Below are positions 1-64,000 of a stretch of DNA of 64,000 nucleotides, piece after piece. Within the stretch, counting starts at the first letter, position 1, and each line of letters opens with the position of its first letter. The notes under the pieces were generated by a model that did no database searches, was not told where the DNA came from, and saw only the letters and a program-made list of their open reading frames with translations. The stretch comes from Malacoraja senta (Eukaryota): contig CM075995.1 in assembly GCA_038087875.1 (NCBI GenBank), positions 8,992,001 to 9,056,000 of the forward strand, written 5' to 3'. The position numbers and the translations under genes are program-made.

Positions 1-477
1 TCAGGCAACTGAAACGTCCTCTCACCAACTAGAGAGCGGTCCTGACCTCTCATCCCTCCAATCCCTGCATGTCCATGTACCCGTTTAAAAGCATCTTAAA
101 CCCCACTATCGTATCTGCCTCCACCACCACCACCACCCCTGGCAGCGCGTTCCAGGTACCCACCACCCTTTAGTCATAGGGTAGTTAATCTGTGGAATTC
201 ATTGCCACAGAGGGCTGTGGAGGCCAAGTCAGTGGATATTTTTAAGGCAGAGATAGACAAATTCTTGATTAGAACGGGCGTCAAGGGTTATGGGGAGAAG
301 GCAGGACAACAAGGCAGAGATCAGCCATGATTGAATGGCGGAGTAGACTCGATGGGCCGAATGGCCTACTTCTACTCCTATAACTTGTGAACTTGCGAAC
401 CACCCTCTGAGTTAAAAAGCAACTTGAACCGCACATCTCCTGTAAACTGTATTCTGCACTCTCTTTGCTCTACCTAT

Positions 478-1594
478 AAGCGAGTTCGGTATTCCGAAAA
501 AACGCATGGAATCGTGGGATTTGTCAAAGGTTGTAAGCTATAAGGGTAAATAGATCTCAGCAGGGGGGGGAGACTGGGCGGAGGGGAGACCCGCATGCGC
601 TGCTGAACTGTCCCCGGTCCCCCCCGCCACTCGAGACGTCTGGACCGACGGGACTCCGGCCCCCAGGCCCAGCGCGGAGAAGCGCCAACCCCAACACCAG
701 CGGCCCCAGCCCCACAGAACCCACAGCCAGCACCAACTCCAGCCCAATCCCGCTCCAACTCCAGAGGAACCCGCTCCCCGCTGGGCCACTAGGGCGACAA
801 GTGTCAGTTCGCCCACGGCCTCAGCCACCACCCCAATTACAAGCCGTACCTTGCACACCACCGGCTTCTGCCCCTACAGTACCCGCTGCCACTTCATCCA
901 CAACCCCGATGAGGAGCGATTGCCCCGGCCTCGTCTGTGCCAGAGCGCCAGCCTGGGCTCAACCTCCTCCGGCCCGGCGCTAGACTGGGCCGCACTGCGG
1001 GCGGCTTTCAGCCCCGACCTGGAGTTGGAGCTGGCCCGGACTCTGGGTTTGGGGCTGTGCAAGGGAGGGGGAGGACGTTGCTGCTGCAGCCAGCACCACC
1101 ATCACCAACAGTACCCGCAGCTCCAGCTGGCGCCCGTCCTGCCCATGGCCGGCAGGAGCCCGCCCGCAGACTCTCCGACCAGGACGACTCCAGCAGCAGC
1201 GGCTCCGAGTCGCCCGTCTTCGAGCAGGGCTGGCGGCTGCCCATCTTCAGCAGGGTCTCGGTGTCAGACTGAGGGGAGGGGGGTGGAGGTGGAGGGCTGC
1301 CGGGACCAACCCGGCGGGACAGGCAGAGCCGAGCTGGAGCCAGCGGCTGCAGGTCCGGGGCCGCACCGCCAGCCCAGGGCCATCCTGTACACCTCCGGAC
1401 AGGGACGGGACACCGGGGAGCGGACGGGGACGTCCCAACAGCAACTCAACAGCACCCGCAGCGACGGAGAGCCAACCCCAACCCGACTACGGACGAAACA
1501 CAAGCCTGCAGCAATGCAGCACCACCGTTGCCAAGTGTTTTATAGCTAGTGACCTATGACCTGGCCATGCGCAGTCGGAATACCGAACTCGCTT
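478..1594. mobile_element. Non-autonomous TIR DNA transposon (ISL2EU/PHIS-like) carrying a host gene fragment
   Basis: Perfect 20-bp terminal inverted repeats AAGCGAGTTCGGTATTCCGA (478-497; reverse complement 1575-1594), with patchy subterminal similarity (CGCATGG, GTCA.AGGT, AGCTATAA). AT flanks both ends (476-477, 1595-1596). Removing the element restores tctacctATtgtact. No transposase. Superfamily inferred only from the 2-bp AT TSD. Confidence 0.8.
793..1272 (+). pseudogene. ZFP36: Degenerate ZFP36/TTP-family tandem CCCH zinc-finger gene fragment
   Basis: GDKCQFAHG-LSHHPNYK (793-843); after a frameshift RTLHTTGFCPYSTRCHFIHNPDEE...RPRLCQSAS; after a second frameshift near 1171, SDQDDSSSSGSESPVFEQGWRLPIFSRVSVSD* (family CNOT1-binding C-terminus). 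In-frame TAG at 790-792, internal deletions, no upstream ATG. Exact paralog uncertain. Confidence 0.88.
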
Positions 1595-2175
1595 ATTGTA
1601 CTAGTATTTGATCTAATTGTATTAATGTACACACAATCTGCATTTAGCATTGACTAAACTTCCCAAAGTGCTTTATGGAAACTCTCACGGACATGCAAGG
1701 CAAAATAAATGTAAGTCTTTTTTGCGTTCTAAACTCCATTTTATTGGCAGGTGCAGCATAGAAACTAAGGCAGGCATATCTAATACGTGTACACGCTCCC
1801 ATGGTTAATAACTGGTGCACACGGATCCATTTTGGTCAAAGTCCTGAAAAATATTAGTTGCCTCCTTTCCAGTTAAACTGTCCCTGTTCTCAGACCTCTA
1901 CTCCAGCAGTATACAGCGGGAATGGTTTGTTTGAATGCTTGCACATGGTACAGAGCTAAAATACCAGGAAATAAGCAGAAATAAAAATGAATCACATCCA
2001 TCCAATGGCTAAGTGCATCGCGTATAACGAAATAGAAATAAAATATTGCGCTGGAGAAACAAAAGAACTGCAGATGCTGATTTACAACAAAAAAAAAGAC
2101 ACCTAGTGCTGGAGTAACTCATCGGGTCAGGCAGCATCTGTGGTGTGAAGAAGGGCCAAAATGTCACCTATCCAT

Positions 2176-2412
2176 GATCTGCAGATTTTACCATTGTCTA
2201 ACATTAACACAAAAAACTGGAGTAACTCGGCAGGTCAGGCAGCATCTCTGGAGAAAAGGAATAGGTGATGTTTCGGGTCCTGAAACGTCACCTATCCATG
2301 TTCTCCACAGATGCTGCCTGACCCGCTGAGTTACTCCAGCACTCTGTGAAACGTCACCTATCCATGTTCTCCACAGATGCTGCCTGACCCGCTGAGCTAC
2401 TCCAGCACTCTG
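2176..2412 (+). repeat. Penelope-tail-derived repeat with 2 copies of the 66-bp unit
   Basis: Unit TGAAACGTCACCTATCCATGTTCTCCACAGATGCTGCCTGACCCGCTGAGTTACTCCAGCACTCTG starts at 2281 and 2347. Confidence 0.8.
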
Positions 2413-2832
2413 TCCTTTCGTGTATTAACCAGCATCTGCAGTTCTTTTCCTCCATTGTATTGTTTTACCATTCCTTATCCAGCAATCTTTTACAAAGCAC
2501 TAGGACCCGGAATTGTTTTTTTGTTATTGGGTTACCCCATGCTGCCTTTTGCAATCGAATAACTAACTCCCTCAATACAAAGACTTTTTTAAGCATGCAA
2601 GTCTTTTCAGCCGCCTGCCATATCAATAACAGCGGAAGATGTTGAGAGAATACTAAAGCCGCACGACTCCTGTTATGAAAGAAACCGATCGTGTTTTAGA
2701 TTGATCATCTTTGGACTGGTCTGTCGGGGGAAAGTTTGGCCAAAAACCCAAAGTTAGTAAACACTAGTAGCGCCCTTTGTGAACAGCTTCAGAGGTAAGG
2801 AGGGAAAGGTAGGGTTGCAATGTAGAAAGGGA

Positions 2833-3330
2833 GGTAGACAAAAATGCTGGAGAAACTCAGCGGGTGAGGCAGAATCTATGGAGCGAAGGAGATAGGCGAC
2901 GTTTTGGGTCGAAACCCTTCAGACTGATGTGAGGGTGGGGAGGCGGGAAGAAGAAAGGAAGAGGCGGAGACAGTAGGCTTTGTGAGAGATAGGAAGGGGA
3001 GGGACTACCTGAAATTGGAGAAGTCAACGTTCATGCCGCTGGGGTGCAAACTGCCCAAGTGAAATATGAGGTGCTGCTCCTCCAATTTATGGTGGGATTC
3101 ACTCTGGCCATGGAGGAGGCCCAGGACAGAAAGGTCAGATTCAGTTTGGAGGGGGAGTTGAAGTGCTGAGCCACCGGGAGATCAGGTTGGTTAATGCAAA
3201 CTGAGCGGAGGTGTTGAGCGAAGCGATCGCCAAGCCTGCGCTTGGTCTCACCGATGTACAGCAGCTGACACCTAGAGCAGCGAATGCAATAGATGAGGTT
3301 GGAGGAGGTGCAGGTGAACCTCTGCCACAC
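2833..3330 (-). mobile_element. Penelope-like element 3' fragment (GIY-YIG endonuclease region plus tail)
   Basis: ORF 3031-3330 RFTCTSSNLIYCIRCSRCQLLYIGETKRRLGDRFAQH has the IY..CxxC..YIG pattern of PLE endonucleases; it is followed by the tail seen throughout the window. Confidence 0.85.
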
Positions 3331-4160
3331 TTGGAAAGATTAATGTAGAAAGGTAGGTTTGTTTTAGAGATGCAGCCTGGAAACAGGCCCACCTCTCCCA
3401 CCCCTGGAACACTAGGGGGCAATTATACACAGGCCAATTAACCCACAAACCTGAACGGCTTTGGGACGTGGGAGGAACCCGGAGCACCTGGAGAAAACCC
3501 ATAATGTCACAGGGAGAAAACAGACAGCACCCAAGGTCAGGATGGAAGCCGGGTCTCTACCAGCTGCTCCACTTGAGTGGTTGGTGGACAGGAGTCATTA
3601 CGGGTGCTGATAGCTTAAGGCAAAAAAGGGTGGGGATGGGACAAGTAAAGGTGAAGGGTTAGGGTTAGTGAAGGTGATTCTCGAAAGTCTTACATCACCA
3701 TCCTGCAATTAACACCAGCACGCACTGCCTGATTATACAGGACCAGTGTCATAGAGTAATACAGCGTGGAAACAGCCCCCTTGGCACAACTTGCCCACAC
3801 TGACCAACACGTCCCACCTGCCTGTATTTGGTTCATAGCCCTCTAAACCTGTCCTGTCCATGTGACTGTCTAAATGTTTCTTAAACGTTGCGACAGTCCC
3901 TGCCTCAACTGCCGCTTCCGACATCTCGCTTCATACACCCACCGCCCTTTGTGTAAGAAAAGTTGCCCCTCGGGTTCCTATCACAGCTTTCCCCCTAACT
4001 TTAAACGTCTGTCATCTGGTTCTCGATTCCCTTCCTCTGGCCAAGAAGTTGAGAAAGCTGGGAAAAATGTAGGAGTTGGACAAAGCCTAGCTGGAGTTTA
4101 GAAGGATTTGCCCTCCCTGCCACAGAGGGCAGTGGAGGGCAAATCACTGGATGGATTTAA

Positions 4161-4399
4161 TATAATAATAATATTTGTATTTATATAGCACTTTTCAATC
4201 AAATCACTTGAAACCAAAGTGCTTTACAGAGAATTATCCATATCCATATGTTGATATCAACATATCAACATTCACACGCAGGCAAAGGTGGGTGAAGTGT
4301 CTTGCCCAAGGACACAACGACAGTATGCACTCCAAGCGGGATTCGAACCGGCTACCTTCCGGTTGCCAGCCGAACACTTAGCCCATTGCGCCATCTGTC
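4161..4399 (-). mobile_element. tRNA-derived SINE with L2-type tail, inserted in a CR1 fragment
   Basis: Minus strand has A box TGGCGCAATGG, B box GGTTCGAATCC, tail TGTAAAGCACTTTG...GTGCTATATAAAT then (TTA)n. Flanked by GATTTAA direct repeats that interrupt CR1 sequence. Confidence 0.8.
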
Positions 4400-5574
4400 G
4401 ATTTAAGAGAGAGTTCGATAGAGCTCTAGGGGCTAGTGGAATCAAGGGATATGGGGAGAAGGCAGGCACGGGTTATTGATAGGGGACGCTCAGCCATGAT
4501 CACGATGAATGGCGGTACTGGCTCGAAGGGCCGAATGGCCTCCTGCACCTATTTTCTATGTTTCTAGCAAGTGATAGGTGGGGGTGATGGCAGGTGGGTG
4601 GAGATAGTGAGAAAGGCTAGAGATGAAGAGGAGACTAAAGGGTGTCAGGTGAGGAGAGGGGAGGTGTGTAATGTGAAGCTGGAGGGAGGGATATGAATGG
4701 ACAGGTAAAGTGGGCTGGGGAGAACAGATGAATATCTTTTTATTTGAGAGAGAGAGAGAGGTGCCAAATAAAAAGCTGGTTCAGATCTATAAAACCATCT
4801 TTTTTAAGATTGTTTCTATTATGGCGGGGACTGGCAGGAGTCCAGCTAAGAAACTAAGCGGACACAAGTTGTGTGCTTGAGGTGTTTTAATCGGTCAGTT
4901 ACAGCTCCCTACTCCTCAAATGGGCATCTTAAATACCCCTGAGGGTTAACCCCGTGACCCGCGCCTCCCACACCGAGACACCTAACTCCTCCCGCCAGAG
5001 TCGAGGGTTCGCACTGCGTGGCTGACCACCAGGTGCGCCACACTATTATGATTCCCCCCAATTGAACGAGAGCACAAGACACAGGAGCAGAATGAGCATC
5101 AAATCTGCTCCGCTAGATAATCATGGCTGATCTATTTTACCCTCTCAACCCCATTCTCCTGCCTTCTGCCCGTAACCTTGGGCTCCCTTACTAATCATGA
5201 GCCTATCGATCTCCGCTTTAAAGATATCCATTGACTTGACCTCCACCATGACTAAAATGATTCCTCCTCATCTCCATTCCATTTTTTATTGTCGTGTGTG
5301 GCAAGATTTATTATTGTGTGTACCGAGGCACAGTGAAAAAGCTTTCGTTTTGCCTGCTATCAAATCCGAATATACTATACATGAATACAGTCAAGCCCAA
5401 TACAATAGGCAGAATGAAGGGGAAGATAGAGTGCAGAATATGGTTTGTACAACTAGAGATCATGCTAGATTTACAAGTGGAAAAGAGATTGAGAAGACAA
5501 AGGATTGTATTAGATGAAATTAGATCGTTCTCTGGGACCAGCATCTAAAGGGTCTCCACACTCCAGTACCTTCT

Positions 5575-6055
5575 CACTCTGCCTCGGCAAGGCCAGCAGC
5601 ATCATCAAGGCCCGATCTCACCCTGGTCACTCCCTCTTCTCCCCCTCCCCCATCAGGCAAGAGGTACAGAAGTGTGACAACGCACACCTCCAGATTCATC
5701 AGTCTGAAGAAGGGTCTCGACCTGAAACCTTCGCTCCATAGATGCTGCCTCACCTGCTGAGTTTCTCCAGCATTTTTGTCTACCTCCAGATTCAGGGACA
5801 ATTTCTTCCCAGCTGTGATCAGACACCTGAACCGTACTCTCATCAGCTAGGGAGTGGTCCTGAGCTACTATCTACCTTCGGACTATTGTTGCTAGGACTT
5901 TACCTTGCACTGTTCATTCACCTTATTCCTTTATCCTGTATCTGTACACTGTGGACGGCTCGATTGTAATCATGTATTGTCTTCCCGCTGACTGGTTAGC
6001 ACGCAACAAAAGCTTTTCACTGTACCTCGGTACACGTGACAATAAACTAAACTGA
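5575..6055 (+). mobile_element. Rex1/Babar-like LINE 3' fragment with an internal PLE-tail insert
   Basis: CLGKASSIIK.SHPGHSLFSP motif; 3' UTR ends GTGACAATAAACTAAACT. Confidence 0.7.
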
Positions 6056-6120
6056 AACAATTGGATAGACCGTCAATCAATAACTCAGATTTAAGATTAA
6101 GATGACATAGTCCTGATTGC

Positions 6121-6485
6121 TAAGATTGTTAAGGGCTTGGACACACTAGAGGCAGGAAACATGTTCCCGATGTTGGGGGAGTCCAGAACCAGGGGCCACA
6201 GTTTAAGAATAAGGAGTAAGCCATTTAGAACGGAGACGAGGAAACACTTTTTCTCACAGAGAGTTGTGAGTCTGTGGAATTCTCTGCCTCTGAGGGGGGT
6301 GGAGGAAGGTTCTCTGGATGCTTTCAAGAGAGAGCTAGATAGGGCTCTTAAAAATAGCGGTCTGGGGATATGGGGAAAAGGCAGGAACGGGTTACTGATT
6401 GGGGATGATCAGCCATGATCACATTGAATGGCGGTGCTGGCTCGAAGGGCCAAATGGTCGACTCCTGCACCTATTGTCTATTGTA
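6121..6485 (+). mobile_element. CR1/HER1-type LINE 3' fragment
   Basis: ORF2 C-terminus GESRTRGHSL...FFSQRVV.LWNSLP; CTATTGT tail repeats. Confidence 0.9.
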
Positions 6486-7005
6486 TTCCAGTTCTCTGGA
6501 TGTAAATGCTAGCATTGAGTTTGCCTTGTATATTGTATATTGTCTGATCAGATTTTTGCCATAGAGGTAACATCAATTTCCAAAGATATATTTCCAAAGA
6601 TCAAGGAACATATCCTTTTGATATTGCAGAAGTACATGCGTTACTGTTTGAGTTGCATGCTGTTGAATAATTCTTGTATGTTCTCCCACAGCATTATAAT
6701 GCTCGGAAGACTTGGACTAAAAATGATGGGAAAACCTCATGAATCATGAAGCTTTGCTTTTTTTTTACAACGGAGTTTTGTATAAATGTGCAGGGATCAC
6801 TTTGACTTGACGTTTATCATGCAAGATGTGAGTACACTAAACTGAATTTGAATCTGCAAGAGATGTTCCAATAAATCACCAAAGTCAAAATTGTTTTGTT
6901 CGCCCTTGTGTTTCGTTTATTAACTTTCTTCCTGCATCTATGGAAAAATATTGTATCGTCTTTTGGTAAATCGCTTTCAGTGTACCATTCCTATATACTG
7001 ATTGA

Positions 7006-7335
7006 TAGACAATAGACAATTGGTGCAGAGGTAGGCCATTTGGCCCTTCGAGCCAGCACCGCCATTCAATGTGATCATGGCTGATCATCCCCAATCAGTA
7101 CCCCGTTCCTGCCTTCTCCCCATATCCCCTGACTCCGCAATTTTTAAGAGCCCTATCTAGCTCTCTCTTGAAAGCATCCAGAGAACCTGCCTCCACCGCC
7201 CTCTGAGGCAGAGAATTCCACAGACTCACCACTCTCTGTGAGAAAAAGTGTTTCCTCGTCTCCGTTCTAAATGGCTTACTCCTTATTCTTAATCTGGGGC
7301 CCCTGGTTCTGGACTCCCCCAACATCAGGAACATT
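7006..7335 (-). mobile_element. CR1/HER1-type LINE 3' fragment
   Basis: ORF 7095-7334 has the same CR1 C-terminal motif; tail reads (AGACAAT)n on the plus strand. Confidence 0.9.
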
Positions 7336-7436
7336 GTTGATGGTTCAACTTAAACATCTGCAGAAATAAGAGCTGGCTCTATATCTTTTCCCATTTCTCG
7401 GGCAATCATGAAACCAATGAGATCATCATCCAGAAT

Positions 7437-7518
7437 AGTTTAGAGATACAGCGCGGAAACAAAGTCTTCTGCCCACCGAGTCCGTGCCAACCAGCGATCC
7501 CCGCACATTAACGCTATC

Positions 7519-7561
<43 letters not shown>

Positions 7562-7746
7562 GGGGACAATTTACATTCATGCCAAGCCAATTAACCTACA
7601 AACCTGGACGTCTTTGGAGTGTGGGAAGAAACCGAAGATCCCGGAGAAAAGCAACGGGAGAATGTACAAGACTCCGTGCTCAGGATGGAACCCGGGTCTC
7701 TGGTACTGTAAGGCAGCAACTCTACTGCTGCACCACCGTGCCGCCC
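7437..7746 (-). mobile_element. HE1-like (V-SINE) tRNA-derived SINE containing a (CA)n microsatellite (7521-7559)
   Basis: Head GGCGGCACGGTGGTGCAGC..GTAGAG, B-box-like GGTTCCATCC, LINE-type tail CTGTATCTCTAAACT. Confidence 0.8.
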
Positions 7747-7843
7747 GAACTGAGTCGTTGAATGTTGTAAGATAGCTACATTTCTAATCAATTTAACTTC
7801 TATCTCATCAGTGATCCACTCTTCAGTTCTTTCCTAACCCTTT

Positions 7844-8049
7844 GGTAGACAAAAGTGCTGGAGTAACTCAGCGGGTGCAGCAGCATCTATGGAGCAAAGG
7901 AAATAGGCAACATTTTGGGCCGAAACCCTTCAGGAAATAGGCAATGTTGCCTATTTCCTTCGCTCCATAGATGCTGCCTCACCCGCTGAGTTTCTCCAGC
8001 ATTTTTGTCTACCTTCGATTTTCTAGTATTTGCAGTTCCTTCTTAAACA
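7844..8049. mobile_element. Palindromic Penelope-tail-derived insert with TSD
   Basis: Two head-to-head PLE-tail arms; flanking direct repeat CTTTC(C/T)TAACCCTTT at 7829-7843 and 8050-8064. Confidence 0.75.
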
Positions 8050-8426
8050 CTTTCTTAACCCTTTCCCTGAGTCTGTACTTGGCACGAGTCTTGTCTCTTA
8101 ATATTACCTGGTTCTGTAGAAATACCCTCACCCTGAAATATTAGAGACACAAGGAATCTTATTCCTTGGAGTGGCTGAGAGGTGTATACTACGGTCATGA
8201 GAGGAAGAGGGGTGGGAGATTGCAACCTTCAACGTGGTCCGCCCTGTTTCGACGAATGCAATCAACCTGGCGTGCACAATCAAATAAGACCAAATAGAAC
8301 AAGTTGTCCGACTGTGACTGTAGGCCGTGCATGCCACACATACGCAAGAAGTAAATGAGAGGAACAGACATGGTGAATGCACACAGCCTTTTATCCAGAG
8401 TTGGGGAATCAAGAACCAGAGGACAT

Positions 8427-8835
8427 CACTGGAGTTTAGAAGGATGAGGGGGGATCTTATAGAAACATATAAAATTATAAAAGGACTGGACAAGCTAGAT
8501 GCAGGAAAAATGTTCCCAATGTTGGGCGAGTCCAGAACCAGGGGCCACAGTCTTAGAATAAAGGGGAGGCCATTTAAGACAGGTGAGAACTTTTTCACCC
8601 AGAGAGTTGTGAATTTATGGAATTCCCTGCCACAGAGGGCAGTGGAGGCCAAATCACTGGATGGATTTAAGAGAGAGTTAGATAGAGCTCTAGGGGATAG
8701 TGGAGTCAAGGGATATGGGGAGAAGGCAGGCACGGGTTATTGATAGGGGACGATCAGCCATGATCACAATGAATGGCGGTGCTGGCTCGAAGGGCCGAAT
8801 GGCCTCCTCCTGCACCTATTTTCTATGTTTCTATG
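8427..8835 (+). mobile_element. CR1/HER1-type LINE 3' fragment (second subfamily)
   Basis: LEFRRMRGDLIETYKIIKGLDKLDAGKMF...; TTTCTATG tail repeats. Confidence 0.9.
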
Positions 8836-9743
8836 GGTTGAAGGTGAGAGGGGAAAGATTTCATAGGAACCCGAGGGGCAACTTCCCTTCCACAGATGCT
8901 GCCTGACCCGCTGAGTTCCTCCAGCACTTTGTGTTTCGAAGCTGCACGTTCCCCGAGGCAAGCTAACCTCCAACTGGCAGACCTTTGACCTGTCACAGTG
9001 CCGCGCTTGGTGGAGTAGTGTGGCGTTAAACTGCATTTACTTGTTTCCTTTTTCCACTGATTGTGAAAAAAGACTATTAAATCCCAACAAATCAATAGAG
9101 TTTTACTAACAAAAAACCCCCCTGCAGGATAACCATTGTGATTGGTTCATTACAAACAAATTACTGAAGGTATCGTCTGTGCTATGAAGCATTTTAAATA
9201 CACAACAATATTTTAAGAACTTGGTTCTGGACATTAACATGCATTTTTAAAAAATATTTCTGGTTATTTGGAAGGATAGATATTTCTTCCTCTGGTGCCC
9301 GTAATCATTGGGTCTAAGCAAGAATGACTAATCCCCAACACAACACAATTGAACATGAAATAAAGTTTTACATTCCATTCAGCCTTAAATGTTCAAAAAT
9401 CAAATGGGTTTTCAAGGCACTTGTAGTATCCGCAAGACATATGAAAATAAATATCCCTAATCTACTACGCTTATTGAAATTGATTTAAATATTAAAACAT
9501 AAATTGACATCTTCCAGGAGTGCGGTATAAATTCTACAGCCGCTGTTGGTATCTGCATCCGTGTTGTTAATGTGTGAACAGCCGGCTGTATCTTGGACTG
9601 TGACCACTCCCTGGGTTTCAAATGGAAAATGATCCGCCAGTTATCAAAATGGAGGTGAAGGTCATCTTTGGACTGGGTTGGTGAGGCCGGAGCCCAAGCT
9701 CTCAAAGTCCGGGACTGGGAAGTAGTAGCCACCAGGGCAGTGG

Positions 9744-9904
9744 CTATCTGTGGTCGCCGTATTTAGATGCCCAGTCAGTCCTTCCATGGACGGGGTGAAT
9801 GGGCGGTGGATAGGCCAGGCGTTCGGCTGAGTGCTTTTTGGCTGCTATGTAACCGGGGGCCGGGAGCTGGGGTTGGGTCGGTTTGGTTTTCCAAGCATCG
9901 TGGT
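9744..9904 (-). CDS. MAK: MAK-like last coding exon
   Basis: Pyrimidine tract plus AG acceptor; phase 1; HDAWKTK...PVHGRTDWASKYGDHR* (TAG 9744-9746). Confidence 0.92.
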
Positions 9905-10144
9905 CTTTGGATGGGGGAGGGAAGAGGGGCAAACAAAAACAAACAAACATCCATTAACATTTAGATTTTATGAAGCAATAATCACGCTTTACTTTCCACA
10001 TAGAACAGTTCAGCACAAGAACAGGCCCGTCCGTGTTATATGTCAGATGATGGATTCGAATGCGACGGAGAGGAACGGGGTACTGATTCCCCGTTCCTCT
10101 CAGCCATGATCAGCCATGATCACATCAGCCATGATCACATTGAA

Positions 10145-10560
10145 CACTCTGGAGTTTAAAAGGATGAGAGGGCATCTCATTGAAACATATAAGATTGTTA
10201 AGGGCTTGGACACGCTAGAGGCAGGAAACATGTTCCCGATGTTGGGGGAGTCTAGAACCAGGGGCCACAGTTTAAGAATAAGGGGTAAGCCATTTAGAAC
10301 GGAGACGAGGAAACACTTTTTCCTCACAGAGAGTGGTGAGTCTGTGGAATTCTCTGCCTCAGAGGGCGGTGGAGGCCGGTTCTCTGGATGCTTTCAAGAG
10401 AGAGCTAGATTGGGCTCTTAAAAATAGCGGAGACAGGGGATATGGGGAGAAGGCAGGAACGGGGTACTGATTGGGGATGATCAGCCATGATCACATTGAA
10501 TGGCGGTGCTGGCTCGAAGGGCCGAATGGCCTACTCCTGCACCCATTGTCTATTGTCTAT
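10145..10560 (+). mobile_element. CR1/HER1-type LINE 3' fragment
   Basis: CR1 ORF2 C-terminus and CTATTGT tail. Confidence 0.9.
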
Positions 10561-11189
10561 AGTGTAGATGTAAAGTTTAGTTTATTGTCACGTGCACCGA
10601 GGTCCAGTGAAAAGCTTTTTTGTTGCGTGCTAGCCAGTCAGCGGAAAGAGTGCACGTGATTACAATCGAGCCGCCCACATTATACAGATACGGGATGACG
10701 TTTAGTGCAAGATAAAGTCCAGTGAAGTCCGATCAAAGATAGTCTGAGGGGTCTCTAATGAGTTAGATAGTAGTTCAGCACTGCTCTCTGGTGGTTGGTC
10801 GGATGGTTCAGTTGCCTGATAACAGCTGGGATGAAACTGTCCCTGAATTTGGATGTAGGGATAGTCAAATAGGAATGGGAGTTAGAGGAGTCATGTGTAC
10901 TGAGGTATTTTTGTTGTGTGCTATCCAATCAGCGGAAAGACTACATGATTAAACAGCTGAAGAAGGGCTGGCCATTCTTTCTCTCCATAGATGCTGCCTG
11001 TCCCGCTGAGTTACTCCAGCATTTTGTGTCGTGCATGATTACAATCGTGCCGTCCGCAGTGTACAGATAGACGAGTTAGTGGGAAAGGGGTAGGCCCTAC
11101 GGCCCACACTGCCTAAACATGATACCAAGACCATCTCTAATCAACACTACTCCTTGATTGAAATCGATGCTTCAGCCGATCAGCGTCAC

Positions 11190-11790
11190 CATATTCCAGA
11201 TGCCAAGGTCAACTGGTGAGTAAGGCAAGGCAGCGCCTTTACCACCTCAGGCAGCTTTAGGAAATTCAGAGTGTCTCTGAGGATCCTTCAGTGCTTCTAC
11301 TCTGGGGCTGTAGGAAGCATCTTGTCCAGCAACATCTCGATCTGGTTTGGGAACAGCTCTGCCCAGGACTCTGCAGAGAGTAGTGTGTTTGGCCGAACGC
11401 ACTATGGGAACTACACACCCCTCCCCCCCTGCAGGACCTATACACCAGGAGGTGCAGATCCAGAGCCAGCAACATTATGGGGGACCCCTACCACCCCAGC
11501 AACGGACTGTTCCAGCTGCTACGGTCAGGCAAACGCCTCCGCTGTCACGCTGTGAAAACAGAGAGGATGAGACGGAGTTTCTTCCCACAGGCCGTCAGGG
11601 CTGTAAACACTGATCTCACCAGGGACTCATTTACTGTTGTGTTGTGTCTTTTTATTTTTCTAAAATGTAAATACTGGTTCTGTTCTGTTCTGTTGTTCTG
11701 TAGTTTTTTACACAATCCGCAGGCATTGCCATTTTCATTTCACTGCACATCTTGTATGTGTGTATGTGACAAATAAACTTGTCTCGACTT
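11190..11790 (+). mobile_element. Rex1/Babar-like LINE 3' fragment
   Basis: LQCFYSGAVGSILSSNISIWFGN and DPYHPSNGLFQLLRSGKR..T.RMRRSFFPQAVR motifs; frameshifted. Confidence 0.75.
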
Positions 11791-12430
11791 TTCTCTATCT
11801 GCACGTGCTCCATTCCCTGCATATCCATGTGCCTGTCCAAGAGCCTCTTAAACACCACTACGATCCAAGATGGCCGCCCAACCCAGACGCCAATTTGCGT
11901 GCGAGTCTTAAGCACGTTACAATTGTCCACTCTTTTTAAACCTCTGTACACTGTATGCGGCTCGATTGTAATCATGGATTGTCTTTCCTCTGGCTGATCA
12001 GCACATGACAAGAGCTCTTCTCTGCACCTCGGTCAAGATGACAATAAAACTAAACTGAACTAATCGTATCTGCCTCAACCATCACTCCAGGCCCCAACAC
12101 CCTTTGTGAGAAAACGTACCCCATTCAATCATGGACTGTATGTATGAATGTTAGTATTTTGAAGCAGATTTTGGATGCAGCTCGGTAAGGTTAGGCTGCA
12201 TTTGGAGTACTGTGTGCAGTTCTGGTCAAAGATCCTATAGCAGAGCAAGATATGCCACTCCTGCTAAATGCAATGGGCTGACGTGTAGTACGCAACGGAA
12301 AGTGGGCCTTTTGTTCATCTATTTCCGTAACCGGACCCGACCCGACTCGCAGTGTAATCAACGTTGCGGGGGAACAGTTTGTGTTAATAAATTAAAATTC
12401 TGAAAATGAGGAGAAGATTTTTACCAAAGA

Positions 12431-12886
12431 TGTTTCTTTATCTAGTGAGAGAGGAGAGGAAGAAACGGAGGGCTTTAAGTCCCTCCTGGTGGGGGATGGA
12501 GGTGGAATCTAGTGATAATGTTTCTTTACTTAATGGAAGTGTCTCCCCCTAAGTGCCTTGTGTTGAAACGATGTTATGTGCTATTTTATGATTGGGTTAG
12601 GGAACTACTTTGCGGCCTGTATCGGTAATTGGCTTGTAGGGGATGCCTCCCCCATGTATTTTCACGCCTTTAGTTTGTAAGGGTATAAAAGAGTGCGGAG
12701 CACATTGGGGCGTGCCGATCGTCTAGGGTCTGCTCTATTGGCGTGAGGCTGTGCTGGGCTCGAATAGGTAGTTACGAGGATCGGACCGGCGGTATTGTGT
12801 ACAATACAGGAGAGTTGGATTTCCAGTGCTCGTATTCAGTGTTTGACTGAACCAGACTAGGGGTAAGTCTAGAACCGGAATCTACA
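12431..12886 (+). mobile_element. Putative solo or partial LTR
   Basis: TG...CA ends, two ATTGG boxes, TATAAAA at 12684-12690, AATACA poly(A)-signal-like motif near 12803; sits between other repeat fragments. No TSD identified. Confidence 0.4.
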
Positions 12887-12980
12887 CAGGCAGATACTAT
12901 AGTGGCGTTTCAGAGGCTTTTAGATAGGCACGTGGCAGCGCATGGAATGGAGGGATATGGATCACGTGCAGGCAGAGGGA

Positions 12981-13500
12981 ATTAGTTTGAGGAAGGACAT
13001 TCTTGCTATTGAGGGAGTGCAGCGTAGGTTTACAAGGTTAATTCCCGGGATGGCGGGACTGTCATATGCTGAGAGAATGGAGCGGCTGGGCTTGTACACT
13101 CTGGAGTTTAGAAGGATGAGAGGGAATCTCATTGAAACATATAAGATTATTAAGGGTTTCAACACGCTAGAGACAGGAAACATGTTCCCGATGTTGCGGG
13201 AGACCAGAACCAGGGGCCACGCAGTTTAAGAATAAGGGGTAAGCCATTTAGAACGGAGACGAGGAAACACTTTTTCTCACAGAGAGTGGTGAGTCTGTGG
13301 AGTTCTCTGCCTCAGAGGGCAGTGGAGGCTGGTTCTCTGGATACTTTCAAGAGAGAGTTAGATAGGGCTCTTAAAAATAGCGATGTCAGGGGATATGGGG
13401 AGAAGGCAGGAACGAGGTACTGATTGGGAATGATCACATTGAATGGCGGTGCTGGCTCGAAGGGCCAAATGGCCTACTGCTGCACCTATTGTCTATTGTC
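12981..13500 (+). mobile_element. CR1/HER1-type LINE 3' fragment
   Basis: RKDILAIEGVQRRFTRLIPGM...; CTATTGT tail. Confidence 0.9.
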
Positions 13501-14074
13501 CATAGTTTATCTTGGTCCTAATAAAGAACCATTGATCCATTGAACATTGATGGGAGAGGGGAGAAGAGGGAGTGTCCGGGGGTGAGACTGGTTCTGCTGG
13601 CTTTGCCGAGGCAGTGTGAAGTGTAAATGGAGTCTCCATTCCATCGACTCCGTCTCTGCCCCGTGCTGGCTCGGAAAGGCCACCAGCATAATGATCGGGA
13701 CGAGACAAGGCACAAAATGCTGGAGTAACTCGGAGGGACAGGCAGCATCCTGAAACGTCGCCCCATTCCTTCTCTCCGGAGATGCTGCCTGTCCCGCCGA
13801 GTTACTCCAGCATTTTGTGTCTCTCATCTGCGATTTAAACCAGCATCTGCAATTCTTTCCTACACGTTATCGGGAGACGAGTGTCTTTATGTCCAGCCTC
13901 GGGGCTGTGCTTTAGAGATGGGCCAGGTGGCGACAATCAGATGCTTGTGGTCTGTGGAGATACAGGGCTCTGCAGATGCTGGCATCCTGAGCAAAAACTC
14001 CAAGAGGGGGGGACGGGGGAGGGGGGCGCAGTCTGGTACGTGGGACGACGAGGCTAAAAATAAATGGTACTCAC

Positions 14075-14194
14075 TGGTCGCATGTCCACCAAAAGCAAAC
14101 TGAACTCTCTGCCCCGCCGAGCCAACTTCCTTTTTAAAGAAAGACGGGATATAACCACCGGTCGTACTGTCTGGACCAAACACTCCCAGGTTTC
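14075..14194 (-). CDS. MAK: MAK-like penultimate coding exon (120 nt)
   Basis: ttccAG|GA AAC...ACC A|GTGAGT; GNLGVFGPDSTTGGYIPSFFKKEVGSAGQRVQFAFGGHAT; phase 1-1. Confidence 0.92.
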
Positions 14195-14211
14195 CTGGAA
14201 ACAATAACACC

Positions 14212-15360
14212 GTTTAAGAATAAGGGGTAAGCCATTTAGAACGGAGACGAGGAAACACTTTTTCACACAGAGAGTTGTGAGTCTGTGGAATTCTCTGCCT
14301 CAGAGGGCGGTGGAGGCAGGTTCTCTGGATACTTTCAAGAGAGAGTTAGATAGGGCTCTTAAAGATAGCAGTCAGGGGATATGGGGAGAAGGCAGGAACG
14401 GGGTACTGATTGGGGATGATCAGCCATGATCACATTGAATGGCGGTGCTGGCTCGAAGGGCCGAATGGCCTACTCCTGCACCTTCTGTCTATTGTCTAAC
14501 ACACTGTCTCAAGCTAAACTATACAGGGTTTACATTATATTAATACAATATTACATTCATACAATATGAAAATGTTTCCACTCGTCTAGAATGCCATGTT
14601 TGTATCTTCCGGGGCCTGTGTAGTGCTGGATAGAGTGGATGTGGAGAGGATGTTTCCACTAGTGGGAGAGTCTAGGACCAGAGGGCACAGTCTCAGAATT
14701 AAAGGACGTGCCTTTACGATGGATATCATGAGGAATTTCTTGTCAGAGGGTGGTGAATCTGTGGAATTCATTGCCACACACGGCTGTGGAGGCCAAGTCA
14801 ATGGATATTTTTTTCTACCCCATAGTACCCCAGTTTTGGGCCCCATATCTGGGGAAGGATGTGCTGGCGTTGGAGAGGGTCCAGAGGAGGTTGACCAGAA
14901 TGATCCCAGGAATGATCGGGTTAACGTATGATGAGCACTTGAAGGAACTGGGCCTGTACTCGCTGGGATTTAGACGGAAGACGGGGGGGGGGGGGGGAGG
15001 GGGACTTCATTGAAACGTTACCGAACAGTGAAAGGCCTGGATAGAGTGGATGTGGAGAAGATGTATCCACTAGTGGGAGAGTCTAGGACCAGAGGGCACA
15101 GCCTCAGAATAAAAGGACGTACTTTTAGAAAGGAGATGAGGAAGAATATCTTTAGTCAGAGGGTGGTGAATCTGTGGAATTCATTGCCACAGACGGCTGT
15201 GGAGGCCAAGTCAATGGGAGTTAAGATGGAGATAGACGGATTCTTGATTAGTGTGGGTGTCAGGGGTTATGGGGTGAAGGCAGGAGAATGGGGTTGAGAG
15301 GGAGAGATGGATCAGCCAAGATTGAATAGCAGAGTAGACTTGATGGGCCGAATGGCCTAA
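14212..15360 (+). mobile_element. Cluster of CR1-type LINE fragments
   Basis: Three successive fragments with GESRTRGHSL / QRVVNLWNSLP motifs. Confidence 0.85.
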
Positions 15361-15418
15361 ATCACCTGCTGGAGCATACGAACTACACCACATCATAACT
15401 CTTACAAACCAGATGTAC

Positions 15419-15466
15419 CAGAGCCGGCATACTGTTGTGCTGCATCACAGCTTGGTCTGGGATAAC
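15419..15466 (-). CDS. MAK: Candidate alternative 48-nt cassette exon of the MAK-like gene
   Basis: cttgtcttcattgctAG|GT TAT CCC...TCT G|GTACAT; open, phase 1-1 (GYPRPSCDAAQQYAGS), in a unique island between repeats. No recognisable homology. Confidence 0.35.
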
Positions 15467-15519
15467 CTAGCAATGAAGACAAGCATACCATACGCCTTCA
15501 ATATACCTCCCCCCTCAAC

Positions 15520-15920
15520 CCTCAGCTCGGTCCGCATTAACCAACCTGATCTCCCGGTGGCTCAGCACTTCAACTCCCCCTCCCATTCCGAATCCGACCT
15601 CTCTGTCCTGGGCCTCCTCCATGGCCAGAGTGAGCAACACCGGAAATTGGAGGAGCAGCACCTCATATTCCGCTTGGGCAGTCTGCACCCTAGCGGCATA
15701 AACATTGAATTCTCCAATTTCCGGTAGCCCTTGCTGTCTCCTCCCCTTCTCAGCTTTCCCTCAGCCCTCGGGCTCCTCCTCTTCCTTTTTCCTTTCTTCT
15801 CCCCATTCCACCCCCCCCTACATCAGTCTGAAGAAGGGTTTCGGCCCGAAACGTTGCCTATTTCCTTCGCTCCATAGATGCTGCTGCACCCGCTGAGTTT
15901 CTCCAGCACTTTTGTCTGCC
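15520..15920 (+). mobile_element. Penelope-like element 3' fragment with hammerhead-like motif
   Basis: SVRINQPDLPVAQHFNSPSH...EEQHLIFRLGSLHPSGINIEFSNFR*; then CTGAAGA-A-GGGT TTCG GCCC-GAAACGTT at 15828-15855. Confidence 0.85.
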
Positions 15921-16145
15921 TTCAATACAACCCAGTCTACAGTGAGTTATGAATTGAACTCCAAGATCCCTCTGCACATCATTGCTGTAGAGGGTCTTGC
16001 CGTGAGCTGTGAGCTCTCTCCATACATTCAACCTCCAAATCTTGATGGAATTATTTCTAGATGCAGAGGACGGTAAGGTTCGTGGAGCTATGATTTGGTC
16101 CACGTGCCTAGATTTCGTCGAATAACATAAAGATTAATGGATGAC

Positions 16146-16720
16146 GGGCAGTCACGGTGGCGCAGCGGTAGAGTTGCTGCCTTACAGCGAATGCAGCGCC
16201 GGAGACCCGGGTTCCATCCTGACTACAGGTACTGTCTGTACGGAGTTTGCATGTTCTCCCCATGACTCGCGTGGGTTTTCTCCGAGATCTTCTGTTTCCT
16301 CCCGCACTCCAAAGACGTACAGGTTGGTAGGTTAATTGGCTTGGTAAATGTAAAAATTGTCCCTAGTGGGTTGTAGGATAGTGTTAGTGTGCGGGGATCG
16401 CTGGCCGGTGTGGACCCGGTGGGCCGAAAGGCCTGTTTCCGGGCTGTATCTCTAAACTAAACTAAACAGGATGATTAACCAGTAGGACTAGTAATACACA
16501 TCCCTGGGGCGGCACGGTGGTGCAGCGGTAGAGTCACAGCGCCTGAGCCCCGGGTTCGATCCTGACTACGGGCGCAGTCTGTACGGAGTTTGTCCTTTTT
16601 CCCGTGACCTGCGTGGGTTTTCTCCGGGAGCTCTGGTTTCCTCTCACACTCCAAAGACGCACAGGTTTGTAGGCTAATTGGCTTTGGTACAATTATAAAT
16701 TGTCCCTAGTGGGTGTCGGA
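16146..16720 (+). mobile_element. Two tandem HE1-like SINEs
   Basis: Heads CACGGTGGCGCAGCGGTAGAG near 16153 and 16514, B-box-like GGTTC(C/G)ATCC, shared body. Confidence 0.85.
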
Positions 16721-16759
16721 ACGTGCGAGTGTGCGAGGTGAGACAACTGCTCTATTTAC

Positions 16760-16861
16760 CGGCATTCATTCTACCGACGGTGGTTCCTCCACTGATCATT
16801 CCCAACGCTTTGTTATGTTCCTTGTTAGTTCCTACCACTGATGCGTTCTTGGAATGTATCC
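16760..16861 (-). CDS. MAK: MAK-like coding exon (102 nt)
   Basis: ttctttttccAG|GG ATA...GCC G|GTAAAT; GIHSKNASVVGTNKEH...GRMNA; phase 1-1; position and ends match the MAK GVNPK...RSNA exon. Confidence 0.8.
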
Positions 16862-18295
16862 CTGGAAAAAGAATTGAGAAATTCACATCAGATTCTAATA
16901 TAGTCTATCGACGTAAAAAGCTGGAGGAACTCGAAACGTCACCCATTCCTTCTCTCCAGAGGTGCTGCCCGTCCCGCTGAGTTCTTTCAGCTTTTTGTGT
17001 CTATCTTTGTTGTAAACCAGCATCTGCAGTTCCAATCACCATAGTGCGAATCATAAAAATACCCGATAGACTTTAGTTTGTGGGGAATGTCACAATTGTT
17101 CAGCTCCTTCATTTGCAACCTTTTGTTTTACTTAATAATAAAATATAATAAAAATGACCTGCAGATGCTGGATTATACCAAAGATAGACACAAAGTGCTG
17201 GAGTAACTCAGTGGCATTGTTAGACTTTAGAGAGGCAGTGTGGAAACAGACCCTTCGGATCACCGTCGCATGGGTGGAAATCCTGGGGGGGGACGGGGGG
17301 ACCTGCCCCCCCCATGGTTTGAGAGGGGGGGACAATCCAGCCCATGTTTTGTGACCTGGGCGCTACAGCCAGTCCCACTTAGGCTCGCTTGCCCCAGGTC
17401 TGGCTGTAGCGCCCAGGTCAGCTCGCCTGCCCCTCACTCCAAAGACGTGCAGGTTAAGTGCTTCAGTAAATTGTAAATTGTCCCTAGTGTGTCGGATGGT
17501 GCTAGTGTACGGGGTGATTGCTGGTCAGCGCGGCACTTCTTGTGTTTTACATCTTGTAACTACTTAGCAGGGTGGCACAGTGACGAGTTGTTGCCTCAAC
17601 AGCGCCAGAGACCCCGGGTTCAATCCTGACTATGGGTGCTGTCTGTATGGAGTTTGCACGTTCCCCCAGTGACCGCGTGGGTTTTCTCCTGGTGCTCTAG
17701 TTTACGATACGATAGAACTTTATTTATCCCAGGAGGGATATAGTTTCTCACCACATCCCAAACACATACAGGTTTCATAGGTTAATTGGCTTTGGTAAAA
17801 AATTGTAAATTGTCCCTTGTGTGTAGGATAGTGCTAGTGTAGGAGGTGGGCCGAAGGGCCTGTTTCCGTGGTGTTTCTCTAAAGTAAAGTCTAAACTTCG
17901 GAAATTTGGGAGCATAGAGTGATACAGTGTGGAGACAGTCCCTTCTGCCCAACTTGCCCACACCGGCCAACATGTCCCACCTACACCAGTCCCACCTACC
18001 TGTGTTTAGGCCACATCCCTCTAAACCTGTCATAGAGTCATGGAGAGATAATGTGTGCAAAGAGGCCCTTCGGCACAACTTGCCCACACCAGCCAACATG
18101 TCCCAGCTACACTAGTCCCACCTGCCCGCACTTGATCCATATCCCTCCAAACCTGTCCTATCCATGTACCTGTCCAACTGTTTCTTAAACGTTGGGATAG
18201 TCCCAGCCTCAACTCCCTCCTCCGGCAGCTTGTTCCATACACCCACCACCCTCTGTGTGAAAAAGTTACCCCTCAGATTCCTTATCGACAATATC

Positions 18296-19050
18296 CAGAG
18301 CTGCCAAGTCATACTGTAACTCTAAAAATTATAGCAGATTAAATTTATTAGTATTGTACATTTGAAGATCTGGATGATTATTTTTGTAAGCTTTGATCTG
18401 CCTGTCCCGCTCCAGGTTTAAACAGCGCTGTCGGTTTAGCGCGTGGGGATTTAAACGAACAGCGCTATTGCTTTTACACATAGCGCTTTGGGCTTTACAC
18501 GTAGCGCTATGGCCACAGCGCTGTGGGTCACAGACTGTTAGGGGAGGGAGAGAGGGAGAAGGAGAGAGGGAGTGGCAAGGAGGGAGGGAATAAGAGAGGG
18601 AGGGAGAAAAAAAGGATGGTGAGAGGAAGGAAGAGAGGGAGGGTGGGAGGGAAAGAGACGGGGGAGGAAGAGAGAGAGAGAGAGAGAGATGGAGAGAGGG
18701 AAGGTGGGAGGGAGAGGGAGGGAAAGAGAGGAAGGAGGGATAGAGAGCGAGGGTGGCTTCCAAAATGGCTTCCACATCATCATCTGGTGCTAAAAGCAGG
18801 AAGCAGCCATTCAAACAGCAGTTTCCAAAGAGATGGCAATGAATGCACTGTCAAGTATGGTGCGTAGAAGACATGTCAATTGGTAGCAAATTTATGAATT
18901 CTTGTACTCTTACATGGGTATGACCGCACAAAAAATAAAACACTTTTTTCAGCAAAATGGCACCACGTAAAAATACTGACTTCCTCAGCAAAATACAGAT
19001 TTTTCAGGTACTACAATACTGAAATGCTCTGACAAAACTTGGCAGCTCTG
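18296..19050. mobile_element. Non-autonomous DNA transposon with 14-bp TIR and 6-bp TSD
   Basis: CAGAGCTGCCAAGT (18296-18309) and ACTTGGCAGCTCTG (19037-19050); AATATC directly outside both ends. Confidence 0.8.
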
Positions 19051-19267
19051 AATATCTGTGCTACCCCTTAGGTTCCTATTAAATCTTTCCCCCCCTCACC
19101 TTAAACCTATATCCTCTGAGTCTCGATTCCCCTACTCTGGGCAAGAGACTCTGTGCATCTACCCGATCTATTCCTCTCATGAATTTGTACACCTCTATAA
19201 GATCCCCCCTCATCCTCCTGCGCTCCAAGGATTAGAGTCCCAGCCTACTCAACCTCTTCCTGTAGCT

Positions 19268-19691
19268 CAAGGGTTCCCAACCCTGGGGTACATTTACCCC
19301 CAGGGGGTGCATTTCACCAACCCAGGGGGTAAATTTGTTGATTCCGGATTTGTACATATTTTTTTCTCATTGACTGACTGTGTTTGGTTCTGGTATCTGT
19401 TCATCATTAGTTGTTCATAAATAAGTGAGATAACATTGTTATTCATAAATAACATCCATAAATAATATTCATAAATAATAATATTCATAAATAATATTTA
19501 TAATATTGATAAATAATGTTCATAAATAATAACATTCATAACAATATTCAAAAATAATAATATTCATAAATAATAATATTCATAAATAATATTCATAAAT
19601 AACATTGTTATTCATAAATGTGCAATAACATTGCTGTGTACTATTAAAGTTGCCTGGGGTGAACGGGACAAAAGAGGTTGGGAACCCCCTG
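19268..19691. mobile_element. hAT (Charlie-like) MITE with AT-rich internal tandem repeat
   Basis: Ends CAAGGGTTCCCAACC / GGTTGGGAACCCCCTG; degenerate 8-bp TSD CTGTAGCT/CTATAGCC; ATAATATTC-like array at about 19415-19620; interrupts a CR1 fragment. Confidence 0.75.
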
Positions 19692-19804
19692 CTATAGCCT
19701 CAAGCCCACAAGTCCTGGGAAAATCTCAGACTTGCTTTATCTCAATATCACAGGAGGCAGTGGAATGAATCTCAAGCTGATGAATGATCCAGGTGTTTGC
19801 TCAC

Positions 19805-19944
19805 CTGGAAGATACCTTGACTGCCTCAGGTAGTGCTGCCTTGCTGAGGATGAAGATAATCCAGAGTCCAGTCTTGACACCGTGGTGTTTGGAACCGTTT
19901 TTGTTCCTCTGCTGTTGTGGTGTAGTGGTTGGTGTTCAACTGTG
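19805..19944 (-). CDS. MAK: MAK-like coding exon (140 nt)
   Basis: ttttacAG|C ACA...CCA G|GTGAGC; ends SARQHYLRQSRYLPG (conserved MAK/ICK motif); phase 2-1. Confidence 0.92.
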
Positions 19945-21401
19945 CTGTAAAACAGAACAAAGTATGGTGCTATTAGACAAGAGTTTCGGCCCGAAACGTT
20001 GCCTATTTCCTTCGCTCCATAGATGCTGCTGCACCCGCTGAGTTTCTCCAGCATTTTTGTGTACCTTCGATTTTCCAGCATCTGCAGTTCCTTCTTTAAC
20101 ACAAGAGTCCGGAGGGCATGGGTTTAAGGTGAGGAAGGGGGGTGGGGTGGGGGGGAAAGATTTAATAGGAACCTGAGGGGAAAGCAGATTCAGAGACAGT
20201 TTCTTCCCAGCTGTTATCAGGCAACTGAACCATCCTACCACCAACTAGAGAGCAGCCTTGAGCTACCAGATACCTCATTGGAGACAATAGACAATAGACA
20301 ATAGGTGCAGGAGTAGGCCATTTGGCCCTTCATTTTTAAGAGTCCTATCTAGCTCTCTCTTGAAAGCATCAAGGGAACCTGCCACCACCGCCCTCTGAGG
20401 CAGAGAATTCCACAGACTCACAATTCTCTGTGAGAAAAAGTGTTTCCTCGTCTCCGTTCTAAATGGCTTACTCCGTATTCTTAAACTGTGGCCCCTGGTT
20501 CTGGACTCCCCCGACATCGGGAACATGTTTCCTGCCTCTAGTGTGTCCAAGCCCTTAACAATCTTATGTTTCAATGAGATTCCCTCTCATCCTTCTAAAC
20601 TCCAGAGCGTACAAGCTCCAGCCGCTCCATTCTCTCTGCATATGACAGTCCCGCCATCCTACGAGACCATACGACTATCTTTAATTGGATTTTATCTTGA
20701 TCTAAACGTTATTCCCTTTATCCTGTGTCTGTACACTGTGGACGGCGTGATTGTAATCCTGTATTGTCTTTCCACTGACTGGATAGCGCGCAACAAAAAT
20801 GCTTTTCACTGTACCTCGGTACACGTGACAATAAACTCAACTGACTGACAATCTCAATCAGTAACAGTCCTTTTGATAAAATCGAAGATAAATTTCTCAT
20901 TGATTACTGGCACTGAACAGTTTGAGAGGAACAGACACAAGTATTGACTAAGCCGTGGGCCGGACCCCGGCAGCAGGCCGAGTACGCATCGCCGTGGCAA
21001 CCAGGAGAGGGAGGCTGCCGAGCCCGACCCCGACCCCGACCCGGGAGACCTGGGAACCGGAGAGGAAGGTGGAGGGGGGGGGTCAGCGTCGGGGGCAAAC
21101 GCTGGACAAGGAGCAATGGAGGACAGAGGACAACCCGGCGTGGGAGGGAGAATAAAGGGGGGCCCGGATTTCCGGGACCGCTGGGCACCGCAGGGGGCGG
21201 ATTGCATCCTTAATAAGGATGGGGAAATTTGTTTTAGGTGTATTGTGGTGGCGGGTTTGTTTTGAATAATTTTGTATTGTAAATAGTATTGTAAATACTT
21301 GAATAAATCTATTATTGGTTTAATTTAAAAAAAAAATTAAAATGTAAAAAAATAGGCGGGGGGGGGTGGGGGCCTGGAATGGGGGGGCCCACCGAGAACT
21401 A

Positions 21402-21590
21402 AAGGGACCTGTGCCACTTAAGCAACTGCCAGGGACTAGTTTTAATGGAATTCACCTACGAAACCTGGCAACAACCTACGGCAACCTATGACAGCAAAAA
21501 TTGTCGCCACTGTCGCAGAAAAATTATCAACATATTGAAAATTTTATGGCAGTCACCCCAAAAATTCCCTATAAGTGGGACAGGCCCTTC
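21402..21590. mobile_element. MITE with AAGGGCCTGTCCCACT-type ends (Harbinger-like)
   Basis: AAGGGACCTGTGCCACT ... AGTGGGACAGGCCCTT; same termini as the elements at 32.5, 35.3 and 55.2 kb. Confidence 0.65.
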
Positions 21591-22274
21591 AGGGGACCAC
21601 AAATGGAATACTTTGGGTTAAAACGGAATATTTTGTAACTTTGTCCTTTACGTGGCCACTCTTTGCATACCTTGGGGATTCCAAATAGAGAATCTCACTG
21701 TGACTGAGCACGTGCGATAATAAAGTATCACTCGTGCAAGGGGACGGTAAGAAGAACCAGCGAGGCGGGGGGGGGGGGAGGTTTTATCTTCCGCACCCTC
21801 AAGGTCAGCTGTGAAAGGCGCCCCCTCCCCCTGGGGCATGGAGGCTGAAGGTGGCCGGGTGAGGAGAGGGACGACGGTTCACGGGACGATGCAGACGGAG
21901 GCGACAGCTACAACGGTAACTGGGACTGTAAAACTGTGCCAAAACCCGGCGACTCTGTATATGGACTCTACAGGGCTGTTTGAATGAATGAATGAATATA
22001 GTTTATTGGCCAAGTATTCACATACAAGTAATTTGCCTTGGTGCTCCGCCCGCAAGTGACAACAACATACAGCAACAGTCAGGAATGACACATAAAACAT
22101 TAAACATTAATAATAAAGATTATTGATTAAACACTGAACACTGAATTTCTATGGCGTTATGTACTTAACTGTGGATTGTACTTATGTACGGCAATAATCT
22201 TACTGATCGGTGTGCAAAAAAAAGATTTTTCATCGTACCTTGGTACACGTGATAATAAAGGACCCATTGAACAG

Positions 22275-22812
22275 TTCAGTACAGTTTATTGTCACGTGTA
22301 CCAAGGTGCAGTGAAAAGCTTTTGTTGCGTGCTATCCAGTCAGCAGAAAGACAATGCATGATTACAGTCGAGCCATTCGCAGTGTATAGATACATAAGGG
22401 AATAACGGTTAGTGCAAGGTAAAGCCAGTGAAGTCCGATCAAGGATAGTCCGAGGGCCACCAATGTGGTAGATAGTAGTTCAGCACTGCTCTCTGGTTGG
22501 TGATAGGATGGTTCAGTTGCCTGATAACAGCTGGGAAGAAACTGTCCCTGAATCTGGAGGTGAGCGTTTTCACACTTCTGTACCTCTTGCCCGATGGGAG
22601 AGTGGGAGAAGGGGGAGTGGCCGGGGTGAGACTGGTCCTTGATTATGCTGCTGACCTTGCCGAGGCAGCGTGAGGTGTAGATGGAGTCAATAGAAGGGAG
22701 GTTGGTTTGTGTGATGGTCTGGGCTGCGTCCACAATTTGCCGCAATTTCTTGCGGTCTTGGACGGAACTGTTCCCAAACCGTGCCGTGATGCACCCCGAC
22801 AAAATGCTTTCT
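22275..22812 (-). mobile_element. Rex1/Babar-like LINE 3' fragment
   Basis: ORF 22362-22802 SGCITARFGNSS..DRKKL.QIVDAAQTITQTNLPSIDSIY. Confidence 0.8.
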
Positions 22813-23505
22813 ATAGTCTGCGGCCAGGAAAGTTTCAGTTCAGTTTAGTCTATTGTCACGTGTACCGAGGTACAGTGAAAAGCTTTGTTGTGTGCTATCC
22901 AGTCAGCGGAAAGACAATACATGATTACAATCGAGCCGTCCACAGTGTACAGATACAGGATAAGGATTAATAAACAGTTGTTTCATTAATTTGTAAGGTG
23001 AGAGTGCGCCGACAATCGACAATGTAGAAAGGAACTGCAGATGCTGGTTTGTACCGAAAATAGACACAAAATGCTGGAGTAACTCAGTGGGTCAGGCATC
23101 ATCTCTGGAGAGAAGGAATGGGTGACGTTTCGGGTCGAAGGAGGGGAGGGGAGGAAATGCAGGAGTTTTTTCACACAAAAGGTGGTGTGTGTATGGAACG
23201 AGCTGCCAGAGGAGGTTGTTGAGGCAGGAACTATCGGAACGTTTAAGAAACATTTAGACTGGTACATGGATAGGATGGTTTTAGAGGGATATGGGCAAAC
23301 ATAGATGGGACATGTTGGTCGGTGTGGGCAAGTTGGGCCAAAGGGCCTGTTTCTACACTGTATCAGTCTATGTCTCTAACTCTTATCTACCTGCTCGTGA
23401 TCCATTTTTCTCCATTCCCTATATGTCCATGTGCCTATCCAAAAGTCTCTTTCATGCCACTGTCGAATCTGCCATCTCCACTACGTTCCAGGCCCCCTGT
23501 TTACT

Positions 23506-23802
23506 TTAGTTTAGTTCAGAGATACAGCACTGAAACAGGCCCTTCGGCCCACCGAGTCTGCACCGACCAGCGATCCCTCACACATTAGAGACACAAGGGA
23601 CAATTTTACATTTATACCAAGCTGATTAAGCTTCAAACCTGTACGTCTTTGGAGTGCGGGAGGAAACCGGAGCGCCCGGAGAAAACCCACGCAGGTCACG
23701 GGGAGAACGTACAAACTCCGTACAGACAGCGCCCGTAGTCAGGTTCGAACCCGGGTCTCTGGCGCTGTGAGGCAGCAACTCTTCCCTCTGCTCCATCGCG
23801 CC
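23506..23802 (-). mobile_element. HE1-like SINE
   Basis: Same head, body and tail as other copies. Confidence 0.8.
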
Positions 23803-23965
23803 ACTCCCTTTAAAAAAAAATAAGGACCAGCACACAGCCCGAAAAAACCAGGACAGGCATTTTTAAAAAGTGCCATAATTTTCCTATTGCTGTGACAGTT
23901 CTTGGGGAAGAAATAATGACAGTGCCAACGTCTCAATTGAAGAAACACATTGATATTTGATGTAC

Positions 23966-24165
23966 CTTTGTAGAAAGCTGTCAGCGAAATCCTCCTTCGG
24001 CTGCCCGACAGTGGCCTTTTTTGAGAAGGACACTCCAAAGTCCGAACTATCAAAATCGTCCCAACTGTCCATGGTTTTCATTGCAATCTGGCCCCATCTC
24101 CGTCTGCCACTTTTGAACCCCAGAGCATTATTCTCTCTCCCTTTGGCTGGCTTCTGAAGTTCATT
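23966..24165 (-). CDS. MAK: MAK-like coding exon (acceptor at 24165 or in-frame alternative at 24153)
   Basis: KPAKGRENNALGFKSGRRRWGQIAMKTMDSWDDFDSSDFGVSFSKK; donor AG|GTACAT; phase 0-2. Confidence 0.9.
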
Positions 24166-25569
24166 CTTTGCATTGGAACAGAAAGTAAGCACGATGCCGC
24201 CATTAGTTCAAGAAAAAATGTCATGCATAAAATTTTAGTTTAGAGATACACCGGGTCCGCGCCGACCGGTGATCCCCGCACATTAACACTATCCGACACA
24301 CACTAGGGACAATTTTTACATTTATACCAAGCCAATTAACCTGCACACCTGCACGTCTTTGGAGTGTGAGGAGGAAACCGAAGATCTCGGAGAAAACCCA
24401 CGCAGGTCACGGGGAGAACGTGCAAACTCCGGACAGCAGCACCCGGGATTGAAACCTGGTCCCTGGCGCTGCAAGTGCTGTAAGTGCCACCCACTGTGTC
24501 TTGCCCAGAGCAAGCGGAATTGAGAACCGGAGGATGTAGCTTCAAAGGGAAGGGGGAAAGATCAGTCTGAAGAAAGGACTCGACCCATTCCTTCTCTCCA
24601 GAGATGCTGCCTGTCCCGCTGACTTACTCCAGCATTTTGTGTCTATCTTCGGTGTAAACCAGCATCTGCAGTTTCTTCTTACACAATAGGAATCTGATGG
24701 GTGGTGGGGTATGTAATGAGTTGCCGGAGGAGGTAGTCAACAGATAATAGACAATAGACAATAGGTGCAGGAGAAGGCCATTCGGCCCATCGAGCCATTC
24801 AATGTGATCATGGCTGGTCATCCACAATCAGTACCCCGTTCCTCCCCATATCCCCTGACTCCGCTATTGAGACATGTACAATTGCAGCATTTAAAAACAT
24901 TTGGACAGGTACATGGATAGGACAGGTTTGGAGGCATATCGGCCAAACGCAGGCAGGTGGGACTAGTATAGATGGAAGATGTTGGTCGGTGTGGGCAAGT
25001 TGGGCCGAAGGGCCTGTTTCCACCCTGTATGATTCCTTCCATCTGATTTGTCTTCCTGGAGACGCAAGGAACTGCAGACCTGTAATCTTCAGTGAAACAC
25101 AATGTGCTGGAGAACCTGTTTGTGGGTCAGGAAGCATCTGTGGAGAGGAGTGGATAAGCGGCTTTTTCGGTCGGGACCCTTCTTCAGACTAGAGGCGACG
25201 TTTCGGCTTGGGTCTCTTCTTCCCTCTGAAAAATGGTTCCGACCCAAAACATAACTTGCCATTCTCTCCAGAGATGATGCCTGACCTGCTGAGTTACACC
25301 AGCGCTTTGATCAAAAGCCCATGTCATAGGAGCAGAATTATGTCATTTGGCTCATCGAGTCTGCTCAGCTATTCGATCATGGCTGATCTACCTTTCCCTC
25401 TCAACCCTATTCTCTTGCCTTTTCCCCATAACCTTTGACACCCTTACCAGTCAAGCGTCTGTCAATCTGTCTGTCTGTCTGTCTGTCAAGAATCTGTCAT
25501 TCTCCGCCTTAAAAATACCCACCGACTTGGCCTCCCACCAAAGATCTTATAGCGAGCTATAAGATCTTT

Positions 25570-26440
25570 GGCCTCCACAGCCGTCCGTGGCAATGAATTC
25601 CACAGATTCACCACCGACTGACTAAAGAATTTCCTCCTCATTTCCATTTTAAAGGTACATCCTTTTATTCCGAGGCTTTGCCCTCTGGTCATAGACTCTC
25701 CCACTAGTGGAAACAATAGACAATAGACAATAGGTGCAGGAGTAGGCCATTCGGCTCTTCGAGCCAGCACCGCCATTCAATATGATCATGGCTGATCATC
25801 CCCAATCAGTACCCCGTTCCTGCCTTCTCCCCATATGCCCGGACTCCGCTATCTTTAAGAGCTCTATCTAACTCTCTCTTGAAAGCATCCAGAGAACCGG
25901 CCTCCACCGCCCTCTGAGGCAGAGAATTCCACAGACTCACAACTCTCTGTGTGAAAAAGTATTTCCTCATCTCCCTTCTAAATTGCTTACCCCTTATTCG
26001 TAAACTGTGGCCCTTGGTTCAGGACTCCCCCAACATCGGGAACATGTTTCCTGCCTCTAGCGTGTCCAAACCCTTAACAATCTTATATGTTTCAATAAGA
26101 TCCCCTCTCATCCTTCTAAACTCCAGAGTGTACAAGCCCAGCCGCTCCATTCTCTCAGCATATGACAGTCCCGCCATCCCGGGAATTAACCTTGTAAACC
26201 TACGCTGCACTCCCTCAATAGCAAGAATGTCCTTCCTCAAATTAGGGGACCAAAACTGCACGCAATACTCCAGGTGTGGTCTCACTAGGGCCCTGTACAC
26301 TGCAGAAGGACCTCTTTGCTTATATACTCCTCTTGTTATGAAGACCAACATGCCATTGGCTTTCTTCACTGCCTGCTGTACCTGCATGCTTACTTTCAGT
26401 GACTGATGAACAAGGACCCCCCCCAGATCCCGTTGTATTT
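25570..26440 (-). mobile_element. CR1-type LINE fragments
   Basis: ORF 26019-26588 YRALVRPHLEYCVQFWSP...; tail repeats near 25715-25730. Confidence 0.9.
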
Positions 26441-28337
26441 GCAATTCTCTCCAGTGATGTTGCCTGACCTGCTGAATTACTCTGGCACTTTGACCAAAAG
26501 CCCATGTCATAGGAGCAGAATTATGCCATTTGGCTGATCGAGTCTGCTCAGCCATTCGATCATGGCTGCTCAGCCATCCTCTCCCCATCCACTCTATCCA
26601 GGCCTTTCAATATTCGGTGGGTTTCAATGAGGCCCATCCCCCATCATCCTTCCAAACTCCAATGAATCCAGGCCTAGAATCTTCAAACGCTCCTCATACC
26701 TCTCTGCCTCAGAGGGCAGTGGAGGCAGGTTCTCTGGATGCTTTCAAGAGAGAGCTAGATAGGGCTCTTAAAGATAGCGGAGTCAGGGGATATGGGGGAG
26801 AAGGCAGGAACGGGGTACTGATTGGGGATGGTCAGCCATGATCACATTGAATGGCGGTGCTGGCTCGAAGGGCCGAATGGCCTACTCCTGCACCTATTGT
26901 CTATTGTCTAACATTAAGTAAGTAAGTAAGTTTATTGGCCAAGTATTAACATACAAGGAATTTGCCTTGGTGCTCCGCCCACAAGTAACAACATGACACA
27001 CAGTGACAGTTACGAATGACTCAGAAAACACTAAACCTTAATAATAATAAAACATTAATGATAAAACACCATTGATCAAGCATGTGAACCAACAAAATAC
27101 CAGATCAAAGGGAGGCTACATGACGCAATCTTCCACAGGGTAATTCTCGTAAACCTTCACTTGACGCTCTCCAACGTCAGCACATCCTTCCTCAAATACT
27201 AGGGCAACTCTTTTCACACAAAGGGCGGTGGGTGTGAAAATGGGAGCAAGCTGCCCGAGGAAGTAGCTGAGTACAATCACAACCTTTAAGAAACATTCAG
27301 ACAGGTACATGGATGGGACAGGTTTAGAGTGATATGGGCCAAACGAAGGCAGGGGGGGACTAATGTGGATGTGACATGTGGGTCTGCATGGGCAAGTTGG
27401 GTTGAAGGGCCGGTTTCCACGCTGTATGACTATGTATGCTATTCATGTTTAGTAGTTCATAGAAACATAGAAAATAGGTGCAGGAGTAGGCCATTCGGCC
27501 CTTCTAGCCTGCACCGCCATTCAATATGATCATGGCTGATCATCCAACTCAGTATCCTGTACCTGCCTTCTCTCCATACCCCCTGATCCCTTTAGCCACA
27601 AGGGCCACATCTAACTCCCTCTTAAATATAGCCAATGAACTGGCCTCAACTACCTACTGTGGCAGAGAATTCCACAGATTTACCAAACTCTGTGTGAAAA
27701 ATGTTTTTCTCATCTCGATCCTAAAAGACTTCCCCCTTATCCTTAAGTTCATAAGTGATAGGAGCAGAATTAGGCCATTCGGCCCATCGAGGCTACTCCA
27801 CCATTCAATCATGGCTGATCTATCTTTCCCTCTTAACCCCATTCTCCTGCCTTCTCCACATACCCTCTGACAGCCGTACTAATCAAGAATCCGTCTATCT
27901 CTGCCTTAAAAATATCCACTGACGGCCTCCACAGCCAGTTGTGGCAATGATTTCCACTGATTCACCACCCTCTGACTAAAGAAATTCCTCCTCATCTCCT
28001 TCCTAAAGGAACGTCCTTTAATTCTGAGGCACTGACCTCTGGTCCTCGACTCTCCCACGAGTGGAAACATTCTCGCCACGTCTAATCGAAACAGGTCTTT
28101 GATTTCTGTTTATGAAGGAACTGCAGATGCTGGAAATATCGAAGGTAGGCAAAAATGTTGGAGAAACTCAGCGGGTGAGGCAGCATCTATGGAGCGAAGG
28201 AAATAGGCGACGTTTCGGGTCGAGACCCTTATGGAGCGAAGGAAATAGGCGACGTTTCGAGTCGAGACCCTTCTTCGAGACCCTATTTCCTTCGCTCCAT
28301 AGACGCTGCCGCACCCGCTGAGTTTCTCCAGGTCTTT

Positions 28338-28770
28338 GACAATAGACAATAGGTGCAGGAGCAGGCCATTTGGCCCTTCGAGCCAGCACCGCCATTCAAT
28401 GTGATCATGGCTGATCATCCCCAATCAGTACCCCGTTCCTGCCTTCTCCCCATATCCCCTGACTCTGCTATTTTAAGAGCCCTATCTAGCTCTCTCTTGA
28501 AAGCATCCAGAGAACCGGCCTCCACCGCCCTCTGAGGCAGAGAATTCCACAGACTCACCACTCTCTGTGAGAAAAAGTGTTTCCTCGTCTCCGTTCTAAA
28601 TGGCTTACTCATTATTCTTAAACTGTGGCCCCTGGTTCTGGACTCCCCCAACATCGGGAACATGTTTGCTGCCTCTAGTGTGTCCAAGCCCTTAACAATC
28701 TTATATGTATCAATGAGATGCCCTCTCATCCTTCTAAACTGCAGAGTGTCCAAGCCCAGCTGCTCTCATT
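28338..28770 (-). mobile_element. CR1-type LINE 3' fragment
   Basis: ORF 28415-28753 CR1 C-terminus; starts about 15 bp from the exon donor. Confidence 0.9.
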
Positions 28771-28784
28771 CAAGCGCATCTTAC

Positions 28785-29087
28785 CAGGTAGGCATTGTTG
28801 GTGATAGCGGGAAGAGTGGCTGGTTTGTATTTCACCGCCTCCATCTCCGGTTCTCGCTGGTTGGCAGTCTTCTGTGGGATTTGCACTTGTCCCAGTGGCT
28901 GATTTGTGCCTTTCAGCTGAGACTGAGATGGGGGCTGAGGCTGGGGCTGAAGCTTGTACTTTGGCAATATTTCTTGCTTGACCTCCGTCGGCTGAACTGT
29001 TTTCTTCGGCACCTGCGGTGGCTGAACGTACGGTGTCAGAGCGGCGCCCAGCGTTTGGCCCACTTGGAAGTAAGGATATCGAAGTGC
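28785..29087 (-). CDS. MAK: MAK-like coding exon (303 nt; kinase C-terminus plus Pro/Gln-rich region)
   Basis: ttgtAG|GCA CTT CGA TAT CCT TAC TTC CAA GTG GGC (ALRYPYFQVG)...TAC CTG|GTAAGA; phase 0-0. Confidence 0.93.
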
Positions 29088-29227
29088 CTACAATTTCAAA
29101 TGCTCAGACTTAGAATCCATTTTTAAATTGTTAGTAACTAGCCACATTGAAGCTGTATGGTCAAGAAAAATGGTCAACCAATACTTAGGAGGTTCGGTAG
29201 GCCCCCAACCTAGGGGATAGGACAGGT

Positions 29228-29863
29228 TTCATAACAAGAGGATTTCAGTATAGGAATAGAGAGGTTCTTCTGCAGTTGTATAGGGCTCTGGTAAGACCAC
29301 ATCTGAAGTATTGTGTACAGTTTTGGTCTCCTAATTTGAGGAAGGACATCCTTGTGATTGAGGCAGTGCAGCGTAGGTTCACGAGATTGAACCCTGGGAT
29401 GGCGGGACTGTCATATGAGCAAAGATTTAAAAGACTACGCTTGTATTCACTGAAGTTTAGAAGGATGAGGGGGATCTTATAGAAACATATAAAATTATAA
29501 AAGGACTGGACAAGCTAGATGCAGGAAAAATGTTCCCAATGTTGGGCGAGTCCAGAACCAGGGGCCACAGTCTTAGAATAAAGGGGAGGCCATTTAAGAC
29601 TGAGGTGAGAATAAAACGTTTTCACCCAGAGAGTGGTGAATTTGTGGAATTCCCTGCCACAGAGGCCAGTGGAGGCCAAATCACTGGATGGATTTAAGAG
29701 AGAGTTAGATAGAGCTCTAGGGGCTAGTGGATTCAAGGGATGTGGGGAGAAGGCAGGCACGGGTTATTAATTGGGGACGATCAGCCATGATATCAATGAA
29801 TGGCGATGCTGGCTCGAAGGGCCAAATGGCCTCCCCCTGCACCTATTTTCTATGTTTCTATGT
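29228..29863 (+). mobile_element. CR1-type LINE 3' fragment
   Basis: YRALVRPHLKYCVQFWSP...; TTTCTATG tail. Confidence 0.9.
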
Positions 29864-29977
29864 TTAGAGGGGTCTGTGCCAAATGCGGGCAGGTGGGACT
29901 AGTGTAGCTGGGACATTTTGGTTGGCGTGGGCAAGTTGGGCTGAAGGGCCTGTTTTCACTCTATGTGACTCTATAAC

Positions 29978-30610
29978 AGCCCTCACCAACTTCTACAGAT
30001 GCGCCGTAGAAAGCATTTTATCGGGATGCATCACGGCACGGTTTGGGAACAGCTCCATCCAAGCCGGTAAGAAATTGCAGAGAGTTGTGGACGCAGCCCA
30101 GACCATCACACAAACCAACCTCCCTTCCATTGACTCCATCTACACCTCACGCTGCCTCAGCAAGGCCAGCAGCATAGTCAAGGACCAGTCGCATCCCCGG
30201 CCTCTCCCTCTTCTCCCCTCTCCCATCAGGCAAGAGGTACAGAAGTCTGAAAACGCACACCTCCAGATTCAGTGACTGTTTCTTTCCAGTTGTCATCAGG
30301 CAACTGAACCATCCGACCAACAAATAGAGAGTGGTCCTGTCCTCCCATCTACCTTAGTGGAGACTTTTGACCTATCGACAGTCGGACTTTACAGGCCTGC
30401 TTCCATGCTGGAAGACAATGACTCAATGGAGTAGAAGCAAGAAACTGCATCTTACACTAAAGGTTATTCCCTTTATCCTGTATCTGTACACTGTGGACCG
30501 ATTGATTGTAATCATGTATTGTCTCTCCGATGACTGGATAGCACAAGAGAAAGCTTTTCACTGTACCTCGCTACACGTGAGAATAATAAACTAAACTAAA
30601 CTAAACTAAG
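29978..30610 (+). mobile_element. Rex1/Babar-like LINE 3' fragment
   Basis: LTNFYRCAVESILSGCITARFGN motif; (CTAAA)n tail. Confidence 0.8.
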
Positions 30611-30848
30611 TCATAACAAAAGAGATGAGCAAGGTCATCTAGTTCAAGGTCATAAGTTATAGGAGCAGAATTAGGCCATTCGGCCCATCAAGTCTACTCC
30701 ACCATTCAATCATGGCTGATCTATCTAACCATCTCAACCCCATTCTCATGCCTTCTCCCCATAACCCCAAACACCCGCATCCTCTCTATTCCCTTGAAAG
30801 TTGACTTCATTCTATCTGCAAAGGCCTGCCCTTGCAACGACTGCCCTT

Positions 30849-31630
30849 GTCACCTATCCATGTTCTCCACAGATGCTGCCTGTCCCGCTGAGTTACTCCA
30901 GCACTCTGTGAAACGTCACCTATCCATGTTCTCCACAGATGCTGCCTGTCCCGCTGAGTTACTCCAGCACTCTGTGAAACGTCACCTATCCATGTTCTCC
31001 ACAGATGCTGCCTGACCCGCTGAGTTACTCCAGCACTCTGTGAAACGTCACCTATCCATGTTCTCCACAGATGCTGCCTGACCCGCTGAGTTACTCCAGC
31101 ACTCTGTGAAACGTCACCTATCCATGTTCTCCACAGATGCTGCCTGACCCGCTGAGTTACTCCAGCACTCTGTGAAACGTCACCTATCCATGTTCCGGCA
31201 GCATCTATGGAGCGAAGGAAATAGGCAACGTTTCAGCCCGAAACCCTTCTGGGTTTCGGCCCGAAACGTTGCCTATTTCCTTCAGGGTTTCGGCCCAAAA
31301 GTTTGCCCATTTCCTTCGCTCCACAGATGCTGCCTGACCCGCTGAGTTACTCCAGCACTCTGTGAAATGTCACCTATCCATGTTCTCCACAGATGCTGCC
31401 TGACCCGCTGAGTTACTCCAGCACTCTGTGAAACGTCACCTATCCATGTTCTCCACAGATGCTGCCTGACCCGCTGAGTTACTCCAGCACTCTGTGAAAT
31501 GTCACCTATCCATGTTCTCCACAGATGCTGCCTGACCCGCTGAGTTACTCCAGCACTCTGTGAAACGTCACCTATCCATGTTCTCCACAGATGCTGCCTG
31601 ACCAGCTGAGTTACTTCAGCACTCTATGTC
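30849..31630 (+). repeat. 66-bp minisatellite (about 10 units) interrupted by an inverted PLE-tail piece
   Basis: Units start at 30909, 30975, 31041, 31107, 31173, then 31363, 31429, 31495, 31561; interruption at about 31195-31320. Confidence 0.92.
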
Positions 31631-31734
31631 CTTTCTTTGTAAATCAGCATCCGCAGTTGCTGGAAACATATAACTAACTGTAGCCTCAGTTTATCAAATT
31701 GTACAAAGTTACAGAATATTCCTTTCTCTGTTTA

Positions 31735-32040
31735 GATTAGTTTAGTTTAGTTTGGAGATACAGTCCTTCGGCCCATCGACTGCGCACCGACCAGCGATCT
31801 CCGCACACTTATACTAACCCTGCACACACTGGGGACGATTTACATTTATACCAAACCAATTAACCTACACATCGGTAAGTTTTTGGTGTGTGGGGAGGAA
31901 ACCCAAGATCTCGGAGAAAACCCACACAGGTTACAGGGAGAACGTACAAACTCCGTACAGACAGCGCCCGTAGTCGGGATGAAAGTCGGGTCTCTGGCGC
32001 TGTGAGGCAGCAACTCTACCCCTGCGCCACCGTGCCGCCC
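31735..32040 (-). mobile_element. HE1-like SINE
   Basis: Full head GGGCGGCACGGTGGCGCAG begins 12 bp inside the intron after the exon donor. Confidence 0.85.
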
Positions 32041-32052
32041 CTGTTAACTTAC

Positions 32053-32220
32053 TTGACTGGCATTTGGTCGCCTTTTAGGATCCCAATAAAGCGTTTCTTT
32101 GATTAGCTGAATTGCGTCATCGCTTGCGTTGGGTATCAATGCCTTCAGGTGAATGGGCACACACTGTGGAAAACGGAAATTCATGGCAGCCGAAAGCTGA
32201 TAACCTTCCGGCCACTCGCT
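32053..32220 (-). CDS. MAK: MAK-like kinase exon (168 nt)
   Basis: ttcacAG|AGC GAG TGG...[34 protein letters not shown]...[11 protein letters not shown]. Confidence 0.95.
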
Positions 32221-32700
32221 CTGTGAAGGGAACAAGATCGCTCTCAGTTAAACTCATAGACTTTTTCCACCAAGATAAACTAATCTTATCTGGTTGAGGG
32301 CCTCCACCACTGTCTGAGTGAGGCCACACGCAAATTGGAGGAACAGATCCTCATATTTAACTTGGGCTACTAATAACCCAGTAGTATGAATATTGATTTT
32401 TCTAATTTTGTTTGAATTTCTTTTTCTTCCCTCTCCACCCCACCCCAACCCTAGTCATCCTACAAGTTTCACTGTTCGCATCCAGGAAGCACCTAAGGAC
32501 CTGTCCCACTTACGCGATTATTTCGGCAACTTGCCGGCCCCCCTCATGGTCGCAGCAGGTAGCCGAAAATGTTCAACATGTTGAAAATCCAGCGGCGACC
32601 AGAACAAGGTACGACTCTTGGGTCCGCTGAGCTCCGCAGGGTGTTGAATGTATCCTCAATAAGGATTATATCATAGTTGTATAGTCGTTTATTATGGATA

Positions 32701-34314
32701 CAGTGGCTTGCAAAAGTATTCATACCCCTTGAACTTTTCCACATTTTGTCACGTTACAACCACAAACGTAAATGTATTTTATTGGGATTTTATGTGATAG
32801 ACCAACACAAAGTGGCGCATAATTGTGAAGTGGAAGGAAAATGATACATGGTTTTCAAATTTTTTTACAAATAAAAAAAAAACTGAAAAGTGTCGCGTGC
32901 AAAAGTATTCAGCCCCCTTTACTCTGATACCCCTAAATAAAATCCAGTGCAACCAATTGCCTTCAGAAGTCACTTAATTAGTAAATAGAGTCCACTTGTG
33001 TGTAATCTAATCTCAGTATAAATACAGCTGTTCTGTGAAGGCCTCAGAGTTTGTTAGAGAACATTAGTGAACAAACAGCATCATGAAGCCCAAGGAACAC
33101 ACCAGACAGGTCAGGGATTAAGTTGTGGAGAAGTTTAAAGCAGGGTTAGGTTATAAACAAATATCCCAAGCTTTGAACATCTCACGGAGCACTGTTCAAT
33201 CCATCATCTGAAAATGGAAAGAGTATGGCACAACTGCAAACCTACCAAGACATGGCCGTCCACCTAAACTGACAGGACGGGCAAGGAGAGCATTGATCAG
33301 AGAAGCAGCCAAGAGGCCCATGGTAACTCTGGAGGAGCTGCAGAGATCCACAGCTCAGGTGGGAGAATCTGTCCCCAGGACAACTATTAGTCGTGCACTC
33401 CACAAATCCGGCCTTTATGGAAGAGTGGCAAGAAGAAAGCCATTGTTGAAAAAAAGACATAAGAAGTCCCGTTTGCAGTTTGCCACAAGCCATGTGGGGG
33501 ACACAGCAAACATTTGGAGGAAGGTGCTCTGGTCAGATGAGACCAAAATTGAAGTTTTTGGCCTAAATGCAAACGCTATGTGTGGCGGAAACCTAACACT
33601 GCACATCACCCTGAACACACCATCCCCACTGTGAAACATGGTGGTGGCAGCATCATGCTGTGGGATGCTTTTCTTCAGCAGGGACAGGGAAGCTGGTCAG
33701 AGTTGATGGGAAGATGGATGGAGCCAAATACAGGGCAATCTTGGAAGAAAACCTGTTAGAGTCTGCAAAAGACTTGAGACTGGGGCGGAGGTTCACCTTC
33801 CAGCAGGGACAACGGACCCTAAACATACAGCCAGAGCTACAATGGAATGGTTTAGATCACAGCATATTCATGTGTTAGAATGGCCCAGTCAAATCCAGAC
33901 CTAAATCCAATTGAGAATCTCTGGCAAGACTTGAAACTTGCTGTTCACAGACGCTCTCCATCCAATCTGACTGAGCTTGAGCTATTTTGCAAAGAAGAAT
34001 GGGCAAAAATTTCAGTCTCTAGATGTGCAAAGCTGGTAGAGACATACCCCAAAAGACTTGCAGCTGTAATTGCAGCGAAAGGTGGTTGTACAAAGTATTG
34101 ACTCAAGGGGGCTGAATACTTTTGCACGCGACAATTTTCAGTTTTTTATTTGTAAATAAATTTGAAAACCATGTATAATTTTCCTTCCACAATTATGTGC
34201 CACTTTGTGTTGGTCTATCACATAAAATCCCAATAAAATACATTTACGTTTGTGGTTGTAACGTGACAAAATGTGGAAAAGTTCAAGGGGTATGAAAACT
34301 TTTGCAAGCCACTG
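32701..34314 (+). mobile_element. Full-length Tc1-like transposon (IR/DR type, 1614 bp)
   Basis: TA|CAGTGGCTTGCAAAAG...CTTTTGCAAGCCACTG|TA; about 215-bp inverted repeats with an internal direct repeat (TGCAAAAGTATTCA twice on the left). Confidence 0.96.
33083..34101 (+). pseudogene. Tc1 DDE transposase, disrupted
   Basis: MKPKEHTRQVRD*VVEKFK...GRPPKL...WSDETK...[14 protein letters not shown]...KGGCTKY*; at least two stops and several frameshifts. Confidence 0.93.
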
Positions 34315-35303
34315 TATATGTTTGTATTGATTATGGTGGTGGGTTCTGGCTTGTTTTATTGGAGTGTAAATATTATTTTTTAATACATTTTTTGATTATA
34401 AAAAAAAAAGGTACTACTCTTTTGGCGACTACTCACGACCACACAGGCGTCATCCCCGCGACATGTTGCCCAAACAGTCGTACCTTTTTCTGGTCGCCGC
34501 TGGGTTTTCAACGTGATGAAAAATTTCGGCCCCCTGCTGCGACTATGACGGGTGCCGGCAAGTTGCCGAAACAAATTGCGTAAGTGGGACAGGGTGAGAT
34601 TGCCTCTCATCCAAACTCCAGTATGCATTAACACAACCTGATCAACATTTCCTGACAAGGCAACCTCATTTTGGTTTAGTGTAGAGAGAGACACAGCATG
34701 GAAAGTGACCCTTTGGGTCTACATTGACCATCGATCACCTGTTCACACATGTTCCATGTGATCCCACTCTCCCATCCGCTCCCTACGCGCCAGGGACCAA
34801 TCAACCGACAAACCTGCACGCCTTTAGGATGCGGGAGGAGAGCGGAGCACTTGGCGGAGACAGACCCACACGGTCGCGGGGCGAACGTGCGAACTCCGTA
34901 CAGACAGCACCCGAGGTCAGGATCGAGCCCGGGTCTCTGGCGCTGTCAGGCAGGAACTCTACGGCTGCACAATTGTCGTAATGCCTGAGATTTCAAATGA
35001 GTATGGGAAAAAGGCGACTTTAGTGTTTTTGTTTTAGAGACACCGTGCAGAAACAGGCCATTCTGCGGCGCACTGTGCAGCAATCCCTGCACGTTAACAC
35101 TATCCTACACACGCAGGGGGACGATTGACTATTTTAACAAAGCCAATTAAACCACAGACCCGTACGCCTTTAGAGTGTGGGGAGGAAACTGAAGACCTTG
35201 GAGAAAAGCCACGCAGGTCACGGGGAGAGCGTACAAACTCCGTACAGACAGCATCCGTAGTTACGATTGGCCCGGGTCTCTGGCGCTGTGAGGCAGCAGC
35301 TTA

Positions 35304-35509
35304 AAGGGGCTGTCCCACTGCACGAGTTCATTCAAGAACTCGGGAAACGCGGTAAGCTCGGGAAGACTCGTGAAGATATTTCAACATGTTGAAAAATGTC
35401 CACGAGAGACCAGAGTACCTACGAGCGGTTATTACCGTAATTCTCCGAGTTTGAATCAGGGGAAACTCGGGAGAACTCTTGAATTGGCTTGTACAGTGGG
35501 ACAGGCCCT
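35304..35509. mobile_element. Harbinger-like MITE inserted in an HE1-like SINE
   Basis: AAGGGGCTGTCCCACTG ... CAGTGGGACAGGCCCTT with TA on both sides; SINE head sequence resumes after it. Confidence 0.75.
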
Positions 35510-35693
35510 TTACCGCTGCGCCATTGTTGTCTTCATGCCCAAGATTTAGTTCAGTTCAGTTTAGTTTATCGTCACGTGTACAGAGGCACAGTGAACAGCT
35601 TTTGTCGCGTGCTAACCGGTCAGCGGAAAGACAGCACGTGATTGCAATCGAGCCGTTTACAGTGTATAATAAGAAATGTTGCTGCAGTAGAGA

Positions 35694-36190
35694 TAGACAA
35701 TAGACAATAGGTACAGGAGTAGGCCATTTGGCCCTTCGAGCTAGCACCGCCATTCAATGTGATCATGGCTGATCAGCCCCAATCAGTATCCCGTTCCTGA
35801 CTTCTCCCCATATCCCCTGACTCCGCTATCTTTAAGAGCCCTATCTAGCTCTCTCTTGAAAGCATCCAGAGAACCGGCCTCCACCACCCTCTGAGGCAAA
35901 GAATTCCACACACTCACCACTCTCTGTGAGAAAAAGTGTTTCCTTGTCTCCGTTCTAAATGGCTTACTCCTTATTCTTAACTGTGGCCCCTGGTTCTGGA
36001 CTCCCCCAACATCGGGAACATGTTTCCTGCCTCTAATGTGTCCAAGCCCTTAACAATCTTATATGTTTCAATGAGATAGCCTCTCATCCTTCTAAACTCC
36101 AGAGTGTACAAGCCCAGCCGCTCCATTCTCTCAGCATATGACAGTCCCGCCATCCCGGAAATTAACCTTGTAACCTACGCTGCACTCCCT
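35694..36190 (-). mobile_element. CR1-type LINE 3' fragment
   Basis: Reverse complement of the CR1 3' end with AGACAAT tail. Confidence 0.9.
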
Positions 36191-36193
36191 TTA

Positions 36194-36472
<279 letters not shown>

Positions 36473-37303
36473 TCACACTTCTCAGATTGTTTTGCAAGGA
36501 TTCATTTTTTCGAACTGTCAAAATAAATCATAGCTACTGCTTAGCATCCCTCTTCCCATCAGAACTGCCCCCTCCATCGACTCTTTTAAGTCGAGACTTA
36601 AAACTCATCTTTACTCTCAAGCCTTTCTTGACGTCCTCTGAGGGAGAGCTATATGTATGTATTTATGTATGTACTTAATCTATGAACCACTGTTGTATAA
36701 CGTTAGTACCTCCACCAATGTAAAGCACTTTGGTCAACGAGAGTTGTTTTTTAAATGTGCTATAGAAATAAAAGTGACTGGACTTGACTTGACTACTGTG
36801 CAAAGTCATTTGATGGCTTTACAAATACAGGTCCACCACCCATTTTCTGCCCCCCCCCCCTCCCCCGTTTAACTGGAACAAATCCTGATGTTGGGGGAGT
36901 CCAGAGCACGGGGCCACAGTTTAAGAATAAGGGATAAGCCATTTAGAATGGAGATGAGGAAAAAACTTTTCACATAGAGAGTTGTGAGTCTGTGGAATTC
37001 TCTACTTCGGAAGGCGGTGGAGGCCGGTTCTCTGGATGCATTCAAAAGAGAGAGCTAGATTTAGCTCCTAGGGCTAGCAGAATCAAGGGATATGGGGAGA
37101 AGGCAGGAACGGGTACTGATTGTGGATGATCAGCCATGATCACATTGAATAGCACATTGATGGTAGGGCCAAATGGCCTCCTCCTGCACCTATATTCTAT
37201 GTTTCTATGTTTCCAACATCCTCGTAAATCTTTCCGGCACCCTTTCCAGCTGAGCAATATTTTTCCTATAACAGGGTGACCGAAACTGAACACAATACTC
37301 TAA

Positions 37304-37523
37304 TTAGACAAAAATGCTGGAGAAACTCAGCGGGTGAGGCAGCATCTATGGAGCGAAGGAAATAGGCAACGTTTCGGGTCGAGACCTTTCTTCAGACTGA
37401 AGAAGGGTCTCGACCCCGAAACGTCGCCATTTCCTTCGCTCCGTAGATGCTGCCTCACCCGCTGAGTTTTTCCAGCATTTTTGTCTACCTTCGATTTTTC
37501 CAGCATCTGCAGTTCCTTCTTAA
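37304..37523. mobile_element. Palindromic Penelope-tail-derived insert with 12-bp TSD
   Basis: Near-perfect palindrome centred on TTCAGACTGAA (37391-37401); ACAATACTCTAA at 37292-37303 and 37524-37535; interrupts a CR1 fragment. Confidence 0.82.
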
Positions 37524-37740
37524 ACAATACTCTAACTGACCCCTCAGCAATGCCTCGTACAACAGTAACATGACCTCCCAAATCCTATACTCACTACTTT
37601 GACTGATGGCCAATGTGCTGAAAGCCTTGGTGACCACTCTTTTTACCTGCGATACTCCTTTAAGAATTATGCACCTACATAGCTAGGTCCCTCTGCTCTA
37701 CGACAGTCCCATGTAAAATTCATATAAAAATTGGACTTAC

Positions 37741-37873
37741 CAACGTGTGGATACATAGTCCGTGTAGGGTGGACGTGATCTTATCTCTCTGGCTAATCCA
37801 AAATCTCCTATTTTGACAAGATCTGGACCCATGCAGAGCAAGTTTTCTGGCTTCATGTCACGATGAAAGAATC
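37741..37873 (-). CDS. MAK: MAK-like kinase exon (133 nt; HRD, DFG, TDY)
   Basis: ttttAG|GA TTC...[56 protein letters not shown]. Confidence 0.97.
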
Positions 37874-38060
37874 CTAAAAGATATCCAGAGTTCCTTACAA
37901 CAGCAACTAGAGTCGCCCTCAGCACTTTAAGATGCAGTATTAGCAAATAAAAGATCTGCAGATTTTACCATTGTCTAACATTAACACAAAAAACTGGAGT
38001 AACTCAGCGGGTCAGGCAGCATCTCTGGAGAAAAGGCATAGGTGACATTTTCGGGTCGAG

Positions 38061-38580
38061 ACGTCACCTATCCATGTTCTCCAGAGATGCTGCCTGACCT
38101 GCTGAGTTACTCCAGCACTCTGTGAAACATCACCTATCCATGTTCTCCACAGATGCTGCCTGACCCGCTGAGTTACTCCAGCACCCTGTGGAACGCCACC
38201 CAACCATGTTCTCCACAGATGGTGCCTGACCCGCTGAGTTACTCCAGCACCCTGTGGAACGCCACCCAACCATGTTCTCCACAGATGCTGCCTGACCCAC
38301 TGAGTTACTCCAGCACTCTGTGAAACGTCACCGATCCATGTTCTCCACAGATGCTGCCTGACCTGCTGAGTTACTCCAGCATTCTGTGAAACGTCCCTAT
38401 CCATGTTCTTCACAGATGCTGCCTGACCCGCTGAGTTACTCCAGCACCCGGTGGAACGCCACCCAACCATGTTCTCCACAGATGCTGCCTGACCCGCTGA
38501 GTTACTCCAGCACTCTGTGAAACGTCACCTATCCATGTTCTCCACAGATGCTGCCTGACCCACTGAGTTACTCCGGCATT
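38061..38580 (+). repeat. 66-bp minisatellite (about 8 units, two variants)
   Basis: Same unit as at 30.9 kb; a variant GGAACGCCACCCAACC occurs three times. Confidence 0.9.
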
Positions 38581-38636
38581 TTGTATCTACCTTTTGCAAG
38601 AGAGATGGGCTACACCGGCCCTTAGAAAAAACCTAC

Positions 38637-38716
38637 CGTGCTTGTGGATAAAAGCCAATCCTTGTATTACTTGATACATTATGTTCCTAATGATCGATTC
38701 AGGAAATAACTTATCT
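38637..38716 (-). CDS. MAK: MAK-like kinase exon (80 nt)
   Basis: ccacAG|A GAT AAG TTA TTT CCT...[37 protein letters not shown]. Not in the ORF track. Confidence 0.95.
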
Positions 38717-40212
38717 CTGTGGAGAGACATAAACATCTATGATCGAGTGAAGTAGTTTTCAGTAGAGTTAATATTTGTAATACTTTACTTTAAGAGTATA
38801 TAGAGATACAGCATGGAAACAGGCACTTTGCCCAGCGATCAACTGGCACACTAACACTATCCTACACACACTGGGGACAATTTACAATTTTACCAAAGCA
38901 ATCTGAGCAATTTTGGGCACCATACCTGAGGAAGGATGTGTTTGCTCTGGAGTGGGTGTGTCCAGAGGAGGTTTACCAGAACGATCCCAGGAATGAGTAG
39001 GTTAACCTATGACGAGTATATCTCGGCACTGGGCCTGTACTCGCTGGAGTTTTGTGGAGAGGATGTTTCCACCAGTGGGAGAGTCTAGGACTGGAGGTCA
39101 CAGCCTCAGAATTAATGGACATTCTTTTGGGAAGGAGATGAGGAGAAATTTCTTTGGTCAGAGGGTGGTGAATCTGTGTAATTCTTTGCCACAGACGGCT
39201 GTGGAGGCCAAGTCAGTGGATATTTTTAAGGCAGATATAGATAGATCTTGATTAGTACGGGTGTCCGAAGTTATGGGGAGAAGGCAGGAGAATGGGGTTA
39301 GGAGAGTTAGATTAAAGTCGGAGAAGACTTGATGGGCCGAATAGCCTAATTCTACTCCTATCACTTATGACCTTATGAACTCTCATCAGCCTACACATAA
39401 TCCATATCCCACCATTCCTGCATATTCATGTGCCTGTCCAGAAGTCTTGCATGCCTCTGAGAATGGGGTTAGGAGGGAGAGATAGAGGCCATGGTTGAAT
39501 GGTGGAGTAGACTTGATGGGCCGAATGGCCTAATTCTACTCCTATTCCTTATGACCTTGTGAGCCAATTAACCTACAAACACGTACGTACGTTTTTGAAG
39601 AGTGGGAGGAACGGACGCGGTCCACGCGGAGAACGTACAAACTCCCTTGCAGACAGCACCCGTAGTCAGGATCGAACCCGGGTCTCTGGCGCTGTGAGGC
39701 AGCAGCTCTACCCGCTGCGCCACCGTGCCGTCCTGACAAACTCAGTCTGAATTTTATACAAATGGTGTTTTATCATTAATGTCTTATTATTATTAATGTT
39801 TATTGTTTTCTGAGTCATTCGTAACTGTCACTGTGTGTCATGTTGTTACTTGTGGGCGGAGCACCAAGGCAAATTCCTTGTATGTGAATACTTCTCCAAT
39901 AAACATACTTACTTAAATTCATTGCTTATACCAACCATACCTCGTCTCAACACAGAGGTTGAACAGAGAAAGGGTGAACTATAATTGTCATGGACTGCAT
40001 CCAAGATGGAGGCAGAGAGTTTGGTGAATGCACCAACTTGGAATAGATGGGTTGAAAACACAGAGGCCTTTACCCAGAGTAGGGGAATAAAGAGGCTTGT
40101 TCAAGACATTGGTGAGGCCACATTTGGAGTATTTGTCTTCAGTTTCGGTCACCCTGCTATGGAAAGGATCATAATGGTAATATATATAGGATGGATGCAC
40201 AGAATCTTTTAG

Positions 40213-40960
40213 ATAATAGACAATAGGTGCAGGAGAAGGCCATTCGGCCCTTCGAGCCAGCACCGCCATTCAATGTGATCATAGCTGATCATCCCCAATC
40301 AGTATCCCGTTCCTGCCTTCTCCCCATATCCCCTGACTCCGCTATTTTAAGAGCCCTATCTAGCTCTCTCTTGAAAGCATCCAGAGAACCTGCATCCACC
40401 GCCCTCTGAGGCAGAGAATTCCACAGACTCACAACTCTCTGTGAGAAAAAGTGTTTCCTCGTCTCCGTTCCAAATGGCTTACTCCTTATTCTTAAACTGT
40501 GGCCCCTGGTTCTGGACTCCCCCAACATCGGGAACATGTTTCCTGCCTCTAGCGTGTCCAAACCCTTAACAATCTTATATGTTTCAATGAGATATCCTCT
40601 CATCCTTCTAAACTCCAGAGTGTACAAGCCCAGCTGCTCCATTCTCTCAGCATATGACAGTCCCGCCTTCCCTGGAATTAACCTTGTAAACCTACGCTGC
40701 ACCCCTCAATAGCAAGAATGTCCTTCCTCAAATTAGGGGACCAAAACTGCACACAATACTCCAGGTGTGGTCTCACTAGGGCTCTGTACAACTGCAGAAG
40801 GACCTCTTTGCTCCTATATTCGATTCCTCTTGTTATAAAGGCCAACATGCCATTCGCTTTCTTACTGCCTGCTGTACCTGCATGCTTACTTTCATAGACT
40901 GATGTACAAGGACCCCCAGATCCTGTTGTACTTCCCCTTTTCCCAACTTGATGCCATTTA
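40213..40960 (-). mobile_element. CR1-type LINE 3' fragment
   Basis: ORFs 40289-40702 and 40678-41121 encode the CR1 ORF2 C-terminus. Confidence 0.9.
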
Positions 40961-41429
40961 GATGGTAGTTTACTGAGAGTAGGGGAATGAAGAACCAAAG
41001 GACGTAGGTTTAAGGTGAGAGGGAAAGATTTAAAGGGTAAAAAAGGTATAGAAGTGTGAAAACGCACACCTCCAGATTCAGGGACAGTTTCTTCCCTGCT
41101 GTTATCAGGCAACTGAACCATCCTACCACAACCAGAGAGCAGTGCTGAACTACTATCTACCTCATTGGAGACCCTTGGACTATCTTTGATCAGACTTTAC
41201 TGGCTTTATCTTGCACTAAACGTTATTCCCTAATCATGTATCTGTACACTGTGGACGACTTGATTGTAATAGTGTATTGTCTTTCCGCTGACTGGTTAGC
41301 ACGTAACCTCGCTACACGTGACAGTAAACTGAACTAAATACTAATAGAAAGCTGAGAGAAAATGTTTTCACACAGAGGGTAGTGAGGATATGGAAGGTGT
41401 GCCAGAGGAGGTAGTTGAGGCAGGTATCA

Positions 41430-42156
<727 letters not shown>

Positions 42157-43419
42157 TTAAAAACGCATTACTCATCTCATCCAGATGTGGAAATCAGCTG
42201 GATGACATAAAGTTCGGACATATCGTGAATGCATCAACACACTGGGCGGCACGGTGGCGCAGCGGTAGAGTTGCTGCCTCACAGCGCCAGAGACCCGGGT
42301 TCGATCCTGACTACGGGTGCTGTCTGTACGTGGTTTACACTCTCTCCCTGTGACCACGTGGGTTTTCTCCAGGTGCTCCGGTTTGCTCCCAAGGTCGTGC
42401 AGATTCGTAGGTTAATTGGTCGGTGGGCCGAAGGGCCTGTTTCCATATGGTGTCTAAACTAAACAAAACATTCTCTTTATATGATTCATTTCTACATTAT
42501 ACAGTAAAAGTTTTTAAAAGTGGAACATCCTACTCTGGCGAAAATATTTTTCTGAGCATGCAGGAACAAATTTCTCCCAAATGAAAGTGCCTGTGTGCTG
42601 GGTCTGCGGCCAGATTTCCGGCACCCTTGGTTTCCAAAGCCTCTGGATTATCCATTTTGCCGGACCAGGACAGGTCACGGCCTCCGAGATTAGTTGAACG
42701 GTACCGGTACTGGGTCGGCCTAGGCCGCAGGGGGGCAAATTCCATCCGGCGATCGGCCGGGGAAGTGCCGGTGATCGGCCGCCACATTTTCAGCGGGACT
42801 TCAATAGCGCTGTCGTAATTTTGTCTCAATTAAAGGAGGTGCTGGACCACCGGTCACCATTAAAATCGGCGGTGGATCTGTATTTGCAGCAAGAGAGTCT
42901 AAACTTCGTTAACAGCCACCTACCTCATCAAGTCAAGTGGTATTCTCTATTCATCATCTTGACTGAATCATCACAGTGCCAGAGTGCCGGGTTCGATCCT
43001 GACCTCGGCTGCTGTCTCTGTGGAATTTGCACGTTCTCCCTGTGACTACGTGGGTTTCCCCTGGGTGCTCCGGTTTCCTCCCGCATCCCAAAGACGTGCG
43101 GGTTTGTAGGTTAATTGGCCCTCTGTAAATTGCCCCTAGTGCGTAGGGAGTGGTTGCAAAAGTGGGAATAACATAGAACTAGTGTGAACAGGTGATCGAT
43201 GGTCGGTGTGGAATCGGTGGGCCGAAGGGCCTGTTTCCATCACAGTATATATTGATTGATTGAAAGATACGGTACGGAAACAGGCCTTCCCCCCCACCAA
43301 AGACTACACCGACCATCGAACACCCGTTCACACTAGTTCCATGCTGTCGCAAGTTTGCATCCCCTTCCTGCACACTAGGGGCACACTGTAATTTTTGAAA
43401 CTATTGATTTGTTAGAGAT

Positions 43420-43980
43420 TCTCTTCTACTCCATTGTAACCCAATTTTGGGCCCCATATCTGGGGAAGGATGTGCTGGCGTTGGAGAGGGTCCAGAGGAG
43501 GTTGACCAGAATGATCCCAGGAATGATCGGGTTAACGTATGATGAGCGCTTGAAGGAACTGGGCCTGTACTCGCTGGAGTTTAGACGGAAGATGGGGGGG
43601 GGGGGGGGGGGGGGGAGGGGGACTTCATTGAAACGTTACCGAACAGTGAAAGGCCTGGATAGAGTTGATGTGGAGAAGATGTTTCCACTAGTGGGAGAGT
43701 CTAGGACCAGAGGGCACAGCCTCAGAATAAAAGGACGTACTTTTAGAAAGGAGATGAGGAAGAATATCTTTAGTCAGAGGGTGGTGAATCTGTGGAATTC
43801 ATTGCCACAGACGGCTGTGGAGGCCAAGTCAATGGAGTTAAGATGGAGATTGACAGATTCTTGATAGTACGGTTGTCAGGGGTTTATGGGGAGAAGGCAG
43901 GAGAATGGGTGAGAAGGAAAGATAGATCAGCCATGATTGAATGCGGAGTAGACTTGATCCGAATGGCCTTATTCTGCTCC
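43420..43980 (+). mobile_element. CR1-type fragment nearly identical to 14810-15360
   Basis: Same 5' junction, same internal G-run, same ORF2 text. Confidence 0.85.
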
Positions 43981-46900
43981 TGAAACTTTGCACCAATAGG
44001 CTATAGTTCCCCCACAGTGAGAACTCCTCAACCTGGAAAGACTATCCTTGGTGATTGACTTTTAGTGCAAACAGTGCAAATTTTAGATTAAGGGAACCTC
44101 ATTTATGGATTAAGGGAACCTCATTTAGGGCACTTCATGCATAGAGTGCATGGATAATCTATGAGTAATGTCAATCCCCCTACAATTGTTCTGTCAGTGG
44201 CTCTGCTATGAAAACTGCATCATAATTTGTAATTAAGTAATTATGTAATTAAGTGTTGGCCACACAAAGGAAAGTAGGTGTAGGGACAGAGCCTACACCT
44301 GCCGTACAAGATGATAGAACATAGAACAGTACACAGAAAATAGGTGCTCGAGTCGACCCTTCGAGCCAGCACCGCCATTCATATGATCATGGCTGATCAT
44401 CCCCAATCAGTACCATGTTCCTGCCTTCTCCCCATTATCCTTGATTCCCTCAGCCCTAAGAGATGAATGTAACTCTCTCTTGAAAACATACAGTGAATTA
44501 ACCTCCACTGCCTATTTCCATTTCTTTGTCTATTGTCTATTATATTTCTTAAAGTAGCAGAGTCAGGGGATATGGGAAGAAGGCAGGAACAGGGTACTGA
44601 ATGGGATGATCAGCCATGATCACACTGAATGGCGGTGCTGCTCGAAGGGCTGAATGCCTACTCCTGCACCTATTGTCTATTGCTTCTGTGGCAGAGAATT
44701 CCACAGATTCACAACTCTCTGGGTGAATGTTTTTTCCTCATCTCAGTCCTAAATGGGCTACTCTTATTCTTAAACTGCGACCCTGGTTCTGGACTCCCCC
44801 AACATCGGGAACATTTTTCCTGCATCTACCCTGTCCAAACCACTAAGAATGTCATTGTTTCTATAAGATCCCCTCTCATCCCTTCTAAATTACAGCGAAC
44901 ACAAGCCCAGTCGACCCATTCTTTCATCGTACGTCAGTCCCGTCATCCCGGGAATTAACCTGGTGAACCTACGCTGTATTCCCTCTCAATAGCAAGAATG
45001 CCCTTGCTCAAATTAGGAACAGCACAGCAAAAGAACGGGCCCTTCTGCCAAGTCTGTGCCAAGAATGATGCCAAGCTAAACTGATCTCATCTGCCTGTAC
45101 ATGATCCACACCCCTCTGTTCTCTGGGCATCCATGTGCCAATCTAAAAGCCTCTTTAAAACCACTATCGTATCTGCCTCCACCACCACCACCCCTGGCAA
45201 TGCGTTCCAGGCCTCCACCACACTGTGTAAAAAAAAAACCTTGCCCACACATCTGCATTAAACTTTTTCCTCTCACCGTATAGCTGTGCCCTCCAGTGTT
45301 GGACATTCCCACCCAGGGGAAAAAGGTTCTGACTGTCCACCATCAACTGTTAAGGTCTTTGTTGAGGTCGTAGCCCCCTCAGTCATGACTGACCATGGGT
45401 GATGCATCCTGGTCGGATGCAAGCCTGGGCGATGTCATTTGGAGGACAGGCTGTTGCCCCATGCAGCACGTCCCCACTCTCCACGTCGCCGATCGATCCA
45501 AAGGAACAGCAGGGCCATTACAGTTTGGCACCCAGCGCCGTCGCAGGAGCTGCCAGAGCGAGGTTGTAGACAACGACGAACTACCTTAGGGCTCCGACTC
45601 CGGATTTCTTGAGGTTACTCCTGAAGCCTTTTCATGACTGGATATGGCCACAAGGCAGCGGAGGTTTTAAATCAGAGTTTTCCCTCTGCTAGATGGACAG
45701 CCTTCCCAGCTGACTGAGCCCCATCTGCCCGAGACTCGTGGGGCGGGAGCGTCTACCTTCCACTCGGCGGGTGAGGCAGCATCTATGGAGCGAAGGAAAT
45801 AGCACCTGCCCACTGCCCTGTTGAGGAGATCGCTGCAATTATATTAAGGGATTAGAAATGCTGTGTATTTAGAGGTGAGTAAATATTGACAAGTGAGCAC
45901 AAGGTGAGAGGAAATCGGATGGTTTAGTGTAAGAACACTGTCCATTATGAGCAAGTGATCAAGAAGTAAAGAGTGTTCTATTGTCATTTTGTCCTGAAAT
46001 GGAACAATGAAATTCTTACTTGCAACAGCGCAATATATAAAAAAGAACAAATAATAATAGCGGAAAGGCAAAAACAATACCCCCAAGTCTATGTAGTTCA
46101 GAGCTTATTTGGAGGTTGTAGTGAACAGGTCCTTCGACCTACTCCGACCAGCGATCACCCGTACACTAGCACTATCCGACACACACTAGGGACAATTTAC
46201 AATCTTTACCAAAGCCAATTAACCTACAAACCTGTACATCTTTGGAGTGGGGAAGGAAACCTGAGCACCCGGGGAAAACCCACGTCGTCAAGCTAGGAAT
46301 AGAAACATAGAATTGTTAAAGAAGGAACTGCAGATGCTGAAAATCGAAGGTACACAAAAGTGCTGGAGAAACTCAGCGGGTGCAGCAGCATCTATGGAGC
46401 GAAGGAAATAGCAACGTTTCCGGCCGAAACCCTTCTTCAGACATGAGTTTCTCCAGCATTTTTGTGTACCTATAGAAACATAGAAAATAGGTGCAGGAGG
46501 AGACTATTCGGCCATTCGAGCCAGCACCGTCATTCATTGTGATCATGCTGATCGTCCCCAATCAATAACCCGTGCCTGCCTTCTCCCCATATCCCTTGAC
46601 TCCACTAGCCCCTAGAGCTCTATCTAACTCTCTCTTAAATCGATTTGGCCTCCACTGCCCTCTGTGGCAGGGAATTCCACAAATTCACAACTCTCTGGGT
46701 GAAAAAGTTTTTTCTCACCTCAGTCTTAAATGGCTTCCCCTTTATTCTAGCCTGTGCCCCAGGTTCTGGACTGTACAAACTTTGTACAGACTGCACCCAT
46801 AGTCAGGATCGAACCCGGGTCTCTGGCGCTGTAAGGCGGCAACTCTGCCCCTGTGACATCGTGCCACCCGATGGTTGGTTGAATGATGGCTGTAGGGAAG

Positions 46901-47954
46901 AAGCTGTTCCTGAACCTGGTCGTGACAGTTTTCAGGCTCCTGTACCTTCTTCCCGATGGCAGGGGTGAGATGAGAACGTGGCCCAGGTTGGTGTGGGTCT
47001 CTGACGATGCTGCTACCTTTTTGAGGCAGTGACTCCTGTAGATCCTTTCAATGGTGGAGAGGTCAGTACCCGTGATGAACCGGCAGAGATAAGAGTATAA
47101 GAGATAGGGAGAAGCTTTATAACCCGGGGAACCTATCTACCAAGAGCTAGAGAAACCTTGCCCATGTCCAGGTTTTTGAGGAGCAAGACCTCTAGACTTA
47201 ATGTTTTCTACATCAGAGATCCATCACTATCTGCAGACAGAGCTCGTCACACTCCTGTGCTCGAGTGCTCTGCTTGTACAGGAGGAAGCAACCATCACCG
47301 TAAACATGGTCGCCTCCAGAATGATGAAGGGCGCTACACCTTGTCTATGCCACATTTCATATTGCTCTTAGAGGTGTACAAAATCATGAGGGGAATAGAT
47401 CGGGTAAATGCGCAGAGTCTCTTGCCCAGAGTAGGACATAGGTTCAAGGTGAAGGGGAAAAGATTTAATAGGAACCCGAGGGTAACTTTTTTCACACAAA
47501 AGGTGGTGGGGTGTAATGGAATGAGCTGCCAGAGAAGGTAATTGTGGCAGGTACTATTGCAACGTTTAAGAAACAATTGGACAAGTACATGCATGAGACA
47601 GGTTTCGAGGGATAAATATGGGCCAAACACAGGCAGGTGGGACGTGTTGGTCGGCGTCCACGTTGTATGACACTATGACTTTAGTGCAATTCGAGATGTC
47701 CAGGATGTTCTCAAAAACGACTGCATGTTGCTTCTCCTTTCAGCCAGCAGGTGTCATACAAAAACAGATAAGGACACAGAGTGCTGGAGTAACAACATCT
47801 CTGGAGAACATGGATAGGGTAATGTTTTGGTTTGAGACTCTTAGAGTCATTGAGTCTGCCACTGCGCCATTGTGCATTGCACCGCAATATATTGAAGACT
47901 ACAAAAGCAATGGTGATGATATACCTTTTTAACCAAATAAAGATCATATCTTGT

Positions 47955-48144
47955 TAAAGAAGGAACTGCAGATGCTGAAAATCGAAGGTACACAAAAATG
48001 CTGGAGAAACTCAGCGGGTGCAGCAGCATCTATGGAGCGAAGGAAATAGGCAACGTTTCGGGCCGAAACCCCGAAACGTTGCCTATTTCCTTCGCTCCAT
48101 AGATGCTGCTGCACCCGCTGAGTTTCTCAGCATTTTTGTGTACC
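47955..48144. mobile_element. Palindromic Penelope-tail-derived insert with 16-bp TSD
   Basis: AAAGATCA(T/C)ATCTTGT at 47939-47954 and 48145-48160 flank inverted arms. Confidence 0.78.
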
Positions 48145-49364
48145 AAAGATCACATCTTGTACAGTTAATAAGGTCGTCTCGTCACCATTGCATTGGCAGT
48201 TTCAATAAATTGACCAAGATGCAAGCTAAATATAATACAGAACAATTCAAGAAGTTGACATAAGAAATGCTGGATTCTTGAGCATGCTGAGGAACTGAGT
48301 GGATCAGGCATCATCTGGGGAGGGAATGGACAGGCGATGTTTCGGGTCGGGACCACTTTTCAGAATGGGAATGGTGTTATCTCAGCGGGACCGATAACAT
48401 CTCTGAAGAGAAGGAATGGGTGACGTTTCTGGTCGAGATCCTTCTTGACTGAAGAAGGTCTCGACCCAAAACGTCACCCATTCCTTCTCCCCCAAAGATG
48501 CTGCCTGTCCCGCAGTTTTGTTTCTATCTTCTGTTTAAACTCCAGCATTTTGTTTCTATCTTCGGTTTAAACCAGCACCTGCAGTTCCTTCCTACACGAA
48601 TGATGGCGGGACTGTCATATGTTGAAAGAATGGAGCGACTGGGCTTTGCATACACTGGAATTCAGAAGGATGAGAGGGGATCTTATTGAGACATATAAGA
48701 TTATTAAGGTATTGGGCACGCTGGAGGCAGGAAACATGTTCCGATTTTTGGTCAAGAACCAGGGGCCACAGTTTAAGAATAAGTGTAGGCCATTTAGAAC
48801 GGAGATGAGGAAAAACAGTATTGTGTATTTTTTTTCTTTTTTCTTTTATATGGATGTATGGTAATCTAATTTCTTCTCTGTAAAGCACTTTGGCTTCAAC
48901 GTGATTTGATTTAAAAGTGCTATATAAATAAAAATTACTTACTTACTTACTTTTGGATAGGTACGTGGATATGGATCGATATGGAGTATGTGCTGGCAAA
49001 CAAGAGCTGGTCTTGGCATTGTACTTGGAACAGATATCGTGGACAGAAGGGCCTGCTCTGTGCTGTACAGTTCTACGTTTAATATTCTAATGTTCAAGAG
49101 ATTTGCAAGAAATAATTAACAGAGATAGAAGCATCGTGAGCAACTCAGCTGGCCAGACAGCAAATCTGGAGAAAAGGTATTGGCGACATTTCGGGTCGAG
49201 GACCCTTCTTCAGACTCGACCCCTTAACGTCATCTATTCCTTTTCTCCGGAGGTGCTGTCTGACCCGCCGAGATACTCCAGCTTGTTTGTGTTTATCTTC
49301 GTTTCAAACCAGCATCTGCGGTTTCTTCCTACACAGTTAGCATTAGCAGTTAGCCCAGTCAGTT

Positions 49365-49770
49365 AATTTTATTTGTATAGCACATTTAAAAACAACTCAC
49401 GTGACCAAAGTGCTGTACATTAGTGCAGATACTAACGTGTTACATACAACAGTACACAGACCTAACAATACATATATAAACTGTTTACAGCGCCCTCTCA
49501 GAGGGCCTCAAAAACGCTAGGGAGTAGAATAGGTTTTGAGCCTCGATTTAAAGGAGTCGATGGAGGGGCAATTCTGATGAGGAGAGGGATGCTGTTCCAC
49601 AGTCTAGGTGTGCAACTGCAAAAGCGCGGTCGCCCCTGAGCTTAAACCTAGACCGCGGGATAGTCAGTAGCCCCAAGTCGGCCGACCTGAGGGACCTGGA
49701 GGTAGATGGTGGGGTTAGAAGATTTTTGATTAGGGCGGGGGGGGGCAAGCCCGTTAAGGGTTTTGTATAC
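49365..49770 (-). mobile_element. L2-like LINE 3' fragment
   Basis: RSLRSADLGLLTIPRSRFKLRGDRAFAVA motif; tail GTGCTATACAAATAAA. Confidence 0.75.
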
Positions 49771-49787
49771 AACTAAGTTAGCATTAC

Positions 49788-49840
49788 CTTTACTCTCTGA
49801 GATTTATACATCATCCCAGGAGTAGAATTTCCTCTTCATC
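49788..49840 (-). CDS. MAK: MAK-like kinase exon (MKRKFYSWDECINLREVK) with two 1-bp deletions
   Basis: ttttgcAG|G ATG AAG AGG AAA TTC TAC TCC TGG GAT GA- TGT ATA AAT CTC AGA GA- GTA AAG|GTAATG; 53 nt where 55 are needed to keep frame. Confidence 0.9.
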
Positions 49841-50390
49841 CTGCAAAATTAAACACATGGACTGAGACAATGGGCTGAAACGAAGCCGAAATAATAATGA
49901 TACTAAAGATATTCTAAAAAGGTAATGAGAAAGTTAATGTAGGAATTCATCAAGATAATGTAATACTCTCGCTGAACATAACTTCGCCGTGCTCAGCGGG
50001 GAATTCCTCGCACTGCAGTTGGCAAGCTGATTAATGGATATCAAAAGTATAAATCTTCTTGACATTTATTTAAATCTTCTAGAGAATTTTAAAAGACATT
50101 TGGACAGGTACATGGATCGGAATGATTTAGAGTCATAGAGTGATACAGCGTGGAAACAGGCCCTTCGGCCCAACTTGCCCACACCAACCATGTCCCAGCT
50201 ACACTAGTCCCATCTGCCTGCGTTTGGTCCATATCACTCCAAACCTGTTCCATCCATGTACCTGTATAATGTTTCTAAATGTTGCCTTAACTACCTCCTC
50301 CAACAGCCCGTTCCATACACCCACCACCCCACCTGTGTGGAAATGTTACCCCTCAGATTACTATTAAACCTTTTCCCCTTCACCTTAAAT

Positions 50391-50900
50391 TCTTGCTATT
50401 GAGGGAGTGCAGCGTAGGTTCACAAGGTTAGTTCCAGGGATGGCGGGACTGTCAATATGCTGAGAGAAGGAGAGGCTGGGCTTGTATACTCTGGAATTCA
50501 GAAGGATGAGAGGGGATCTTATTGAAACATATCATATAAGATTATTAAGGGTTTGGACAAGCTAGAGGCAGGAAACATGTTCCCGATGTTGGGGAGTCCT
50601 GAACCAAGGGCCACAGTTTACGAATAAGGGGTAAGCCATTTAGAACGGAGACGAGAAACACTTTTTCTCACAGAGAGTTGTGAGTCTGTGGAATTCTCTG
50701 CTCAGAGTGCGGTGGAGGCCGGTTCTCTGGATACTTTCAAGAGAGAGCTAGATAGGGCTCTTAAAGATAGCAGAGTCAGGGGGTATGGGAGAAGGCAGGA
50801 ACGGATACTGATTGTGATGATCAGCGATGATCACATTGAATGGCGGTGCTGGCTCGAAGGGGCGAAATAGCCTACTCCTGCACCTATTGTCTATTGTCTA
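50391..50900 (+). mobile_element. CR1-type LINE 3' fragment
   Basis: CR1 C-terminus with many small indels; CTATTGT tail. Confidence 0.88.
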
Positions 50901-53462
50901 TAAACCTGTGTCCTCTGGTCCTCAATTCCCCTACTCTGGCAAAAGACTCTGTGCGTCTACCTTATCTTTTCTGCTCAAGTTCAAGTTCCAGTTACATTTA
51001 TTGTCTTGTGCACCACTTGGTACAGTGAGATTTGAGTTACCGTACAGCCATAAGAATAAAAAAGAACACAATACACGATAGGATTTAACATAACATCCCA
51101 CGCAGACGGAATCAACGTTTCCCACTGTGAAGGCAATAAAGTTCAGTCATCTCTTCTTTGTTCACCCATGGTCGGGGCCTTTGAACCCTCCGCATGATCG
51201 AGCTCCGACGTCGGAACGGAAGAACACACTCAGCGGCTTGGAGTTTCCGAATCGACCGCGGCTTCCAAAGTCCGCAGGCCGAGCTGGGCGAGCTCCAACA
51301 CTCGGCAAAGATCCCAGGACTTCGCGATGTTAAAGTCAGCACCGCCCGCGGCTAGAAGCTCCGCTAACCACAGCTCCACGATGTTAAAGCAGCAGGTCCA
51401 ACACTCTGGAGCTTCAACACAGGCGATCCCCGGCACGGCATCGTCCTGCTCCACGATGGAATTCAGTGCTGCGCTGCTGCTGAAGCTCTGGCCGATCTCC
51501 GGCAGGAAAGGCCAACGCTAATCCAGTTGGTAGCCGCGAGGGGGGTGGGCGAAAGATGCGACTCAGAGAAAAGACACATCTCGACCAGGTAAGTGACTGG
51601 GAAACGGTTTCCCCCCTTTCCCCCCCACATAAAAATGAGTAAGAAACCTTTCAAAAATACTTTGTGACATACTAAAATAACAAAAAAGGGTGAAAGGACG
51701 AACAGCTGCTGGCGAGGCTGGTGCCCAGTACTTTGTACAGCTCTATAAGATCACCCCTCAATGGAGTACCAGCCTACTCAACCTCTCCTCTCAGACCCTC
51801 TTGTCCTGGCAACATCCTTGCAATTCTTCTCTGTACTTCTTCCAGCTTGATAACATCTTTCCCATAACATGGTGCCCAGAACTGAACACAACACCCTAAA
51901 TGCAGCCTCACCAATGGAAGTCCACCGGGTGGCGCATTCAGCAGTGGCTGCCTCACCAACAGTCTGTCTGCCCTTTCTTCTTTTGTGTTATTTTTAGTAT
52001 GTTAAAAAGTATGTTTTAGTCTTCCTTGGTTTGTTTTATGTGGCGGGTGGGGGGGGGGGTGGTTGGGGGAAACGCTTTTTCAATCTCTTCCTCGACGGAG
52101 ATGCAATGTTTTTCCGTATTGCATCTCCGTCCACACTGCGGCCTGACCATGATGGGGTAGGCAGCCTTTCCTGGAGACCGACAGGCGCTCCAAGCCGCGG
52201 GAGTCTGCGATCCCTTTGCTGGGATCAAAGCCCCAACCGCGGGGCCTGTGGACTAACATCGTGAAGCCCGCGGTCTCTGGTAAGAAGAGTCCGACTCGGG
52301 AGCTCCGTGCCGCGGAGAGAGTTTCAACTGCCCCGACGCGGCAGTTTCGATCACCCCAACGGGGCTTCGATCGTCGGCTGCGGGGGCTTCGATCGCCCCC
52401 GACTGCGGATGGTTTGACTGCCCCGACCGCGGGAGAACAAAGAGGAAGAAGATTGAACGTATTGCCTTCCATCACAGAGAGGAATGTGGAATCCACTGTG
52501 GTGGATGTTTATGTTAACTGTTCTGTGGTTGTGTGTCTTGTTGCTTTTCACTTAGTATGGCTGCATGGTAACTCAAATTTCACTGTACCTTAACTGGTAC
52601 ATGTGACAATAAACTAACCTTGAGACCTTGAAACCTTGACCTTGAAACCAATGTCTTATGCAACTGCAACATGACCTCCCAACTTCTATACTCATTACTC
52701 TGACTGATGAAGGCCAATGTGCCAATTTGGAGGGATATGGGCAGGTGGGACTAGCCGTAGATGGGGCACCTTGGTCGACAAGGGCAAAGCTGGTCGAAGA
52801 GCCTGTTTCCGTGCTGTATGACTCTATGACTCTCTGAGAATTAATTGTAGTATATTTTGTACAGGGTTGAAAGGATCTCACTCATTTCATGCAATTTGCA
52901 ATTGTATGTTCGTTTATGTTTTGAAGAATATCATAGACTTCAAAATCCTTTACAGCCAATGCAGCTTGTTTTAATACAATAAACTCTCATTATAATGGAC
53001 CATAAGAGAATGGGAATGGTCCATTATTGCTGACTGTCCGCTATAACCTAGTAAGGGATTATCAAAGGACACAAGGTGTGAGAGTAACTCAGTGGGTCAG
53101 GCAGCATCTGTGGAGAATATGGATAGGTGACGTTTCACAGAGGTGCTGGAGTAACTCAGCGGGTCAGGCCAGCATCTGTGGAGAATATGGATAGGTGACG
53201 TTTCACAGAGTGCTGGAGTAACTCAGCGGGTCAGGCAGCATCTGTGGAGAACATGGATAGGTGACGTTTCGGGTCGGGACCCTTCTTCAGCTACAGCATG
53301 CAAACAGTCCCATCAGCCCACCTGCCATGACAACCGTTGATTTCCCTTTTCACACTTTCTCATCCACTCTGTGCAGACAATTTACAGAGAGCTAATTAAC
53401 CTACAACCCCGCTCGTCTTTGGGATGTGGGAGGAAGTCGGAGCACCTGGAAGAAACCCACGT

Positions 53463-54713
53463 GGTCACAGGGAGAACGTGCAAACTCCGCACAGACAGCA
53501 CCCGGGGTCAGGATCGAGCTCAGATCTCCGGCGCTGCGAGGGAATTGATCTACCAGCTGTGCCATTGTGCCACCCTTGTGCAGCACAAGCTTTATAGTGT
53601 CCACTGTGACTTTTAGTGACACATCTTATTTCTCAACCGGGTGGCGCTAGCAATGGCTGCCTCGCCAACAGTCTGTCCGTCCCTTCCTTCTTTGTTGTTT
53701 GATAGTATGTGTTAAATGTATGTTTTAGTGTTCTTTAGCTTGTTTTATGTGTGCGTGTGTGTGTGGGAGGGGGGGGGGGGGGTTTGAGGAAACGTTTTTA
53801 AATCTCTTACCCCGTCGGAGATGTGATTTTTTTTTTGGTATTGTATCTCCGTCCGCACTGCGGCCTAACATCGTGGAGTTGGCGGCCTTTGCTGGAGGCC
53901 GACTTCGGGAGCTCCAAGCCGCGGGATCTTCGACCGTCCCGACATGGGAGCTTCGATACCACTGACGCGTTAGTTAGTGGACAGGCCCTTTAGTGTGCGG
54001 GGATCGCTAGTTGCTGCAGACTCGGTGGGACGAAGGGCCTGTTTCTGCGCTGTATCTCTAAACAACGAAACAACTAAACTAAGGAAACCGTACCCTATGC
54101 CTCAATTGAAATCCACTTTAGTTTAGTTGAGAGATACAATGTGGAAACAGGCCCACGAGTCTGCAGGCAACTAGCGATCCCCGCACACTAAAGGGCCTGT
54201 CCCACTAACTAACGCGGTCAGTGGTATCGAAGCTCCCATGTCGGGACGGTCGAAGATCCCGCGGCTTGGAGCTCCCGAAGTCGGCCTCCAGCAAAGGCCA
54301 CCAACTCCACGATGTTAGGCCGCAGTGCGGACGGAGGAGATACAATACCAAAAAAAAATCACATCTCCGACGGGGGTAAGAGATTTAAAAACGTTTCCTC
54401 AACCCCCCCCCCCCCCACACACACGCACACATAAAACAAGCTAAAGAACACTAAACATACATTTAACACATACTATCAAACAACAAAGAAGGAAGGGACG
54501 GACAGACTGTTGGCGAGGCAGCCATTGCTGGCGCCACCCGTGGAGAAAAAAGATGTGTCACTAAAAGTCACAGTGGACACTATAAGCTTGTGCTGCACAA
54601 GGGTGGCACAATGGCACAGCTGGTAGATCAATTCCCTCGCAGTGCCGGAGATCTGGGCTCGATCCTGACCCCGGGTGCTGTCTGTGCGGAGTTTGTACCT
54701 TCTCCCTGTGACC
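53463..54713. repeat. Large inverted duplication (about 560-bp arms)
   Basis: 53463-54022 is the near-identical reverse complement of 54157-54713, including unique junctions between different repeats. Confidence 0.88.
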
Positions 54714-55155
54714 TGCGTGGTTTCTCAGAGTGCTCCGGTTTCCTCCCACACTCCAAAGACGTATGGGTTTGTATGTTAGTTGCCTTTGGTAAAAATAGTG
54801 TGTAGGATAGTGCTAATGTGCGGGGATCGCTGGTCGACGCAGACTCGGTGAGCTGAAGGGCCGTTTCCCGCTGTATCTCTAAACAATAAACTAATTTAAA
54901 TACCACTTTGCCACGAGTTGTTTATTATGTGAGGCAAAGTCAATGATGTTTTTAGGGACGAGATAAGTTCTTGATTAGTACGGGGTGTCAGGCATACGGG
55001 GGAGAAGGCAGGAGAATGGGGTTGAGAGGGAAAGAGAGATCAGCCATAATTGAATGGCGGAGTGGACTCGATGGGTCGAATGCCTAATTCTGCTCCTATC
55101 ACTTAAGAACATGTACTTTTCTCATGGTGGATTAGAAAATTACAAAAGATTTCTT

Positions 55156-55738
55156 AAGGGCCTGTCCACCGCGATTTTCTCAGCGACTGCCGGCGTCATA
55201 TCAGTGTCGCCAAAAGATTTTGAACATTTCAAAATTCAGAAAAATGTTGCGACACTTGAAAAAACACCGCGCGACAAACATAGGGTGCAACAAATGATGA
55301 TAATAAATGGTTTTAGGACCTGGCAAGGGGTGAGTAAAGATAAGAAGTAGGTACACCCCTTTCATATTGTCCTATCTTATTTTCTTTTTTCTCTTTTTTT
55401 CTTTTCTTCTTTAACTACTTCTTGTGGTTTAGGTTCACATGTGTGTTCCTGGACCACTTTTTCATTCACTCACTGACTGTCTTTGCTAGCTCTTTCTATC
55501 CTTTTTTCTATTAAAGTTGAAAAACAGAAGTGGTACAAGAACTGTATAAATTGATGTTATTGCAGATTACTGTAATATAAAATACTTCTAATAAAAAAAT
55601 AAAAATAAAAAATAATAAAAAACACCGCGCGTCAATACGTCATCACGCATCGTCACGCCGCAAATTTTTCGGTGACCTGATACGTCAGTCAATGATGCCG
55701 GCAGTCACCGAAAAAAAATCGCCGTGGGACAGGCCCTT
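55156..55738. mobile_element. Harbinger-like MITE containing a poly(A)-tailed retroposon fragment (55274-55618)
   Basis: AAGGGCCTGTCCAC ... GTGGGACAGGCCCTT ends; insert flanked by AAAACACCGCGCG (55261-55273, 55619-55631) and ending in an A-rich tail. Confidence 0.78.
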
Positions 55739-56182
55739 TACCCTTGATTATCCTTCAAGAACATTTTTGTACTGATGCTTTTGTACAAGAAGGCTCTGCA
55801 GAGAGTAGTGCGTTCGGCCGAACGCACTATTGGGAACTTCACTCGCCCCCCTGCAGGAACTACACATCACAAGGTGTAACTCCAGAGCCAATAAGATCAT
55901 GGGAGACCCCTTCCACCCCAGCAACGGACTGTTCCAGCTGCTACGGTCAGGCAAATGCCTCCGTTGCCACGCTGTGAGAACGGAGAGGTTGAGAAGGAGT
56001 TTCTTCCAGAGGCCATTAGGGCTGTAAACTCCTACCTCACTTTACTGTACCATTCTACTGGGTTTTTTTAATTGCTGTTTTTTTTTCTTTTCCTTCCTCC
56101 CACCATATTTAATATGTAAAAGAATATGTGATTCTGTTCCATTCTGTTTGTAGTTTGTAGGGTTTTTGGGGGGGTTTTTGCA

Positions 56183-56382
56183 NNNNNNNNNNNNNNNNNN
56201 NNNNNNNNNNNNNNNNNNNNNNNNNNNNNNNNNNNNNNNNNNNNNNNNNNNNNNNNNNNNNNNNNNNNNNNNNNNNNNNNNNNNNNNNNNNNNNNNNNNN
56301 NNNNNNNNNNNNNNNNNNNNNNNNNNNNNNNNNNNNNNNNNNNNNNNNNNNNNNNNNNNNNNNNNNNNNNNNNNNNNNNNNN
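56183..56382. other. Assembly gap (200 N), followed by CT-rich low-complexity tract 56383-56605
   Basis: Direct observation. Confidence 1.
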
Positions 56383-56859
56383 CTCCATCTCTCCCACCTC
56401 CCTCTCTCTCCCTCTCCCTCTCTTCCCCTCTCTCCCACCTCTCTCTCTCCCCTCTCCCCTCTCTTTCCCCCTCTCTCCCACCTCTCTCTCTCTCTCTCCC
56501 ACCTCTGTCCCCCTCTCTCTCCCACATCTCTCTCCCCCCCCTCTCTCCCACCTCTCTCTCCCTCTCCCCTAACTCTCTCCACCTCTCTCTCTCCCTCTCT
56601 CGCTCTATGTGTGTCAAGGGGTGGCTGCCAGCTCAGCCCAGCCGGCAGACAGACAGACAGAGACCGCTGGGGGGCCGGAGCCAGCGCCCGCCTCCCCGAC
56701 ATGTCAGAGGTTATGGGGAGAAGGCAGGAGAATGGGGTTAGGAGGCAGAGATAGATAGATCAGCCATGATTGAATGGCGGAGTAGGCTAGCTGGGCCGAA
56801 TGGTCCAATTCTGCCCGTCTCACTTATGATCTTATGACTCCCCCCCCTCCCCCCCCCCC

Positions 56860-57420
56860 CCCAGCGCCCCGCGTCGCTCACCCCGGCCAACCGGCCGCCG
56901 TGTTTACCTCCACGCCGCTGCTGCCCATCGCCGGCACTAGGCCCGGCCTCACCATGGCAACGCCCCGCCGCCGCCGCCGCCGCCGTCCACCCCCAGGCGT
57001 CTCCATAACAACGCCGCGGCTCAACTCGCGGCTCAACTCGGAGGCACCGCCCCCCCGCCCGCCCCTGGCGTCTCCATGGCAACGGCTGGCCGGCAGGGCT
57101 CCGTGCGCATGCTCTAGAGGCGGCTCCGCCCCGCTGTCGCTCCGGCCCTGTCTCCTTGGCGACGCCGGCCCTCAACGCGCATGATCGGGCGATGGTCCCG
57201 CCCCGCCCGCCGACGTCAATCTCAAGCATCTCCATGGCAACGCTAGAGACGGCCCAGCCCCGGGCCCCGCCGTCGCTCCTCCTGCTCCCAGGCGACCGGC
57301 CTGCCTCACTGCGCATGCTCAAGAGCGGCTCCACCCCGCACTGCCGACAAGCCTCGGCATCTCCATGGCAACGCCAGGCCTGCAGGAGGCCGCACCATCC
57401 CGCCGCCGCTGCAGCTCATC
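56860..57420 (-). promoter_or_regulatory. MAK: CpG-island promoter and candidate non-coding first exon of the MAK-like gene, with RFX X-box cluster
   Basis: CpG-dense. X-box-like 14-mers at 56948, 56999, 57070, 57150, 57228, 57359; TGCGCATGCT (NRF1-like) at 57104 and 57310; GC boxes; minus-strand donor GGG|GTGAGC at 56882/56881. Confidence 0.75.
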
Positions 57421-57605
57421 TTCACCTACCATCTTCTCCACAGATGCTGCCTGACCCGCTGAGTTACTCCAGCACTCTGTGAAACGTCACCTATCCATGT
57501 TCTCCACAGATGCTGCCTGACCCGCTGAGTTACTCCAGCACTCTGTGAAACGTCACCTATCCATGTTCTCCACAGATGCTGCCTGACCCGCTGAGTTACT
57601 CCGGC
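57421..57605 (+). repeat. 66-bp minisatellite (about 3 units)
   Basis: Same unit as the other arrays. Confidence 0.88.
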
Positions 57606-57634
57606 ATTCTCTGTCTATCTTTGACAGATTTGTC

Positions 57635-57957
57635 ATAAGGTCCCACATAGGAGATTAGTGGGCAAAATTAGAGCACATGGTATTGGGGGTAGAGTGCTGA
57701 CATGGATAGAGAAGTGGTTGGCAGACAGGAAACAAAGAGTAGGGATTAACGGGTCCCTTTCAGAATGGCAGGCAGTGACTAGTGGGGTACCGCAAGGCTC
57801 GGTGCTGGGACCGCAGCTATTTACAATATACATCAATGATTTAGATGAAGGGATTCAAAGTAACATTAGCAAATTTGCAGATGACACAAAGCTGGGTGGC
57901 AGTGTGAACGGTGAGGAGGATGCTATGAGAATGCATGGTGACTTGGACAGGTTGGGG
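57635..57957 (+). mobile_element. CR1-type LINE reverse-transcriptase fragment
   Basis: [23 protein letters not shown]...KFADDTKL. Confidence 0.9.
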
Positions 57958-60900
57958 ACGATACATAATGGACGATTAAAGCAGTCTTGCTTACTTGAAC
58001 TTTATTGTCTTTGTGCAGCCATCATCCCAACTGGGCCGCGAGCCCGGTGTCACCTCTAAAACAGTCCCCCGTACAATAGTACTTAAATAAACAATCCTAT
58101 TGTTACATCTTTCTTTTTCTTTTTTCAAGTTAGCCTCTTTCCCTTAGGTATTCTAGTGCAACAAACTTGTACCATATGCTCTGCTCATTTACAACAGATC
58201 TAACAACATAAGCAATAATAAATCAACAGTTCTAAACATCCGTTTTCTAGCAAGTGCATCAACAACACATTTTCATTTTTTTTTTTTTTTCATAGTCCAT
58301 ACTCTAATCACTGAGTATAGTCTGTCAGGTAGCGGGGTCTGACAACTTGTCGACCTGACCTGGTGACCGTGTCTTGGTTCTCTGCTGGGCCATCTGGCGG
58401 TATGGCCGCCTCTCACTGTTGGTGTGGGTGTGTTTTGTGTTGGTGTGAGCGTGGTGAGATTGTGTGAAAAAAATCTGAGGTGGCGACGATTTCGTCTCAG
58501 AACACCTCCACCTCATATGATCTATGGCTCACCTGTTGGACCACTCTCGCTGGTCTCCAGCCCTTGTGTGTGTCACAGGGCTGTACTCTCACACTGTCCT
58601 CTCTTTTCAGAGTATCCATGTCTTTTGCTGTGCGGTTATAGTACTTTTCCTATCTCTGTCTGTTGTATTTCAGTCCCTGTTCGTCGTGTGTCACCTCTGG
58701 CTTCAGCAGAGTGTCCTTTGTGGGAAGCAGGGTCCTGGTCCTCCTGCTTAGGAGTCTCTGTGCCGGGCTTGTGTTGAGGCCCTGGCTCGGTGTGTTGCGA
58801 TGATCCAGCATTGCCAAGTACGGATCCTGTCTCGCTGCTGCAGCCTTCAGCATCAGGCGCTTGGCTGTCTTTACCGCTGACTCCGCCTTCCCATTACTCT
58901 GCGGGTATCCCGGCGACGATGGCCTGTGTTCAAAGCCCCACTTCTGGCTGAAGTGCTGAAACTCTTGTGATGCATACTGGGGTCCGTTATCCGAGATAAC
59001 AATGTCAGGAATCCCCTGTCGGGCAAAGTGGACCTTGAGTTTTCTGATCACTGTGTTGCTCTTAGTGTCAGGTAGATAATCGACCTCCCAAAAGTTTGAA
59101 TAATAATCTACTGTTATCAGATAGTCTTTATTGTGAAAGGAGAAAAGGTCCGTTCCTACCTTGGCCCAGGGTCTGCTGGCCATGTCATGTGGATGTAGTG
59201 TCTCTATTGTTGCTTTGGGTCCACTGACCAACATATGTCACATTGGCGATGAAGGTCTTGATCTCCTCGTTCATTCCAAGCCAGTATACACACTCCCTCG
59301 CTCGCCTCAGACATCCTTCTACTCCCAGGTGAGAGGAGTGGATCCTGTGAGTGATCTCCACCCTGAGTGCGTCAGGTATCACGGCTCTGTCTCCTCGGAA
59401 CACTATGCCGTCCTGGAAACTCAGTTCATCTTGGAAAGTGTGGTAGTGCCTGATGTCACTTGGTAAGTCCTTTTTTCTCTTGGGCCACCCTGACAGTATT
59501 CTGTAACTTTGTGTCATCTTTGTGTAACTATTCTGTAACTCTGTAACTTTGTGTCATCTTTTGTTGCAGCCCTGATGGCACTCAGCCTCTCTGCTGAAAT
59601 GGGTAGGTAGCTGACCATGTTCACAGTCTCTATATCTGTCTCACTCTCTCCCTTAGTGCTCTCTGGTAAGTATGCTCTACTCAACGTGTCTGCAAGTAGC
59701 ATGTCCCTGCCTGGAACATAGGTCACACTGATATCATACTGCTGCAGCCTGAGTAGCATTCTCTGCAGTCTCTTAGGTGCACTAAGTAATGGCTTTCTGT
59801 GTATATTTTCTAGAGGCTTGTGGTCGCTTTGTACTGTGACCTCTCTACCATAAGTATACTGATGGAACTTTTCCATCCCAAACACTATGGCTAAGCATTC
59901 TTTCTCTATTTGGGCATAGCCCCTTTCAGTTGGTGTGAGTGCCCTACTACCAAATGCTACCGGTTTACCTTTCTGTGTCAGGGCGGCCCCCAGTCCCGTG
60001 TCAGATGCATCACACTGAAGTGTCAACTCCTTTTCCTTGTTGTAATACTGTAGAACTGGTGCTTTAGCGATTTTGTCTTTCAGTCTTTGAAACGCCCCTT
60101 CTTGGATGTCCGTCCATTCCCACATGTTCTCCTTTCGCGTGAGTTGTCTCAGAATCTCAGAGTAATCTGAAAGGTGGTCATAGAACTTAGAAAGATAGTT
60201 GACCATCCCAACTAATCTCTGTACCCCTTTCACGTCCGTTGGCCTTGGCATCTCTCTGATTGCCCGTACTTTCTCCGGGTCAACCCTCAGTCCCTCGGCC
60301 GTGAGCAGATGACCTATGTAGGGTACCTCTTTTTGTCTGAGCTTGATTTGTCCGCGTTCAGCTTGATGTTGCGCTCTCTGCACCTGGTTAGAAAGCGTCT
60401 GACTTTCTCGTCGTGGTCCTTTCCTGTCTCCTCTTGTGTTGCTCCTTCCCCCGTGATTAACACATCATCTGCTATGACGCAGACTCCTGGGAGTCCCTCC
60501 AGGGCCTGCATGAGCTTTCTTTGGAACACTTCAGGTGCTGGGCTTATTCCCATCGGCATCCTTAGCCAACGGAAGCGACCAAATGGGGTGGCGAATGTGG
60601 TAAGGAAGCTCGACTCTTCCTCTAGTTTGACATGCCAGAAGCCTTGCTTCACGTCGCAGACTGTGAATACTTTTGCCTTTGACATCTCCGGCAGGATGTC
60701 CTCTATAGTTGGGAGTGGATAATGATTTCTTTTTAGTGCCCGATTCAGAGGTTTGGGGTCTATACAGATCCTCAGCTTCCCATTAGGTTTTCTCACTGCG
60801 ACCATGCTACTGATCCAGTCAGTGCTGCGTTCCACTGGTGTGATTATCCCTCTTCTCTCTAGATCTTTGAGTTCCTCTTGTAGAGGTGTCATCATAGCTA

Positions 60901-62593
60901 CAGGCACTCTGCACTTTGGCAGTTTCACTGGTGGTACTCTGTCATCTATCTCTATTCTATATTCACCCTCCATGCAGCCATCTCCAGTGAACACATCCTC
61001 AAACTCTTCATTTATTTTGTCCATGGTCACGTGTTTGTCACTTTCTCCCTTTGTCACTGGGCTCGGCTCTTTCTTCACTATGTTGTCTATAGCCAGAATA
61101 TTCTCGTACTGTACTTTTATCAACTTCATTGCCTCGCTGGCTTTTCTGCCCAGTAAAGGGATTCTGCTACTCTGGTCAACCACTTGAAACTCTAGTCGGT
61201 ACAGCTTGTTGTTTCTAGGGTTTCTGACCTTAACCTTACATGTACCCAGAGGAGTCAACTTGGTCTTGTTATACATCACTAGCACCTTCTCAGTGTGCTC
61301 TAACTGTGTGTCTGGGTTTAGTAGATCGATGGGGATGATATTACAGGTGGCCCCACAGTCTATCTGGAAGTCAACTAACTTTTCCCCTATCTTCATTCCT
61401 GCAAAGAGCTGCTGGCCCTGACTGTGGCTGTTTTTAACCTGGTTTACAGTTTCATCCTCTCTATTTGCTTCAGTTATACAGTTGACATCCTCATAAGAGT
61501 CACTGTCACTAGTCTGCTCTGCAACTGCATGCACTTTCTTAGTTTTCCTACTGCTCTCTTGTCTCGATCTGCACTGAGCTGCAAAATGATTTTCCTTTCC
61601 ACACTTCTTACACTTTTTCCCAAAAGCTGGGCATTTTTTCTTATTCCTCTCGTGTGTTCTACCACAAAACTTGCACAGTATCTCATTGTCTTTTTGTCTC
61701 TCTTCTGCCTGTTTCAGTGCATGTACCTCCTCCACTGTCTGTCCTTGCAGTGTTCTGCTATTCTCCCTTGACAGCACTGTAGCTCTACAAATGTGCAGGC
61801 ATGTCTCAAGAGTCAGCTTCTCTTCCCTGAGTAATCTCTCCCTCAGTGCTGAGCTATTTGTACCACACACAAGTCGATCTCTAATCAATGAATCTCTAAT
61901 GTCCCCAAAATTGCAACTACTAGCAAGTATTTTCAAGTCTGTTACATAGCTGTCCACGTTTTCATCCAATCCTTGGTTCCTCATGAAGAATCGGTACCTT
62001 TCCACAGTCTCGTTTACCTTTGGGTTGCAGTACTCGTCAAACTGTATGATCATTGAACTCACTGTGGTCCTCGCTGAAGGGCTAGCACTCGACAAAGTCG
62101 CCCAAAGTTCTCTGCCTTTTTTCTCCGATGAGATAGTTGAATAGCTTGACTTTTGTGGTCTCTTCGGCGTCTGGCATGGTAAGGTCTATGTACAGTGTGA
62201 ACTCCTCCTTCCAACTTTTCCATGACTTCGCCAAGTTGTTGGAGTCCAAAACCAAAGTTCCAGGGGGTTTTAGCCCTTCCATCGCTGTCAGCTAGCTGTT
62301 GTGTTTTTTTTTCTTTGCCGGCTTCTGTAAGGCTAACGTTAGCCTGCTGCTAGCTAGCTAAACTTTCACTTTTCTAGTTAAGTCTGATAATTTTCGACGT
62401 CCACCGCTGCCACCATGTTTCATTATGTTCTTGGTCTATCTGGACGATACATAATGGACGATTAAAGCAGTCTTGCTTACTTGAACTTTATTGTCTTTGT
62501 GCAGCCATCATCCCAACTGGGCCGCGAGCCCGGTGTCACCTCTAAAACAGTCATCCGTACAACAGTACTTAAATAAACAATCCTATTGTTACA
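57956..62593 (-). mobile_element. Ty3/Gypsy LTR retrotransposon (Mag-like), near full length
   Basis: 5' LTR 62416-62593 (TGTAAC...AAACA, 178 bp). PBS TGGTGGCAGCGGTGG at 62401-62415, matching a tRNA-Leu 3' end. Polypurine tract about 58108-58125. 3' LTR 57956-58107 lacks the last ~26 bp. Domain order PR-RT-RH-IN. Confidence 0.95.
58308..62282 (-). pseudogene. Gypsy gag-pol polyprotein, frameshifted
   Basis: Gag CKFCGRTH..CPAFGKKCKKCGKENHFAAQC; protease IDCGA; RT IADDVLI; RNase H CDASDTGLGA; integrase GTDLF/DNGPQ/SNGKAE; C-terminus TRSGRQVVRPRYLTDYTQ* ends at 58308. Several frameshifts, one from a local duplication near 59497-59560. Confidence 0.93.
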
Positions 62594-63860
62594 ACATAGG
62601 AGATTAGTGGGCAAAATTAGGGCACATGGTATTGGGGGTAGAGTGCTGACATGGATAGAGAAGTGGTTGGCAGACAGGAAATAAAGCGTAGGGATTAACG
62701 GGACCCTTTCAGAATGGCAGGCAGTGACTAGTGGGGTACCGCAAGGCTCGGTGCTGGGACCGCAGATATTTACAATATACATCAATGATTTGGATGAAGG
62801 GATTCAAAGCAACATTAGCAAATTTGCAGAGGTCACAAAGCTGGGTGGCAGTGTGAACTGTGAGGAGGATGCTATGAGAATGCAGGGTGACTTGGACAGG
62901 TTGGGGGAGTGGGCAGATGACGTTTAATGTGGATAAATGTGAGGTTATCCACTTTGGTAGCAAAAACAGGAAGGCAGATTATTATCTAAATGGTGTCAAG
63001 TTGGGAAAAGGGGAAGCAAAATGGGATCTGGGAGTCCTTGTACATCAGTCTATGAAAGTAAGCATGCAGGTACAGCAGGCAGTGAAGAAAGCGAATGGCA
63101 TGTTAGCGGAGTCAGGGGATATGGGGAGAAGGCAGGAACGGGGTTCTGATTGGCGATGATCAGCCATGATCACATTGAATGGCGGTGCTGGCTCGAAGGG
63201 CCGAATGGCCTACTCCTACACCTATTGTCTATTGTCTATTCATAACAAGAGGAGTTGAGTATAGGAGCAAAGAGGTCTTTCTGCAGTTGTACAGGGCCCT
63301 AGTGAGACCACACCTGGAGTATTGTGTGCAGTTCTGGTCCCATAATTTGAGGAAGGACATTCTTGCTATTGAGGGAGTGCAGCATAGGTTCACAAGGTTA
63401 ATTCTCGGGATGGAAGGACTGTCATATGCTGAGAGAATGGAGCGGCTGGGCTTGTATACTCTGGACAGAAAGATGAGAGGGAATCTTATTGAAACATATA
63501 AGATTATTCAGGGTTTGAACACGCTAGAGGCAGGAAACATGTTCCCGATGTTGGGGGAGTCCAGAAACAGGGGCCACTATTTAAGAATAAGGGGTAAGCC
63601 ATTTAGAACGGAGACGAGGAAACACTTTTTCACACAGAGAGTTCTGGGGAATTCTCTGCCTCAGAGGGCGGTGGAAGCTAGTTCTCTGGATACTTTCAAG
63701 AGAGAGCTAGATAGGGCTCTTGAAGATAGCGGAGTCAGGGGATATGGGGAGAAGGCAGGAGTGGGGTACTGATTGGGGATGATCAGCCATGATCACATTG
63801 CATGGCGGTGCTGGCTTGAAGGGCTGAATGGCCTGCTCCTGCACCTATTGTCTATTGTGA
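62594..63860 (+). mobile_element. CR1-type LINE (RT to 3' end) with an internal CR1-tail insertion at about 63105-63240
   Basis: [23 protein letters not shown] and YRALVRPHLEYCVQFW motifs; CTATTGT tail. Confidence 0.9.
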
Positions 63861-64000
63861 TTAGCAAGGGTGTCAGGGGTTATGGGGAGAAGGTGGGAGA
63901 ATGAGGTTGAGAAGGAGATATAGATCAACAATGATTGAATGGCAGAGTAGACATAATGGGCCGAATGGCCTAATTCTGCTACAAGAACTAAGCAGCTTAT

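Follow-up and report, generated by a model that had tools for sequence, protein, structure and literature searches.

The element at positions 478-1594 of the window, the 64,000-nucleotide stretch of Malacoraja senta DNA analysed here, is very probably a decayed non-autonomous ISL2EU copy. It carries, probably as a passenger, a piece of the last exon of a ZFP36/tristetraprolin (TTP)-type gene that was likely captured once and then likely moved in trans.

The ends of the element form an inverted repeat of 22 nt (476-497 and 1575-1596), found to be 100% complementary in a scan of the window. The repeat was parsed as a 20-bp terminal inverted repeat (TIR) plus the flanking AT. The TIR 20-mer occurs twice in the whole window, against 0.00 occurrences expected by chance. 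The unit of 1,117 bp with perfect 20-bp TIRs and a 2-bp AT duplication, described in an earlier note made from the letters alone, was thus borne out, as was the absence of a transposase: no match to a transposase family was found in the four frames of the window copy that were scanned.

The element interrupts an interspersed repeat, which may be a LINE-like tail. The left flank has 2,048 matches in the genome compared with 11 for the control. A DNA search with the left flank returned no spanning empty site for the window copy; a pattern search did find such sites. A second AT is absent from all 20 host-repeat copies inspected, and TGTA follows in 15 of them, as in the right flank of the element. 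Under a strict rule of eight matches in ten, one AT is found in 2 of the 20 copies and two ATs in none. Because all 20 empty copies hold a single AT, the insertion of the window element was clean, as the same note had claimed. Elsewhere in the window, a short interspersed repeat occurs several times at 2100-2450, in either orientation; a 66-bp tandem pair and a 70-bp near-palindrome are among these copies.

Table 1. The window element, its parts and the repeat that it interrupts
Feature	Position	Strand	Basis
Interrupted host interspersed repeat	445..1625	+	~445-477 and 1597-1625, outer limits approximate
Left AT target-site duplication	476..477	.	Sequence; single AT in host-repeat paralogs; AT on both sides in 48/62 family elements
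Left 20-bp TIR	478..497	+	Inverted-repeat scan; 665 exact matches in the genome, 0 in control
Left arm	478..784	+	First 54 nt common with autonomous ISL2EU end (91% to L171); remainder is non-autonomous backbone, rich in GC
Captured ZFP36/TTP-type last-exon piece	785..1294	+	Matches parent L077 1544-2136
Right arm	1295..1594	+	Backbone common to cargo-free relatives; last 107 nt match the autonomous element end (78% to L171)
Right 20-bp TIR	1575..1594	-	Inverted-repeat scan; 20-mer count
Right AT target-site duplication	1595..1596	.	Sequence; family flanks; host-repeat paralogs

The cargo consists of half of finger 1, finger 2, the C-terminal region up to the stop codon (1270-1272) and 22 nt of the 3'UTR. 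It matches the zf-CCCH profile (E=2.4e-4) and the structure of the TIS11d finger (1RGO, E=1.4e-7). The assignment to the ZFP36 family made in the earlier note therefore stands, but the borders it gave, 793-1272, do not, since the parent-derived segment extends beyond them on both sides. The C-terminal tail of the cargo is presumably NOT1-binding; a PDB search with its 34 C-terminal residues as the query gave no matches. In the window copy the cargo is broken by a TAG at 790-792 and by deletions of 18 nt after 818, 11 nt after 842 and 4 nt after 1170. The premature TAG lies three codons past the codon that closes the left arm, CTG at 781-783 in this copy.

The parent of the cargo is a third ZFP36 paralog (L077, contig C3041), which has no TIR and whose exon 1 lies about 1.2 kb upstream. 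The finger lead-in pattern has eight matches in the genome: four in two C2 genes, two in element copies, one in an unrelated short frame and one in L077. The parent fits the ZFP36/TTP family in its tandem CCCH fingers and conserved C-terminal tail, and is distinct from ZFP36L1 and ZFP36L2. The two C2 genes group with the latter two; in an unrooted tree, which carries a long-branch warning, the L1+L2 group including these genes is split with 100/99 support from the parent, reptile TTP and fish ZFP36. L077 and its batoid orthologs are joined with 100/99 support. ZFP36L1 and ZFP36L2 were ruled out as the source of the cargo, as they match at just 73-77% over short stretches.

The assembled parent contains two compensating 1-nt indels. 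These are likely to be assembly errors, because the element copies and the orthologs P0001 and P0002 lack them and keep the frame. No family element was found in the ~32 kb scanned around L077, where the contig ends 105 nt beyond the short cargo end; as expected of a Pack-TIR, the parent is unlinked to an element. The single intron of the parent (L077:1-1100) is very GC-rich and has short tandem-like units, and the gene is situated at the end of an unplaced contig.

The cargo starts exactly at parent position 1544 in 27 of 44 cargo elements, and in none does it start more than 3 nt further upstream. The later starts of the remaining elements are the result of decay or deletion. At the capture point GCCG is present both in the cargo-free relatives and in the parent, forming a 4-nt microhomology. 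Three copies (L103, L123 and L111) retain more of the 3'UTR, as far as parent positions 2172-2215, together with ~85 nt absent from the assembled parent. The founder would accordingly have held ~670 nt of parent coordinates plus these ~85 nt. With a founder of this length, the 3' cargo junction of the window copy is a later deletion and not the original capture point.

In a sample of 36 copies, biased toward relatives of the window copy, the finger linker and the finger-2 lead-in are both retained in 11. An 11-nt piece is missing from about 12, and 10, among them the window copy, have lost an 18-nt piece as well. The shared 5' junction followed by these nested deletions suggests that one capture explains the cargo copies. 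The 3' deletion would have come first, then the 11-nt and then the 18-nt deletion, in copies that were still transposing; the window copy has all three. The nested deletions are common to many insertions, so that cargo which was already broken kept transposing.

The cargo lies within one exon and hence contains no intron by which a DNA template could be told from an RNA template. The microhomology and the absence of poly(A) favour capture from DNA, and a single capture of the last-exon piece, through template switching while DNA was being repaired or replicated, is likely; this step would be in keeping with the microhomology and with PMC8277862. Alternatively, a fragment of ZFP36 mRNA or a retrocopy might have been patched in from an RNA or cDNA template and then amplified by transposition. 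The wholly exonic cargo would suit such an origin, as would the LINE-derived pieces that, judged by eye, are frequent inside family members, and retrogenes have been amplified in this manner in bat Helitrons (PMC4224331). However, the three long-form copies have neither poly(A) nor a separate target-site duplication around the cargo, which breaks off within the 3'UTR, and the 5' junction shares its 4 nt with the backbone. An RNA template is thus unlikely.

The captured sequence has since changed without constraint. In 37 copies compared over their last 122 codons, non-CpG sites diverge from the majority by 4.4% at both 0-fold (249/5654) and 4-fold (64/1462) positions (p=1.0), the counts being cells and not independent events. 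At CpG sites the divergence is 13.0% and 15.8%, respectively (p=0.12). A frameshifting indel is present in 28 of the 37 copies. The parent differs from the cargo majority at six positions, all of them synonymous. Taken with the equal 0-fold and 4-fold divergence of the copies, this shows constraint on the parent and none on the copies. The cargo is probably without function today and would be a passenger with no present protein function.

It is nevertheless conceivable that some copies are functional, either through a truncated protein of finger 2 and the C-terminal tail initiated at a backbone ATG, or through RNAs regulating the parent. In 26 of 36 copies the backbone codon that is CTG in the window copy is an ATG in frame with the cargo, and TTP recruits CCR4-NOT via its C-terminal domain (PMC7832405). 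Furthermore, the sample covers about 45 of the ~270 copies. However, only six of the 26 ATG frames reach the native stop and none of them keeps finger 2, whole transposing lineages share frameshifting deletions, and the ATG is also present in the cargo-free relative L063. With the equal divergence at the two classes of site, these observations make functional copies very improbable. It is likewise improbable that one of the copies, with a transposon ATG fused in frame to finger 2 and the CCR4-NOT-recruiting tail, or small RNAs derived from the copies, would dampen the skate parent gene or the decay of mRNA.

The passenger belongs to a large family. In the 1.94 Gb of genome searched, at least 1,408 left ends were found with up to two mismatches, compared with none for the control. 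Both ends are common to the 4,691-bp element L171 and to all 62 distinct two-ended elements, of which 48 have AT on both sides. The left AT is preceded by A in 48 of the 62 and the right AT is followed by T in 49, whereas the next base out is A in 9 left flanks and T in 13 right flanks. In-silico empty sites of four elements (L071, L046, L039 and L056) match paralogs holding one AT. Empty sites with one AT, which the earlier note had led us to expect, were thus obtained for these four and for the host repeat of the window; its proposed check for an orthologous empty site gave none among the junctions listed in the four comparison runs.

An AT duplication gives the same outcome as blunt insertion of an element with T...A ends into A|T, and by sequence alone the two are inseparable. 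That the family inserts without duplication in the manner of Spy, its T...A ends placed between AA and TT, is nonetheless highly improbable: Spy prefers AAA|TTT and mostly lacks a second ORF (PMC4122938), whereas the outer bases seldom complete such a site here and the partners carry both THAP and YqaJ. Membership in Spy was accordingly rejected on the outer bases and on the presence of two ORFs instead of one.

The autonomous partners were found by searching with YqaJ and HTH_Tnp_4 for elements having window-type TIRs. These are L174 (5,400 bp), L171, L145 and L144; there are also variants whose ends differ slightly. Between its TIRs L174 has THAP, HTH_Tnp_4 and a partial DDE_Tnp_4 on the same strand, with YqaJ on the opposite one (YqaJ E=2e-9 in L174 and E=3e-9 in L171). 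A family copy on C4, with 83-89% DNA identity to L174, has a full THAP-HTH-DDE frame of 526 aa (DDE_Tnp_4 E=1e-47). Its homologs occur in molluscs, echinoderms, amphioxus and fish as unnamed THAP-HTH-DDE proteins. None of the copies found combines TIRs with two intact ORFs, and no TIR pair was recognised around the intact C4 transposase.

ISL2EU elements have the target A|AT|T, a THAP-HTH-DDE transposase and a second ORF with YqaJ, and average 4,840 bp (PMC4122938, PMC4482050). The skate family shares the target and both ORFs, and its partners are 4.7-5.4 kb long. However, the TIRs of the window copy and of its partners begin with AAGCG, whereas those of ISL2EU usually start with GG, which is a tendency and not a strict rule (PMC4482050). 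From the target site, the TIR-linked domains and the YqaJ ORF, there would be a strong, although not complete, case for filing the family under ISL2EU (PHIS group). The suggestion of ISL2EU that the earlier note had drawn from the AT duplication fits the flanks, the empty sites and these domains, and the autonomous partner it had proposed to look for is found in L174 and L171.

The C4 frame (L187:751-2331, ~41.095-41.097 Mb) is intact, and its YqaJ partner has no long frame. Leucoraja erinacea has an annotated full-length protein (P0121) that is 97% identical to the C4 transposase, with 15 differences. Domestication of this transposase is not supported by comparison with family copies (0-fold 52/932 vs 4-fold 8/186, p=0.59); a recent domestication would still be compatible with this negative selection test. 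A Rhinoraja longicauda protein named SETDB1-like (P0232), a fusion or chimeric gene model, matches half of the transposase at 64% and has a THAP domain.

Other YqaJ loci (L161-L170, L172, L173 and L175-L180) were rejected as partners; they lack a window-type TIR, except for one weak end in L169. Two of them represent a second ISL2EU-like family with other TIRs, which is possibly younger: L163 (C341:10700-20600) has a 551-aa YqaJ+PHD frame and a 413-aa HTH-DDE frame, and in L164 (C61) there is a YqaJ frame of 551 aa together with an inverted repeat of 18 bp, ~4.5 kb apart. Repeated 237-aa YqaJ frames without a window-type TIR are found on many small unplaced contigs (L088-L092 and L094-L096). 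Three more, of 467-588 aa and spaced ~20 kb apart, are situated at C8:25.31-25.36 Mb (L079-L081), likewise without such a TIR.

The cargo was counted with a 23-mer probe placed where the coding region ends. It has 275 matches in the genome with up to two mismatches, including the parent, and none in the control, and it would catch 27 of the 28 cargo loci picked by BLAST after two duplicates were dropped. Cargo-bearing copies therefore number about 270, or about one for every five of the 1,408 left ends. Among the first 30 exact probe matches, the right TIR is present in 26, the left in 22 and both in 21; the three with neither still match the backbone. Conversely, some cargo is present in 8 of 26 elements picked by their TIR alone. 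The window element is thus one copy of a multicopy gene-carrying TIR family, as the earlier note had put it. The copies are situated on many contigs in different flanks, with their own AT pairs and the same cargo junction. Host-derived sequence is therefore found between TIRs with a target-site duplication, as in other Pack-TIRs, and the distinct flanks indicate transposition after capture, likely performed in trans by the THAP-HTH-DDE transposase of the family, to ~270 sites. The alternatives that a gene piece entered a single empty element after the latter had inserted, or that segmental duplication spread the copies, are refuted by the copy count, the TIR pairs and the shared junction with differing flanks, and have practically no probability left even with the near-identical pairs L021/L023 and L028/L029 among the first 30 loci.

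That the family transduces genes in general was not upheld. Apart from the one capture, six-frame searches of seven same-TIR elements against Pfam, which took in 6 of the 18 cargo-free elements, found no other protein-gene cargo, just a SAP piece of the family's own ORF2; this is evidence for one capture rather than a general gene-transducing family. Nor was an inflated apparent size of the ZFP36 family seen, as there are no short ZFP36 pseudo-proteins among 39 annotated candidates of 67-214 aa.

Some members have a composite structure. In the cargo-free L064, L066 and L068 the subterminal inverted arms are long and imperfect, and pieces of other repeats are present, which makes the backbone itself a mosaic. 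The cargo-bearing L042 and L050 contain 290-360 nt derived from the autonomous left end, as well as near-right-end sequence repeated internally; the autonomous-derived piece of L050 includes the SAP-domain start of ORF2. The make-up of L042 and L050 suggests gap repair from an autonomous element. In some copies there are short inverted cargo pieces (C8:19400957-19401026, C2:145881778-145881830 and C6:22703557-22703591), which, if transcribed, could form hairpins.

Most autonomous copies differ from their majority by ~3-6% at non-CpG sites and 2 of 15 by 8-11%. The similar divergence of the cargo, 4.4%, is in keeping with a single period of activity. The right junction of the window copy is crossed by a contig from another organism (X8), which reaches 39 nt into the element and shows 26 differences in ~540 nt; this insertion therefore predates at least one species split. 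A second contig (X3) crosses the same junction with 24 nt inside the element, below the 31-nt threshold. The cargo is covered by many contigs in all four comparison runs.

The skate family resembles the Pack-TIRs surveyed in 100 animal genomes by Tan et al. 2021 (PMC8277862): host sequence lies between TIRs at distinct target sites, the parent is distant and GC-rich, and the junctions show microhomology. In that survey, multicopy cases were rare and small: 4 of 370 Pack-TIRs (1.4%) were multicopy, with examples of 3 and 5 copies, whereas the skate family has ~270 copies with coding cargo. Multicopy animal Pack-TIRs were mostly hAT and TcMariner, and the elephant shark had none (PMC8277862). 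In the text and supplements of the survey, 'ISL2EU' has no matches and PIF-Harbinger has 37, which could hide lumped ISL2EU. As the pipeline was aimed at young cases with a unique parent match, families like that of the skate would be undercounted (PMC8277862). No published report of the skate element was found in literature searches; Repbase and Dfam, which were outside their scope, may hold an unlabelled consensus. The family is well supported as a high-copy Pack-TIR of a vertebrate, and it belongs to a group and a lineage for which these searches found no report of such an element.

ISL2EU was not detected in the elephant shark, a gain at the base of teleosts was proposed, and more cartilaginous species were called for (PMC9179366). 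The presence of the family in a skate, another cartilaginous fish, weakens entry into vertebrates at the teleost base only. For work on the skate TTP gene, the cargo copies can confound read mapping, probes and knockouts. With founder-like copies, nested lineages, the parent and an autonomous partner in one genome, a detailed reconstruction of the capture mechanism is possible.

Like plant Pack-MULEs, the skate element is a non-autonomous TIR element that amplifies a gene fragment. It differs in superfamily and target-site duplication, and in that one capture reached a high copy number; in rice, Pack-MULE captures number in the thousands and about a third are multicopy (cited in PMC8277862). 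In vertebrates, bat Helitrons likewise carry host gene pieces on DNA transposons at high copy number, with 12,382 copies over 110 elements having captured gene fragments (Thomas et al. 2014, PMC4224331), so that high-copy gene capture was already known there by another mechanism. However, Helitrons are rolling-circle elements without TIRs or target-site duplications (PMC4224331), whereas the skate family indicates that captured coding sequence can reach hundreds of copies via a vertebrate cut-and-paste transposon.
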